DNA from: Alphaproteobacteria bacterium
GTDB taxonomy: Bacteria > Pseudomonadota > Alphaproteobacteria > Rickettsiales > SXRF01
Direction of reading: 5' to 3'
Assembly: GCA_050249355.1 (NCBI GenBank)
Contig: JBFWQQ010000003.1
Span: 1-51,197 of the forward strand
Length of the DNA stretch: 51,197 nucleotides
Below, one piece after another: positions 1 to 51,197 of the stretch (position 1 is its first letter; every line of letters begins with the position of its first letter). The position numbers and the translations under genes are program-made. A model generated the notes under the pieces. It was not told the origin of the DNA, ran no database searches, and saw only the letters and a list, made by a program, of their open reading frames with translations.

Positions 1-1169
1 TCACCCAGACTACCGCTCGGGGTGGATGCCGCCACAAAAGCCACAAACACCCCTACCACTAGCGTGTTGATGTAGGGGGTTTTGAATTTGGGATGCACCT
101 TGTGGAAGGCAGGCGGCAGCAGGCCGTCGCGCGACATGGTGAAGAAAATGCGGGTCTGGCCGTACAGCAACACCATCATCACCGAAGACAGACCGGCAAT
201 CGCGCCGACCTTCACAAGGAATGCCAACCAGTCGAGGCCAATAGCATCCACGGCTACCGCCATCGGATCCGGCACGTCGAGAATGGTGTACGGCACGATA
301 CCGGTGAGCACCGCCGACACCATCATATACAGGATGGTGCAAACGATCAGCGACCCGATGATACCGATCGGCATATCGCGCTGCGGATTTTTCGCTTCCT
401 GCGCTGCGGTGGACACCGCTTCAAAACCCACGTACGCGAAGAATACCACACCGGCAGCACGGGCAATGCCGTTCCAACCGTAACGGTCGCCATCCGGCTC
501 AGGAATGAACGGATGCCAGTTGTCCGGATTCACATAGAACGCACCGGCAGCAATGAACAGAAGGATCACCGCCACTTTAATGGCAACGATGACATTGTTC
601 ACGGTCGCCGATTCTTTCACACCTTTTACCAGCAGCAGCGTAACGATCAGGATACCCAGAAATGCTGGCAGGTTGAAACTGTTGTTGAAAACCAGTTCGT
701 GGTTCTCGGTCATGCTGATAGTCGCAGTTCTCAGATGCTCAGGAATCACGATCCCCATCGTGCCCTCCAGAAAGCTCGCCACATAGCCCGACCAGCCGAC
801 GGCCACGGTGGATGAGGCCACGCCATACTCCAGCAAGAGCAGCGCCCCCATGATCCATGCGACCACTTCACCCAGCGAGGCATAGGCATACGAATAGGCG
901 CTGCCGGATACCGGCAGCATTGACGCCAGCTCGGCATAACACAGGCCCGCAAAGGCACAGCACAGACCAGCAATGACGAAGGATATCATGATGGCGGGCC
1001 CGGCATATTGCGCCGCCGCCTGACCGGTCATTACGAAAATACCGGCCCCGATAATACAGCCGATACCCAAGCTAACCAGGTTAGCTGCCGAGAGTGAACG
1101 TTGCAGTTCGCTTCTCTCTGTTTCTGCCTGAATTAGCTTTACAGGCTTCCTGATAAAGAAATGCTTCAT
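1..1169 (-). CDS. APC-family amino acid permease (3' end outside the window)
   Basis: Manual translation from ATG at 1169 gives MKHFFIRKPVKLIQAETERSELQRSLSAANLVSLGIGCIIGAGIFVMTGQAAAQYAGPAIMISF, with the cationic amino acid/APC signature GIGxIIGAGIF. It is absent from the ORF track because it runs off the window edge. Confidence 0.93.
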   Translation of the reverse strand, partial: MKHFFIRKPVKLIQAETERSELQRSLSAANLVSLGIGCIIGAGIFVMTGQAAAQYAGPAIMISFVIAGLCCAFAGLCYAELASMLPVSGSAYSYAYASLGEVVAWIMGALLLLEYGVASSTVAVGWSGYVASFLEGTMGIVIPEHLRTATISMTENHELVFNNSFNLPAFLGILIVTLLLVKGVKESATVNNVIVAIKVAVILLFIAAGAFYVNPDNWHPFIPEPDGDRYGWNGIARAAGVVFFAYVGFEAVSTAAQEAKNPQRDMPIGIIGSLIVCTILYMMVSAVLTGIVPYTILDVPDPMAVAVDAIGLDWLAFLVKVGAIAGLSSVMMVLLYGQTRIFFTMSRDGLLPPAFHKVHPKFKTPYINTLVVGVFVAFVAASTPSGSLG

Positions 1170-1277
1170 TGAATCTAATCCCTTTATTATTATTGACCCA
1201 TTATTATTTTGACCAGCTACTATTAAACCGTTATGCAGTTTTTGCAATTCAAATATGGTTAATTAACATAGGGATAT

Positions 1278-2090
1278 ATGAAAAAATCGTTCTTTGCCGC
1301 ACTCATACTGGTTTTGGCAAGCCTTCCCGCGCATGCCAATACCGAGCGTAAACGCAATGCCGAAAAGCCCGATTATGATACGGCTGCCCGCGCACTGGCG
1401 TTCGAGATGGCGCTTATCCCTGAGAGTGGCGTGGAAATCGGTCAGCCGGTGAATGTAATGCTCAAAATGGTCGACACCAAAAGTGGGCTGGCGGTGCCGG
1501 CTTCATTCCTGCGTGAAACGGGTGACCATATCATGCACCTGACCCTGACAGACGGCACCCTCACCGATGTGCAGCACCTCCATCCCTCGCCCACCGAAAC
1601 CGATGGCATCTACCGTTTCAGCTTCACCCCCCGTATGCCGGGTGGCTACCGTGGCTGGGCGCATGTGGTGTCGGTGGAAGGCAAGCAGCAGTTCGTGATG
1701 GGCGACATCGGCACCGTGCGCGGCGGTGGCCTAACCAAAGAAGTTATCCTGCAAACACAGGCCGGCGGCTATGATTTCAAACTGGAATTTGATGACACCC
1801 CAAAACTGAACAACAGCCGTGATGCAAAACTCGTAATCGCCAGAAACGGTGCGGCTGTAGTGCCGGAACAGATTTATATCATCGGCATCCATGAAGACCT
1901 GCGCACGATACTGAAAACCAAGTTCGAAGAAGGTTCCAAACTGGATTTTGAAATTAAGCCGGAAGAACCAGGTTTTGTGAAGCTGTTCATCTATGCCACC
2001 ATTGGCAACCAACCGCCTGTTGAAGTATCGCTGGGTTTCCACGTTACCGGCAAGAAAGAATCAGACTTCAAGTTCAAGAGTATTTTCTAA
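1278..2090 (+). CDS. Secreted hypothetical protein with His motif, possibly metal-binding
   Basis: Sec signal MKKSFFAALILVLASLPAHA; motif HIMHLTLTDGTLTDVQHLHP; 270-aa ORF; AGGGA upstream. Confidence 0.75.
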   Translation: MKKSFFAALILVLASLPAHANTERKRNAEKPDYDTAARALAFEMALIPESGVEIGQPVNVMLKMVDTKSGLAVPASFLRETGDHIMHLTLTDGTLTDVQHLHPSPTETDGIYRFSFTPRMPGGYRGWAHVVSVEGKQQFVMGDIGTVRGGGLTKEVILQTQAGGYDFKLEFDDTPKLNNSRDAKLVIARNGAAVVPEQIYIIGIHEDLRTILKTKFEEGSKLDFEIKPEEPGFVKLFIYATIGNQPPVEVSLGFHVTGKKESDFKFKSIF

Positions 2091-2154
2091 TTGCCGCCGC
2101 GAAAGCCTACTGACATCGGTTGAGGCGTGCAGATGGCTGACCCGGTTCGCCCAG
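2091..2154 (-). repeat. Degenerate copy of the double-hairpin AGNA repeat family
   Basis: GAAAGCCTACTGAC is shared exactly with 46728-46741, and GGCTGAC follows downstream as in that copy; it fills the gap between convergent genes. Confidence 0.65.
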
Positions 2155-3918
2155 CTAGAGGGCGGCGCAGCGCCCTGCCAGCCATGCACGCTGGGCTTCG
2201 TTCAGATGTTCGGCCAGCGCATCTTCCACCCACGCATGGTAGCTGTTCAGCCAGTTCTTCTCGTCGACTGTGAGCATAGTGGCATCCACCAGCCGCGTGT
2301 CGATCGGCGCGCAGGTCACCGTGTCGAAGCCATAGAAGGGTTTGCCACCCGCGCCATCGCCCGATTCCACCACCACCACCAGATTCTCGATGCGTATGCC
2401 ATAGGCCCCGGTCTTGTAATAGCCCGGCTCGTTGGAAATTATCATGCCCGGCTCCAGCGCCACATCACCACCGCGTTTGCTGATACGCTGGGGCCCTTCA
2501 TGCACACTTAAAAAACAGCCTACACCGTGGCCGGTGCCGTGATCGTAGTCCACTCCCGCCTGCCACAGATACTGGCGTGCCAGCGTGTCCAGTTGGCTGC
2601 CGCTGGTGCCCTTGGGAAAGCGCGCAGTCGCCAGCGCAATATGGCCCTTGAGCACACGGGTAAACCGGTCGCACATCTCGCCGGTTGGCTTTCCGATGGG
2701 AATGGTGCGCGTAATATCGGTCGTACCGTCCGGATATTGCGCGCCGGAATCGAGCAGGAACAATTCCCCTTCGCCCAGCACGCGGTTGGAGTTCTCATCG
2801 GCGCGGTAATGCACGATCGCGCCATGCGGCCCGCTGCCGGAAATAGTGGGAAAACTCAGGTCATGGAAATGCGGGCTTTCGGCGCGGAAACTGCGCAGCC
2901 TGTCGCACACGTTCAATTCGGTGATAGCACGGGTAGCAACTTCACTGTCCAGCCAGTGCAACAGCTTCACAATCGCCACCCCGTCGCGGATATGGGCCGT
3001 GCGTATACCCGCCAGCTCCACCATATTCTTCACTGCCTTCCATTTCTGGCAGGGATCGGGGCAATCGATAAACTGCGCACCTTGCATCGCCTGTGCGAAC
3101 CACAGCGTCACCTGTGCAGGGTCCGCCAGTACGGTCGGCTTGCCCTTGGCAAATGCTGCCAGCGTGCGCTCCATGTCGTCCGGGTGTGCCAACGTTAGCG
3201 AATCGCCCAAATGCTGGCGCACTGCCGCATCGCAACGCGCCGGATCGACGAACAAGGTCGCCGGGCCATCGCGCTCCACCAGCAGACTGGCCAACAGCAG
3301 CGGCGAATGTTCCACATCGGACGCGCGGATATTCAGCAGCCAGCAGATGCTGTCGGGCGCGCTGAGCAGCATGGCATCGCCCTGCTTTCTGGCGATGAAC
3401 TCGCATAGCTGTGCGCGTTTTTCCTTAGCGCTCTGGCCAGCATAGGCCATATCGTGCACGAACAGCGGCGTAGCGGGCTGCGCGGGCCGGTCGTTCCACA
3501 CTGCATCAATGGGGTTGGCGATGGGCATAAATTGCACTTTACCCTCGCTGGCCTTTTCGTAATGTTTCAGCATGGCAGGGGTGAATAACCGCGCGTCGTA
3601 ACCGATCATTGCCGGCGCCTGTTGCGCGGTCCATGCGGCCGATGTCAGGTCGGCACTGTTGTAGCTCTCGAACAGCGCGCCATCCACTTCATTGGCAGCC
3701 TGCAGCGTATAGCGGCCATCGGTGAACAGCGCCGCTTTATCGCGCAGCACTACCAGCGACCCGGCTGAGCCGGAAAACCCGCACAGCCACTGCAAACGGC
3801 GCGCGCAGGCGGGCGGATATTCGCTTATGAACTCATCATGCAGCGGCTGGATAAAGCCCTGCACCCCGGCAAGCTGCATCGCTTCGCGCACCATTTTTAG
3901 TTTATCATCAGCATTCAT
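2155..3918 (-). CDS. Xaa-Pro aminopeptidase (aminopeptidase P, M24B)
   Basis: Motifs DSGAQYPDGTTDITRT, HGTGHGVG, HEGP, SNEPGYY and GIRIEN. Confidence 0.95.
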   Translation of the reverse strand: MNADDKLKMVREAMQLAGVQGFIQPLHDEFISEYPPACARRLQWLCGFSGSAGSLVVLRDKAALFTDGRYTLQAANEVDGALFESYNSADLTSAAWTAQQAPAMIGYDARLFTPAMLKHYEKASEGKVQFMPIANPIDAVWNDRPAQPATPLFVHDMAYAGQSAKEKRAQLCEFIARKQGDAMLLSAPDSICWLLNIRASDVEHSPLLLASLLVERDGPATLFVDPARCDAAVRQHLGDSLTLAHPDDMERTLAAFAKGKPTVLADPAQVTLWFAQAMQGAQFIDCPDPCQKWKAVKNMVELAGIRTAHIRDGVAIVKLLHWLDSEVATRAITELNVCDRLRSFRAESPHFHDLSFPTISGSGPHGAIVHYRADENSNRVLGEGELFLLDSGAQYPDGTTDITRTIPIGKPTGEMCDRFTRVLKGHIALATARFPKGTSGSQLDTLARQYLWQAGVDYDHGTGHGVGCFLSVHEGPQRISKRGGDVALEPGMIISNEPGYYKTGAYGIRIENLVVVVESGDGAGGKPFYGFDTVTCAPIDTRLVDATMLTVDEKNWLNSYHAWVEDALAEHLNEAQRAWLAGRCAAL

Positions 3919-3929
3919 TTTCTCTCTCC

Positions 3930-3996
3930 GTCATTCCAGAAAAATCCGCCGGGATTTTATCTGGAATCTCGAGATTCCTGCTTTCGCAGGAATGAC
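3930..3996. repeat. GTCATTCC...GGAATGAC palindromic intergenic element (REP/RPE-like)
   Basis: Terminal inverted repeat GTCATTCC/GGAATGAC, two internal hairpins and a central perfect palindrome GGAATCTCGAGATTCC containing two GANTC sites. Confidence 0.8.
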
Positions 3997-4002
3997 TATT
4001 AA

Positions 4003-7007
<3,005 letters not shown>

Positions 7008-7024
7008 CTATGCAGGAACAAAAA

Positions 7025-7100
7025 GGGTGGCCAGTAGGCCGACCCAGCCCTGAGCCAGCTTCATGTGATTTGCAGGAGCAAATCACGGAAGCAATCAAAA
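7025..7100 (+). repeat. Double-hairpin AGNA repeat
   Basis: GGCC-AGTA-GGCC...CAGCCCTGAG...CAT-GTGATTTGC-AGGA-GCAAATCAC; closely similar to 46800-46874 and to the reverse complement of 30686-30758. Confidence 0.9.
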
Positions 7101-7103
7101 CAC

Positions 7104-8783
7104 TCACGCCGCGTCCTCCAGAAGCTTGGCCGCCGCCTTGCGCGCTTCTGCCGTGATGGTGCTGCCCGCCAGCATGCGTGCCAACTCTTCGGCCCGCTGC
7201 GCATTATCCAGCTCGGTGACCTGTGTAGTGATCTTACTTTTTCCGCTCTTTTCCACCAGCAGGTGCTGGCTGCCTTGCGCGGCCACCTGCGGCAGGTGCG
7301 TCACCACCAATACCTGCGCCCCTTCACCCAATTTACGCAAGCGCTCGCCAATGGCAGCGGCCACTGCGCCACCAGTGCCAGTGTCGATCTCATCGAATAT
7401 CAGTGTGCCCGATTGCCGTCCTTTGGACAGCGACACCTTCAGCGCCAGCATGAAACGTGACAATTCGCCACCGGATGCGATCTTGCTCAGCGGCGAGAAC
7501 GCCGTGGGGGTTTCGCCCTTGCCGATGTTGGTGGCGCATACGAATGCCACCGCATCCATGCCGTGGGCAGCCCAGTGTTCATCGCCCTGCGGCTCAATGC
7601 GGATATGAAAATGCGTGCCCGCCATTTTCAGTGGCTGCAATTCCTTCATCACCGCTTTTTCCAATTTCACTGCCGCTTGCTTACGCGCGTTTGACAGCAC
7701 CTGCCCCTCATTAGCGAATGCTTCTTTTGCGACTTTGACTTCCTTCTCCAGCGCGTCACGCCGCGTGTCCTGTGCATCGGTGAGCGCCAGTTTTTCTTCC
7801 ACTTCGGCGAGCAGGCCCGGCAAATCATCCACCGATACATGATATTTACGTGCCGCCGCCTTCAGCGCGAACAGGCGCTCTTCCATCTGCTCCAGCTTTC
7901 CGGCATCATACTGCGAGCTATCGGCCAGCTGTTCCAGCGTTGCCATCGCCTCATCGGCCTCGATGGCGGCTTTTTCCAGCCCATCGATGATCTCGGAAAA
8001 TTTTCCGCCGCTGGTGAGCGGGCTGCGCGACAGCAGGCGCTGCGCCGAGCGTAAGGATTGCACCGCACCCTTCTCTCCTTGCAGCTCGTTCATCACCTCG
8101 CCCAGCACCTCGAACAGCTTTTCGCTCTGCATCATGGTGGTGCGCGCGTCGGTAAGTTCTTCCTCCTCGCCCTTTTGCGGCGCCAGTTTCTTCAGTTCGT
8201 GCCGCATATGCGACAAATAGTCCTGCTCGCGCAGCGCAGCAGCCAGCTTCTCATTCAACGTATTCAGTTCGGTGCGCTTAGACTGCCATACGCCATAGGC
8301 TGCAGCCACTTTCTTCAGCGCCGGTTGCAGCCCGGCATAGTCGTCCAGCATCAGGCGGTGCAACGCAGCGTCCATCAGCGTGCGCTGGTCATGCTGGCCA
8401 TGTATTTCCACCAGCACCTCGCCCAGTTGCCGGAGTGCCGCCACCGTAACCGGCTGGTCGTTGATGAAGGCGCGGGTTTTTCCATCGGCAGTCAACATGC
8501 GGCGGATAATTACATCGCCGGAGGTTTCCAACCCCAACTCATCTAAAATGGCGCGAGCCTGCAGGTTATTTTCCAAATCAAAACTGGCAGTAACACTACC
8601 CTGCTCTTCACCTTTGCGCAGCAGGGTGGAATCGGCGCGCGCGCCCAGAACCAGCCCCAGCGCATCGAGCAGGATGGATTTGCCCGCACCGGTTTCGCCC
8701 GATAACACACACAGGCCCGGCGCAAGCGACAATTCACAGCGCTCGATAAGCACGATGTTGCGTATGGAAAGCTGGCTAAGCAT
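7104..8783 (-). CDS. recN: DNA repair protein RecN
   Basis: Walker A SGETGAGKS, EIHGQHD, ASGGELSRFMLALK, FDEIDTG, VTHLPQVAA. Confidence 0.98.
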   Translation of the reverse strand: MLSQLSIRNIVLIERCELSLAPGLCVLSGETGAGKSILLDALGLVLGARADSTLLRKGEEQGSVTASFDLENNLQARAILDELGLETSGDVIIRRMLTADGKTRAFINDQPVTVAALRQLGEVLVEIHGQHDQRTLMDAALHRLMLDDYAGLQPALKKVAAAYGVWQSKRTELNTLNEKLAAALREQDYLSHMRHELKKLAPQKGEEEELTDARTTMMQSEKLFEVLGEVMNELQGEKGAVQSLRSAQRLLSRSPLTSGGKFSEIIDGLEKAAIEADEAMATLEQLADSSQYDAGKLEQMEERLFALKAAARKYHVSVDDLPGLLAEVEEKLALTDAQDTRRDALEKEVKVAKEAFANEGQVLSNARKQAAVKLEKAVMKELQPLKMAGTHFHIRIEPQGDEHWAAHGMDAVAFVCATNIGKGETPTAFSPLSKIASGGELSRFMLALKVSLSKGRQSGTLIFDEIDTGTGGAVAAAIGERLRKLGEGAQVLVVTHLPQVAAQGSQHLLVEKSGKSKITTQVTELDNAQRAEELARMLAGSTITAEARKAAAKLLEDAA

Positions 8784-8787
8784 GGCT

Positions 8788-9600
8788 TTACCAAGGGGTT
8801 ACATTATCCCACCACGAATCTTCTTCTTGAGAACCCGTAGCTGTTTTCACGTCCTCGCCGGTAAGCAGGCGGTAGCTGTCGCGGTACCAGATGCTGCGCG
8901 GGTAATTATGACCGAGCACCGAAGCATAGCGGCGGGCCTCGTCGATCACGCCAAGCCTGAGGTATATCTCCACCAGCCGGTGCAGGGCCTCTTCTGCGTG
9001 CGTGGTGGTTTCGTAGGTTTCCACCACGTAGCGGAAACGGTTGGCCGCCGCCACATAATCATCACGCACGAGATAATAGCGGCCGATCTCCATTTCCTTG
9101 CCGGCCAGATGGTCGATTGTCAGGTCAAGCTTGATCTTGGCATCGCGCGCATATTCGCTGTTCGGGAAGCGGCGGATGACATCGCGCAGCGCCTGCATGG
9201 CCAGCTGGGTCATTTTCTGATCACGGCCCACGTCGGATATCTGCTCGTAGTAGCTGAGCGCGATCAGGTAATAGGCATAGGGCGCCGATTCCTCGCCGGG
9301 ATACAGGCGCACATAACGTTCCAGTATGTCGATCGCCTCGTCGTATTTGCGTACCTGATAGTAGGAGAATGCCGCCATCACCTGCGAATGCGGGGCCAGC
9401 TCGGAATACGGGTGCTGGCGCTCCACCTCTTCGAACGCAGTAACTGCCTCGGTGTATTCCTGTTCATCCACCAGATCGCGTGCTTTATTATAGAGCTCTT
9501 CGGCGCTGGCAGGCGGCAGGGTCTTTTCTTCCTCGGCGCTGTCGCCACAGGCGGTGAGCAGCAGGGAAGACAGCACAAGGACGGATAGGGGTTTTTTCAT
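8788..9600 (-). CDS. bamD: Outer membrane protein assembly factor BamD (lipoprotein)
   Basis: Lipobox LTAC, TPR-like helices, HLAGKEMEIGRYY; lpxC-bamD-recN-ligA synteny. Confidence 0.95.
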   Translation of the reverse strand: MKKPLSVLVLSSLLLTACGDSAEEEKTLPPASAEELYNKARDLVDEQEYTEAVTAFEEVERQHPYSELAPHSQVMAAFSYYQVRKYDEAIDILERYVRLYPGEESAPYAYYLIALSYYEQISDVGRDQKMTQLAMQALRDVIRRFPNSEYARDAKIKLDLTIDHLAGKEMEIGRYYLVRDDYVAAANRFRYVVETYETTTHAEEALHRLVEIYLRLGVIDEARRYASVLGHNYPRSIWYRDSYRLLTGEDVKTATGSQEEDSWWDNVTPW

Positions 9601-9665
9601 TGCATACCTGATTGTTACCTGCATGTTATATCAGGCAAAATCACGGCGTCCAACTAAGAAATGAA

Positions 9666-10589
9666 TCAGGCGTAGGCGGCGGTTTCGCTGCTGGCGGCGA
9701 TCACTGCGTCCGGCAATGCATCCGGATCGGTAACCGTGTAAGCCGTGCTGTCAGCCAGCAGGGCACGCAGCAGCAGATTGTTGATGCCATGGCCGGGGCG
9801 GTTGAAGGTAAAGCTGCCATCGATACGCAGGCCGGCAAGGAACAGGTCACCCAGACAGTCGAGCGCTTTGTGGCGCACAAACTCATCGTCGTAGCGCAGG
9901 CCACCTTCATTCAACACACCGTCTTTGCTGACAACGATGGCATTATCCAGCGAGCCACCCAGGGCCAGCCCCTGTTTCTGCAGCGCCTCCACCTCGTGGT
10001 CAAAACCAAAGGTACGGGCACGCGACAATGCCTGCTTGAAGGTAGTATCACGGAAGTCGTAGCGGGCGCGCTGGTGGCGGATCACCGCATTGTCGAAATC
10101 GATAGCGATCGACAGCACGCACCCCTCTTCGCCTTCCACATTCGGTTCGATACGGGCAGTGCTTTTGCCCTCGGTCACTTCGACAGGTTTCAGTATTTTT
10201 ATCATGCGGCGCGGGCGGGCCTGCTGCACCACACCGGCACATTCGATGAGAAATACGAACGGCTCGGAGCTGCCATCCATGATGGGAACTTCCGGCCCGT
10301 CGAGCTCGATGAGCGCGTTGTCGATACCGGCGCCCCAAAGGGCAGCCATGATATGCTCGATGGTGGAAACCGAAACGCCAAAGCTATTGCGGATGGTGGT
10401 TCCCAGACGGGTATCCACCACCAGGTCATAGCGGGCGGGCACGATACTGTGTGCCGCTTCCACATCAAGGCGTTTGAATATGATACCGGAATCCGTCACC
10501 GCCGGGCGCAGGGTAAGCTGCACCTGTTTGCCCGAATGCAGCCCGATGCCGGTGCAGGATACGCGATTTGCCAGGGTCGTTTGTTTCAT
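9666..10589 (-). CDS. lpxC: UDP-3-O-acyl-GlcNAc deacetylase
   Basis: GIGLHSG, STIEH, EVPIMDGS, ARTFGF and HKALD motifs. Confidence 0.98.
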   Translation of the reverse strand: MKQTTLANRVSCTGIGLHSGKQVQLTLRPAVTDSGIIFKRLDVEAAHSIVPARYDLVVDTRLGTTIRNSFGVSVSTIEHIMAALWGAGIDNALIELDGPEVPIMDGSSEPFVFLIECAGVVQQARPRRMIKILKPVEVTEGKSTARIEPNVEGEEGCVLSIAIDFDNAVIRHQRARYDFRDTTFKQALSRARTFGFDHEVEALQKQGLALGGSLDNAIVVSKDGVLNEGGLRYDDEFVRHKALDCLGDLFLAGLRIDGSFTFNRPGHGINNLLLRALLADSTAYTVTDPDALPDAVIAASSETAAYA

Positions 10590-10666
10590 TGGAGTAACAT
10601 GCTAGGGTTTTATTGTTTTTACCCCCCGACCGTACCCTAAACCGCACGCGGCTTTCAAACAGGTAA

Positions 10667-10684
10667 TTGTTACAGTTTGTTACA
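10667..10684 (-). promoter_or_regulatory. Direct repeat TTGTTACA-N2-TTGTTACA upstream of lpxC (candidate response-regulator site)
   Basis: Exact 8-nt repeat with 10-bp period; reads GTAAC-N5-GTAAC on the lpxC strand. Confidence 0.4.
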
Positions 10685-10747
10685 AAACAACCATATGGAT
10701 TAATTGTAGAAATTTGAAATTCTGGGGTTAATAGTTTTTAATCGCCA

Positions 10748-11623
10748 TCAAGGCAGGATAGTTTTTACCCGCTCCTGCGGGCAGGCAATTACATCCTGTA
10801 TCTTGGGGGTCAGGTGGTAATCGTAAGGCGCTAGCCGGTACGAGCCGCTGTTGTTGCTGCCTGTGACAAAATAGCAGAACACATAATTTTCCGGGAACAT
10901 GGCCATAAAGTCCTGCTCGCCACCCAGTGTTTCGCGTGTTTTGGGCGAGAGTTCTATCACCATCAGCGGACGGTGCATGGTGATGGTTGCATTCAGCCCT
11001 TCAAGCACGAATTTCTCGAAGCCTTCAACATCTGCTTTCAATATATCTACCCGTCCCAACCCCAGATCATCGCCACGCTTAAGCTGCATATCGCCGAGAT
11101 AGTAATTGTCCTCTTTATGGTCGGCAAAGAAGGATGCCGCGCCCAGGTTGGCCTCCGGGGCCGCATAGAATGGTAAGGTGGCTTCCTCATTGCTGAGACC
11201 GAACGGATGCACGGTGATGTTGGATATGCCATTGAGCGCGATGTTGGCCTTCAACTGCTTCCGTACCCGCTCGAACGGCTCAAACGCATGCACAGCATCC
11301 ACCAGCGTGGAAAGATACAGGCTGTGATTACCGGCATTTGCACCGACATCGAAGAATACCAGATCGTGCTCGCCGGATACTCGCAGCTTACGAACATAAT
11401 CGCGCAGCATGAACAGCATGTATTTTTCATGCGCGCCGCAGAAATACACCAGCCGGTCGATGTAGTTGACGATATTACCACGGAATCTCAGCCCCAGCAG
11501 ATCGGCCTCGAACGGATAGTCCTGCAGCATGGCGGGATGCAGTTTTTTGATAACGGAACGGCGTGTTTTGTATGGCAGCCAACGCTGGCGGGATAATGCA
11601 ACGGCAAGTGATTTAGTCGTCAT
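10748..11623 (-). CDS. FkbM-family SAM-dependent methyltransferase
   Basis: FFDVGANAG, VHAFEP and LKADVEGFE motifs. Confidence 0.9.
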   Translation of the reverse strand: MTTKSLAVALSRQRWLPYKTRRSVIKKLHPAMLQDYPFEADLLGLRFRGNIVNYIDRLVYFCGAHEKYMLFMLRDYVRKLRVSGEHDLVFFDVGANAGNHSLYLSTLVDAVHAFEPFERVRKQLKANIALNGISNITVHPFGLSNEEATLPFYAAPEANLGAASFFADHKEDNYYLGDMQLKRGDDLGLGRVDILKADVEGFEKFVLEGLNATITMHRPLMVIELSPKTRETLGGEQDFMAMFPENYVFCYFVTGSNNSGSYRLAPYDYHLTPKIQDVIACPQERVKTILP

Positions 11624-11751
11624 GCTATGTATATAAATAATTCGCTGCGCTGGAGCAAATGCGATGATGTTTGATAACCGCAGCGCAGAGTACACCTAGT
11701 ACGTGAGCAGCGGAAGCGCAAAATATCAAGCAATTTGGCCGGCGCGGTGGA

Positions 11752-13401
11752 TTAGTTAGCCTGCCTGCGCAGGAACGCAGGGATATCCAGATATTGTTCC
11801 TCTTCCTGCTTTTTTTCGTGCTGCTGCTGCGGCTGCACGGCCTGCTGGCGCTGTACCACCTGCACCCGTCCCGCCACTTCCTGACGACCGAACGACTCGC
11901 TGCGACCGGAGAATGCACGCCCGACATCCGCCATACGTTTCAGGAAACCACGCCCCTCATCATCCTGTGCGGATTCACGGTATTCGTTACGCGGCGAAAT
12001 AGCTTGCGCCGCTTGCTGGGGGTACTGTTCATACTGCTGCGATTGTTCCTGCTGTGGCGCCTGCGGCATGGCTTGTTGGTGTACCACAGGGGCAGGATCT
12101 TGTTCCGGCTCGTGATCACGCTGGCCAGAAGATGTTGCAGGTTGCGCCTGTTCCTGCGCAGGAGCCGCGGATTCCGGCTTGCGCGGCTCTGCACGTACAA
12201 CGGCAGGCGGAGTGCGAGACTCCATGGCAGCGCGTGCAGCCATGGCAGCAGCTTCCGGCATATAGGCGCGGGAGTGCTCCCCGAACGCAGCCGGACGCAC
12301 GATCGGTGTGGCCGGACGCTGGGCCTGCTCAGCCTGTTTGGTCGATGACGACGGCGGGGTAAAGGCAAATGCCTTTTTCGGCTCAGCCACCGGGAAAGAT
12401 TTATGCTGATTGTTCGGGCTTACCGCATTCGACTCCGCATCAATGCCGGTTGCCACGACCGATACGCGCATCGTTCCATTCATTTCATCACTGAATGTAG
12501 ATCCGAATATGATGTTGGCATCCGGGTCGACCTCTTCACGCACGCGGTTGGCCGCTTCGTCCACCTCGTACAAGGTCATGTCGTTACCGCCGGTGATGTT
12601 GATCAGAAGCGCGCGGGCACCTTTGAGCGATACATCATCGAGCAGCGGGTTAGAGATCGCCGCTTCGGCCGCTTCGATGGCCCGGCGTTCCCCGGTGGCT
12701 TCACCGGTACCCATCATGGCTTTGCCCATCTCACGCATCACGCTGCGGATATCCGCAAAGTCGAGATTGATGAGACCCGGGCGCACCATCAGGTCGGTGA
12801 CCCCACGCACCCCTGAGTGCAGCACTTCATCCGCCATCTGGAAAGCCTGGGCGAAGGTTGTGCTTTCATTGGCCAGACGGAACAGGTTCTGGTTCGGAAT
12901 GACGATCAGGGTATCGACATATTCCTGCAGTTCCTTCAGGCCGCTCTCCGCCAGACGCATGCGATAGGTGCCCTCGAACTGGAATGGCTTGGTTACCACC
13001 GCGACGGTCAGGATGCCCTGCTCTTTTGCGAGCCGCGCCACAACCGGCGCCGCTCCCGTCCCGGTGCCACCACCCATACCGGCTGTGATGAACACCATAT
13101 TGCTGCCTTCCACATAGGCGGCGATTTCTTCTGCAACCTCTTCGGCAGCTGCCTTGCCGATATCCGGGTTGGCTCCAGCACCAAGACCCTTGGTGATGCC
13201 TGCACCGAGCTGAATGGTGCGCTCGGTGAGCGAATGATCCAGCGCCTGCGCATCGGTATTGGCGACCACGAAATTCACACCTTCGAGCTGTGAGGCGATC
13301 ATGTTGTTGACCGCGTTGCCACCCGCGCCGCCCACACCGATGACGGTAATAGTAGGACGGAGCACCTGATTGTTTTCCGGAAGCTGCAGATTGATGGTCA
13401 T
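11752..13401 (-). CDS. ftsZ: Cell division GTPase FtsZ (long Q/P/A-rich linker)
   Basis: GGGTGTG tubulin motif, NLDFAD, C-terminal core peptide [12 protein letters not shown]. Confidence 0.99.
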
Positions 13402-13455
13402 GGCGTAAATTCCTTTTTTGCTAAATGGTTAGGCCCATTCCCGTTGCAAAAACAA

Positions 13456-13503
13456 AACACACATATTGTTTTTATATTCCCGTTTTAACACTACATTTAG
13501 TGG
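13456..13503. promoter_or_regulatory. Tandem NrdR-box-like sites upstream of ftsZ
   Basis: ACACTACATTTAGTGG (13488-13503) and the weaker AACACACATATTGTTT (13456-13471), 32 bp apart, resemble acaCwAtATaTwGtgt. Confidence 0.4.
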
Positions 13504-13520
13504 TTTGCATCTTTTTTTTT

Positions 13521-13603
13521 CGTCATTCGAGACCAATCTCTACAAGATCAAGGATATTAGTCACCACATCCCATGGCCCGCAAATGCCTCACCGGGGATG
13601 ACG
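13521..13603. repeat. Degenerate CGTCAT...ATGACG element
   Basis: Ends CGTCATTC / GGATGACG resemble the 3930-3996 element; the interior is diverged. Confidence 0.35.
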
Positions 13604-13605
13604 GC

Positions 13606-14874
13606 TTAAAAATTCTCCTTGAACCAGCTGACCACTTTTTCAAAGCCGGCGGTGAAATTCCCACGGCGACGATTCAGGTCGAACATCTGCTCTTCCATCG
13701 GCTTTTTTACCACATATTCCACCATGCCGAGCGCCGTCGCAAATGCAGGGCCGCTGACCGATTCAGCCAGTCCCGGAAGCGCATGCGGACGACCGAGGCG
13801 CACTTGTTTATTCAAAAGCTGCGACGCCATTTCACGCACCCCCAGAAGCTGGCTTGCTCCACCCGTAAGCACCACACGTTTCCCTGCAAGGTGCGACACA
13901 CCGGCAATTTCGATCTTGCTGCGGATCATTTCAAATATTTCCTCGATACGCGGGCGGATGACCCCCACCAGCATGGAGCGTGGCATGGTATTGCTCTCAT
14001 CGTCGTAATCTTCCTCGCCCAGTGGCGGCACATCAATCATCACCTGGTCATCGCTGGGGGATGGAGTAGCGCTGCCATGCAGTGTTTTCAGGCGTTCGGC
14101 ATTATGCAGGCTGGTGGAAAGCCCGCGCGCAATGTCGTTGGTCACATGGCTGCCGCCGACCGGGATGGCATCGGTATAAATGTTCTTGCCGCCGGAGAAT
14201 ACGCAAAAACTGGTCACTCCCGCACCCATATCCACCAAAGTGACACCTAGTTGCTTTTCATCCTCTTCCAGCACGGAAAGCGCCGAGGCATACGGGCTGG
14301 CGATATATTCATCGACATTCAGGTGGCAACGGCCGATGCAATGTGCGAGGTTACGCGTCACACTTGGCAGGCCAGTGATCATGTGCAAATCTGCCCCCAG
14401 CTTTTTTCCATACATCTTGCGCGGATCGGTAATACCCTTGGCACCGTCGAGGTAATAGGAAACCGGGATGCAGTGTATAATCTCCAGCTCGCTATGCGAT
14501 ACCGAAGCACGCCCCTGCTCCACTATGTCCATGATATCGCGGTCGGTCACCTCTTCGCCCAGCATGCTCATTTCCACCATGACATTGCGCGATACCAGAT
14601 TGCCGCCCGACAGGCTGACCAGCACATTCTCTACCTGCTCGCCTGCCATCTGCTCGGCCGCATGCACGGCAGAAACCAACGATGCTTCCGCCTCAGCGAA
14701 ATCCGTTATGATACCGGAACGAATACCTTTGGAAAGCTGGTGCCCGATACCGGTGACCTTGATCTCACCGGCGGAGTCTATATGAGCGATAAAGCAGGCG
14801 ATCTTAGCCGTCCCTACGTCCAGTACGGCCACGCTCCCCATATCATTATTCTGGTTCTTTGTCGTCTTTTTCAT
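13606..14874 (-). CDS. ftsA: Cell division protein FtsA
   Basis: LDVGTAKI, DMGAG and VLTGGASQL actin-fold motifs; C-terminal amphipathic helix WFKENF. Confidence 0.98.
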   Translation of the reverse strand: MKKTTKNQNNDMGSVAVLDVGTAKIACFIAHIDSAGEIKVTGIGHQLSKGIRSGIITDFAEAEASLVSAVHAAEQMAGEQVENVLVSLSGGNLVSRNVMVEMSMLGEEVTDRDIMDIVEQGRASVSHSELEIIHCIPVSYYLDGAKGITDPRKMYGKKLGADLHMITGLPSVTRNLAHCIGRCHLNVDEYIASPYASALSVLEEDEKQLGVTLVDMGAGVTSFCVFSGGKNIYTDAIPVGGSHVTNDIARGLSTSLHNAERLKTLHGSATPSPSDDQVMIDVPPLGEEDYDDESNTMPRSMLVGVIRPRIEEIFEMIRSKIEIAGVSHLAGKRVVLTGGASQLLGVREMASQLLNKQVRLGRPHALPGLAESVSGPAFATALGMVEYVVKKPMEEQMFDLNRRRGNFTAGFEKVVSWFKENF

Positions 14875-14935
14875 GGTGCCTTGCTGTTATATCAGGCTAC
14901 TCTACAATGAATCAGGCAACACGCAATTTGATTTT

Positions 14936-15817
14936 TTAAGTTTCTTTGGCCACGTCCAGCTTCACTGGCTCCGCTTCCACCGGCAAGGTGATGAACATGC
15001 GGCCATTGACACGCAGGTCGATCGCTTGCAGATCACGATCGAGTAATGCCTGTTTTTCATGCATTTGGGCCAGTCTTGCCCATGCCGCTTGTGGATCTTT
15101 CTCCGGCAGCTTGACTTCGGTGTTATCATCCATCCGAATGTTCCAGCGCCGACTGCTTATGCGTACCGCCGCTTTAAAACGCGGCGCCAGTTCTTTCTCA
15201 GCCTGCAGCAGTTGCAGCACCTCGCCCACGCTGGCCGGGGCGTTCTTGCCCACCACCAGCGGCAGGTGCGGATATTCGGCCACTTTGATATCCGGCATGG
15301 ACACGCCATTATCATCAATGAGCGTATAGTTTCCCTGATATTGCCATATCGCCACCGGCTGGCGCTCAAGTATCTTCACATTCAGGCGGCCCGGCAGCTC
15401 GCGCTCTACATAGGCCGTATGGATGGAGCTGATGCCTTCCAGCCGCTGTCGCAGGTCTTCCAGTGATACCTGCAGGATGGGATCGCCTTTTTTCAGGCCG
15501 ATCACTTTGCGTATTTCCTCTGTTGGCGTACGGTAGCGCCCCTCCAGATACAGGACTTCAAAGCCAAATCCCGCATCGGCGGTTAGCTGGTACATGCCAT
15601 TGGTGATGGTGGTATAGGCATGGGAAATCAGGCTGTGCTTCCAGATAAAAAATCCCGTGACCCCGGCAACCACCACTGCGGCAGCGGCACCACCCATCCT
15701 TACCTTACGCATCAGTTCCGCGCGTTTCTTGCGGGCATTCTTCTCGCGCATGATCTGCTGCGTCTGGCGCTGGCGCGACGTCATATTGCTGGTTTTTTTC
15801 GCTTTTTTACGGGCCAT
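14936..15817 (-). CDS. ftsQ: Cell division protein FtsQ
   Basis: Basic N-terminus, one TM segment, POTRA-like VERELPGRLNVKILERQP, IDLR motif; dcw position. Confidence 0.93.
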   Translation of the reverse strand: MARKKAKKTSNMTSRQRQTQQIMREKNARKKRAELMRKVRMGGAAAAVVVAGVTGFFIWKHSLISHAYTTITNGMYQLTADAGFGFEVLYLEGRYRTPTEEIRKVIGLKKGDPILQVSLEDLRQRLEGISSIHTAYVERELPGRLNVKILERQPVAIWQYQGNYTLIDDNGVSMPDIKVAEYPHLPLVVGKNAPASVGEVLQLLQAEKELAPRFKAAVRISSRRWNIRMDDNTEVKLPEKDPQAAWARLAQMHEKQALLDRDLQAIDLRVNGRMFITLPVEAEPVKLDVAKET

Positions 15818-15818
15818 A

Positions 15819-16808
15819 TCAACCTTTGGCGGCGTGTGTAAGAGCATCCGGTATGGCAGAATGTTTTGCCTGCAGGGCATCTTCTACCAATAATCTTACC
15901 AATTCATTAAAAGATACGCCGGCATGTGCCGCGATCTCCGGTGACAGGGATAGTGCCGTCATGCCGGGTTGGGTATTAATCTCCAGCAGATAGAATGTAT
16001 CGCCGTCATAACGGAAGTCCGAACGGGTCAGGCCACGGCAGCCAAGCGCAACATGTGCGCGCTCGGCCAGCTGCATCACGTGGTCGCGCTCCCTATCGGT
16101 CAGCGGTGCCGGGCACAGATGCTCGGTTTTTCCGTCGGTATATTTGTTGGTGTAGTCGTAAAAGCCTTCCAGCGGGCGAATCTCGGTCACGCCCATCGCC
16201 TTGCCGGACAGCACCGCCACGGTGATCTCCCGGCCGGGAATATATTCCTCTACGAGGAACGTGGCGTGTGATGCGCGGCGTGTGGCGCAAGAGGTTTCCT
16301 GCCCCACGCTCCACACTCCACGCTCCGCTATCTGACTCAATGGACGGCTGTCCTCGGCGGTCACAATCACCACGCCGACACTGGAACCCTCATCCGCCGG
16401 TTTCACCACGAACGGTCGCGGCAACGGATCGCCACCCGAAAGCAGCGCCTCTGCAGTCAGCGTCACCCCGCCCGGACAGCGCAAGCCCGCTGCTTCGAAC
16501 ACACGCTTAGCCATAGGCTTATCCATCGCCACCGCAGATGCCAACACGCCCGAATGGGTGTAGGGAATGCCCATCAGCTCTAGCATGCCTTGTACACAGC
16601 CATCTTCACCAAAGCGGCCATGCAGCGCGTTGAATACTACATCCGGTTTAGCTGCCGCCAGTTTTGCAGCTATATCCGGCGCCACGTCGATCTCGGTCAC
16701 CTTATAGCCGTTGGCACGCAACGCATTGGCACAGGCAGCGCCACTGTTGAGTGAAACCTCACGCTCAGCCGACCAACCGCCTTTGAGTAGTGCCACGTGT
16801 AGTGTCAT
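15819..16808 (-). CDS. ddl: D-alanine--D-alanine ligase (with in-frame heptamer-repeat insertion)
   Basis: GGWSAEREVSL, ALHGRFGEDG, EGSSVGV, EINTQPGMT; start at the ATGA overlap with murB. Confidence 0.97.
   Translation of the reverse strand: MTLHVALLKGGWSAEREVSLNSGAACANALRANGYKVTEIDVAPDIAAKLAAAKPDVVFNALHGRFGEDGCVQGMLELMGIPYTHSGVLASAVAMDKPMAKRVFEAAGLRCPGGVTLTAEALLSGGDPLPRPFVVKPADEGSSVGVVIVTAEDSRPLSQIAERGVWSVGQETSCATRRASHATFLVEEYIPGREITVAVLSGKAMGVTEIRPLEGFYDYTNKYTDGKTEHLCPAPLTDRERDHVMQLAERAHVALGCRGLTRSDFRYDGDTFYLLEINTQPGMTALSLSPEIAAHAGVSFNELVRLLVEDALQAKHSAIPDALTHAAKG
16260..16328. repeat. Inverted heptamer-array element inside ddl
   Basis: CGTGGCG-TGTGATG-CGCGGCG-TGTGGCG ... CCACGCT-CCACACT-CCACGCT; encodes ERGVWSVGQETSCATRRASHAT. 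Confidence 0.7.
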
Positions 16809-17947
16809 GATGATTTTCCTATTCTCTTGATTTCCCATTCCAGTAATATGCCGGTTTTTTCCTGCACACGCTTACGCACTTCCTCGCCAAGATTTTCCAG
16901 ATCGGCGGCAGTGGCATCGCCGGTGTTGATCAGGAAGTTGCAGTGCTGCCCCGACACTTGCGCACCGCCTATTCGTAAGCCCCGACATCCCGCCTGTTCG
17001 ATCAGTTGCCAAGCTTTATGTCCTTCGGGATTCTTGAACGTGCTGCCACCGGTACGCGAACGCACCGGTTGTGTGCCTTCGCGCGCGCTGCTGATCTCGT
17101 TCATACGACTTTGTATGCCTTCCTTATCGCCCGGTATGCCGAACAATAACGCCTGCGTTACCACCGCCCCTTCCGGCAGCGCGCTGTTGCGGTAAACAAA
17201 TCCTAATTCCTTGTTGGTCAGCATGCGAATGATGCCATTGCGCTCCACGATCTGCGCCTGCTTCAGCACATGCGAAATATCCGCGCCGTATGCGCCGGCA
17301 TTCATGCGTACCGCACCGCCAATCGTGCCAGGTATGCCGCACAAAAACTCCAGCCCGGACAGGCCATGCGCACACGCCACAGCCGCTACATGCACATCAA
17401 GTGCGCCGCCGCCTGCAATTATTGTATTGCCTCCGTCATTCGCTTGCTGCTCGCGCCATGAGGCAGGCTGTCCCGCCGCTGGCGGGCCATTTTCATTCAA
17501 TTGCGCATCACAACGCATTCGTTGTGATGCGACGCTGGCGCGGCCCGCTGACCGCGATTCTGCTTCACCGACAGTGATTCCGGCAAACCCTCTACCCAAC
17601 TTAATCACCACGCCATCGATGCCGCCATCGCGCACGATGACATTAGAACCGACCCCCAGCACCGTCACCGGTACATCGTGCGGCAACAGGCGGAAAAACG
17701 CCGCAAGGTCCTGTGCATCTTGCGGGCGGAATACGAACTCGGCCAGTCCACCGACACGGAACCAGTTGGTTTTCGACAGCTCTACCTGCTCGCGGATACG
17801 CGGGCGGAATGTATCGAACCGTGGTTCGTATAATATTTTTGCCCCCGTGAATTGCTTCTGCAAATCTCCTGCGGCGCGCTCAGGGCTGGCACGGCCTGCT
17901 GACCGCGCTTCTTTACCATTATTACTGCCAGCAATAATGGCTATCAT
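16805..17947 (-). CDS. murB: UDP-N-acetylenolpyruvoylglucosamine reductase (with two in-frame repeat insertions)
   Basis: [45 protein letters not shown]; start at the ATGA overlap with murC. Confidence 0.97.
17435..17562 (-). repeat. Composite palindromic insertion in murB
   Basis: GCGGTC-AGCG-GGCCGC head like the AGNA family, followed by the hairpin CGCATCACAACG-AATG-CGTTGTGATGCG and further stem-loops; encodes [42 protein letters not shown]. Confidence 0.8.
17836..17914 (-). repeat. Double-hairpin AGNA repeat in the murB 5' end
   Basis: AAAGAAGCGCGGTCAGCAGGCCG is shared exactly with rluD 35002-35024; encodes [10 protein letters not shown]. Confidence 0.88.
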
Positions 17948-19392
17948 GAAACCGCCTTTTTCTGCGCGTCGGATACGTTGCCTGCCAGCGCATACGCCCA
18001 TTTGGTGATAGACCCGGCGCCGAGACATATCACCATATCGCCCGGCTTGCCCGCCGATGCGATCAGAGATGACAGCGCTTCTTCTTTCTCCAGTCGCAAC
18101 ACGTTGCGGTGGCCCATGCTGCGCAGGCCTTCCACCAGATGCGCCGCGTCAATGCCTGTTATCGGCTCTTCGCCTGCCGGATACACCTCGGCAACGATCA
18201 CGGTGTCGGCATCGTTGAAGCAGGTGCAGAAATCCTTGAACAGGTCACGCAGCCGGGTGTAGCGGTGCGGCTGTACCACGGCGATCACTCCGCCGCCACT
18301 GGGTTTCTGCGCGGCGCGTGCGGCCTTCAGTGCCGCCGCAATTTCCACCGGGTGGTGTGCGTAATCGTCGATGATGGTCATGCCCATCGCTTCGCCCGTG
18401 CGCGTGAAACGGCGCTTCACGCCCTCGAATTTTTCCAGCGCCGCCCGTACCTGGCCGTCGGTGATCTTCAACTCACAACCCACCGCGATCGCCGCCAGTG
18501 CATTGCTCACATTATGCTGGCCAAACATTGGCAGCAATACATCCCGGATGGTGCGCTTTTCGCCCTCACGCAAGCTGACCTCGACATCGAACAGCTGGCC
18601 CTTTTCATGCGGGCGGATGTTGCGTGCGCGCACCGCCGCTTGCGGGTTGGTGCCGTAGCTGACGATACGGCGGTCGGTGATGGTGGCAGACAGCGCCTGC
18701 ACCTCAGGGTGATCAATGCACATCACCGCAAAACCATAGAACGGGATATTGCTTACGAAGGTACGGAAGCCCTCTTTCATGGCATCATAGGAGCCGTAAT
18801 GATCGAGATGTTCCGGGTCCATGTTGGTGACCACGGCAATGGTGGCCGGGAGCCGCGTGAAGCTGCCGTCGGATTCGTCGGCCTCCACTACCATCCATTC
18901 ACCCTTGCCCAGATAGGCATTGGTGCCGCGCGCGTTGATGATGCCGCCGTTGATAACGGTCGGTTGCAATTCCGCGCCTTCCAGTATGGCAGCGGTCAGT
19001 GCGGTGGTAGTTGTTTTTCCGTGCGTCCCGGCAATAGCGATCGACATCTTCAGACGCATCAGCTCGGCCAGCATTTCTGCACGGCGCACAATCGGCAGGC
19101 GCGCCTGCCGGGCAGCCTGCATTTCCGGGTTGTCGGCCTTGATAGCGGATGATTTCACCACTACCGACACACCTTTGATGTGTTCGCCATTGTGTCCCAC
19201 ATGCACGGTGATGCCGAGTTTTTTCAGGCGCTGCGTGTTGTAGCTGTCGGAACTGTCCGATCCCTGCACTTTATAACCGAGGTTGTGCAGCACTTCTGCG
19301 ATACCGCTCATGCCGATACCACCTATACCGACGAAATGGATCAGCCCGACATCCAGTGGTAGACGTGTGGAAATGGGTAGTGAGTTTATCAT
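17944..19392 (-). CDS. murC: UDP-N-acetylmuramate--L-alanine ligase
   Basis: [36 protein letters not shown]. Confidence 0.98.
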
Positions 19393-20549
19393 GCGGCCTC
19401 CATGTTGGATGCGTTGGATGAGGTTTTATTATGCGTGGCCGACTGCAAGCGTGCAGTATGCAATACGACTTCGGTGAGTTTTTCTGCGGCGTCACCCAGC
19501 CCCATCTGGCGCGCACCCGTTGCGGCCTTGGTCAGCGAATCGGGCGTGTTCAGGAATGCTTCCAGCCGGGCCGACAGGGCTGACGGCGTAAAGCCCGGCT
19601 GCGCCATCACCCAGCCACCGCCAGCATGCTCGAATGCATCGGCGTTGATGGCCTGATGATTGTCCATCGAGTTCGGCAGCGGCACCAGTATACCCGGCCG
19701 ACCTGCAACCGCCAGTTCAAACACGGTAGAAGCTCCCGAGCGCGCGATCACCAGATGACTGGCCGCCAACCGCGCCGGCAGGTCGACAAAGAACGTGGAT
19801 AGCTCTGCCTGCACTTTCATTTTTTCGTATGCCGCCTTGGCCGATTCAAGTTCTGCAGCACGGCACTGCTGGTCAATATGCACCCGTTTACGCACTCCGG
19901 CAGGCAACATGCCTACCGCTGCCGGTACGATCTGGCTGAATATGGCTGCTCCCTGCGAGCCACCGGTAACTAATATACGGATCGGCCCGTCCTGTGATAC
20001 TTCCGGGTATGGCAGTTCGCGCAATGCCTTCACCGAGGCGCGCACCGGGTTACCAGTGACCGTGACATGCTTCACCCGTTTGGGCATCATCTGGGTGTCA
20101 GGAAATGACGTGGCTACATGGTCAACGCGACTGGCAAGTATGCGGTTGGCACGGCCCAGCACGGAATTCTGCTCGTGAATGACGGTAGGGATGCCGCGCA
20201 AGGAAGCGGCGAACATCGTGGGAAACGACGGGTAACCGCCAAACCCCACCACTACTTTTGGCTTCAGGTTGCCCAGCCGTTGCCATGCCTGAAAAATGCC
20301 CAGCGCCAGATCCATAAGGCCGGTGAATTTTTTAAGAAAACCACCCGCCACCGTTCCGGCATGGATGGTCTGCGTCTCGATATCCGACAAAGCACCGCTG
20401 GTAAAGTTGGCAAAGCGCTTATCGGTCACCAGCACAACACGTTGACCGCGCGCAAGCAACTTCTCAGCCAACGCTTCCGCCGGGAAAATATGCCCGCCCG
20501 TACCCCCGGCAGCCAGCACCACCGGTGTGTTGTCATGTGTCTGTGTCAT
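19389..20549 (-). CDS. murG: Lipid I GlcNAc transferase
   Basis: [27 protein letters not shown]. Confidence 0.98.
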
Positions 20550-20624
20550 GAGGTTTTTTCGTGTATTTTATTATCCCTGCCGCAGTCTAGCGGAACATGG
20601 CACAGATTCAAGTCAAAACAGCAC

Positions 20625-21740
20625 TCAGTGCCGCTTGCCGTATTTAGTGCGGGTGAGCGCCAGCATCATGCCCATACCCAGCGCGATAGACAACACCGAA
20701 GAGCCGCCGTAACTCAAAAATGGCAATGTCATGCCTTTGGCAGGAAACAGGTTCACCGCCACGCCCATATTCACGATCGCCTGTATGCCAAATTGCGACA
20801 GCACGCCCGCCACCGCCACCACCACGAAAAGGTCGTTCTCCTGCCACACACGGCTAAGGCCACGCAACAAAATGAAGGCAAACAGCCCAAGTATCAGCAG
20901 GCATGCGATGATGCCAAACTCCTCACCTGCCACGGCAAAAATAAAATCGGTGTGCGAATCGGGAAGGAATTGCTTCACCTCGCCCTCGCCCGGACCACGC
21001 CCGAATAACCCACCGTTGCGGAAGGCTTCCAGCGAACGGTCGACCTGATAATTATCACCCGATTCGGGATCAAGAAAGCTATTGATACGCCGCGCCACAT
21101 GCGGCAGCATGGTATATGCTGCCATGGCTCCGGCAGCGGCCAGCACAGCCAACGCCACCACCCAGAATATCGGCAAGCCCGCAAGGAACAGCTGGATACC
21201 CCACACGGCCGATACTGTAAGTGTCATCCCAAAATCGGGTTGGATGATGAGCAACAGCACCACCACCAGATACATCGCGATGCTGACCCGGTAGCCCGGA
21301 AAATCCACCCGCCGCTGGTTCTCAGCGCAGATCCACGCCATCACCACCGCAAAGCACGGCTTCATGAATTCCGACGGCTGGATGCTGATGCCTGCAAGGT
21401 TTATCCAGCGATGCGAGCCTTTCACCTCCATGCCAAAGAACGGCAGCAGCACCATCATGGCGATGCTGCCGGCAAATCCCACCACGGCCAATCGGCGTAT
21501 GGCATTCGCTGGCAGCAATGACACCATAAACATGATCGCCAGCCCGGCCAGCAAGAACATCTGGTGCCGGTGCACAAAATGAAATGGCGGCAGGTCAAGT
21601 CGGCGCGCCACGGGCGGGCTGCCCGCCGTCACCAGTATCAGTCCCAGTGCCATCAGGATGACAAGCGCAGCAAGGTTGATCTTGTCTACCGTCCACCACC
21701 AGCGGCCAAAAATACTGTTATTGGTTCTGTCCAGACGCAT
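20625..21740 (-). CDS. ftsW: SEDS glycosyltransferase FtsW
   Basis: IQPSEF, QPDFG, HTDFIF, KGMTLPFLSYGGSS. Confidence 0.97.
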   Translation of the reverse strand: MRLDRTNNSIFGRWWWTVDKINLAALVILMALGLILVTAGSPPVARRLDLPPFHFVHRHQMFLLAGLAIMFMVSLLPANAIRRLAVVGFAGSIAMMVLLPFFGMEVKGSHRWINLAGISIQPSEFMKPCFAVVMAWICAENQRRVDFPGYRVSIAMYLVVVLLLIIQPDFGMTLTVSAVWGIQLFLAGLPIFWVVALAVLAAAGAMAAYTMLPHVARRINSFLDPESGDNYQVDRSLEAFRNGGLFGRGPGEGEVKQFLPDSHTDFIFAVAGEEFGIIACLLILGLFAFILLRGLSRVWQENDLFVVVAVAGVLSQFGIQAIVNMGVAVNLFPAKGMTLPFLSYGGSSVLSIALGMGMMLALTRTKYGKRH

Positions 21741-23097
21741 GGCGCTCCTGCTTTCCGGTTAATTGTTCCACCATCGTACAAAACGCATCGCCGCGCTGCT
21801 CGAAATTAGCCCACTGGTCGAACGACGCGCAGGCCGGAGACAGCAACACCACTGCACCGTTCTTTCCGAGTGCCTGCTCTGCGGCCCGTGTCACTGCAGT
21901 TTGCAGGTCGCCGCAACGCGTGTTAGCCACCTTGCCTTCTAGTGTACGGGCGAATGCATACTCTGCCTCTCCGATCAGGAATGCATGCCGGATGCGCGGA
22001 AAATATTCCGCCAGCGAATCGATTCCACCTTCCTTGGCCTTGCCTCCCGCGATCCAATAAATATTATCAAATGCCGATAGCGCATGGCTGGTGGAATCGG
22101 CATTGGTCGCCTTGCTGTCGTTGATGAACCACACGCCGCCGATTTCGGCCACGCGCTGCAGGCGATGGCGCAGGCCAGGAAAACTCTGCATGGCACTGCG
22201 GATGGCTTCAGGCGCCAACCCCAGCTGGAAACAGGCGGCATAGGCCATAGCAGCGTTCTGCCAGTTATGGCGGCCAGTGAGCGACGCAATAGATGTGATG
22301 TCGCTGCTATAGCCTTCCGCCGGGTGGTGCAACACGCCTTCCTTCACATACACGCCGCCGGGCAGTTCGCGCTTGGTGGAAACTTTCACCAACTGTTGGC
22401 GCACTAATGCCGCTGCGGTTGCCGCCGAGTGTTCGTCATCCACCGAGATGACCGCACTGTCTTGCAGCTGCTGCGCGGCAAATATCCGCCGTTTGGCCAT
22501 GACATAGCCATCCATACCGCCATGCCGGTCGAGATGGTCGGGTGAAATATTCATCCACACCGCGACGTGAAAACGCTCACCATCCATCAGATCGAGCTGG
22601 TACGATGAAAGCTCGAGCACATACACGCCATCCGGGCCCAACGGCTGTAGGTCAAGCGCAGGTGTGCCGATGTTACCGCCCATCTGATTTTTTACGCCAC
22701 ACGCATCGAGTATATGGTGGATCAGCGCGGTTGTGGTCGATTTTCCGTTGGTGCCGGTGATGCCGACCGTGCGCGCATCGCGGCACGCCTGTATTAAAAG
22801 CGCTACATCGCAGGTGATGATGCAGCCATGTTCCTGCGCCATCTGCACCACCGGGTGCGGTGCCGGATGCGTCAGCGGCACGCCGGGGCTAAGCACCAGT
22901 ATTTCGATATCCTCCCACGGCCATTCGTTGTAATGAAGAGCCGTGAATTGTTCCTGTGGGCCTTGCTTTTGCTGGCTGTCATCCCATGCGAACACCTGCG
23001 CGCCTCCTGCATGCAGCGCGGCAATGGCAGACCGTCCGGCCTTTCCCAGCCCGAATACGGCTACCGTGCTGCCAGCATATAGCGTGAGTGGGATCAT
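21718..23097 (-). CDS. murD: UDP-MurNAc-L-Ala--D-Glu ligase
   Basis: [37 protein letters not shown]. Confidence 0.98.
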
Positions 23098-24182
23098 CGG
23101 AGTTTCAGTGTCGCAAGTCCTAAGAGTGCAAAAATGCAGGCTACGATCCAGAAGCGGATGACGATGGTCGGCTCCTGCCAACCCAGTTTTTCAAAGTGGT
23201 GGTGGATCGGCGCCATGCGGAACACGCGCTTGCCGGTCATTTTGAAATAACCCACCTGGATGATCACCGATGCCGCCTCGACCACGAACAACCCGCCGAT
23301 AATAGCGAGGACGAATTCGTGCTTCGTGATCACGCTGATCACACCGAGCGAGCCGCCGAACGCAAGGCTACCAGTGTCACCCATGAACACCTGCGCGGGA
23401 GGTGCATTGAACCATAGGAACCCAAGGCATGCACCGGTAAGCGCTGCGCAGAACACCGCCAGCTCGCCTGATCCGGGTATAAAGTGCAGCTGCAGATAAT
23501 TAGAAAAGACCGCGTTGCCTACCAGATAGGAAATGAGTGCAAAGCACCCGGCCACGATCATGATCGGCACGATGGCCAAACCGTCCAGCCCGTCGGTCAG
23601 GTTCACCGCGTTGGAGGCGCCCACCATCACGATCAGCACAAAAATAAAATAAAACACGCCCAGATCGATCAGGAAACTTTTGAAGAACGGCACCGCTACC
23701 ATCCCCGACAAACCTTCGGGCGCTGCCGCCTGAATGGCGATCACCGCGATAGCGGAAATCAGCGCCTGCGCCAACAGCTTCCTGCGAGAGGACAGGCCAG
23801 CACTGTTGCGCTTGGTCAACTTCAGGTAGTCGTCAAAGAACCCTACCAGCCCAAACCCCAACGTTACCAGCAGAACGATCCACACATACGCGTTCTGCAG
23901 GTTGGCCCATAGCAGCGTCGACAGGCTGACCGACAGCAATATCATCACCCCGCCCATGGTAGGGGTGCCTTTTTTTGTGATCAGGTGTGACTCCGGCCCG
24001 TCGGCGCGGATCGGCTGGCCTTCTGCCTGCTTGGATTTCAGCCAGCGGATGATGCGCGGGCCAAAATAGAACGACAGGATAAGCGCAGTAAATACCGCCG
24101 CGCCGCTACGGAACGTAAGGTAACGAAACAGGTTTAGCACCGAATACTCGTCCGCAAAGGGCACCAGCAGGTTATACAGCAT
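23094..24182 (-). CDS. mraY: Phospho-MurNAc-pentapeptide transferase
   Basis: [38 protein letters not shown]. Confidence 0.98.
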
Positions 24183-25557
24183 TCTTCTTCTCCTGTACTG
24201 TAAACATTTCAGCCAGACTCGCGGTCACGCGATGCATCTGGCTGCCATTGGAACCTTTGACCAACAGCACATCATCCGGGCATAACGCAGTTTCGATCAA
24301 GGGTAACAGCCCCACCGCTTCACGCGCATGCGCCGCTTTTTTATCCGGCGGCAAGGCGGCATACAGGTAATACATATGCTCACCGGCGGCAAATACTAAA
24401 TCGAAGTTTCCCAGGTCGCGCGCCAGCGATTCGTGCAGGGCACGGCTGTCCTTTCCCAGCTCCAGCATATCGCCGAGCACCGCGATCTTGCGGCCTTTTT
24501 TACCGTGTGATTCCCAGTATTCCTGGGTTTTACTGAAAGCCGCCCGCATGGAAACCGGGCTGGCATTGTAGCTATCATCGATCAATGTGATACAGCCATC
24601 CGCTATGCGCAGGCTGAGAATGCCGCCCCGTCCCTTGGGTTCACGGTAATGCTCCAGTGCGCGTGCCGATCTTTCCACATCCAGCCCCAGCGCGTGGATG
24701 CACGCCAGAACCAGCAGGCTGTTATAGGCCATGTGATGGCCGAGCGACGGCAGGCGATACGATAGTTTCTTGCCCTCGATCTCCACCTCGATCTTCTCGC
24801 CGCGCTCCACGAGGTGGCATGGTGCGCCGGTGCCCACCGACGTTACTGCAAGCTGCTTTGCCTCAGCAGCCCTTGCCAACCGCAGGAAATGCTTATTGTC
24901 TTTATTGAGCACGGCATGTGCACCGGGCGCCATGCCTTCGAATATCTCGGCCTTGGCATCGGCGATGCCTTCCTCGGTATCGAAGAACTCAATGTGTACC
25001 GCCTCAACGGCGGTGATCAGCGCCAGATGCGGCTGCGAGATGTTCGACAAATGCGCGATCTCACCGGCATGGTTCATGCCCATTTCGATTACCGCATATT
25101 CCGTGTCAGCGGGCATGTTTGCAAGGCATAGCGGCAGGCCGATATGGTTGTTGTAATTACCCTGAGTGGCATAGGTTCTGCCGTGGGCATTCAGGGCCAG
25201 CCGCATCATCTCCTTGCTGCTGGTTTTACCTACGCTGCCGGTGATACCGACCAGCGTGGCACTAGTTTCGTGGCGCACTTTACGCGCCATATTGGTCAGC
25301 GCCTCCAGAGTATCTTTTACCAGTACATAGGGAATATCCACGTCCGGCTTTTTTGACACCAGACACGCCACCGCACCTTTTTGTTTCGCATCCGGAATAA
25401 ATTTATGACCATCATGTACCTCACCGCAGATTGCAACGAACAGGTCGCCGGGCTGCACCTTGCGGCTGTCGATCTCGACGCGCTGCGCGCTAAAGCTACC
25501 CTGTGCTTTACCCGATGTGGCCTGCGCCACGCTCTTATCGTTCCATAATTCAGGCAT
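24172..25557 (-). CDS. murF: UDP-MurNAc-tripeptide--D-Ala-D-Ala ligase
   Basis: [44 protein letters not shown]. Confidence 0.97.
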
Positions 25558-27028
25558 CGACCAGCTCCATTTCATGCGCCAGTTCTTTTGCCACCTGCCC
25601 GTCATGGAATGGGATCAGTTCGCTGCCGATGGTTTGCGTTTTTTCATGGCCCTTGCCTGCGATCACCAATACATCACCGCTTTGCAGAGCCTTGAGCGCC
25701 TTTCGTATCGCCTGCCTGCGGTCACCCACTTCCTGCGCGCCATGCGCCCCGGCCAACACCTCCTTGCGAATCTGTCCGGCATCCTCATTGCGCGGGTTGT
25801 CGTCCGTCACGATCACATGGTCGGCCAGCTCGATCGCCGCCTTGCCCATCTGTGGGCGCTTACCCTTGTCGCGGTTGCCACCGCAGCCGAATACCACATG
25901 CAGAGCGTTATGTGTATGCGGACGCAGGCTATTCAAGATATTGGCCAGCGCCATCGGTGTGTGCGCATAGTCAATATATACCGCCGCCCCGTTCGATAAT
26001 GTCACCACGCGCTCCAACCGGCCCGGCACCCCCTTTAGGTTCGCAAGGAACGTCAGTACATGCTCGAGCTTGCTGCCCTGCCCGACTGCCAGCCCGACCG
26101 CAGCCAGGATGTTCATCACCTGAAAGGCGCCTGCCAGCGGAATATCCAGCAGATATGGCGTGCCCGACATCACGCACGATACCTGCTGGCCGTTGCCATG
26201 CGGCAATATCTCTTTTATGCGGAACTCGTGGGCCTGTGTGCCGTAATCAATGATGTGCATGCCGCGCTGGCGGCAGATAGTTTCCAGCAACGTGTAGACC
26301 TTATCATCCGCATTAAGCACCGCTGTTTTACCTTCCGGCAACAGTTCGGAAAACAGGCGTGCCTTGGCGTTGAAATAATCGGCTTCGTCCTTATGGTAAT
26401 CCATATGGTCGCGACCCAGCATGGTAAAGGCCGCCGCCTCCAGCCGCACGCCATCCAGCCGGTACTGGTGAAGTCCGTGGCTGGACGCTTCCATCGCGAG
26501 GTGCGTGCAGCCATCGCCTGCCATTTCGGCGAGAATACGATGCAACTCTACCGGGTCGGGCGTGGTGTGCGATGCATCCTGCAGCAAAGAGCCATTGCCC
26601 AAAGTGATACCAATTGTGCCCAGCGATGCCGAAGAAAACCCAAGCTGGTGCATCAGCTGGCGGCTGAAATCGGCAGTGGAGGTTTTGCCGTCAGTACCAG
26701 TGACGGCCACGATATGCGCCGGCTGCTCGCCATAAAGCGCAGCGGCCAATCTGGCGAGTGCATGGCGGGGCTCGGCAGCACGCAACACGGTAAGGCCGCC
26801 CGCATCCGGTATATCGCCATGCTCGCACAGCACGGCAGCGGCCCCATGCTTGATCGCCTGTGGCAGGTAATCCAACCCGTTGACGTTGCCGCCATGGATA
26901 GCAACGAACAGGCTGCCTGGCTTCACCTGCCGCGAATCCGACGTGATATGTTCGATGGTGATATCTGTTGCGCCCGTAATGCCGATGCCAGCATCCGCCG
27001 ACCGTATCAGATCAGTAAGTCGCGGCAT
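25550..27028 (-). CDS. murE: UDP-MurNAc-dipeptide--meso-DAP ligase
   Basis: VTGTDGKTS, EASSHG, DYAHTP, DNPR (DAP-specific motif), AGKGHE. Confidence 0.97.
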   Translation of the reverse strand: MPRLTDLIRSADAGIGITGATDITIEHITSDSRQVKPGSLFVAIHGGNVNGLDYLPQAIKHGAAAVLCEHGDIPDAGGLTVLRAAEPRHALARLAAALYGEQPAHIVAVTGTDGKTSTADFSRQLMHQLGFSSASLGTIGITLGNGSLLQDASHTTPDPVELHRILAEMAGDGCTHLAMEASSHGLHQYRLDGVRLEAAAFTMLGRDHMDYHKDEADYFNAKARLFSELLPEGKTAVLNADDKVYTLLETICRQRGMHIIDYGTQAHEFRIKEILPHGNGQQVSCVMSGTPYLLDIPLAGAFQVMNILAAVGLAVGQGSKLEHVLTFLANLKGVPGRLERVVTLSNGAAVYIDYAHTPMALANILNSLRPHTHNALHVVFGCGGNRDKGKRPQMGKAAIELADHVIVTDDNPRNEDAGQIRKEVLAGAHGAQEVGDRRQAIRKALKALQSGDVLVIAGKGHEKTQTIGSELIPFHDGQVAKELAHEMELVDA

Positions 27029-28793
27029 GGTAGAATGTCCTGTTCGGCCGGGATTCCTGCGCCGACTGTTTTTCCTTTTTTCGGCTGACCCAGAATTTAT
27101 CGGCATCGTCCTCGGGCACGTCATAGCGCGGAGCGATGCCGAGCAGCGGGCCCATGCGGCTAATGACGTTACCCACCACCGGCGCCGACACCCATCCCCC
27201 GGTCGCATAGCCGTATGTCTCTTTGTTACCTTTTGGCCCGTCGACCATTACCAGCACCACGTATTGTGGATCATCCATAGGGAACGTGGCAAGGAACGAG
27301 GCCAGCTTGTTATCTTTTTCGTACTTACCGACAGCACCGACCTTTTCCGCCGTTCCGGTTTTTCCGCCTACGCGGTAACCCGGCACATGCGACTTGCGGC
27401 CGGTGCCATGGCTCACCACCAAACGCATCAGTCGGCGTACATTCTTGCGTGTCTGTTCAGAAACCACTTCTTCTCCCGGCTGCCTGCTTTTATTTCCCTC
27501 TTTCACCAGGGACATGTGCGGCAAACGGCCACTGCCGACCAGTGTGGATACTGCGCGCACCAGATGCAACGGCGTTACCGAGATACCATGCCCGTATGAA
27601 ATGGTAACGGTATGGATATCCTTCCAGTCGGAAGGATAGAGCGGATTCGCCTTTTCCGGAATTTCCACTTCAAGTGAATCCATCAGCCCCAGCTTGCGCA
27701 GGAACATGCGCTGGCGCGCACCGCCAATGTCCAGCGCCAGTTTAGCGGTTCCGATGTTGGATGAATAGGCATAAATCTCCGGAACCGACAGCCAGCGCTT
27801 TTCCGGATGTGCATCACGGATGGTGTAGGACGATATCTTGAATGGTTTAGTGGCATCGTAGCCGCTTTTCATGTTCACCAGCTGGTGTTCAAGCCCGGCC
27901 GCCATAGTGAAGGTCTTGAAGGTGGAGCCCATCTCGTATACGCCCAGTGACACACGGTTGAACAACGCATCCTTGCTGGCTTTGCCAGGCCGGTGCGGAT
28001 CAAAATCCGGCAGCGACACCATGGAAAGTATCTCGTCGTTTTTAATATCGTAGATCACCCCGGCTGCTCCCACCGCCTTGAAAAAGGTCATGGCCTGCTG
28101 CATCTCTTCGCGCAACATCGCCTGCAGGCGGATATCGATGGAAAGCGCCAACGGTTCTTGATTATCCGCACCACGGCGCAGGCGGGTATCCATGGATTTT
28201 TCCATACCTGCCAACCCTTTGTCGTCTACTCCCACATAACCGACCAGATGTGCCGTAATATTGCCATACGGGTATACGCGGCGACCTTCCGAACGGAAAT
28301 ACAGCCCTGGCACACCCAGCGTATTAACCTCCTGCTGCATACTCGGTGGCAGGTCGCGCTTGATCCATACGAAGGAGCGCTTGCCCTGCAGACGCGGCAA
28401 CAAATAATCGGTATCCAGTCCCAGTATGTCCCTGAGCTGTGCTGCCACCTCCCTGGGATTGCGTATCTCGCGCGGGTTTGCGTAGAGCGATGCCGTTTTC
28501 AGGCTGGTTGCCAGTAGTACTCCGTTGCGGTCGACGATATTACCGCGCCGGTTGTATACGTCTCCGGCATCGACCTTTACCGGCTCTTTCCTGCCGCCTT
28601 CGCCCAGATCGGTGACCCAGATGGTAACAGGCTTCTCGTTCTTGACCACTGCAATGTCGATCATGCGGTAGCTGATGCTCAGCAGGCACAGAAGGAAAAA
28701 AAGACCGACACACAGCAGGCGGATGCGGCTTTGTTCGATCAGACGCCGACCGGTACTTTCCCTAACGACGATCCTACGGGTGCCACGCCTCAC
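27012..28793 (-). CDS. ftsI: Class B penicillin-binding protein FtsI/PBP3
   Basis: RGNIVDRNG, SxxK (STFK), SSN, KTGT. Confidence 0.97.
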   Translation of the reverse strand: MRRGTRRIVVRESTGRRLIEQSRIRLLCVGLFFLLCLLSISYRMIDIAVVKNEKPVTIWVTDLGEGGRKEPVKVDAGDVYNRRGNIVDRNGVLLATSLKTASLYANPREIRNPREVAAQLRDILGLDTDYLLPRLQGKRSFVWIKRDLPPSMQQEVNTLGVPGLYFRSEGRRVYPYGNITAHLVGYVGVDDKGLAGMEKSMDTRLRRGADNQEPLALSIDIRLQAMLREEMQQAMTFFKAVGAAGVIYDIKNDEILSMVSLPDFDPHRPGKASKDALFNRVSLGVYEMGSTFKTFTMAAGLEHQLVNMKSGYDATKPFKISSYTIRDAHPEKRWLSVPEIYAYSSNIGTAKLALDIGGARQRMFLRKLGLMDSLEVEIPEKANPLYPSDWKDIHTVTISYGHGISVTPLHLVRAVSTLVGSGRLPHMSLVKEGNKSRQPGEEVVSEQTRKNVRRLMRLVVSHGTGRKSHVPGYRVGGKTGTAEKVGAVGKYEKDNKLASFLATFPMDDPQYVVLVMVDGPKGNKETYGYATGGWVSAPVVGNVISRMGPLLGIAPRYDVPEDDADKFWVSRKKEKQSAQESRPNRTFYHAATY

Positions 28794-29149
28794 TGCATAT
28801 TCCCCGTTTCAGTACGGTACTGAACCGGTCTGACCTGCAGATTTTTTTTAGGAGCACTGGATGCTTCCAGATGCTCGGGGAACGGGATGGCTTCGACCAC
28901 CGCTATCTGCTCGACCATGGTGCTGGACGAAGCCAAATATTTTGCAGAAAGCTGGCGCAAGCGCTCCGGCCGGTTCAAATACTCCCATTCGGCGGCGATC
29001 ACGTTCAGGCTTTCGGTTTCCTGCTCAAGTTCAAGTTTCTTTTCAGCAATCTGGTCGTGCAGGGTGCGAACTTCGTCCTTAACCGAATACAGCAGGAATG
29101 CGGAGCCGGTTATCGCGAGCATCCATATGAGCGACATGATGCGTTTCAT
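28790..29149 (-). CDS. ftsL: Cell division protein FtsL
   Basis: One TM segment plus coiled coil with AEWEYLNRPERL; lies between rsmH and ftsI. Confidence 0.88.
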   Translation of the reverse strand: MKRIMSLIWMLAITGSAFLLYSVKDEVRTLHDQIAEKKLELEQETESLNVIAAEWEYLNRPERLRQLSAKYLASSSTMVEQIAVVEAIPFPEHLEASSAPKKNLQVRPVQYRTETGNMQ

Positions 29150-29159
29150 TTGCCACGCC

Positions 29160-30095
29160 TCACTTCTCGACGGATGTAGCGCGCTCCAGTGTCCGCAGAC
29201 GGGCGGAACGGGCACGCGGATTTTCCTGTATTTCCTGCGCGGACGGCGCAAGTTTCTCCGGTTTTGGCATAAAAAAATGGGGAGCAGCAGAGGACACCTG
29301 CAAAGAAGGCAGATGCCGTGATTGCTCCCCCAGTCTACCGCAACGGGAGTAGAAAAAGCGCTTCACCAGACGGTCTTCCAGTGAATGAAAGCTGACGACG
29401 ACCAGTCGGCCACCGGGGGCCAGCATGGAGGTGGCGGCCTTGAGGCCGGCCTCAATGGCGTCGAGTTCCTGATTTACATGTATGCGCAGCGCCTGGAAGC
29501 TGCGGGTGGCCGGGTCGGTCTTGCCGGACTTGCCGATGGTGGCACGTATAAGATCGGCTAGCTGCCGGGTGGTGGTGATCTCCTGCTCTTCACGCGCATG
29601 TACGATAGCGCGGGCGATGCGGCGGGCGGCCTTCTCCTCGCCGTAATAATAAAGTATGTCGGCCAGTTCGGCTTCGGGCGCGCTGTTGATGATGTCAGCG
29701 GCACTGGCGCCTTCCGATGACATGCGCATGTCCAGCGGGCCATCATGGCGGAAGGAAAATCCGCGCGCAGCATTATCCACCTGCATCGAGGAAATACCAA
29801 GGTCGAGTACCACGCCATTGACTTCGCTTACACCGTGCGATGCCAGCAGAGAACACATATCGGCGAAGTTACCGAGCAACCAAACAAAACGATCGGGGAA
29901 GCTTTCTTCGAGCTTACGGGCGAATTCCTTGGTCGATGGGTCGCGGTCGATTGCGAACACATGGCAGTCAACCGATTCCAATATGGCGCGGCTGTAGCCA
30001 CCAGCACCGAACGTACCATCGATATAGGTGCCACCCTGCCTGGGACCGAGCACCTTCAGCATTTCGCTTTTCATAACCGGGGCATGCGCACTCAT
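29160..30095 (-). CDS. rsmH: 16S rRNA C1402 N4-methyltransferase
   Basis: HAPVM, DGTFGAGGYS, DLGISSMQ, SFHSLEDR, NPRARSA. Confidence 0.98.
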   Translation of the reverse strand: MSAHAPVMKSEMLKVLGPRQGGTYIDGTFGAGGYSRAILESVDCHVFAIDRDPSTKEFARKLEESFPDRFVWLLGNFADMCSLLASHGVSEVNGVVLDLGISSMQVDNAARGFSFRHDGPLDMRMSSEGASAADIINSAPEAELADILYYYGEEKAARRIARAIVHAREEQEITTTRQLADLIRATIGKSGKTDPATRSFQALRIHVNQELDAIEAGLKAATSMLAPGGRLVVVSFHSLEDRLVKRFFYSRCGRLGEQSRHLPSLQVSSAAPHFFMPKPEKLAPSAQEIQENPRARSARLRTLERATSVEK

Positions 30096-30541
30096 GATGC
30101 ATCCCCTTTCAGCTGCGAACGTTTGGCCATCATGGTTTCGCGTGCTTTCTTGGCATGCGCAGCGAACGCATCGGGGTTCCATATCTCGAATATCTCGCCC
30201 TTGCCGACGATGGTGGCATTCTCTTTGAGTTTAGCAGCGGCGATCAGCGCATCGGGCAGCATCACACGGCCTTCGGTGTCGAACGCCAGCTGCGCGCTCT
30301 CGCCGAATATGGTGGTGGCGAACGCATCGCGCTCATCGGAATACGGGTCGAAACGCTCAATACGGTCATTGAGTTTCAGCATGCGCGCCATCCCGCAGGC
30401 TTCGATACAGCCATGCAGCGGTGAAGGATAGACCACAATGCCCGCAAACTCCTGGCTTGCCAGTGCCGCACGGAACTGGGCAGGGATGGAGATCCTGCCC
30501 TTCTTGTCGATGCGGTTCTGGTAGGTAGAGAGAAACAGCAT
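30092..30541 (-). CDS. mraZ: Transcriptional regulator MraZ
   Basis: Two DxxGR repeats (DKKGRI, DTEGRV) and FEIW; head of the dcw cluster. Confidence 0.97.
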   Translation of the reverse strand: MLFLSTYQNRIDKKGRISIPAQFRAALASQEFAGIVVYPSPLHGCIEACGMARMLKLNDRIERFDPYSDERDAFATTIFGESAQLAFDTEGRVMLPDALIAAAKLKENATIVGKGEIFEIWNPDAFAAHAKKARETMMAKRSQLKGDAS

Positions 30542-30609
30542 GCGCGGCCTGCCTGATTTTCCTTATCTTTTCTTGCGGTTAGGCTCATACGTTGACGCCG
30601 GGTCCGTTT

Positions 30610-30676
30610 TGGGATTTCATGGGTATATATGGGAGACTATGGTGAATTTATGGGATAGTCAAGGGCGAATATGGGA
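30610..30676. promoter_or_regulatory. MraZ-binding TGGGN direct repeats
   Basis: TGGG at 30610, 30620, 30630, TGGT at 30640, TGGG at 30651, AGGG at 30662 and TGGG at 30672: 10-11 bp period upstream of mraZ. Confidence 0.8.
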
Positions 30677-30685
30677 AATAATTCG

Positions 30686-30758
30686 TTTTTGTTTCCGCGA
30701 AATGCTCCTGCATTTCGCATGAAACGCGCTCGAGACTGGGTCGGCCTGCTGGCCTCCC
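30686..30758 (-). repeat. Double-hairpin AGNA repeat
   Basis: Reverse complement GGGAGGCC-AGCA-GGCCGACCCAGTCTCGAG...CAT-GCGAAATGC-AGGA-GCATTTCGC-GGAA. Confidence 0.9.
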
Positions 30759-30774
30759 TTCAAAAATCGCAAAT

Positions 30775-30806
30775 AAAAAAACCCGCCTCGCAAGAGACGG
30801 GTTTTT
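30775..30806 (-). terminator. Rho-independent terminator of rpsD
   Basis: A-tract-CCCGCCTC-GCAA-GAGACGGG-T-tract, about 20 nt downstream of the rpsD stop. Confidence 0.85.
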
Positions 30807-30826
30807 CTGAATTTATGCCTTATCGC

Positions 30827-31444
30827 TTAACGAGAATAATACTCGATCACGAAGTTGGGCTGCATGATGGTCGGGTACGGAACTTCTGCAAGTTTCGGCA
30901 CGCGCACCAGGCTGCCTTTCATGGCTTTGGAATCGAAGCTGATATATTCGGGAACCGAACGTTCCGGGTTCTGCAGCGATTCGAGAACCGGGGTCATTTC
31001 GCGGGATTTCTCGCGCAGTTCCACCGTGTCACCTTCTTTCAAGCGGTAGCTGGGGATGTTCACGCGGCGGCCATTTACCTTCACGTGGCCATGGTTCACC
31101 AGCTGGCGGGCGGCGAACGGGGTGCTTACAAAGCCCATGCGGTATACCACGGTATCCAGACGGCTTTCAAGCAAGCCAATCAGGTTCTCACCGGTATCAC
31201 CACGGCGGCGCACAGCTTCTTTATATATGCGGATGAACTGGCGCTCGGTGATGTTGCCGTAATAGCCTTTGAGTTTCTGTTTTTCGCGCAGCTGTGTGCC
31301 GTAGTCGGACACTTTTTTGCGGCGGGCCAGGCCATGCTGGCCGGGAGCATGCGGACGCTTGTTGAACGGGTCTTTGGCATTGCCCCACAGGCTTGCACCG
31401 AGGCGGCGGCTGATCTTGTATTTTGCGTTAACGCGTTTGGTCAC
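30827..31444 (-). CDS. rpsD: 30S ribosomal protein S4
   Basis: [34 protein letters not shown]. Confidence 0.99.
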
Positions 31445-31525
31445 TGTATGTTTCCTGTATATTCTGATATTTATAGGGACTGTGGACTATAGCGATAAAA
31501 CCGCCCCTGTCAACGGCAATTGTAA

Positions 31526-31598
31526 GCCGCCCCCGCGAAAATCTGCTGATTTTTACATGGGGCGGAACTCAAGGCTGACTCGCGCTTCTGCGCTCGAC
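31526..31598 (-). repeat. Double-hairpin AGNA repeat
   Basis: Reverse complement GCGC-AGAA-GCGCGAGTCAGCCTTGAG...CAT-GTAAAAATC-AGCA-GATTTTCGC; matches the rluD insertion and 46721-46788. Confidence 0.85.
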
Positions 31599-31657
31599 CA
31601 ACACGATACTATTCCCATCCAATACACGGGCCGTAATTAAAGAGATCGGAAGAGAAG

Positions 31658-32164
31658 TTAGCGAGCCTGCTGCGGCTGTCCGGAACCCAGTTGGGCCACA
31701 TCCGCTTCGGGGATGATATTCTGCGCCGGCTGGTTCGGGCCGGCCTGCTGGGCCATACCCATGCCACGCTCGGCAGCCACGCGGTTCTGCCATTCATTCG
31801 CCGCACGGCCTTCGGCCGGTTCTGGCTGCTGCGGCGCTGCCATAGGCTGCGGTTGCGGCACTTCAGACTGCAGCGGCTGTGCATTATCCAGCTCATCACG
31901 TGTATCGTGCTTGGCATTGCTGCGGCTACGCAGCGCCGCGAACCCCAACATCCCTGCGGCAGCCAGACCGATACCGGTCCATTTGGCGCCTTTCCAGCCT
32001 TTTTTCAGCGGATTTCCACTTACCATTTTGCGGGCGCGGTAGCCAATGCCATGCATCAACCCTGCTTCAGCCCGGGCCGCAGTTTTTCCAGCGGCCCTGG
32101 CAGCATTCGCAGCATCTTCTGCGATGTGCTGACCTGCTTCTCTCCATCCGGAACCTAAACCCAT
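31658..32164 (-). CDS. Orphan single-TM protein with Q/P-rich tail
   Basis: RBS GAGGATAAGG; TM WTGIGLAAAGMLGFAAL; EWQNRVAAER motif; ends QQQAR. Confidence 0.8.
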   Translation of the reverse strand: MGLGSGWREAGQHIAEDAANAARAAGKTAARAEAGLMHGIGYRARKMVSGNPLKKGWKGAKWTGIGLAAAGMLGFAALRSRSNAKHDTRDELDNAQPLQSEVPQPQPMAAPQQPEPAEGRAANEWQNRVAAERGMGMAQQAGPNQPAQNIIPEADVAQLGSGQPQQAR

Positions 32165-32178
32165 GTTACCTTATCCTC

Positions 32179-32781
32179 TTATCCACGCTGCGGCGTAACA
32201 TTCGCCTGTGCTTCACGCTGCTGCATCAGCTTACCGGTATGACCGGCAGCCATTGCCTGCTGTTGTGCCTGCGCCATCAGCTGCTGTTCCTGCAACTGGC
32301 GTAATTGCGCCACCACATATTGCTGGCCTTCGGCAAAACCTTGCTGATAGCCCTGCTGCATGCCAGCCATACCGGCATTGTTCGCCATGACTTCCTGACG
32401 GTGCTGTTTACGCGCCAGTTGGGTTTGATAGGCCTGCTCTTCGCTTCTTACGCGGCTGCCACCTTTGGCCAGACCGAGCAATGCGCCACCGCCACCCAAT
32501 ACGGCCATAGTAGTGCCGCCACCAACCAGCGTTGCGATGCCACCGGTAATCGCACCGATAGTGCCACCGATCAGGGCAGCCGGGCCAACCGCGGCCAACG
32601 TAATGCCTGGAAGCAATGCCAGTGCTGCAGCACCTGCCGCCGCAATAGCTGCACCGGCCAGACCAATGCCAATTGCGCCGAGCAATCCTGCCACGGCTGC
32701 GCCTTTGGCTCCGCCTTTAGCGGTTTCCCATGCTGCAGTGCCTAAGCTGCTGCTTGTATCGTGATGAATCGGTTTTGCCAT
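32179..32781 (-). CDS. Orphan glycine-zipper membrane protein with Gln-rich helix
   Basis: ~80-aa Gly/Ala hydrophobic stretch, then a Q-rich helix, ending GHTGKLMQQREAQANVTPQRG. Confidence 0.85.
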   Translation of the reverse strand: MAKPIHHDTSSSLGTAAWETAKGGAKGAAVAGLLGAIGIGLAGAAIAAAGAAALALLPGITLAAVGPAALIGGTIGAITGGIATLVGGGTTMAVLGGGGALLGLAKGGSRVRSEEQAYQTQLARKQHRQEVMANNAGMAGMQQGYQQGFAEGQQYVVAQLRQLQEQQLMAQAQQQAMAAGHTGKLMQQREAQANVTPQRG

Positions 32782-32864
32782 AATCAGTGCCTTACGCTTA
32801 AGTGTATATAATTCAAATGGTTTATCAATATATGCATATTATTGCACATACAGGAGGAATGCCA

Positions 32865-32884
32865 TAGTTAAGTTTATGTTACAG
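32865..32884 (-). promoter_or_regulatory. OmpR-family (CtrA/PhoB-like) box upstream of the 32179-32781 gene
   Basis: Reads CTGTAAC-ATAA-ACTTAAC on the coding strand (GTAA-N7-TTAAC). Confidence 0.45.
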
Positions 32885-32912
32885 CGCGAAAAAAACTGTC
32901 GGAGCGCGGTTA

Positions 32913-33452
32913 TCACGCCATCCGGGGGCCATCGGCAGGCTTCTGGGGCAGGCCCTGCGTAGGTTGCAGACCCATCTGCGGCTGCGGCACAACAGGCTGC
33001 CGGGGAGCAGATATCTGCGCGGCTAATAGTTCATTCTGAGCCATGCGTGATTTGTTGCGATCATACTGGGAAACAACCTCTTCTTTACGTTTATCAACCG
33101 CTTCGTCGGCCCCCGCAACACCGGTCACCAGCCCGGTAGCAGCACCGGCACCGGCACCGATCAAACCTGAGGTCATGGCGGTTGAGGCAATGGCACCACC
33201 AATGGCTTCGCCACCCAATATGGCAGCGGCACCGCCGCCACCCAATGCGGTTAAGGCCCAGCCTACCGGGCCGGACGCCGCTACACCGGCAACTGCTGCA
33301 AGTCCCACGACCGCAGGAATGGCCACCCCGCCGATCAGGCCGCCCCACAGGGCGCCTTTGACGGTTTTACCGGCCACATGTTTGGCGGTGTATACGCCCT
33401 CGCTGAAATTCTTCAGCGCCGGGTGCTTGAGTTCTGCTTCTTCGTCTGCCAT
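32913..33452 (-). CDS. Orphan glycine-zipper membrane protein
   Basis: Same architecture as 32179-32781 (KGAxxGG..., long Gly/Ala hydrophobic domain, charged helix, Q/P tail ending GPRMA); RBS AGAGG. Confidence 0.85.
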   Translation of the reverse strand: MADEEAELKHPALKNFSEGVYTAKHVAGKTVKGALWGGLIGGVAIPAVVGLAAVAGVAASGPVGWALTALGGGGAAAILGGEAIGGAIASTAMTSGLIGAGAGAATGLVTGVAGADEAVDKRKEEVVSQYDRNKSRMAQNELLAAQISAPRQPVVPQPQMGLQPTQGLPQKPADGPRMA

Positions 33453-33514
33453 GAGTAACCTCTGGTTTTCACTAATATAACTGCATTATGCCATGAATAT
33501 AGCGCGTGGGGCAA

Positions 33515-33532
33515 ATTAAGCTTTTATGACGT
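33515..33532 (-). promoter_or_regulatory. OmpR-family-like box upstream of the 32913-33452 gene
   Basis: Reads ACGTCAT-AAAA-GCTTAAT on the coding strand. Confidence 0.4.
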
Positions 33533-33599
33533 GTACAAAAAGAATGTTTACAACACCGTCATAAAATGCAAATTACTGATTTTTATAGACTTTATTTAC

Positions 33600-34220
33600 T
33601 TACGCCATTTCCATGCCGCCACGGCCACGCTGCTGCTGGATGCCGATGCCTTCAATGCCGTTGCGGATTTCCGCAGTGAACAAAGCGCCATTGGACAGGT
33701 TCTCGCCACCGCTGACGCCCATTTCCGCGCCGCTTTTTGCAATCCCCAGGCTGGCCAGTAACCCTGCAGCACCGCCGCCTATCATAGAAAGCCCGGCCAG
33801 TGCACCGACGGTATCGCCGGCTTGTTGCTGCAGTTGTTTACCTTCCTCATGTCGCACTGCCTGCTCCACCCGGTCGATTTGCTGTTGCAACATGGCCAGA
33901 TCCTGACCGGACATACCCGTGGGATCCTGTGAAAGCGCCTGCACGTCAATATCCGGTGCCTGCTGGCCCTTGGATGCCGCATAGGCTTTTATCTCGTCTA
34001 CTTTCTGGCTGAGAACACGAATATCTTCCAACGCTTTCATGCGCGCAGCGTTGGTAGAATCATCGAACTGTGCTGCATCCGGGCTGGTAGCGCCCAGCCG
34101 CTCTTCGCGCACGCCATCACCTTCACGGGTGTAGGCAATACCGGTCTCGGTCGCTACCGCCGCACCGCCAGCGCGCTGTTCTTTGGTCTCGGTTTCGTCT
34201 TCCAGTAAGGGCATAGGCAT
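33600..34220 (-). CDS. Orphan coiled-coil protein with Gly-rich hydrophobic segment
   Basis: Start MPMPLLEDE at 34220 after CAGGAAAAT; the upstream part of the track ORF is antisense to rluD; ends QQQRGRGGMEMA. Confidence 0.8.
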   Translation of the reverse strand: MPMPLLEDETETKEQRAGGAAVATETGIAYTREGDGVREERLGATSPDAAQFDDSTNAARMKALEDIRVLSQKVDEIKAYAASKGQQAPDIDVQALSQDPTGMSGQDLAMLQQQIDRVEQAVRHEEGKQLQQQAGDTVGALAGLSMIGGGAAGLLASLGIAKSGAEMGVSGGENLSNGALFTAEIRNGIEGIGIQQQRGRGGMEMA

Positions 34221-34263
34221 ATTTTCCTGATTATAGAATATGGTGAAAGCCCCGACCATACAA

Positions 34264-34281
34264 ATGAAACTTTTATGACAA
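34264..34281 (-). promoter_or_regulatory. OmpR-family (Pho-box-like) site upstream of the 33600-34220 gene
   Basis: Reads TTGTCAT-AAAA-GTTTCAT on the coding strand, with CTATAAT further downstream. Confidence 0.45.
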
Positions 34282-34323
34282 AACCGCTTATATTTACGCA
34301 TTATTACGCTATATCCGTATGCT

Positions 34324-35427
34324 ATGAGCGAAATCCTCACATGCATCGTAGATGAAGAATCCGCCGGACAGAGACTGGATAAGTACCTGTCGGCGCAAAT
34401 CTCCGGCATGTCGCGGGCGCGTCTGCAGGCGCTGATATCCAGCGGGCATGTGACATGTGACAACGCAGCGCTCGCCGATGCCGCAAAGAAAATAAAAACC
34501 GGACAAACCATTCGCATCACGGTGCCCGATGTCGAACCGTCCCACATTGTGGCGCAGGATATTCCGCTGGATATCGTGTACGAAGATAACGACATACTCA
34601 TCATCAACAAACCTGCCGGGCTGACCGTGCACCCTGCCCCCGGCCATCCTGATTCCACGCTGGTCAATGCACTGCTGGCCCATTGCGGTGATTCGCTGTC
34701 GGGCATCGGCGGAGTGGCACGGCCGGGTATCGTGCACCGAATCGACAAGGAAACCAGCGGGCTGCTGGCCGTGGCGAAAAACGATGCCGCGCACGCCGCG
34801 CTGTCGGCACAACTGGCCGACCGCACACTCAAACGCACGTATGCTGCGCTGGTGTGGGGCGTACCTTCACCGCTCAAAGGAAGTATCACCGGCAATATCG
34901 GGCGCAGCGCGCGCGACCGGAAAAAAATGGCGGTGCACCGCAGCGGCGGGAAACCGGCAGTGACACATTATAAAGTATTGCAAACGTTCTTGCTGAAAGA
35001 TAAAGAAGCGCGGTCAGCAGGCCGCGTCAGCCTTGAGCGTCGCCCCATGGAAAATTCAGCAGAATTTTCCGGGGGCAATCATAAAACAGCCCCACCCTAC
35101 CCCTCCCCCCTCAAGGGGGAGGGAATAATAAGCAGAGTGGAATGCCAGCTTGAAACCGGGCGCACCCACCAGATACGTGTGCATTTTGCCCATGCCGGGC
35201 ATGCGCTGGTCGGCGATCCGGTATATGGACAAACCACCGCCTCTCGCCTGAAATCCGCACGTATTGATGCAGATGTTAAAACGGCCCTGCTGGCGTTCGG
35301 GCGGCAGGCGCTGCATGCACACGCGCTGGGCCTGATACACCCGGCAAGCGGCGAAGCAATGGAGTTTACCTGCGAACTGCCGGATGATATGAGAACGCTG
35401 CTTATGGCTCTGGATGCCCGTTCCTAA
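34324..35427 (+). CDS. rluD: 23S rRNA pseudouridine synthase, RluA/RluD family (with in-frame repeat insertion)
   Basis: N-terminal S4 domain, NKPAGLTVHP, HRIDKETSG, ETGRTHQIRVH, RQALHA. Confidence 0.95.
   Translation: MSEILTCIVDEESAGQRLDKYLSAQISGMSRARLQALISSGHVTCDNAALADAAKKIKTGQTIRITVPDVEPSHIVAQDIPLDIVYEDNDILIINKPAGLTVHPAPGHPDSTLVNALLAHCGDSLSGIGGVARPGIVHRIDKETSGLLAVAKNDAAHAALSAQLADRTLKRTYAALVWGVPSPLKGSITGNIGRSARDRKKMAVHRSGGKPAVTHYKVLQTFLLKDKEARSAGRVSLERRPMENSAEFSGGNHKTAPPYPSPLKGEGIISRVECQLETGRTHQIRVHFAHAGHALVGDPVYGQTTASRLKSARIDADVKTALLAFGRQALHAHALGLIHPASGEAMEFTCELPDDMRTLLMALDARS
35002..35078 (+). repeat. Double-hairpin AGNA repeat inside rluD
   Basis: GCGGTC-AGCA-GGCCGC-GTCAGCCTTGAG...CAT-GGAAAATTC-AGCA-GAATTTTCC-GGGGGC. 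Confidence 0.9.
35089..35124 (+). repeat. C-rich hairpin repeat inside rluD
   Basis: GCCCCACCCTACCCCTCCCCCC-TCA-AGGGGGAGGGA; resembles the CCCTCTCCC...GGGAGAGGG intergenic repeats common in alphaproteobacteria. Confidence 0.7.
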
Positions 35428-35496
35428 TTGCTCTTTGCAAATAATCCTGCGCTGGTGTAGACATACAGGCTGTTTTTTAAAACAGGAAGGTATCCC

Positions 35497-37002
35497 ATGA
35501 CCGCATCCTCTTATTCCGACACCAGCCTGAAGATCAAGAAGGCAGGTTATCTGCTCGGCCCGGCAATATTTCTTTTCACGCTACTCACCGCCCCACCTGA
35601 TGGCATGGCAGTATCCGCTTGGAACGTATGCGGCCTTGCCGCCTGGATGGCGATATGGTGGATGACCGAAGCGATCCCGCTGGCTGCCACCGCCCTGCTT
35701 CCAGTGCTGGTGTATCCGCTGTGCAATATCGTATCGCTGAAAGATACGCTGACCCCATACGCCAACCCGATCATATTCCTGTTCCTCGGCGGCTTCCTGA
35801 TCGCCACCGCCATCCAGAAGACCAACCTGCACCTGCGCATCGCACTGACTATAGTGCGCTTCATCGGCACCAAACCCGACAAGGTGGTGGCTGGTTTCAT
35901 GGTGTCGTCGGCGTTCCTCAGCATGTGGATATCCAACACCGCCACCATGCTCATGATGCTGCCGATCGCACTGTCGGTAGTGGCGCTGATGCGCAGCCAG
36001 ATGGAAAAAGACGCCAGCTGCCCACCCAAGGAATTTGGCATATGCATGCTGCTGGGCATTGCCTATGCCTCCAGCGTCGGGGGCATCGGCACATTGATCG
36101 GCACCCCGCCCAATGCCATCATGAGCGGCTACATGCAACAGAGTTTCGACCTGAATATAGGATTCTTTGAATGGATGGAAGTGGGCGTACCCATGGTCAT
36201 TATCATGCTGTTTGCCATGTGGTGGCTGATGACGCGCGTGCTGTTCTGCATAAAAACCGACGGCAAAGCCAATGCCAAAGTCCTGATCGAAAGCGAAATG
36301 GCCAAACTCGGGCCGATGAGTTCCGATGAAAAACGCGTCACGCTGGTGGCCGTATGCACTGCAGCGTTGTGGATGTTCAACCCGCTGCTTTCCGATGTGA
36401 TTCCCGTGAAGTTCGACGACACGGTGATCGCGATGCTGGGTGCCATGGCGCTGTTCGCTATCCCTATGAACTGGCGCGAGCCGCGCTTCATACTCGACTG
36501 GAAGGACGCCGAGAGCCTGCCATGGGGTGTGCTCATCCTGTTCGGCGGCGGGCTTTCGATGGCCACCGGTTTCGATGCAAGCGGGCTTTCCGGATGGATC
36601 GGCACCAGCTTTTCCACCTTATCGGACCTGCCGCCGATTATACTGCTGGTGATGGTGATCGGCGCCGTTACGGTATGCACCACACTTATGAGCAACGTGG
36701 CGTCGATCAACATCTTCCTGCCGATCATCGTGCCGATGGCGGTGGGCATCAACATGAACCCGCTGTTCTTCACGATACCGGCCACCATGGCTGCCTCTTG
36801 CGCCTTCATGCTGCCGGTTTCCACTGCCAATAATGCTATTGCGTTCGGTACCGGCCATGTTTCCATCGGCCAGATGGCACGCGCCGGGTTCCTGCTCAAC
36901 GTGGTCGCGCTGCCGATCCTGGTGGTGCTGACCTACGCCATAATCATCCCGGTGTTTGGAATCGACATTGGCAGCCTTCCGGCCTGGGCGATCGCCAAAT
37001 AA
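35497..37002 (+). CDS. DASS/SLC13 sodium:dicarboxylate or anion symporter
   Basis: WWMTEAIPL, SMWISNTAT, GTLIGTPPNA, AFMLPVST. Confidence 0.93.
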   Translation: MTASSYSDTSLKIKKAGYLLGPAIFLFTLLTAPPDGMAVSAWNVCGLAAWMAIWWMTEAIPLAATALLPVLVYPLCNIVSLKDTLTPYANPIIFLFLGGFLIATAIQKTNLHLRIALTIVRFIGTKPDKVVAGFMVSSAFLSMWISNTATMLMMLPIALSVVALMRSQMEKDASCPPKEFGICMLLGIAYASSVGGIGTLIGTPPNAIMSGYMQQSFDLNIGFFEWMEVGVPMVIIMLFAMWWLMTRVLFCIKTDGKANAKVLIESEMAKLGPMSSDEKRVTLVAVCTAALWMFNPLLSDVIPVKFDDTVIAMLGAMALFAIPMNWREPRFILDWKDAESLPWGVLILFGGGLSMATGFDASGLSGWIGTSFSTLSDLPPIILLVMVIGAVTVCTTLMSNVASINIFLPIIVPMAVGINMNPLFFTIPATMAASCAFMLPVSTANNAIAFGTGHVSIGQMARAGFLLNVVALPILVVLTYAIIIPVFGIDIGSLPAWAIAK

Positions 37003-37030
37003 AAAAAGGCGGCTACCCAGCCGCCTTTTT
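37001..37030. terminator. Bidirectional Rho-independent terminator
   Basis: AAAAAAAGGCGGCT-ACCC-AGCCGCCTTTTT between convergent genes. Confidence 0.9.
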
Positions 37031-37044
37031 ACTGTTGCGAACGG

Positions 37045-37533
37045 CTAGTAGCGTTCGTTCTTGTTTTCCTCGGAAGGATAACGCTGATTATCATTAGCGC
37101 TCAGATCCCAGTATTCCATGGTTTGGCTGGGGTTGCCATACACGCGGTCACGGCTGCTGCCGGAACGCGGGCGGTGGCCATAATCAGAATGATACGCGCC
37201 GGAACTCGGGCTCATATCATGATAGCGATGTGAACGACGGTCGCTGTAATCGCGGTCATAGTCATGATGGCGCGAATATTTCTTCATGTACTGTTTCTGG
37301 TGGTCAGCCAGTTCCTGACGCGATATCAGTCGATCATCGTTACGGTCGGCATTCTGGAACGCCTGATAGGTGAACGCCTTTTGTTCCGTCCAGCTGATCA
37401 CGCCGTCGTTATTGCTGTCGATCTCATTGAAATATTCTGTTTTGTCAAAGCCACGATGATGGTCTTTACCAGCCATGGCAGGCATTGCAACGCCAACACT
37501 CAGCGCCAATGCTATTACTGCGGTCTTTTTCAT
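37045..37533 (-). CDS. Secreted EF-hand protein (His/Asp/Arg-rich tail)
   Basis: Signal peptide ending AMPAMA; EF loops DSNNDGVISWTE and DRNDDRLISRQE; RBS GAGGA. Confidence 0.88.
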   Translation of the reverse strand: MKKTAVIALALSVGVAMPAMAGKDHHRGFDKTEYFNEIDSNNDGVISWTEQKAFTYQAFQNADRNDDRLISRQELADHQKQYMKKYSRHHDYDRDYSDRRSHRYHDMSPSSGAYHSDYGHRPRSGSSRDRVYGNPSQTMEYWDLSANDNQRYPSEENKNERY

Positions 37534-37619
37534 GATATCCTCTTTCATTGGTTTAAAAGGCAGGGCATATCCCTCCTGCCAGCACTAGGCGCATGCATAT
37601 CAAGATGCCATAAGGAAAT

Positions 37620-37647
37620 AAAAAGGGCGGCCGCAGGGCCGCCCTTT
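37620..37647 (-). terminator. Rho-independent terminator
   Basis: AAAAAGGGCGGCC-GCAG-GGCCGCCCTTT downstream of the 37668-38105 gene. Confidence 0.85.
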
Positions 37648-37667
37648 GACACTGCTCCGGTTAAAGA

Positions 37668-38105
37668 TCAGTGCTTGTTATAAGGCCGTTCATGCTGGCG
37701 GTTGCTTTCGTCGAGGCCACCTTCGTACGATACGGTATTGCTGGTATTGCCATATACGCGATCATTGTGGCTGCCGAATGAACGATTGTCACGGCCTGCG
37801 GCAGGACGCAGGCTATCATAACTGTCGTCTTCCCAGTTGGCCTGCTGGCTGAAGTCATGGTGATGGAACGAGGCGAGCTCTTTTTTGCTGATCAGCTGGT
37901 CACTGTTCGCATCCAGTTTTTTGAACATTTTACGCGTCCATGCATGGTGCTCGGATTGGTTGACCACGCCATCGCCATTCTTATCCATCAGGTCGAAATG
38001 ACCCATTTTATCCTTATCACCATGGCGATGTTTATCGCCGGCGTTTGCGGGCATGGCGGCACTTACCGCCAGAGCCAGCGTAATCGAAACAAGTTTCTTC
38101 ATCAC
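37668..38105 (-). CDS. Secreted EF-hand protein (paralogue of 37045-37533)
   Basis: Signal peptide ending AMPANA; EF loops DKNGDGVVNQSE and DANSDQLISKKE; shared DRVYGN motif; RBS AGGAGGAG. Confidence 0.88.
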   Translation of the reverse strand: MMKKLVSITLALAVSAAMPANAGDKHRHGDKDKMGHFDLMDKNGDGVVNQSEHHAWTRKMFKKLDANSDQLISKKELASFHHHDFSQQANWEDDSYDSLRPAAGRDNRSFGSHNDRVYGNTSNTVSYEGGLDESNRQHERPYNKH

Positions 38106-38311
38106 GTACTCCTCCTATCGGGTTACAGTTTGCGTCAGAACACAACTGACACCCTAGTCATAGCGATGATTTTTCAATTAATCCAGCCCAATGCGAAATT
38201 TCTCTTTTATACAATCATTACAGTTATTTAGAAAGCATATTGTGCATTTTCGATTGTAAAATTCCCATTTTTGCGCTATGAAAAAACTATGTTATTTCAC
38301 GGGAGACATGA

Positions 38312-38458
38312 ATGACCGCAAAAAGAATTTTTATGGTGCTGGTTGTCAGCACCGCACTGGCCGCCTGTAACACAATAAGTGGTATGGGCCAGGATCTGGA
38401 AGCAACCGGCGAGGCCATCAGCGGATCTGCTGAAAACACGAAAGAAAAAATAAAATAG
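38312..38458 (+). CDS. Entericidin EcnA/B-family lipoprotein (48 aa)
   Basis: Manual translation MTAKRIFMVLVVSTALAACNTISGMGQDLEATGEAISGSAENTKEKIK: lipobox LAAC followed by the entericidin signature CNTxxGxGxD. Confidence 0.9.
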   Translation: MTAKRIFMVLVVSTALAACNTISGMGQDLEATGEAISGSAENTKEKIK

Positions 38459-38493
38459 TCATTATTCTGCCCCCTGCGTAATAGCAGCTATGC

Positions 38494-38520
38494 AAAAAAG
38501 CCGGTTGTAACCAACCGGCC
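38494..38520 (-). terminator. Probable minus-strand terminator (bolA-grxD transcript)
   Basis: AAAAAA-GCCGGTTG-TAAC-CAACCGGC. Confidence 0.55.
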
Positions 38521-38563
38521 ACTGGCTTATACCGCCGGTGTGTTCAAAAACTTAGGGGGTTTT

Positions 38564-38716
38564 ATGATCACGTCAAAAGCGTTGAAACTATTGGCTACTG
38601 CTGTTTTTGCTATTTTATCCGTTGCCTGCACCCCATTGCAGGGCAAGAACGATGCAGCGTGGAACAATTACTGGGATGGCGGCGAATACTACGCGCCACC
38701 ACAGACCGATTTGTAG
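38564..38716 (+). CDS. Small putative lipoprotein (50 aa)
   Basis: Manual translation MITSKALKLLATAVFAILSVACTPLQGKNDAAWNNYWDGGEYYAPPQTDL; lipobox-like SVAC; AGGGGG RBS. Confidence 0.65.
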   Translation: MITSKALKLLATAVFAILSVACTPLQGKNDAAWNNYWDGGEYYAPPQTDL

Positions 38717-38719
38717 CAA

Positions 38720-39052
38720 TCAGGCTGCTTTGATACCTTTTTCTGCCAGATAGGTTTGTAATTCGCCGGACTGGTACATTTCACGCACGATGTCGCAACC
38801 GCCGACAAACTCGCCCTTGATGTAGAGCTGCGGGATGGTTGGCCAGTTGGTATATTGCTTGATCCCTTCACGGATCTCCATATCTTCCAACACATTGATA
38901 TCTTTATAATTATCAATGCCCAGCCGCTCAAGCACCTGCACAACCGTGGCGGAAAACCCGCACTGCGGCAGCTGTCTGGTACCCTTCATGTACAGTACAA
39001 TACTGTTATTTTTCAGATCGTTTTCAATACGCTCGAATACGGGATTGGTCAT
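38720..39052 (-). CDS. grxD: Monothiol glutaredoxin Grx4
   Basis: CGFS active site, WPTIPQLY, GGCD. Confidence 0.97.
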   Translation of the reverse strand: MTNPVFERIENDLKNNSIVLYMKGTRQLPQCGFSATVVQVLERLGIDNYKDINVLEDMEIREGIKQYTNWPTIPQLYIKGEFVGGCDIVREMYQSGELQTYLAEKGIKAA

Positions 39053-39328
39053 ATGGGCCTGCCTTACTGGGTTTCTTGAGCACTTAGGGCTTTTGCCCGC
39101 ACTTGTCAATGGCTGCACAACAATTATGGAATAACCCCATGAGAATATCCACTTGTTCATTGAACCGTCACACAACTGACATGCTATTGTCATACAATCC
39201 TGATATATTCAGGGATATGAACGTTATGTTGCTTCCGGCCCCTGCCTGGCAACCGCAGGCCCGGATCGCAACATCAGCTTAGTACGCGCACCATCGCTAC
39301 TATACGCAAAGGCGGGGTAAATGACAGC

Positions 39329-39556
39329 CTACCCTGCCTTTGTCGTTATGGATAGGGCGTGCAGCGTAGTGCCGAGCCCCTCCAACGCTTCCATTACCAG
39401 CCGGTGCTGGGCCACACGGGACTTCCCGGCAAACGCCTTTGAGGTTACCGTGATCTTCCAGTGATCATTATCACCTGCCATGTCATCCAGCACGATGTCT
39501 GCGTCCGGCAGTGCTGCCTTTACTTTCGCTGTGATCTCGTCGCCGGTCATGGGCAT
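39329..39556 (-). CDS. bolA: BolA-family protein
   Basis: GDNDHW, FAGKSRVAQHR, HALSI; adjacent to grxD. Confidence 0.93.
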   Translation of the reverse strand: MPMTGDEITAKVKAALPDADIVLDDMAGDNDHWKITVTSKAFAGKSRVAQHRLVMEALEGLGTTLHALSITTKAG

Positions 39557-39601
39557 GGCAAGTTCTCCTGATTATCGCTGTGATGTTCTTAACAACCCCG
39601 G

Positions 39602-39630
39602 TTGACAATGCAAACCATTATCGTTAGATT
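39602..39630 (+). promoter_or_regulatory. Sigma70 promoter of the iron-uptake operon overlapped by a Fur-box-like site
   Basis: TTGACA-N17-TAGATT; GACAATGCAAACCATTATC (39604-39622) matches the Fur consensus GATAATGATAATCATTATC at 15/19. Confidence 0.7.
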
Positions 39631-39640
39631 TGCGCTACCT

Positions 39641-39659
39641 GATAATGATTATCAATTTC
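39641..39659 (+). promoter_or_regulatory. Fur box
   Basis: GATAATGATTATCAATTTC, 16/19 match to the Fur consensus, just upstream of the RBS. Confidence 0.75.
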
Positions 39660-39674
39660 ATACAAGGACCTCCC

Positions 39675-40001
39675 ATGAAAAAAATACTCATCACAACCGC
39701 TGCAGTGCTTATGGCCAGCCAATCGGCAATGGCGGAAACACCCGAATACAGCCTCACTCTGAAAGATCATAAGTTCGATCCGGAAACTATCGAGATACCG
39801 GCTGATACCAAAGTGAAACTCATAGTAAAAAATGAAGACGAAACCCCAGCGGAATTTGAAAGCGATGATTTCAAACGGGAAAAGATAATCAAGGGCGGTA
39901 AAGAAGCCACCATTTATGTAGGGCCACTGCCGGCAGGTGAATATAAATTCTTCGACGAATTCAACATGGATACCGCCCAAGGTGTTCTTATCGTAAAATA
40001 G
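39675..40001 (+). CDS. Periplasmic cupredoxin-domain protein (FtrB/EfeO N-terminal type)
   Basis: Signal peptide ending SAMA; NEDETPAEFES, REKII and GEYKFFDEF motifs; precedes FTR1. Confidence 0.9.
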   Translation: MKKILITTAAVLMASQSAMAETPEYSLTLKDHKFDPETIEIPADTKVKLIVKNEDETPAEFESDDFKREKIIKGGKEATIYVGPLPAGEYKFFDEFNMDTAQGVLIVK

Positions 40002-40022
40002 CGCGAACGACGTAGGTACACC

Positions 40023-41591
40023 ATGATCGCCAGCTTCCTGATATTCTTCCGTGAGATCATGGAGATCTCGCTTATCCTAGGTATTATCATGGCCGCAACA
40101 CGGGGCCTGCCCGGCCGTGGCAAATGGATATGGACAGGCATAGCGGGGGGGCTGCTGGGCTCGGCGCTTGTGGCATATTTTGCCGATACCATTTCCGATG
40201 CCATGGAAGGCATGGGACAGGAAATATTCAACGGCTCCGTGCTGATGGTCGCTGTTTTCATGCTGGGCTGGACAGTGATATGGATGCAATCGCATGGCCG
40301 CGCCCTCGCACAGCGCATAAAAGAAACCGGCAAGAAAGTATCCGATGGCGACCTGCCATTTTATGCACTGGCCGCTGTGATCAGCCTCACCATGTGGCGC
40401 GAAGGCTCCGAGATCGTGCTGTTCATGTATGGCATACTAAGTACCAGCAAGGAATCACTGCTTGCTATCGTAATGGGCAGCATCGGCGGCACTTTGGCCG
40501 CAGGCACATTGGGGTTCATGCTGTATATGGGACTGGTGAAATTCTCCAGCAAGCACGTGTTCAGCGTGACCAGCTGGTTCCTGGTTCTGCTGGCCTGCGG
40601 CATGAGCGCGCACACTGCCGCGTTCTTCACTGCTGCCGACATCTTGCCGGTCGTGCACCATCAGCTGTGGGACAGCAGCACCATCCTCGCAGAAGACAGC
40701 ATGTTGGGCAAGATCCTGCATGCCATGCTGGGCTATACGGCCCGCCCCACCGGCATACAGCTGATATTCTACGTTTGCACTTTCATTGTAATTACGGCGC
40801 TGCAAAAAATCGTTCTCTCCGATTCCCGGTGGTTTCGTAGGGCCGCTACGGGTGCTGCGGTTTCTTCATTGCTGGCCGCTGTCATATTGCTTTTTTCCAA
40901 CCAGCGTGCGGATGCGGCGTATAGTGTTACATCGCCGCATGTCGAGGAAAGCATATTCGAGATCGAACTTAAAAATAGTTTCACCCGTGACGAAGATGGT
41001 AGCAAAGATCGTTTCCACCAGCACGTGCTCGGCATTGGCTATGGTTTTACCAATTGGTGGGCGCTGGAAATCGAAGGCGAGCTGGAGAAAGCACGCGGCA
41101 ATGGTTACGAATACACTGCCACCGAAATTGAAAACAAATTCCAGTTCACCGAACCCGGCGAATACTGGCTGGATTGGGGTGCACAGCTAAGCTACGAACT
41201 CAAGCACGAGAATCAGTCTGCCGATAAAATCGAAGCCAAGCTGCTGATTGAAAAAGATATCGGCAAATGGGCACATATTGCCAACCTTGTACTGGAAAAA
41301 CAGGTGGGAACTTACCGAAGCGGCAGCACTGAATTTGAATTTGCATGGGAAACCCAATATCTGTGGATGCGCCATTTAAACCCCGGATTTGAGTACTATG
41401 GCGGTTGGAACGAGATAAAGCGTACCGGAAACTACGATAACCAGAAACATCGCATAGGCCCGGTTCTGTATGGCCGCCTGATAGAGGGTTTCAAATATGA
41501 GCTGGGCTGGCTGATCGGCCTGTCCAAGGCAGCAGAAGATCACGTGATCAAACTGAATGTGGAATACGAATTCCCGCTGGTGCTGTATTAG
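40023..41591 (+). CDS. FTR1-family iron permease fused to a C-terminal putative outer-membrane beta-barrel
   Basis: Two RExxE motifs (REIME, REGSE) in the first ~265 aa; then a signal-peptide-like segment ending ADA; then ~224 aa of aromatic amphipathic strands ending LNVEYEFPLVLY. Confidence 0.88.
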   Translation: MIASFLIFFREIMEISLILGIIMAATRGLPGRGKWIWTGIAGGLLGSALVAYFADTISDAMEGMGQEIFNGSVLMVAVFMLGWTVIWMQSHGRALAQRIKETGKKVSDGDLPFYALAAVISLTMWREGSEIVLFMYGILSTSKESLLAIVMGSIGGTLAAGTLGFMLYMGLVKFSSKHVFSVTSWFLVLLACGMSAHTAAFFTAADILPVVHHQLWDSSTILAEDSMLGKILHAMLGYTARPTGIQLIFYVCTFIVITALQKIVLSDSRWFRRAATGAAVSSLLAAVILLFSNQRADAAYSVTSPHVEESIFEIELKNSFTRDEDGSKDRFHQHVLGIGYGFTNWWALEIEGELEKARGNGYEYTATEIENKFQFTEPGEYWLDWGAQLSYELKHENQSADKIEAKLLIEKDIGKWAHIANLVLEKQVGTYRSGSTEFEFAWETQYLWMRHLNPGFEYYGGWNEIKRTGNYDNQKHRIGPVLYGRLIEGFKYELGWLIGLSKAAEDHVIKLNVEYEFPLVLY

Positions 41592-41638
41592 TCTATTTTC
41601 CGCTTTAAAAAGCTGCATTTCATGCTAACTAAAGGGGC

Positions 41639-43867
41639 ATGAGAACCAGCAGCGCAGAAAAAATGACCATCACCCCCGCTATCGTGGCCGAGCACGGGCT
41701 GACGCCCGAAGAATATGAAAGCATCCTTGCCATCATGGGCCGCGAGCCGAACATGGTGGAGCTGGGCATCTTCTCGGTGATGTGGAGCGAACATTGCTCA
41801 TACAAAACCACGCGTATCCACCTCGCCAAACTGCCGACCAAAGCACCGCATGTGATCTGCGGCCCCGGTGAGAATGCCGGCGTGATCGATATCGGTGACG
41901 GACATGCCGCCATATTCAAAATGGAATCGCACAACCATCCTTCGTACATCGAACCATTTCAAGGCGCGGCAACCGGCGTCGGCGGTATATTGCGCGACGT
42001 GTTCACCATGGGCGCCCGCCCGATCGCCAACATGAACGCACTACGCTTCGGCGAACCTTCCCACCCGAAAACCAAACACCTCGTCTCCGGCGTGGTCGAA
42101 GGTATTGGCTCGTACGGCAACTGCGTCGGCGTTCCCACCGTGGGCGGCGAATGCACCTTCCACCCGTCCTATAACGGCAACATTCTGGTCAACGCCATGA
42201 CCGTTGGCCTTGCCGATGCTGATAATATTTTTTACTCCGCCGCTTCCGGTGTGGGTGACACAGTGGTGTATGTCGGCAGCAAGACCGGGCGCGACGGTAT
42301 CCACGGCGCCACCATGGCATCCGCTGAATTTGACGATGCCTCGGAAGAAAAGCGCCCGACCGTGCAGGTCGGCGACCCATTCACCGAAAAACTACTCATC
42401 GAGGCCTGCCTCGAACTCATGCAGGAAGACGCCATCGCCGCCATTCAGGATATGGGGGCGGCAGGCCTGACCAGCAGTTCGCTGGAAATGGCGGGCAAAG
42501 GCGGCACCGGCATCGAGCTGCAGCTTGACAAAGTGCCGATGCGTGAAACAGGCATGACGCCATACGAGCTTATGCTCTCCGAATCGCAGGAGCGCATGCT
42601 GATGGTACTAAAGCCCGGCAAGGAAGAACTCGCCCGCAGGATTTTTGAGAAATGGGAACTGGCGTTCGCCGAGATCGGCGTCATCACCACTACCGGCAAC
42701 CTTGTGCTCAAATGGCATGGCGAGGTGGTCGCCGACATGCCGATCGCGCCGGTTTCTACCGATGCGCCAAAATACGACCGGCCGCATACCCCCACTCCCA
42801 AGCAGCAACCGATCGATGATTCCGACCTGCCGGAAAAGGACATCAAGGACGCGCTGCTGAAACTTATCGCCTGCCCCGATCTTGCATCCAAGCGCTGGAT
42901 ATACGAGCAATACGACCACATGGTGATGAACGACACGGTGGCCCGCCCGGGTGGCGATGCCGCCATCGTGCGCGTACACGGCACACAAAAAGCACTGGCC
43001 ATTTCCACCGACTGCACGCCGCGTTACTGCTTTGCCGACCCGGTTGAGGGCGGCAAACAGGCGGTGGCCGAAACATGGCGCAATCTGACGGCCGTGGGCG
43101 CAACACCGCTGGCCATCACCAACTGCCTGAACTTTGGTAACCCGCAAAAGCCCGCCATCATGGGCCAGATCGTCGGCTGCCTTGAAGGCATGTCCGAGGC
43201 CTGCCGCGTACTGGAATATCCGGTGATATCCGGCAACGTGTCCCTCTACAATGAAACCAACGGTAAAGGCGTGCTGCCAACCCCGGCCATCGGCGGCGTG
43301 GGTATACTGCGCGATGTGGAAAAGCACGCGGGCAATGCATTCACCAAAGAAGCTCAGGCCATTCTGGTTATCGGAAAAACACACGGCCATCTTGGACAGT
43401 CGCTGTACCTGCGCGAGATTCATGGCCGCGAAGAAGGCCCGCCGCCGCATGTCGACCTGAGTATCGAAAAGAATAACGGCGATTTCGTGCGCAAGCTCAT
43501 CGAAGCCGGAACCGTGACCACCTGCCACGACGTGTCGGATGGCGGGCTGCTGGTCGCCGTGACCGAGATGACCTATAAGCATGGCATCGGTGCGAAACTC
43601 ACCTGCCACACCGCGCTGAATAGCAAGGATGTGCACGGGGATGTACAATTCTGGTTCGGTGAAGGTCAGGCGCGCTATGTGATCGCGGTGGATGAATCGC
43701 AAGCTGCCAGTATTCTGCAACAGGCAGAAAAGCACGGCATTCCTGCCGAACGTATTGGCACCACGCAGGCAGGTACACTGGAACTGGATAAGAAATTCAG
43801 CATTGCCACGGCTGAGCTGCGCAGCGCGAACGAGCGCTGGATGCCGGAATTCATGGGGACATTATGA
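41639..43867 (+). CDS. purL: FGAM synthase subunit PurL
   Basis: [40 protein letters not shown]. Confidence 0.98.
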
Positions 43868-44088
43868 GCGCTGTTGCACAGGTAATTGATGATATATACA
43901 AGGCATTACATAACAATAACGAGCATATCGACACGCATATCGATACGCTGAAAAAGGCGCTAGCGGCGGAAGGAAAAAATTCAGCAGAGTTCGATCCTGC
44001 GCGCCTTGCCCAACCGAACCGTCAGGGCCGTAAAATGCTGCAGGCCTATTTTAAAAAGCGCGGTGTGGTGGCTACGTTTACGCAATAG
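43864..44088 (+). CDS. Hypothetical protein (74 aa) translationally coupled to purL
   Basis: ATGA overlap with the purL stop; GGGG upstream; protein-like composition. Confidence 0.75.
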
Positions 44089-44140
44089 GCAGGAATTTCT
44101 TAGTCACCAGCTTGATAGCGCGACGCTCCGGAACAGCCCT

Positions 44141-44389
44141 TTAACGAGCCGGCCCATCTTTCGGCTTGTTTGCATAATCTGCCAAAGCCTGCTCGAATAA
44201 CTTATCATCATCCATGATGCGTTGCGCCATCTCATAGCGCATGCGCTCACCTTGTGGCCCATTGATACCTGCAGCAAACTCGCGATCCGAACTTCTGGCA
44301 GCAACTTCTTTTTGCACCGCATAGTGCACTGCATCCTGCTCTGGATGAGTTATGGTACGATATGTTCGTCTTTTTTGGGTCTGTGTCAT
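44141..44389 (-). CDS. Orphan small protein (82 aa)
   Basis: RBS AAGGAAG; helical, charged composition; ends KPKDGPAR. Confidence 0.7.
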   Translation of the reverse strand: MTQTQKRRTYRTITHPEQDAVHYAVQKEVAARSSDREFAAGINGPQGERMRYEMAQRIMDDDKLFEQALADYANKPKDGPAR

Positions 44390-44440
44390 AACGTGTCTTC
44401 CTTGTTTAAATGACTAAATAAATATCAATAACCTAAAGCC

Positions 44441-45118
44441 CTAAGCCGCCAGGCCTTTGAACATCGGGGTACCGTCAAGCCCGCCTAGAATGGCTTCGGC
44501 GTGGCGTTCGGGGTGCGGCATCATGCCCAGCACGTTGCCCTGTCTATTGCAGATTCCGGCAATATTCAATTGCGAACCATTGGGGTTTGCTTCGGGGGTG
44601 ATGTTGCCATTCGCATCGGTATAACGGAACGCGATCAGCCCCTCACCTTCCAGCATGGCCAGCGTATCCTTGTCGGCAAAGTAATTGCCATCGTGATGGG
44701 CGACCGGAATATTGAGTACCTGCCCTTTAGCATACGATTTAGTAAAGGCGCTGGTATTATTATCGACGCGCAGAAACACTTCCTTGCACACGAATTTCAG
44801 CCCGCTATTTCGCATCAGTACGCCAGGCAGGAGCTTGGCCTCGGTAAGCACCTGAAACCCGTTGCATACGCCCAGAACCAAGCCACCGCGTTCTGCATGT
44901 TTCTTTACTTCCTGCATGATGGGCGAATTTGCCGCCATAGCGCCGGAACGCAGGTAATCGCCATAAGAAAACCCGCCCGGTAGCATCACAAGGTCAACCT
45001 TAGGCAGTGTTGTCTCCCGATGCCACACCATCACCGGACCGAGGCCGGTTGCGGCCAGCACGGTTTGTGCGTCACGGTCACAATTGGAAGCGGGGAATCG
45101 GATAACGGCGGATTTCAT
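44441..45118 (-). CDS. purQ: FGAM synthase glutaminase subunit PurQ
   Basis: [33 protein letters not shown]. Confidence 0.98.
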
Positions 45119-45357
45119 GCAACCAGTTCGTACGAATAGTTTTCGATAACGGTGTTGGCCAGCAGCTTGGCGCACATTTGCTCAACGGCGGCTTCGGCTT
45201 TTGCCTTATCCTTCTCGTTCAGTTCCACTTCAATATATTTGCCCTGACGCACATCCTTGACGCCGTCAAAGCCCATATTACCGAGGGCACCTGCGATCGC
45301 CCGCCCCTGCGGGTCGAGCACACCATTTTTAAGGGTAACGTGAATTCTGGCTTTCAT
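45115..45357 (-). CDS. purS: FGAM synthase subunit PurS
   Basis: [21 protein letters not shown]. Confidence 0.97.
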
Positions 45358-45359
45358 AC

Positions 45360-46244
45360 TTACTTCTTTTTCTTGGTCGTGGTTTTACGTTTGACCGGCG
45401 CTTTCTTCGCTTTTGCTTTCGGCTTAACTTTAGGCTTGGCCGGTGCTTTGGCTGCACCTTTGACAATGCGGGCAGCCGCCAGCTTGCGGCCTTTTGTAGA
45501 GCTGTGTTTGCCGTTGCTTTCCTCCGGCAAGACGCCAAGGCGGCGCGCCACATCGCGGTAGGCATCTTCGATCTTGCCAAGATCCTGTCGGAAGCGATCC
45601 TTGTCCATTTTCTCGCCGGTGGCAATGTCCCACAGGCGGCAGTTGTCCGGACTGATCTCATCGGCCAGCACCAGCATCTCGCGGTCGTTCTCCTGCAAGC
45701 GGCCAAACTCCAGCTTAAAATCCACCAGCTTGATACCGAGGCCAGCAAACAAACCGGACAGGTAGTCGTTGATGCGCATGGCGTACATGCGTATCTCATC
45801 CAGTTCGTGCGGCGCACACAGCGCAAACGCAAAGATATGGTCCTCCGAAAGGAATGGGTCCCCCAACTTGTCGTTCTTGTAGCAATACTCCACCAGCGGA
45901 TGGCCGAGCGGCTTGCCCTCATCCACCCCGAAGCGCTTGGCAAACGAACCGGCCGCGTAGTTACGCACAATCACCTCCAGAGGGATGATCTGCACCGCTT
46001 TGACCAGCTGGTCGCGCATGTTCAGGCTGCGGATGAAATGGGTAGGGATGCCGATATCCTCGATCTTCAGCATCAGATACTCAGAAATACGGTTGTTGAG
46101 CACGCCTTTGCCGTTGATCAGGCTGTGCTTGGCGCCGTTGAACGCGGTGGCATCGTCCTTGAAGCGCTGGATCAGCGTGCCCGGCTCCGGGCCTTCAAAT
46201 AACTGCTTGGCTTTTCCTTCGTATACAGGTTTGCGGGTATTCAT
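45360..46244 (-). CDS. purC: SAICAR synthase with Lys/Ala/Pro-rich C-terminal tail
   Basis: [42 protein letters not shown]. Confidence 0.97.
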
Positions 46245-46373
46245 GGTGTATATCTTCTGTTGGTACATCATATTACACTTGTAATGCAGATTTTCTGCGA
46301 CTGCAATATTGCAGTATGGCTAAAAAGCCCTTATATAGCGCATATAGCACAATAAACAGCAAAGGATAGTATT

Positions 46374-46706
46374 ATGAGTAGCTATGATGACCGCCAGAAG
46401 GGTTTTGAGCGCAAATTTGCCCATGACGAGGAAATGCAGTTCAAGGCCACCGCCCGCCGCAACAAGCTGCTGGGCCTGTGGGCAGCCGATAAACTGGGCA
46501 AAAGCGGCCCCGACGCCGAACAATACTCGAAAGATGTGGTGATGGCTGACTTTGAAAGCAGTGGCCATGATGATGTGATACAGAAACTGCTGACCGATTT
46601 CACCGAGGCGAACCTGCCTATGTCCGCTACGGATATCCGCCGTGAAATGGAACGCCTGACCCCCATCGCACAGCAGATGGTGCTGGAAGAAAGCAAGTCG
46701 GCGTAG
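46374..46706 (+). CDS. DUF1476 / F1Fo ATPase inhibitor zeta-subunit family protein
   Basis: MSSYDDRQKGFERKFAHDEEMQFKATARRNKLLGLWAA; divergent from purC as in many alphaproteobacteria. Confidence 0.92.
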   Translation: MSSYDDRQKGFERKFAHDEEMQFKATARRNKLLGLWAADKLGKSGPDAEQYSKDVVMADFESSGHDDVIQKLLTDFTEANLPMSATDIRREMERLTPIAQQMVLEESKSA

Positions 46707-46720
46707 CGTGGTTTTTAATA

Positions 46721-46788
46721 GCCCCGTGAAAGCCTACTGACTTTCACATGGCGCACAACTCACGGCTGACTCGCGCTGCTGCGCTCGC
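46721..46788 (-). repeat. Double-hairpin AGNA repeat
   Basis: Reverse complement GCGC-AGCA-GCGCGAGTCAGCCGTGAG...CAT-GTGAAAGTC-AGTA-GGCTTTCAC-GGGGC. Confidence 0.87.
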
Positions 46789-46799
46789 ATAACAACAAT

Positions 46800-46874
46800 G
46801 GGAGGCCAGCAGGCCGACCAAGCCTTCAGCCCGCTTCATGCGATTTGCAGGAGCAAATCGCGGAAGCAGTAAAA
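46800..46874 (+). repeat. Double-hairpin AGNA repeat
   Basis: GGGAGGCC-AGCA-GGCCGACCAAGCCTTCAG...CAT-GCGATTTGC-AGGA-GCAAATCGC-GGAAGC. Confidence 0.9.
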
Positions 46875-46933
46875 TATTGTCGCGATTCGCTAACTGCGTT
46901 ACACTTCCTTGAAAATATTTCAGGGTTAGTGCG

Positions 46934-47698
46934 TTGGCACAGTTACAGAAGAATTCCGGTTTCAGGCAGCTCTCGCGGGCTGTGTCTTCATTGGTACGCA
47001 CACCAGGCAGGCTCACCGTGAACCTGTGGTACCGCCTGTATGGCTGGGCCGACACAGAGCAAAGCACGCCGGTAGAAGACAAGCGCATGCCGGGCATCAC
47101 CCCGGGTGACCCGTCATTCAAAAAACTGTCGTTCACCTTCTCGCTCATTGCGCTCTCTGCACATATCGCACGCGTCGACGGCAATGTGACGCCGGAGAAA
47201 TACCTCGCCTTCCGCGAAGCTTTCCCACTGACCGGTGGCATCTGCAAAAAGATCCGCGGGCTGTTCATGCTGGCATGCGACAACCCGATCGATTACACGC
47301 ACTATGTCAACCAGATCAAATACGCCTATCCCAAAAACAAGGCATTGTTCAAAACGCTGGTCGACCGGCTGTTCACCATCGCCACCACCGATGGCATCCT
47401 CACCGCCACCGAGGAAAAAACCCTTGCTCGTATCGCCCATATGCTGGAACTTTCCGCCGGCGATTACATGGAAATACGCGACCATCACATGCAGGCCAGC
47501 CGCGCCTACCATGTACTGGGCGTTGACCGCAAGGCCTCGCCCGATAAGGTGAAGCGGCGTTACCGCGAACTAATGCGCGAGTATCATCCGGATAAATATT
47601 GCAGCAAAACACTGTCGCCGGATGTCGAGCAACTGCTGAAGCTCAAAGCCTCCGAGATCAACCAGGCCTATGCCACCTTGAGAAAAAAAGCCGCATGA
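46934..47698 (+). CDS. DjlA-like co-chaperone (TerB-like domain + J domain); start uncertain (TTG 46934 or ATG 47087)
   Basis: LIALSAHIARVDGNVT TerB-like segment; C-terminal J domain with HPD and EINQAY. Confidence 0.85.
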   Translation: MAQLQKNSGFRQLSRAVSSLVRTPGRLTVNLWYRLYGWADTEQSTPVEDKRMPGITPGDPSFKKLSFTFSLIALSAHIARVDGNVTPEKYLAFREAFPLTGGICKKIRGLFMLACDNPIDYTHYVNQIKYAYPKNKALFKTLVDRLFTIATTDGILTATEEKTLARIAHMLELSAGDYMEIRDHHMQASRAYHVLGVDRKASPDKVKRRYRELMREYHPDKYCSKTLSPDVEQLLKLKASEINQAYATLRKKAA

Positions 47699-48573
47699 GC
47701 CGCCTACATTCCGTTTTCGCGCTGCTGGTGTGCCTGATATGGAGCGGTAATTTCGTCGCCAGTAAATTCGGCATGCAGTATTTTACGCCATTCATGTTCA
47801 CGGCGCTGCGCTTTGCCATCGTGGCCGTGCTGTTGGTACCATTTGTGCCGCGCCCCAACAAAAAACAATTTCTGCAACTATTGCTGCTTGCCACTGCTTT
47901 TGGTGTACTGCATTTCGGATTGATACTCGCCTCACTCTATAAGGGGCTGGACATTGCCGGCTGCGCCATCGCCGCGCAGATGGGCGTGCCATTCTCATGC
48001 ATACTCGGTGCGTTGTTCCTGCAAGACAATCTCGGCTGGAAACGCAGCATGGGTATGGCGGTCTCGTTTGTGGGTATGTTCATCGTGGCCGGTACTCCCA
48101 ACGTGCTGGAGAACATGCTGGGCTTTATCCTTGCTCTGGGCGCCGCCTTCTCGTGGGCGGTGGGCAACCTGCTTACTAAACGGCTGGCCAGTCTGTCAGT
48201 GTTCCAGATGCTCGGCTGGATGAGCTTACTCGCAGTGCCGCAACTGCTGGCCATTTCATGGTTCACCGAAAGCAATGCATGGAAGCCCTTGGTAGAAGCG
48301 CCGCTGCCGATCTGGCTATTCGTATCCTATACCGCGCTGGGCTCCACCATCGTGGCATACGGGCTATGGTACTTCCTGCTCAAACGCTACCCGATCAGCT
48401 ACGTCGCACCCTACTCGCTGCTTACGCCGCTGTTCAGCATCGCACTTGGCCAGATATTCTTTGTGGAACAGCTTACATGGCACATATTATTAGGTGGCGC
48501 ATTGACCATTGGCGGTGTCGCCGTTATCGTGATACGTCGCCCAAAGACTGTTATGCTAGGCAAACCGGAATGA
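47695..48573 (+). CDS. EamA/DMT family transporter
   Basis: About 10 TM segments, IWSGNFVA, ALRF, YGLWYFLL; ATGA coupling on both sides. Confidence 0.92.
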   Translation: MSRLHSVFALLVCLIWSGNFVASKFGMQYFTPFMFTALRFAIVAVLLVPFVPRPNKKQFLQLLLLATAFGVLHFGLILASLYKGLDIAGCAIAAQMGVPFSCILGALFLQDNLGWKRSMGMAVSFVGMFIVAGTPNVLENMLGFILALGAAFSWAVGNLLTKRLASLSVFQMLGWMSLLAVPQLLAISWFTESNAWKPLVEAPLPIWLFVSYTALGSTIVAYGLWYFLLKRYPISYVAPYSLLTPLFSIALGQIFFVEQLTWHILLGGALTIGGVAVIVIRRPKTVMLGKPE

Positions 48574-49226
48574 ATTACATCGAATGCCCATCGGTCAATT
48601 TTGACTCGCGCGAAGGCCACGCCATCGACATGCTGGTGTTGCACTACACGGGTATGCCTAGCGGTGAAGAGGCGCTGAAACGTATGTGCGATGAGAATGC
48701 CAAGGTCAGCGCCCATTACATGATCGAAGAAACCGGCGACATGTTCCAGCTGGTAGCCGAGGCCGACCGTGCATGGCATGCCGGCAAAAGCCATTGGCGC
48801 GGTCATGACAACATCAACCAGCGCTCGATCGGTATCGAGATCGTTAATCCCGGCCATGAATTCGGTTATCGCCCATTTACCGACATACAGATGCGCTCGG
48901 TGCAGGAGCTGTGCCACGAGATCATTGCACTGCATGACATACCAGCACGCAACGTGGTGGGCCATTCCGACATCGCCCCCACGCGCAAGGAAGACCCCGG
49001 TGAACTGTTCAACTGGCAGTGGCTGGCAAGTGAGGGTATCGGATTGTGGCCGCGCGTATGCGGTGACAGCGCACCCGCCCGAAAACTGACCGATTATGGC
49101 TACGATATTTCCGATATGCCTAAAGCAATTATCGCATTCCAGCGTCATTTCCGGCCGAAACTATTATGCGGGACATGGGATGAGGAATGCGGCCAGCTGT
49201 TGGCCGGGCTACTCATGCAGGTTTAG
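48570..49226 (+). CDS. N-acetylmuramoyl-L-alanine amidase (Amidase_2, AmiD/AmpD-like)
   Basis: VLHYT, VSAHY, RAWHAG, SIGIE, GHSDIAPTRKEDPG. Confidence 0.95.
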   Translation: MNYIECPSVNFDSREGHAIDMLVLHYTGMPSGEEALKRMCDENAKVSAHYMIEETGDMFQLVAEADRAWHAGKSHWRGHDNINQRSIGIEIVNPGHEFGYRPFTDIQMRSVQELCHEIIALHDIPARNVVGHSDIAPTRKEDPGELFNWQWLASEGIGLWPRVCGDSAPARKLTDYGYDISDMPKAIIAFQRHFRPKLLCGTWDEECGQLLAGLLMQV

Positions 49227-49351
49227 CACCACAGGCACCAGCCGATAAACAGGCCTGCCACCATGCCGTACAGGCTCAGCACAACCATCCCCAGCGCAGG
49301 CGGATTGTGGGAATCCGGTATATTCTCATGAATTACAACATCATTATCCAT
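49223..49351 (-). CDS. Putative 42-aa single-TM small protein
   Basis: Manual translation MDNDVVIHENIPDSHNPPALGMVVLSLYGMVAGLFIGWCLWC; its stop overlaps the amidase stop. Confidence 0.45.
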   Translation of the reverse strand: MDNDVVIHENIPDSHNPPALGMVVLSLYGMVAGLFIGWCLWC

Positions 49352-49418
49352 TGACTTATAATTGCATATATAAATAGTAATGCAATCAATTTATACTTCC
49401 CTTAGCCACCCGGCACGC

Positions 49419-49447
49419 TGGACTAACAGTTTTAAACATTGTAGTGT
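49419..49447 (+). promoter_or_regulatory. Candidate rnpB promoter
   Basis: TGGACT-N17-TAGTGT ending 7 nt before the P1 helix. Confidence 0.45.
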
Positions 49448-49454
49448 ACTTGCT

Positions 49455-49817
49455 GCCAGATGGCTGGATGGCTGCGGGGGTTCGCCCCCGAGGAAAGTCC
49501 GGGCTCCATGTAACACGGTGGCGGGTAACACCCGCCGGGGGCGACCCTAGGGAAAGTGCAACAGAAAGCAAACCGCCCGCAAGGGTAAGGGTGAAAGGGT
49601 GCGGCCAAAGGCGAAAGCCGGAAGCTTAAAGTAAGAGCGCACCGCGCTGCTGGTAACAGCAGTGGCACGGCAAACCCCGCCGGGAGCAAGACCAAATAGG
49701 GACAACATAGGGCGCGTTGCACGCTGGTTGTCCGGGTAGGTCGCTAGAGGTGGCAGGTAACTGCCATCCCAGATGAATGGCCATTCTCGACAGAACCCGG
49801 CTTACAGGCCATCTGGC
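49455..49817 (+). ncRNA. rnpB: RNase P RNA (type A)
   Basis: GAGGAAAGTCCGGGCTCC and CAGAACCCGGCTTA universal motifs; terminal P1 pairing GCCAGATGGC/GCCATCTGGC. Confidence 0.98.
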
Positions 49818-49927
49818 TTTATTAAATTATATCAGAGTGTTACGGGATATCCAAGCTTCATGAAACCGTAACATGCGTTGGTATGGGATAGTTGGTATTA
49901 TTGATGTAAATCAGAATACTAACTACT

Positions 49928-50449
49928 ATGGCACTAGGAGAAACTATGGAACTTGAGCAGCAACATGAGATGTTCGCACGCGCACAAAGTGGATTGACAC
50001 GCCTCATAACGCAATTCCAAGATGCTTGCCACGATGGCGACCAGAACACACAGATATTAGAAAGCCGTATTCGCAGGCATCTGGATAATGTCGGCATACT
50101 GCTTTCCGAGATCACCGATACTACCGCTGCCCAATGGCTGCCGGAACGAAACGGCATCAAGCTCAGCTTCCGCGAAACCGACAGTGATGCCAAGCGTGAA
50201 AAGGCCGCCGTACAACTTGATATGGCACGCATCGCATACAGCACGGGACAGGATGATGCATGCCTACGCATTACGCATGACACAATGAAGGCAGGGGATT
50301 TTCTCGCCAATGTAGCAAATGCAGCCATCAACAAACGCATCGACCATTACCGTTCGAAAAAAACTGTCACGCATGGTGCAGGACCGGGCCTACGTGCAAA
50401 GATCGCTCAAGAAGTCCAAACTGTATTAGACAGCCAGCTGGTACGCTGA
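49928..50449 (+). CDS. Orphan helical protein (173 aa)
   Basis: Open frame filling the gap; AGGAGA precedes the second Met (MELEQ); ends GPGLRAKIAQEVQTVLDSQLVR. Confidence 0.75.
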   Translation: MALGETMELEQQHEMFARAQSGLTRLITQFQDACHDGDQNTQILESRIRRHLDNVGILLSEITDTTAAQWLPERNGIKLSFRETDSDAKREKAAVQLDMARIAYSTGQDDACLRITHDTMKAGDFLANVANAAINKRIDHYRSKKTVTHGAGPGLRAKIAQEVQTVLDSQLVR

Positions 50450-50965
50450 TCAAATATCACCCGGCGTCACGAAACGGTGCAGCCGGCAGATCACTTCTTC
50501 GATCTGGTTCCAGTTACCATCAAAGCGCAGCTCGACAAAACTGCATGGCGGGAATTTCTGCGCCATTTTGCTGCGTAGCGCATATTCGCCTTCCAACGAC
50601 AGGCGCACGCATAGTTCATGCAGGCCCGGATTATGCCCTATCCACAGCAGGCTGCCGGTTTTTTCAGGCATTTTTTTGAGCAGGTACAGCATTTCGTACA
50701 AGCTGATGTGATAGAGTGCATCATCGTAATGGGCAGGAACGGTTTCACCATACATGGCCTGCACATGCTGCCAAGTTTGCCGGGTACGGGTTGCGGTAGA
50801 ACACCATACTTGTTGTGGCCTTATTTTTTGTGCCAGAAGGTATTTGCCCAGATTTTTAGCATCGGCAACGCCCTTCTCCGCCAACGGGCGTGCGTGATCC
50901 TCCTGTCCGGGTGCCAACGGCTCGGTTTTGGCATGCCTCAGAATATAAAGGATTTTTTCTGCCAT
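50450..50965 (-). CDS. sixA: Phosphohistidine phosphatase, SixA family
   Basis: ILRHAK, DHARPL, STATRTRQT, GHNPG. Confidence 0.88.
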   Translation of the reverse strand: MAEKILYILRHAKTEPLAPGQEDHARPLAEKGVADAKNLGKYLLAQKIRPQQVWCSTATRTRQTWQHVQAMYGETVPAHYDDALYHISLYEMLYLLKKMPEKTGSLLWIGHNPGLHELCVRLSLEGEYALRSKMAQKFPPCSFVELRFDGNWNQIEEVICRLHRFVTPGDI

Positions 50966-51070
50966 TGCGACATGGTGCCTTTGATATTGTTCAATTTTTG
51001 GCTTTGTTTTAGCCCTGTTCTTAACATAAACTACATCTTCCCAACCTAGAATTATACAGAAAATTACACC

Positions 51071-51197
51071 ATGGCGCACATCGTCCATATGCCCGCAAGC
51101 CGCACCGGATCCGACATACTGTTCTCCAAGGAACGATTCATCAGCCGTGAAGTCTCGTGGCTGGCTTTCAATAGCCGCGTGCTCGAAGAGGCAAGCA
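51071..51197 (+). CDS. ppk1: Polyphosphate kinase 1 (5' end only)
   Basis: Manual translation ...ERFISREVSWLAFNSRVLEEAS matches the PPK1 N-terminal RELSWLxFNxRVLEEA. Confidence 0.9.
   Translation, partial: MAHIVHMPASRTGSDILFSKERFISREVSWLAFNSRVLEEAS

What the first reader, a model, noticed from the sequence alone, without database searches (positions are those of the whole stretch)
17435..17914. murB carries two in-frame palindromic-element insertions
Seen: [26 protein letters not shown] near the N-terminus is encoded by an AGNA repeat. A ~43-aa insert, [42 protein letters not shown], lies between GFAGITVG and NTIIAGGG and is encoded by stacked hairpins, including a perfect 12-bp stem. Both are read in the same frame (RSAGRAS) and the catalytic motifs are intact. 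Known: Rickettsia palindromic elements insert in frame into surface loops of conserved proteins. Inference: an independent repeat family creates new protein sequence in an essential enzyme.
Basis: partly seen in the sequence, partly recalled or inferred. Interest (0 to 1): 0.75.

Follow-up and report, generated by a model that had tools for sequence, protein, structure and literature searches.

The report
Palindromic repeats inserted in-frame in murB
The cell-wall gene murB of an uncultured alphaproteobacterium carries two in-frame copies of a small hairpin-forming repeat that is scattered about 70 times through the genome and also sits inside 13 other housekeeping genes, much like the palindromic elements of Rickettsia.

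Summary
murB (window 17947..16805, minus strand) holds two copies of a ~75-nt, two-hairpin dispersed repeat, here called R1. R1 gives 71 nhmmer hits and 72 covariance-model hits in this 1.9-Mb genome.

- **Copy 1** (17839-17913, 75 nt = 25 codons) lies after codon 11. It is downstream of an ATG that overlaps the murC stop and follows a Shine-Dalgarno-like motif; some relatives share that junction.
- **Copy 2** (about 17432-17566, 135 nt = 45 codons) is a long variant with two extra hairpins. It sits at a beta-hairpin turn of the FAD-binding domain.
- None of 38 relatives with a murB match covers those residues.
- Sixteen sense and two antisense R1 copies lie open and in frame in 16 Pfam-confirmed genes.
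- The same MurB turn carries other palindromic inserts in 6 of 26 relatives. Two were tested, and both are dispersed repeats in their own genomes.
- R1 gives no match to the RPE1 model, and no RAYT transposase was found.

Translation of the inserts is inferred, not shown. I read this as a new member of the known RPE-like kind. Interest is moderate.

The parts
16805..17947 (-). murB coding sequence (380 aa plus stop), the only murB found in the genome
   Evidence: ORF. Pfam FAD_binding_4 and MurB_C. NCBIfam NF010480 at 385 bits against a cut-off of 259. The only other six-frame match in G000 is the repeat copy on C86.
17945..17958 (-). Shine-Dalgarno-like AAGGCGG (17952-17958) and the ATG (17945-17947) that overlaps the murC stop TGA (17944-17946)
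   Evidence: Sequence. The same AAAAAGGCGG..TCATGA junction is seen in L019, L029 and L034, and a variant of it in L023. The junction reads as peptide EKGG[FIV]M in several relatives.
17916..17940 (-). Short AT-rich hairpin (12-nt arms, 92% complementary) in codons 3-11, just upstream of copy 1. Its origin is unknown.
   Evidence: Inverted repeat I3.
17839..17913 (-). R1 repeat copy 1: 75 nt = 25 codons (residues 12-36, [25 protein letters not shown]), in the non-conserved N-terminal tail
   Evidence: nhmmer E 7.9e-17. Covariance model 83.6 bits, E 9.2e-22. Relatives have 26-31 residues before the conserved LSKTNWF, against 56 here.
17432..17566 (-). R1 repeat copy 2, long four-hairpin variant: 135 nt = 45 codons (residues 128-172, limits uncertain by about 6 nt), at the turn between strands 124-126 and 175-179
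   Evidence: nhmmer 17426-17560, E 2.3e-3. Covariance-model halves E 1.1e-4 and 0.015. Twin at C86:327-462. No relative covers these residues (0 of 38). Empty-site alignment.
17539..17556 (-). Hairpin 1 of copy 2 (7-bp stem, AGCG loop), the module shared with copy 1
   Evidence: Sequence. Fold. Direct repeat D1.
17504..17531 (-). Extra hairpin with a perfect 12-bp stem, nested inside copy 2
   Evidence: Inverted repeat I2, 100% complementary. 94% identical to the C86 copy.
17472..17486 (-). Second extra hairpin (CCCGCC / GCGGG) nested inside copy 2
   Evidence: Fold and alignment with the C86 copy.
17944..19392 (-). murC, upstream gene of the intact cell-wall cluster (murG-murC-murB-ddl-ftsQ)
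   Evidence: ORFs. Pfam Mur_ligase domains, and Pfam hits for ddl, ftsQ and murG.

Best explanation
murB has been hit twice by a small, non-autonomous, hairpin-forming dispersed repeat (R1; core about 75 nt, two stem-loops with CAGCAG-type loops). Both copies are whole numbers of codons, free of stops and in the sense orientation. They are therefore most likely transcribed and translated as part of MurB.

- Copy 1 adds a 25-residue hydrophilic stretch after residue 11 of a variable N-terminal tail.
- Copy 2 adds a 45-residue excursion at the tip of a beta-hairpin in the FAD-binding domain.

Both sites tolerate extra length, so the enzyme keeps working. The inserts are best seen as selfish DNA that survives where the protein is permissive, and as raw material for new loop sequence.

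What is shown:
- repeat-family membership;
- the insert limits;
- absence of the inserts from relatives;
- frame and stop-codon status;
- the same behaviour in 13 other genes.

What is inferred:
- use of the ATG at 17947;
- translation through the inserts;
- retained activity;
- surface location of the inserts.

How R1 moves is unknown.
For: **Family.** There are 71 nhmmer hits at E<=0.01 and 72 covariance-model hits at E<=0.001 in G000. The consensus fold has 20 base pairs, and 15 of them show compensatory changes across 26 copies.

**Insert limits.** All 38 relatives with a murB match align in two pieces that leave query residues 139-168 uncovered. Same-genus DNA has an empty site. PDB 9dtk has 9 residues opposite the query's 53.

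**Start codon.** The Shine-Dalgarno-like motif plus ATGA junction recurs in relatives. [11 protein letters not shown] | [15 protein letters not shown] lines up with L029 MMVAEALSDTG | HVLQTSAFDVFRPRLR once the 25 codons are removed.

**Gene looks alive.**
- It is the only murB match in a genome scored 100% complete.
- The flanking murG, murC, ddl and ftsQ are intact.
- All 90 invariant columns of a 40-sequence alignment are kept.
- The NCBIfam equivalog score is above its cut-off.
- The AF2 core overlays solved MurB (TM-score by target 0.87 for 9dtk and 0.89 for 1hsk). pLDDT falls below 50 at residues 1-27, within the insert at 133-138 and 140-161, and in one further short segment, 294-300.

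**Generality.** Sixteen sense and two antisense copies lie in frame in 16 genes with Pfam domains on both sides of, or spanning, the insert.

**Not an assembly artefact.** Logan contigs of two DNA runs span 17200-18100 with 0 differences. These runs may be the source samples, so this is not independent biological support.
Against: - No RNA or protein data exist. No RNA run holds the stretch, so translation is not shown.
- An in-frame TTG inside copy 1 (about 17860-17862) could serve as the start. Most of copy 1 would then be leader sequence.
- Copy 2's match to the family is weak on its own (nhmmer E 2.3e-3), and its second core hairpin has decayed.
- Low pLDDT in the inserts means that 'surface loop' rests on the flanking strands and on length variation in relatives, not on a confident model.
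- No mobilising enzyme, terminal inverted repeats or target duplication were identified. The flanks were inspected by eye only.
Confidence: 0.82

Rival explanations
1. Copy 1 is not part of the protein. After the insertion, MurB translation starts at the in-frame TTG inside the element, or the ATG product is irrelevant. On this reading only copy 2 is a true coding insert.
For: The N-terminal ~45 residues are not conserved in relatives; matches begin at query residues 17-51. There is a TTG with an AGGAG two bases upstream inside copy 1. R1 copies are mostly non-genic (53 of 71).
Against: The ATG overlapping the murC stop and its Shine-Dalgarno-like motif are kept and recur in relatives. The insert is exactly 25 codons, with no stop, between codon 11 and residues that align with relatives. 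A ribosome starting at the ATG would read through the insert anyway. The AGGAG-to-TTG spacing of 2 nt is poor; this rests on general knowledge of bacterial initiation. There is no in-frame ATG or GTG between copy 1 and the conserved core.
Confidence: 0.15
2. murB is inactivated by the insertions and is a young pseudogene, with cell-wall synthesis lost or supplied otherwise.
For: Two insertions in one essential gene is unusual, and the organism is uncultured.
Against: The frame is open over 380 codons. All 90 invariant alignment columns are kept. The equivalog score is above its cut-off. The rest of the cluster is intact. Thirteen other housekeeping genes show the same open, in-frame pattern, which would not be expected of decay.
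Confidence: 0.03
3. The hairpin inserts are removed or skipped after transcription. This could be RNA processing with rejoining, or ribosomal bypass as recalled for T4 gene 60 and for the mitochondrial 'byp' elements of Magnusiomyces. Mature MurB would then lack them.
For: The hairpins are strong: copy 2 folds at -62 kcal/mol over 151 nt. A U-G pair is kept in 24 of 26 copies, which favours folding of the sense strand. Genic copies are sense-oriented in 16 of 18 cases (p=0.005 against a null based on open frames).
Against: All 18 genic copies are whole codons without stops. That constraint is pointless if the segment were skipped. No stop codon follows a take-off site. No bacterial mRNA rejoining system of this kind is known to me (recalled).
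Confidence: 0.03
4. The segments are old lineage-specific MurB loops, or an assembly chimera, and not repeat insertions.
For: None beyond the weak stand-alone score of copy 2.
Against: Same-genus relatives lack both segments. Family membership and the C86 twin are established. An independent contig assembly agrees base for base.
Confidence: 0.01

Closest known systems
Rickettsia palindromic elements (RPE-1 and related families)
   Same: Both are short dispersed palindromic repeats with open frames that sit in frame in many unrelated housekeeping genes and are thought to be tolerated in the protein fold. The comparison rests on passages of the review PMC10969869. About a quarter of copies here are genic (18 of 71); the review says nearly half for RPEs in R. 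conorii.
   Different: The core is about 75 nt, against about 150 bp in the review. There is no match to the RPE1 model TIGR01045 in six frames at E<=1, nor of the peptides to any NCBIfam or Pfam model at E<=10. The host is a 54% G+C, 1.9-Mb uncultured alphaproteobacterium. The build is modular, with extra hairpins nested in long variants.
REP/BIME elements mobilised by RAYT (IS200/IS605-type Y1) transposases
   Same: Both are short hairpin modules. Here there are many head-to-head pairs, and the commonest non-genic class lies between gene tails (22 of 55 by crude gene calls). Folding is strand-specific.
   Different: No Y1_Tnp (PF01797) match was found in the genome, while the control rang in 6 of 14 known genomes. 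REPs are by name extragenic; 18 R1 copies are genic.
Bacterial MITEs that make in-frame fusions (intragenic ERIC, QMITE1 of Coxiella, Anabaena MITEs)
   Same: Both are non-autonomous repeats whose open frames fuse with host genes (review passages).
   Different: I saw no terminal inverted repeats between the two R1 ends and no clear target duplication. The flanks of alignment A2 were inspected by eye only. No parent insertion sequence was looked for.
UDP-N-acetylenolpyruvoylglucosamine reductase MurB, type II (for example PDB 9dtk, 1hsk)
   Same: Same fold and sequence family.
   Different: The protein has 380 aa, against 300-312 for most homologues. The difference is the 25 aa and 45 aa from the repeats.

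Membership tests
Rickettsia palindromic elements (RPE) | Dispersed multi-copy repeat able to form hairpins | tested here: met
   71 or 72 copies. 20 base pairs, 15 with compensatory changes.
Rickettsia palindromic elements (RPE) | Copies inserted in frame, without stops, in unrelated conserved genes | tested here: met
   16 sense and 2 antisense copies in 16 Pfam-confirmed genes.
Rickettsia palindromic elements (RPE) | Sequence or peptide homology to a described RPE family (RPE1 model TIGR01045) | tested here: not met
   No six-frame match at E<=1 in G000. None over the cut-off in 41 genomes. The peptides hit no NCBIfam or Pfam model. Only RPE1 was checked by name; RPE2 to RPE10 were not tested by name.
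Rickettsia palindromic elements (RPE) | Insert retained in mRNA and protein | not testable with these tools
   No RNA run holds the stretch.
REP/BIME with RAYT | A RAYT (Y1 transposase) gene in the genome | tested here: not met
   PF01797 gives 0 matches in G000 (137 contigs, scored 100% complete). The control rang in 6 of 14 genomes.
REP/BIME with RAYT | Extragenic location | tested here: not met
   18 of 71 copies are genic.
MITE | Terminal inverted repeats and target-site duplication | tested here: inconclusive
   None seen by eye in the flanks of A2 or at the empty-site alignments. No systematic test was run.
MurB (EC 1.3.1.98) | Equivalog-level sequence match and both Pfam domains | tested here: met
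   NF010480 at 385 bits against a cut-off of 259. PF01565 and PF02873.
MurB (EC 1.3.1.98) | MurB fold | tested here: met
   Foldseek: 9dtk E 2.5e-36 with TM-score by target 0.87; 1hsk TM-score 0.89 with rmsd 1.9.
MurB (EC 1.3.1.98) | Enzymatic activity with the inserts present | not testable with these tools
   Inferred from conservation only.

The most novel reading that the evidence does not exclude
The insertions are not only tolerated accidents. In this uncultured alphaproteobacterial family, a few specific loops of essential enzymes are colonised again and again by unrelated hairpin repeats. Examples are the MurB beta-turn, a HisF loop and a Ddl loop.

The sense-strand bias (16 of 18, p=0.005) and the conserved U-G pair point to a mechanism or function that works on the transcript or on single-stranded DNA. 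Possibilities include targeting of turn-encoding sequence, or intragenic RNA hairpins that tune translation or mRNA stability. On this reading the elements act as a directed generator of loop diversity in core proteins.
Probability: 0.15. Interest if true: 0.75.

Novelty: new member of a known kind. Interest (0 to 1): 0.55.

Why it matters
This extends the Rickettsia 'selfish DNA in coding genes' phenomenon to a separate repeat family in environmental alphaproteobacteria with moderate G+C content. The family matches neither the RPE1 model nor any Pfam or NCBIfam model.

It also gives a natural map of permissive sites in essential enzymes. The MurB N-terminus and one beta-turn accept 25-45 extra residues here, and that turn also holds palindromic inserts in 6 of 26 relatives; the two tested belong to repeat families of their own genomes.

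That is useful for understanding how new loops arise in proteins, for protein engineering (insertion-tolerant sites), and for gene callers and orthology pipelines that may mis-handle such genes.

Tried and rejected
- **Rfam.** No family matches the repeats. Only RNase P was found in the window at gathering score, and only chance-level hits with E>3 in 17300-18050.
- **RNA evidence.** No RNA holder is listed for the stretch. The contigs of two DNA runs show no empty-site form, but contigs drop rare variants.
- **RAYT.** Not found.
- **RPE1 and other peptide models.** No match. Sub-threshold RPE1 hits (21-29 bits against a cut-off of 30) in G038, G002, G006 and G021 were not followed up.
- **Hairpin strength.** I tested whether genic copies have weaker hairpins than non-genic ones. 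There is no difference (MFE per nt -0.424 against -0.415, Mann-Whitney p=0.76).
- **Link to gene starts.** An idea that R1's GGAGG-like 3' end serves as a ribosome-binding site upstream of genes was dropped. By crude gene calls, non-genic copies fall 22 tail-tail, 15 head-tail, 14 tail-head and 4 head-head.
- **R1 in relatives' murB.** R1 was searched in 21 relatives' murB loci with filters off. Nothing scored below E 0.37, so the inserts at the same loop in other genera are not R1.
- **Literature.** I looked for the same elements in these metagenome genomes with two full-text searches. They listed nothing on this lineage. I read only passages of PMC10969869; the other papers were seen as search listings only.

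Full report
**What is at the coordinates.** On the minus strand the window carries murG-murC-murB-ddl-ftsQ (ORFs; Pfam).
- murB runs from an ATG at 17947, which overlaps the murC stop as ATGA, to a stop at 16805-16807. It encodes 380 aa.
- The two segments share a 28-nt direct repeat (17534-17561 and 17885-17912, 89% identity).
- The internal segment holds a perfect 12-bp stem at 17504-17515 / 17520-17531.

**The repeat family.** I started from the N-terminal segment and ran four rounds of nhmmer on the organism's own assembly (1.91 Mb, 137 contigs, 53.7% G+C). The search converged on 71 hits at E<=0.01 to a 76-position profile.
- An alignment of 26 full-length copies folds into two stem-loops of 20 base pairs. 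Fifteen of the pairs show compensatory double changes.
- One U-G pair is kept in 24 of 26 copies, so the fold favours one strand.
- A covariance model built from this alignment (R1) finds 72 copies in this genome.
- Many copies stand head to head in pairs.
- Long variants carry extra hairpin modules nested between the two core hairpins.
- Rfam has no family for the repeat.

**The two copies in murB.**
- Copy 1 (17839-17913) is a near-consensus member: nhmmer E 7.9e-17 and covariance-model E 9.2e-22. It is exactly 75 nt.
- Copy 2 (nhmmer 17426-17560, E 2.3e-3) keeps core hairpin 1 and the 3' end of the element. It has two extra hairpins nested inside, and its core hairpin 2 has decayed.
- The only other copy with this build is at C86:327-462, with 94% identity over 34 nt and 88% over 26 nt.
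- With filters off, the covariance model finds the two halves of copy 2 at E 1.1e-4 and 0.015.

**Insert limits and the start codon.** I searched 40 relatives; 38 have a murB match.
- Every one of the 38 aligns in two pieces and none covers query residues 139-168.
- Same-genus DNA has an empty site. The window reads V-G-[45 codons]-G-N-T where relatives read V-K-G-D-T.
- The best solved MurB, 9dtk, has 9 residues opposite the query's 53.
- The internal insert is therefore residues 128-172 (135 nt, about 17432-17566). The ends are uncertain by a few bases, because the 3' end of the element resembles the host sequence there.

At the N-terminus the AAAAAGGCGG..TCATGA junction of murC and murB is present in L019, L029 and L034, and a variant of it in L023.
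- With the 25 codons removed, the window's first 11 residues and the following 15 line up with L029.
- There is no in-frame ATG or GTG between copy 1 and the conserved core. The only candidate is a TTG inside the element.
- I therefore place copy 1 inside the coding region. This is an inference.

**State of the enzyme.**
- murB is the only MurB match in a genome scored 100% complete.
- It keeps all 90 columns that are invariant in a 40-sequence alignment.
- It passes the NCBIfam equivalog cut-off, 385 bits against 259.
- An AlphaFold2 model (mean pLDDT 79.6) has pLDDT below 50 at residues 1-27, at 133-138 and 140-161 within the insert, and at one further short segment, 294-300. The insert is flanked by strands 124-126 and 175-179.
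- The core overlays solved MurB structures, with TM-score by target of 0.87 for 9dtk and 0.89 for 1hsk.
- In a search of 5.8 billion proteins no other protein has this form. The next best hit is 70% identical and 308 aa long.
- Logan contigs of two DNA runs span 17200-18100 without a difference. They may come from the source samples.

**The same thing elsewhere in the genome.** I looked for copies that lie wholly inside long stop-free frames and checked the host frames with Pfam.
- Sixteen sense copies lie in 14 genes: an rluD-like pseudouridine synthase, recO, coaBC, recJ, ubiD, murB (two copies), lipB, hemF (two copies), hisF, trmD, RNase R, truB, aat and thiL.
- Two antisense copies lie in a Mu-F-like gene and a hemN-like gene.
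- All three sense frames are used in different genes. The commonest frame gives peptides of the type K-E-[AG]-R-[SP]-A-G-R-x-S.
- The sense bias exceeds what the availability of open frames predicts: 16 of 18, p=0.005.
- Genic and non-genic copies fold equally strongly (p=0.76).

**Distribution.**
- R1 is found in 25 of 41 genomes searched, the window's own included.
- That is 18 of 24 other members of the same family and 6 of 16 other families of the order.
- This genome has the most copies, 72; the next has 50.
- An exact 26-nt motif scan of 185,579 species' genomes gave 61 stretches. Fifty-nine are in metagenome genomes labelled Rickettsiales or Alphaproteobacteria.

**Permissive loops are hit repeatedly.**
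- Of 26 relatives' MurB sequences that I parsed, six carry inserts of 9-28 residues at the same turn. Five of the six fold as marked hairpins (-36.8 to -59.8 kcal/mol); the 9-residue one does so only weakly (-15.5).
- None of these inserts is R1.
- The G021 insert belongs to a different repeat family, with 56 BLAST matches in that genome.
- The G022 insert has 12 matches in its genome, the query itself included.
- In hisF the loop that holds R1 here also holds an R1-like element, read in another frame, in G002 and G004. It holds another palindrome in G015 and is empty in G001 and G003.
- The trmD insert is shared only with G001.

**How it most likely works.**
- Shown: two members of a dispersed hairpin repeat are inserted in murB as whole codons without stops, at sites where relatives vary in length, and the same happens in 13 other core genes.
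- Inferred: the inserts are translated, lie on the protein surface and leave MurB active.
- The mobilising mechanism is unknown. No RAYT was found. No terminal inverted repeats or target duplication were seen by eye.
- The rivals (downstream start, pseudogene, removal or bypass, artefact) are set out with their evidence in the Rival explanations section.

**Comparison with what is known.** The behaviour matches what the review PMC10969869 says of Rickettsia palindromic elements (passages read).
- Membership in RPE1 fails. TIGR01045 gives nothing at E<=1 here and nothing over its cut-off in 41 genomes. The peptides hit no NCBIfam or Pfam model.
- The element is also about half the length given in the review.
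- It therefore works like an RPE but belongs to a family of its own.
- Two full-text searches listed nothing on such elements in this lineage.

**Verdict.** This is a new member of a known kind. Interest is moderate: it is raised by the double hit in an essential enzyme and the recurrent use of the same loops by unrelated repeats, and limited by the lack of any expression data.

Noticed in passing
window about 16260-16325 (-), inside ddl: ddl, next to murB, carries a 14-residue in-frame insert (within AERGVWSVGQETSCATRRASHATF) encoded by a GAGYGTGG-type heptad palindrome. Same-genus relatives lack it. G010, G011 and G014 have other inserts at that loop.
   Followed up: partly
window 35003-35079 (+) and 35102-35122 (+): The rluD-like gene holds an R1 copy in frame. 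It is followed 22 nt later by a small C-run/G-run hairpin read as PSPLKGEG. The same small hairpin follows the R1 copy in RNase R (C97, about 1783). Only 4 such hairpins were found in the genome with a strict pattern.
   Followed up: partly
window 7021-7095 (+), 30689-30761 (-), 31529-31596 (-), 46722-46790 (-) with 46797-46869 (+), 2090-2146 (-): Six further R1 copies lie in the window outside long genes. They include one head-to-head pair at 46722-46869.
   Followed up: partly
L018 (G004), L019 (G021), L021 (G018), L025 (G006), L026 (G022), L030 (G011): Six relatives carry non-R1 inserts at the same MurB beta-turn; five fold as marked hairpins. G018 has inverted arrays of a CGTGCCT heptad, and G004 has a poly-glycine run from GGAGGGG repeats.
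   Followed up: partly
G038:C45:3392-3475 and two more places; G002:C28:2107-2211: There are sub-threshold matches to the Rickettsia RPE1 model (up to 28.9 bits against a cut-off of 30) in a few relatives. A distant RPE1-like repeat may exist in this order.
   Followed up: no
L121 and L150: The exact R1 motif also occurs once each in metagenome genomes labelled Legionellales and Caldilinea. This could be a binning error or transfer.
   Followed up: no
window 49456-49820 (+): RNase P RNA, bacterial class A, 302.7 bits.
   Followed up: no
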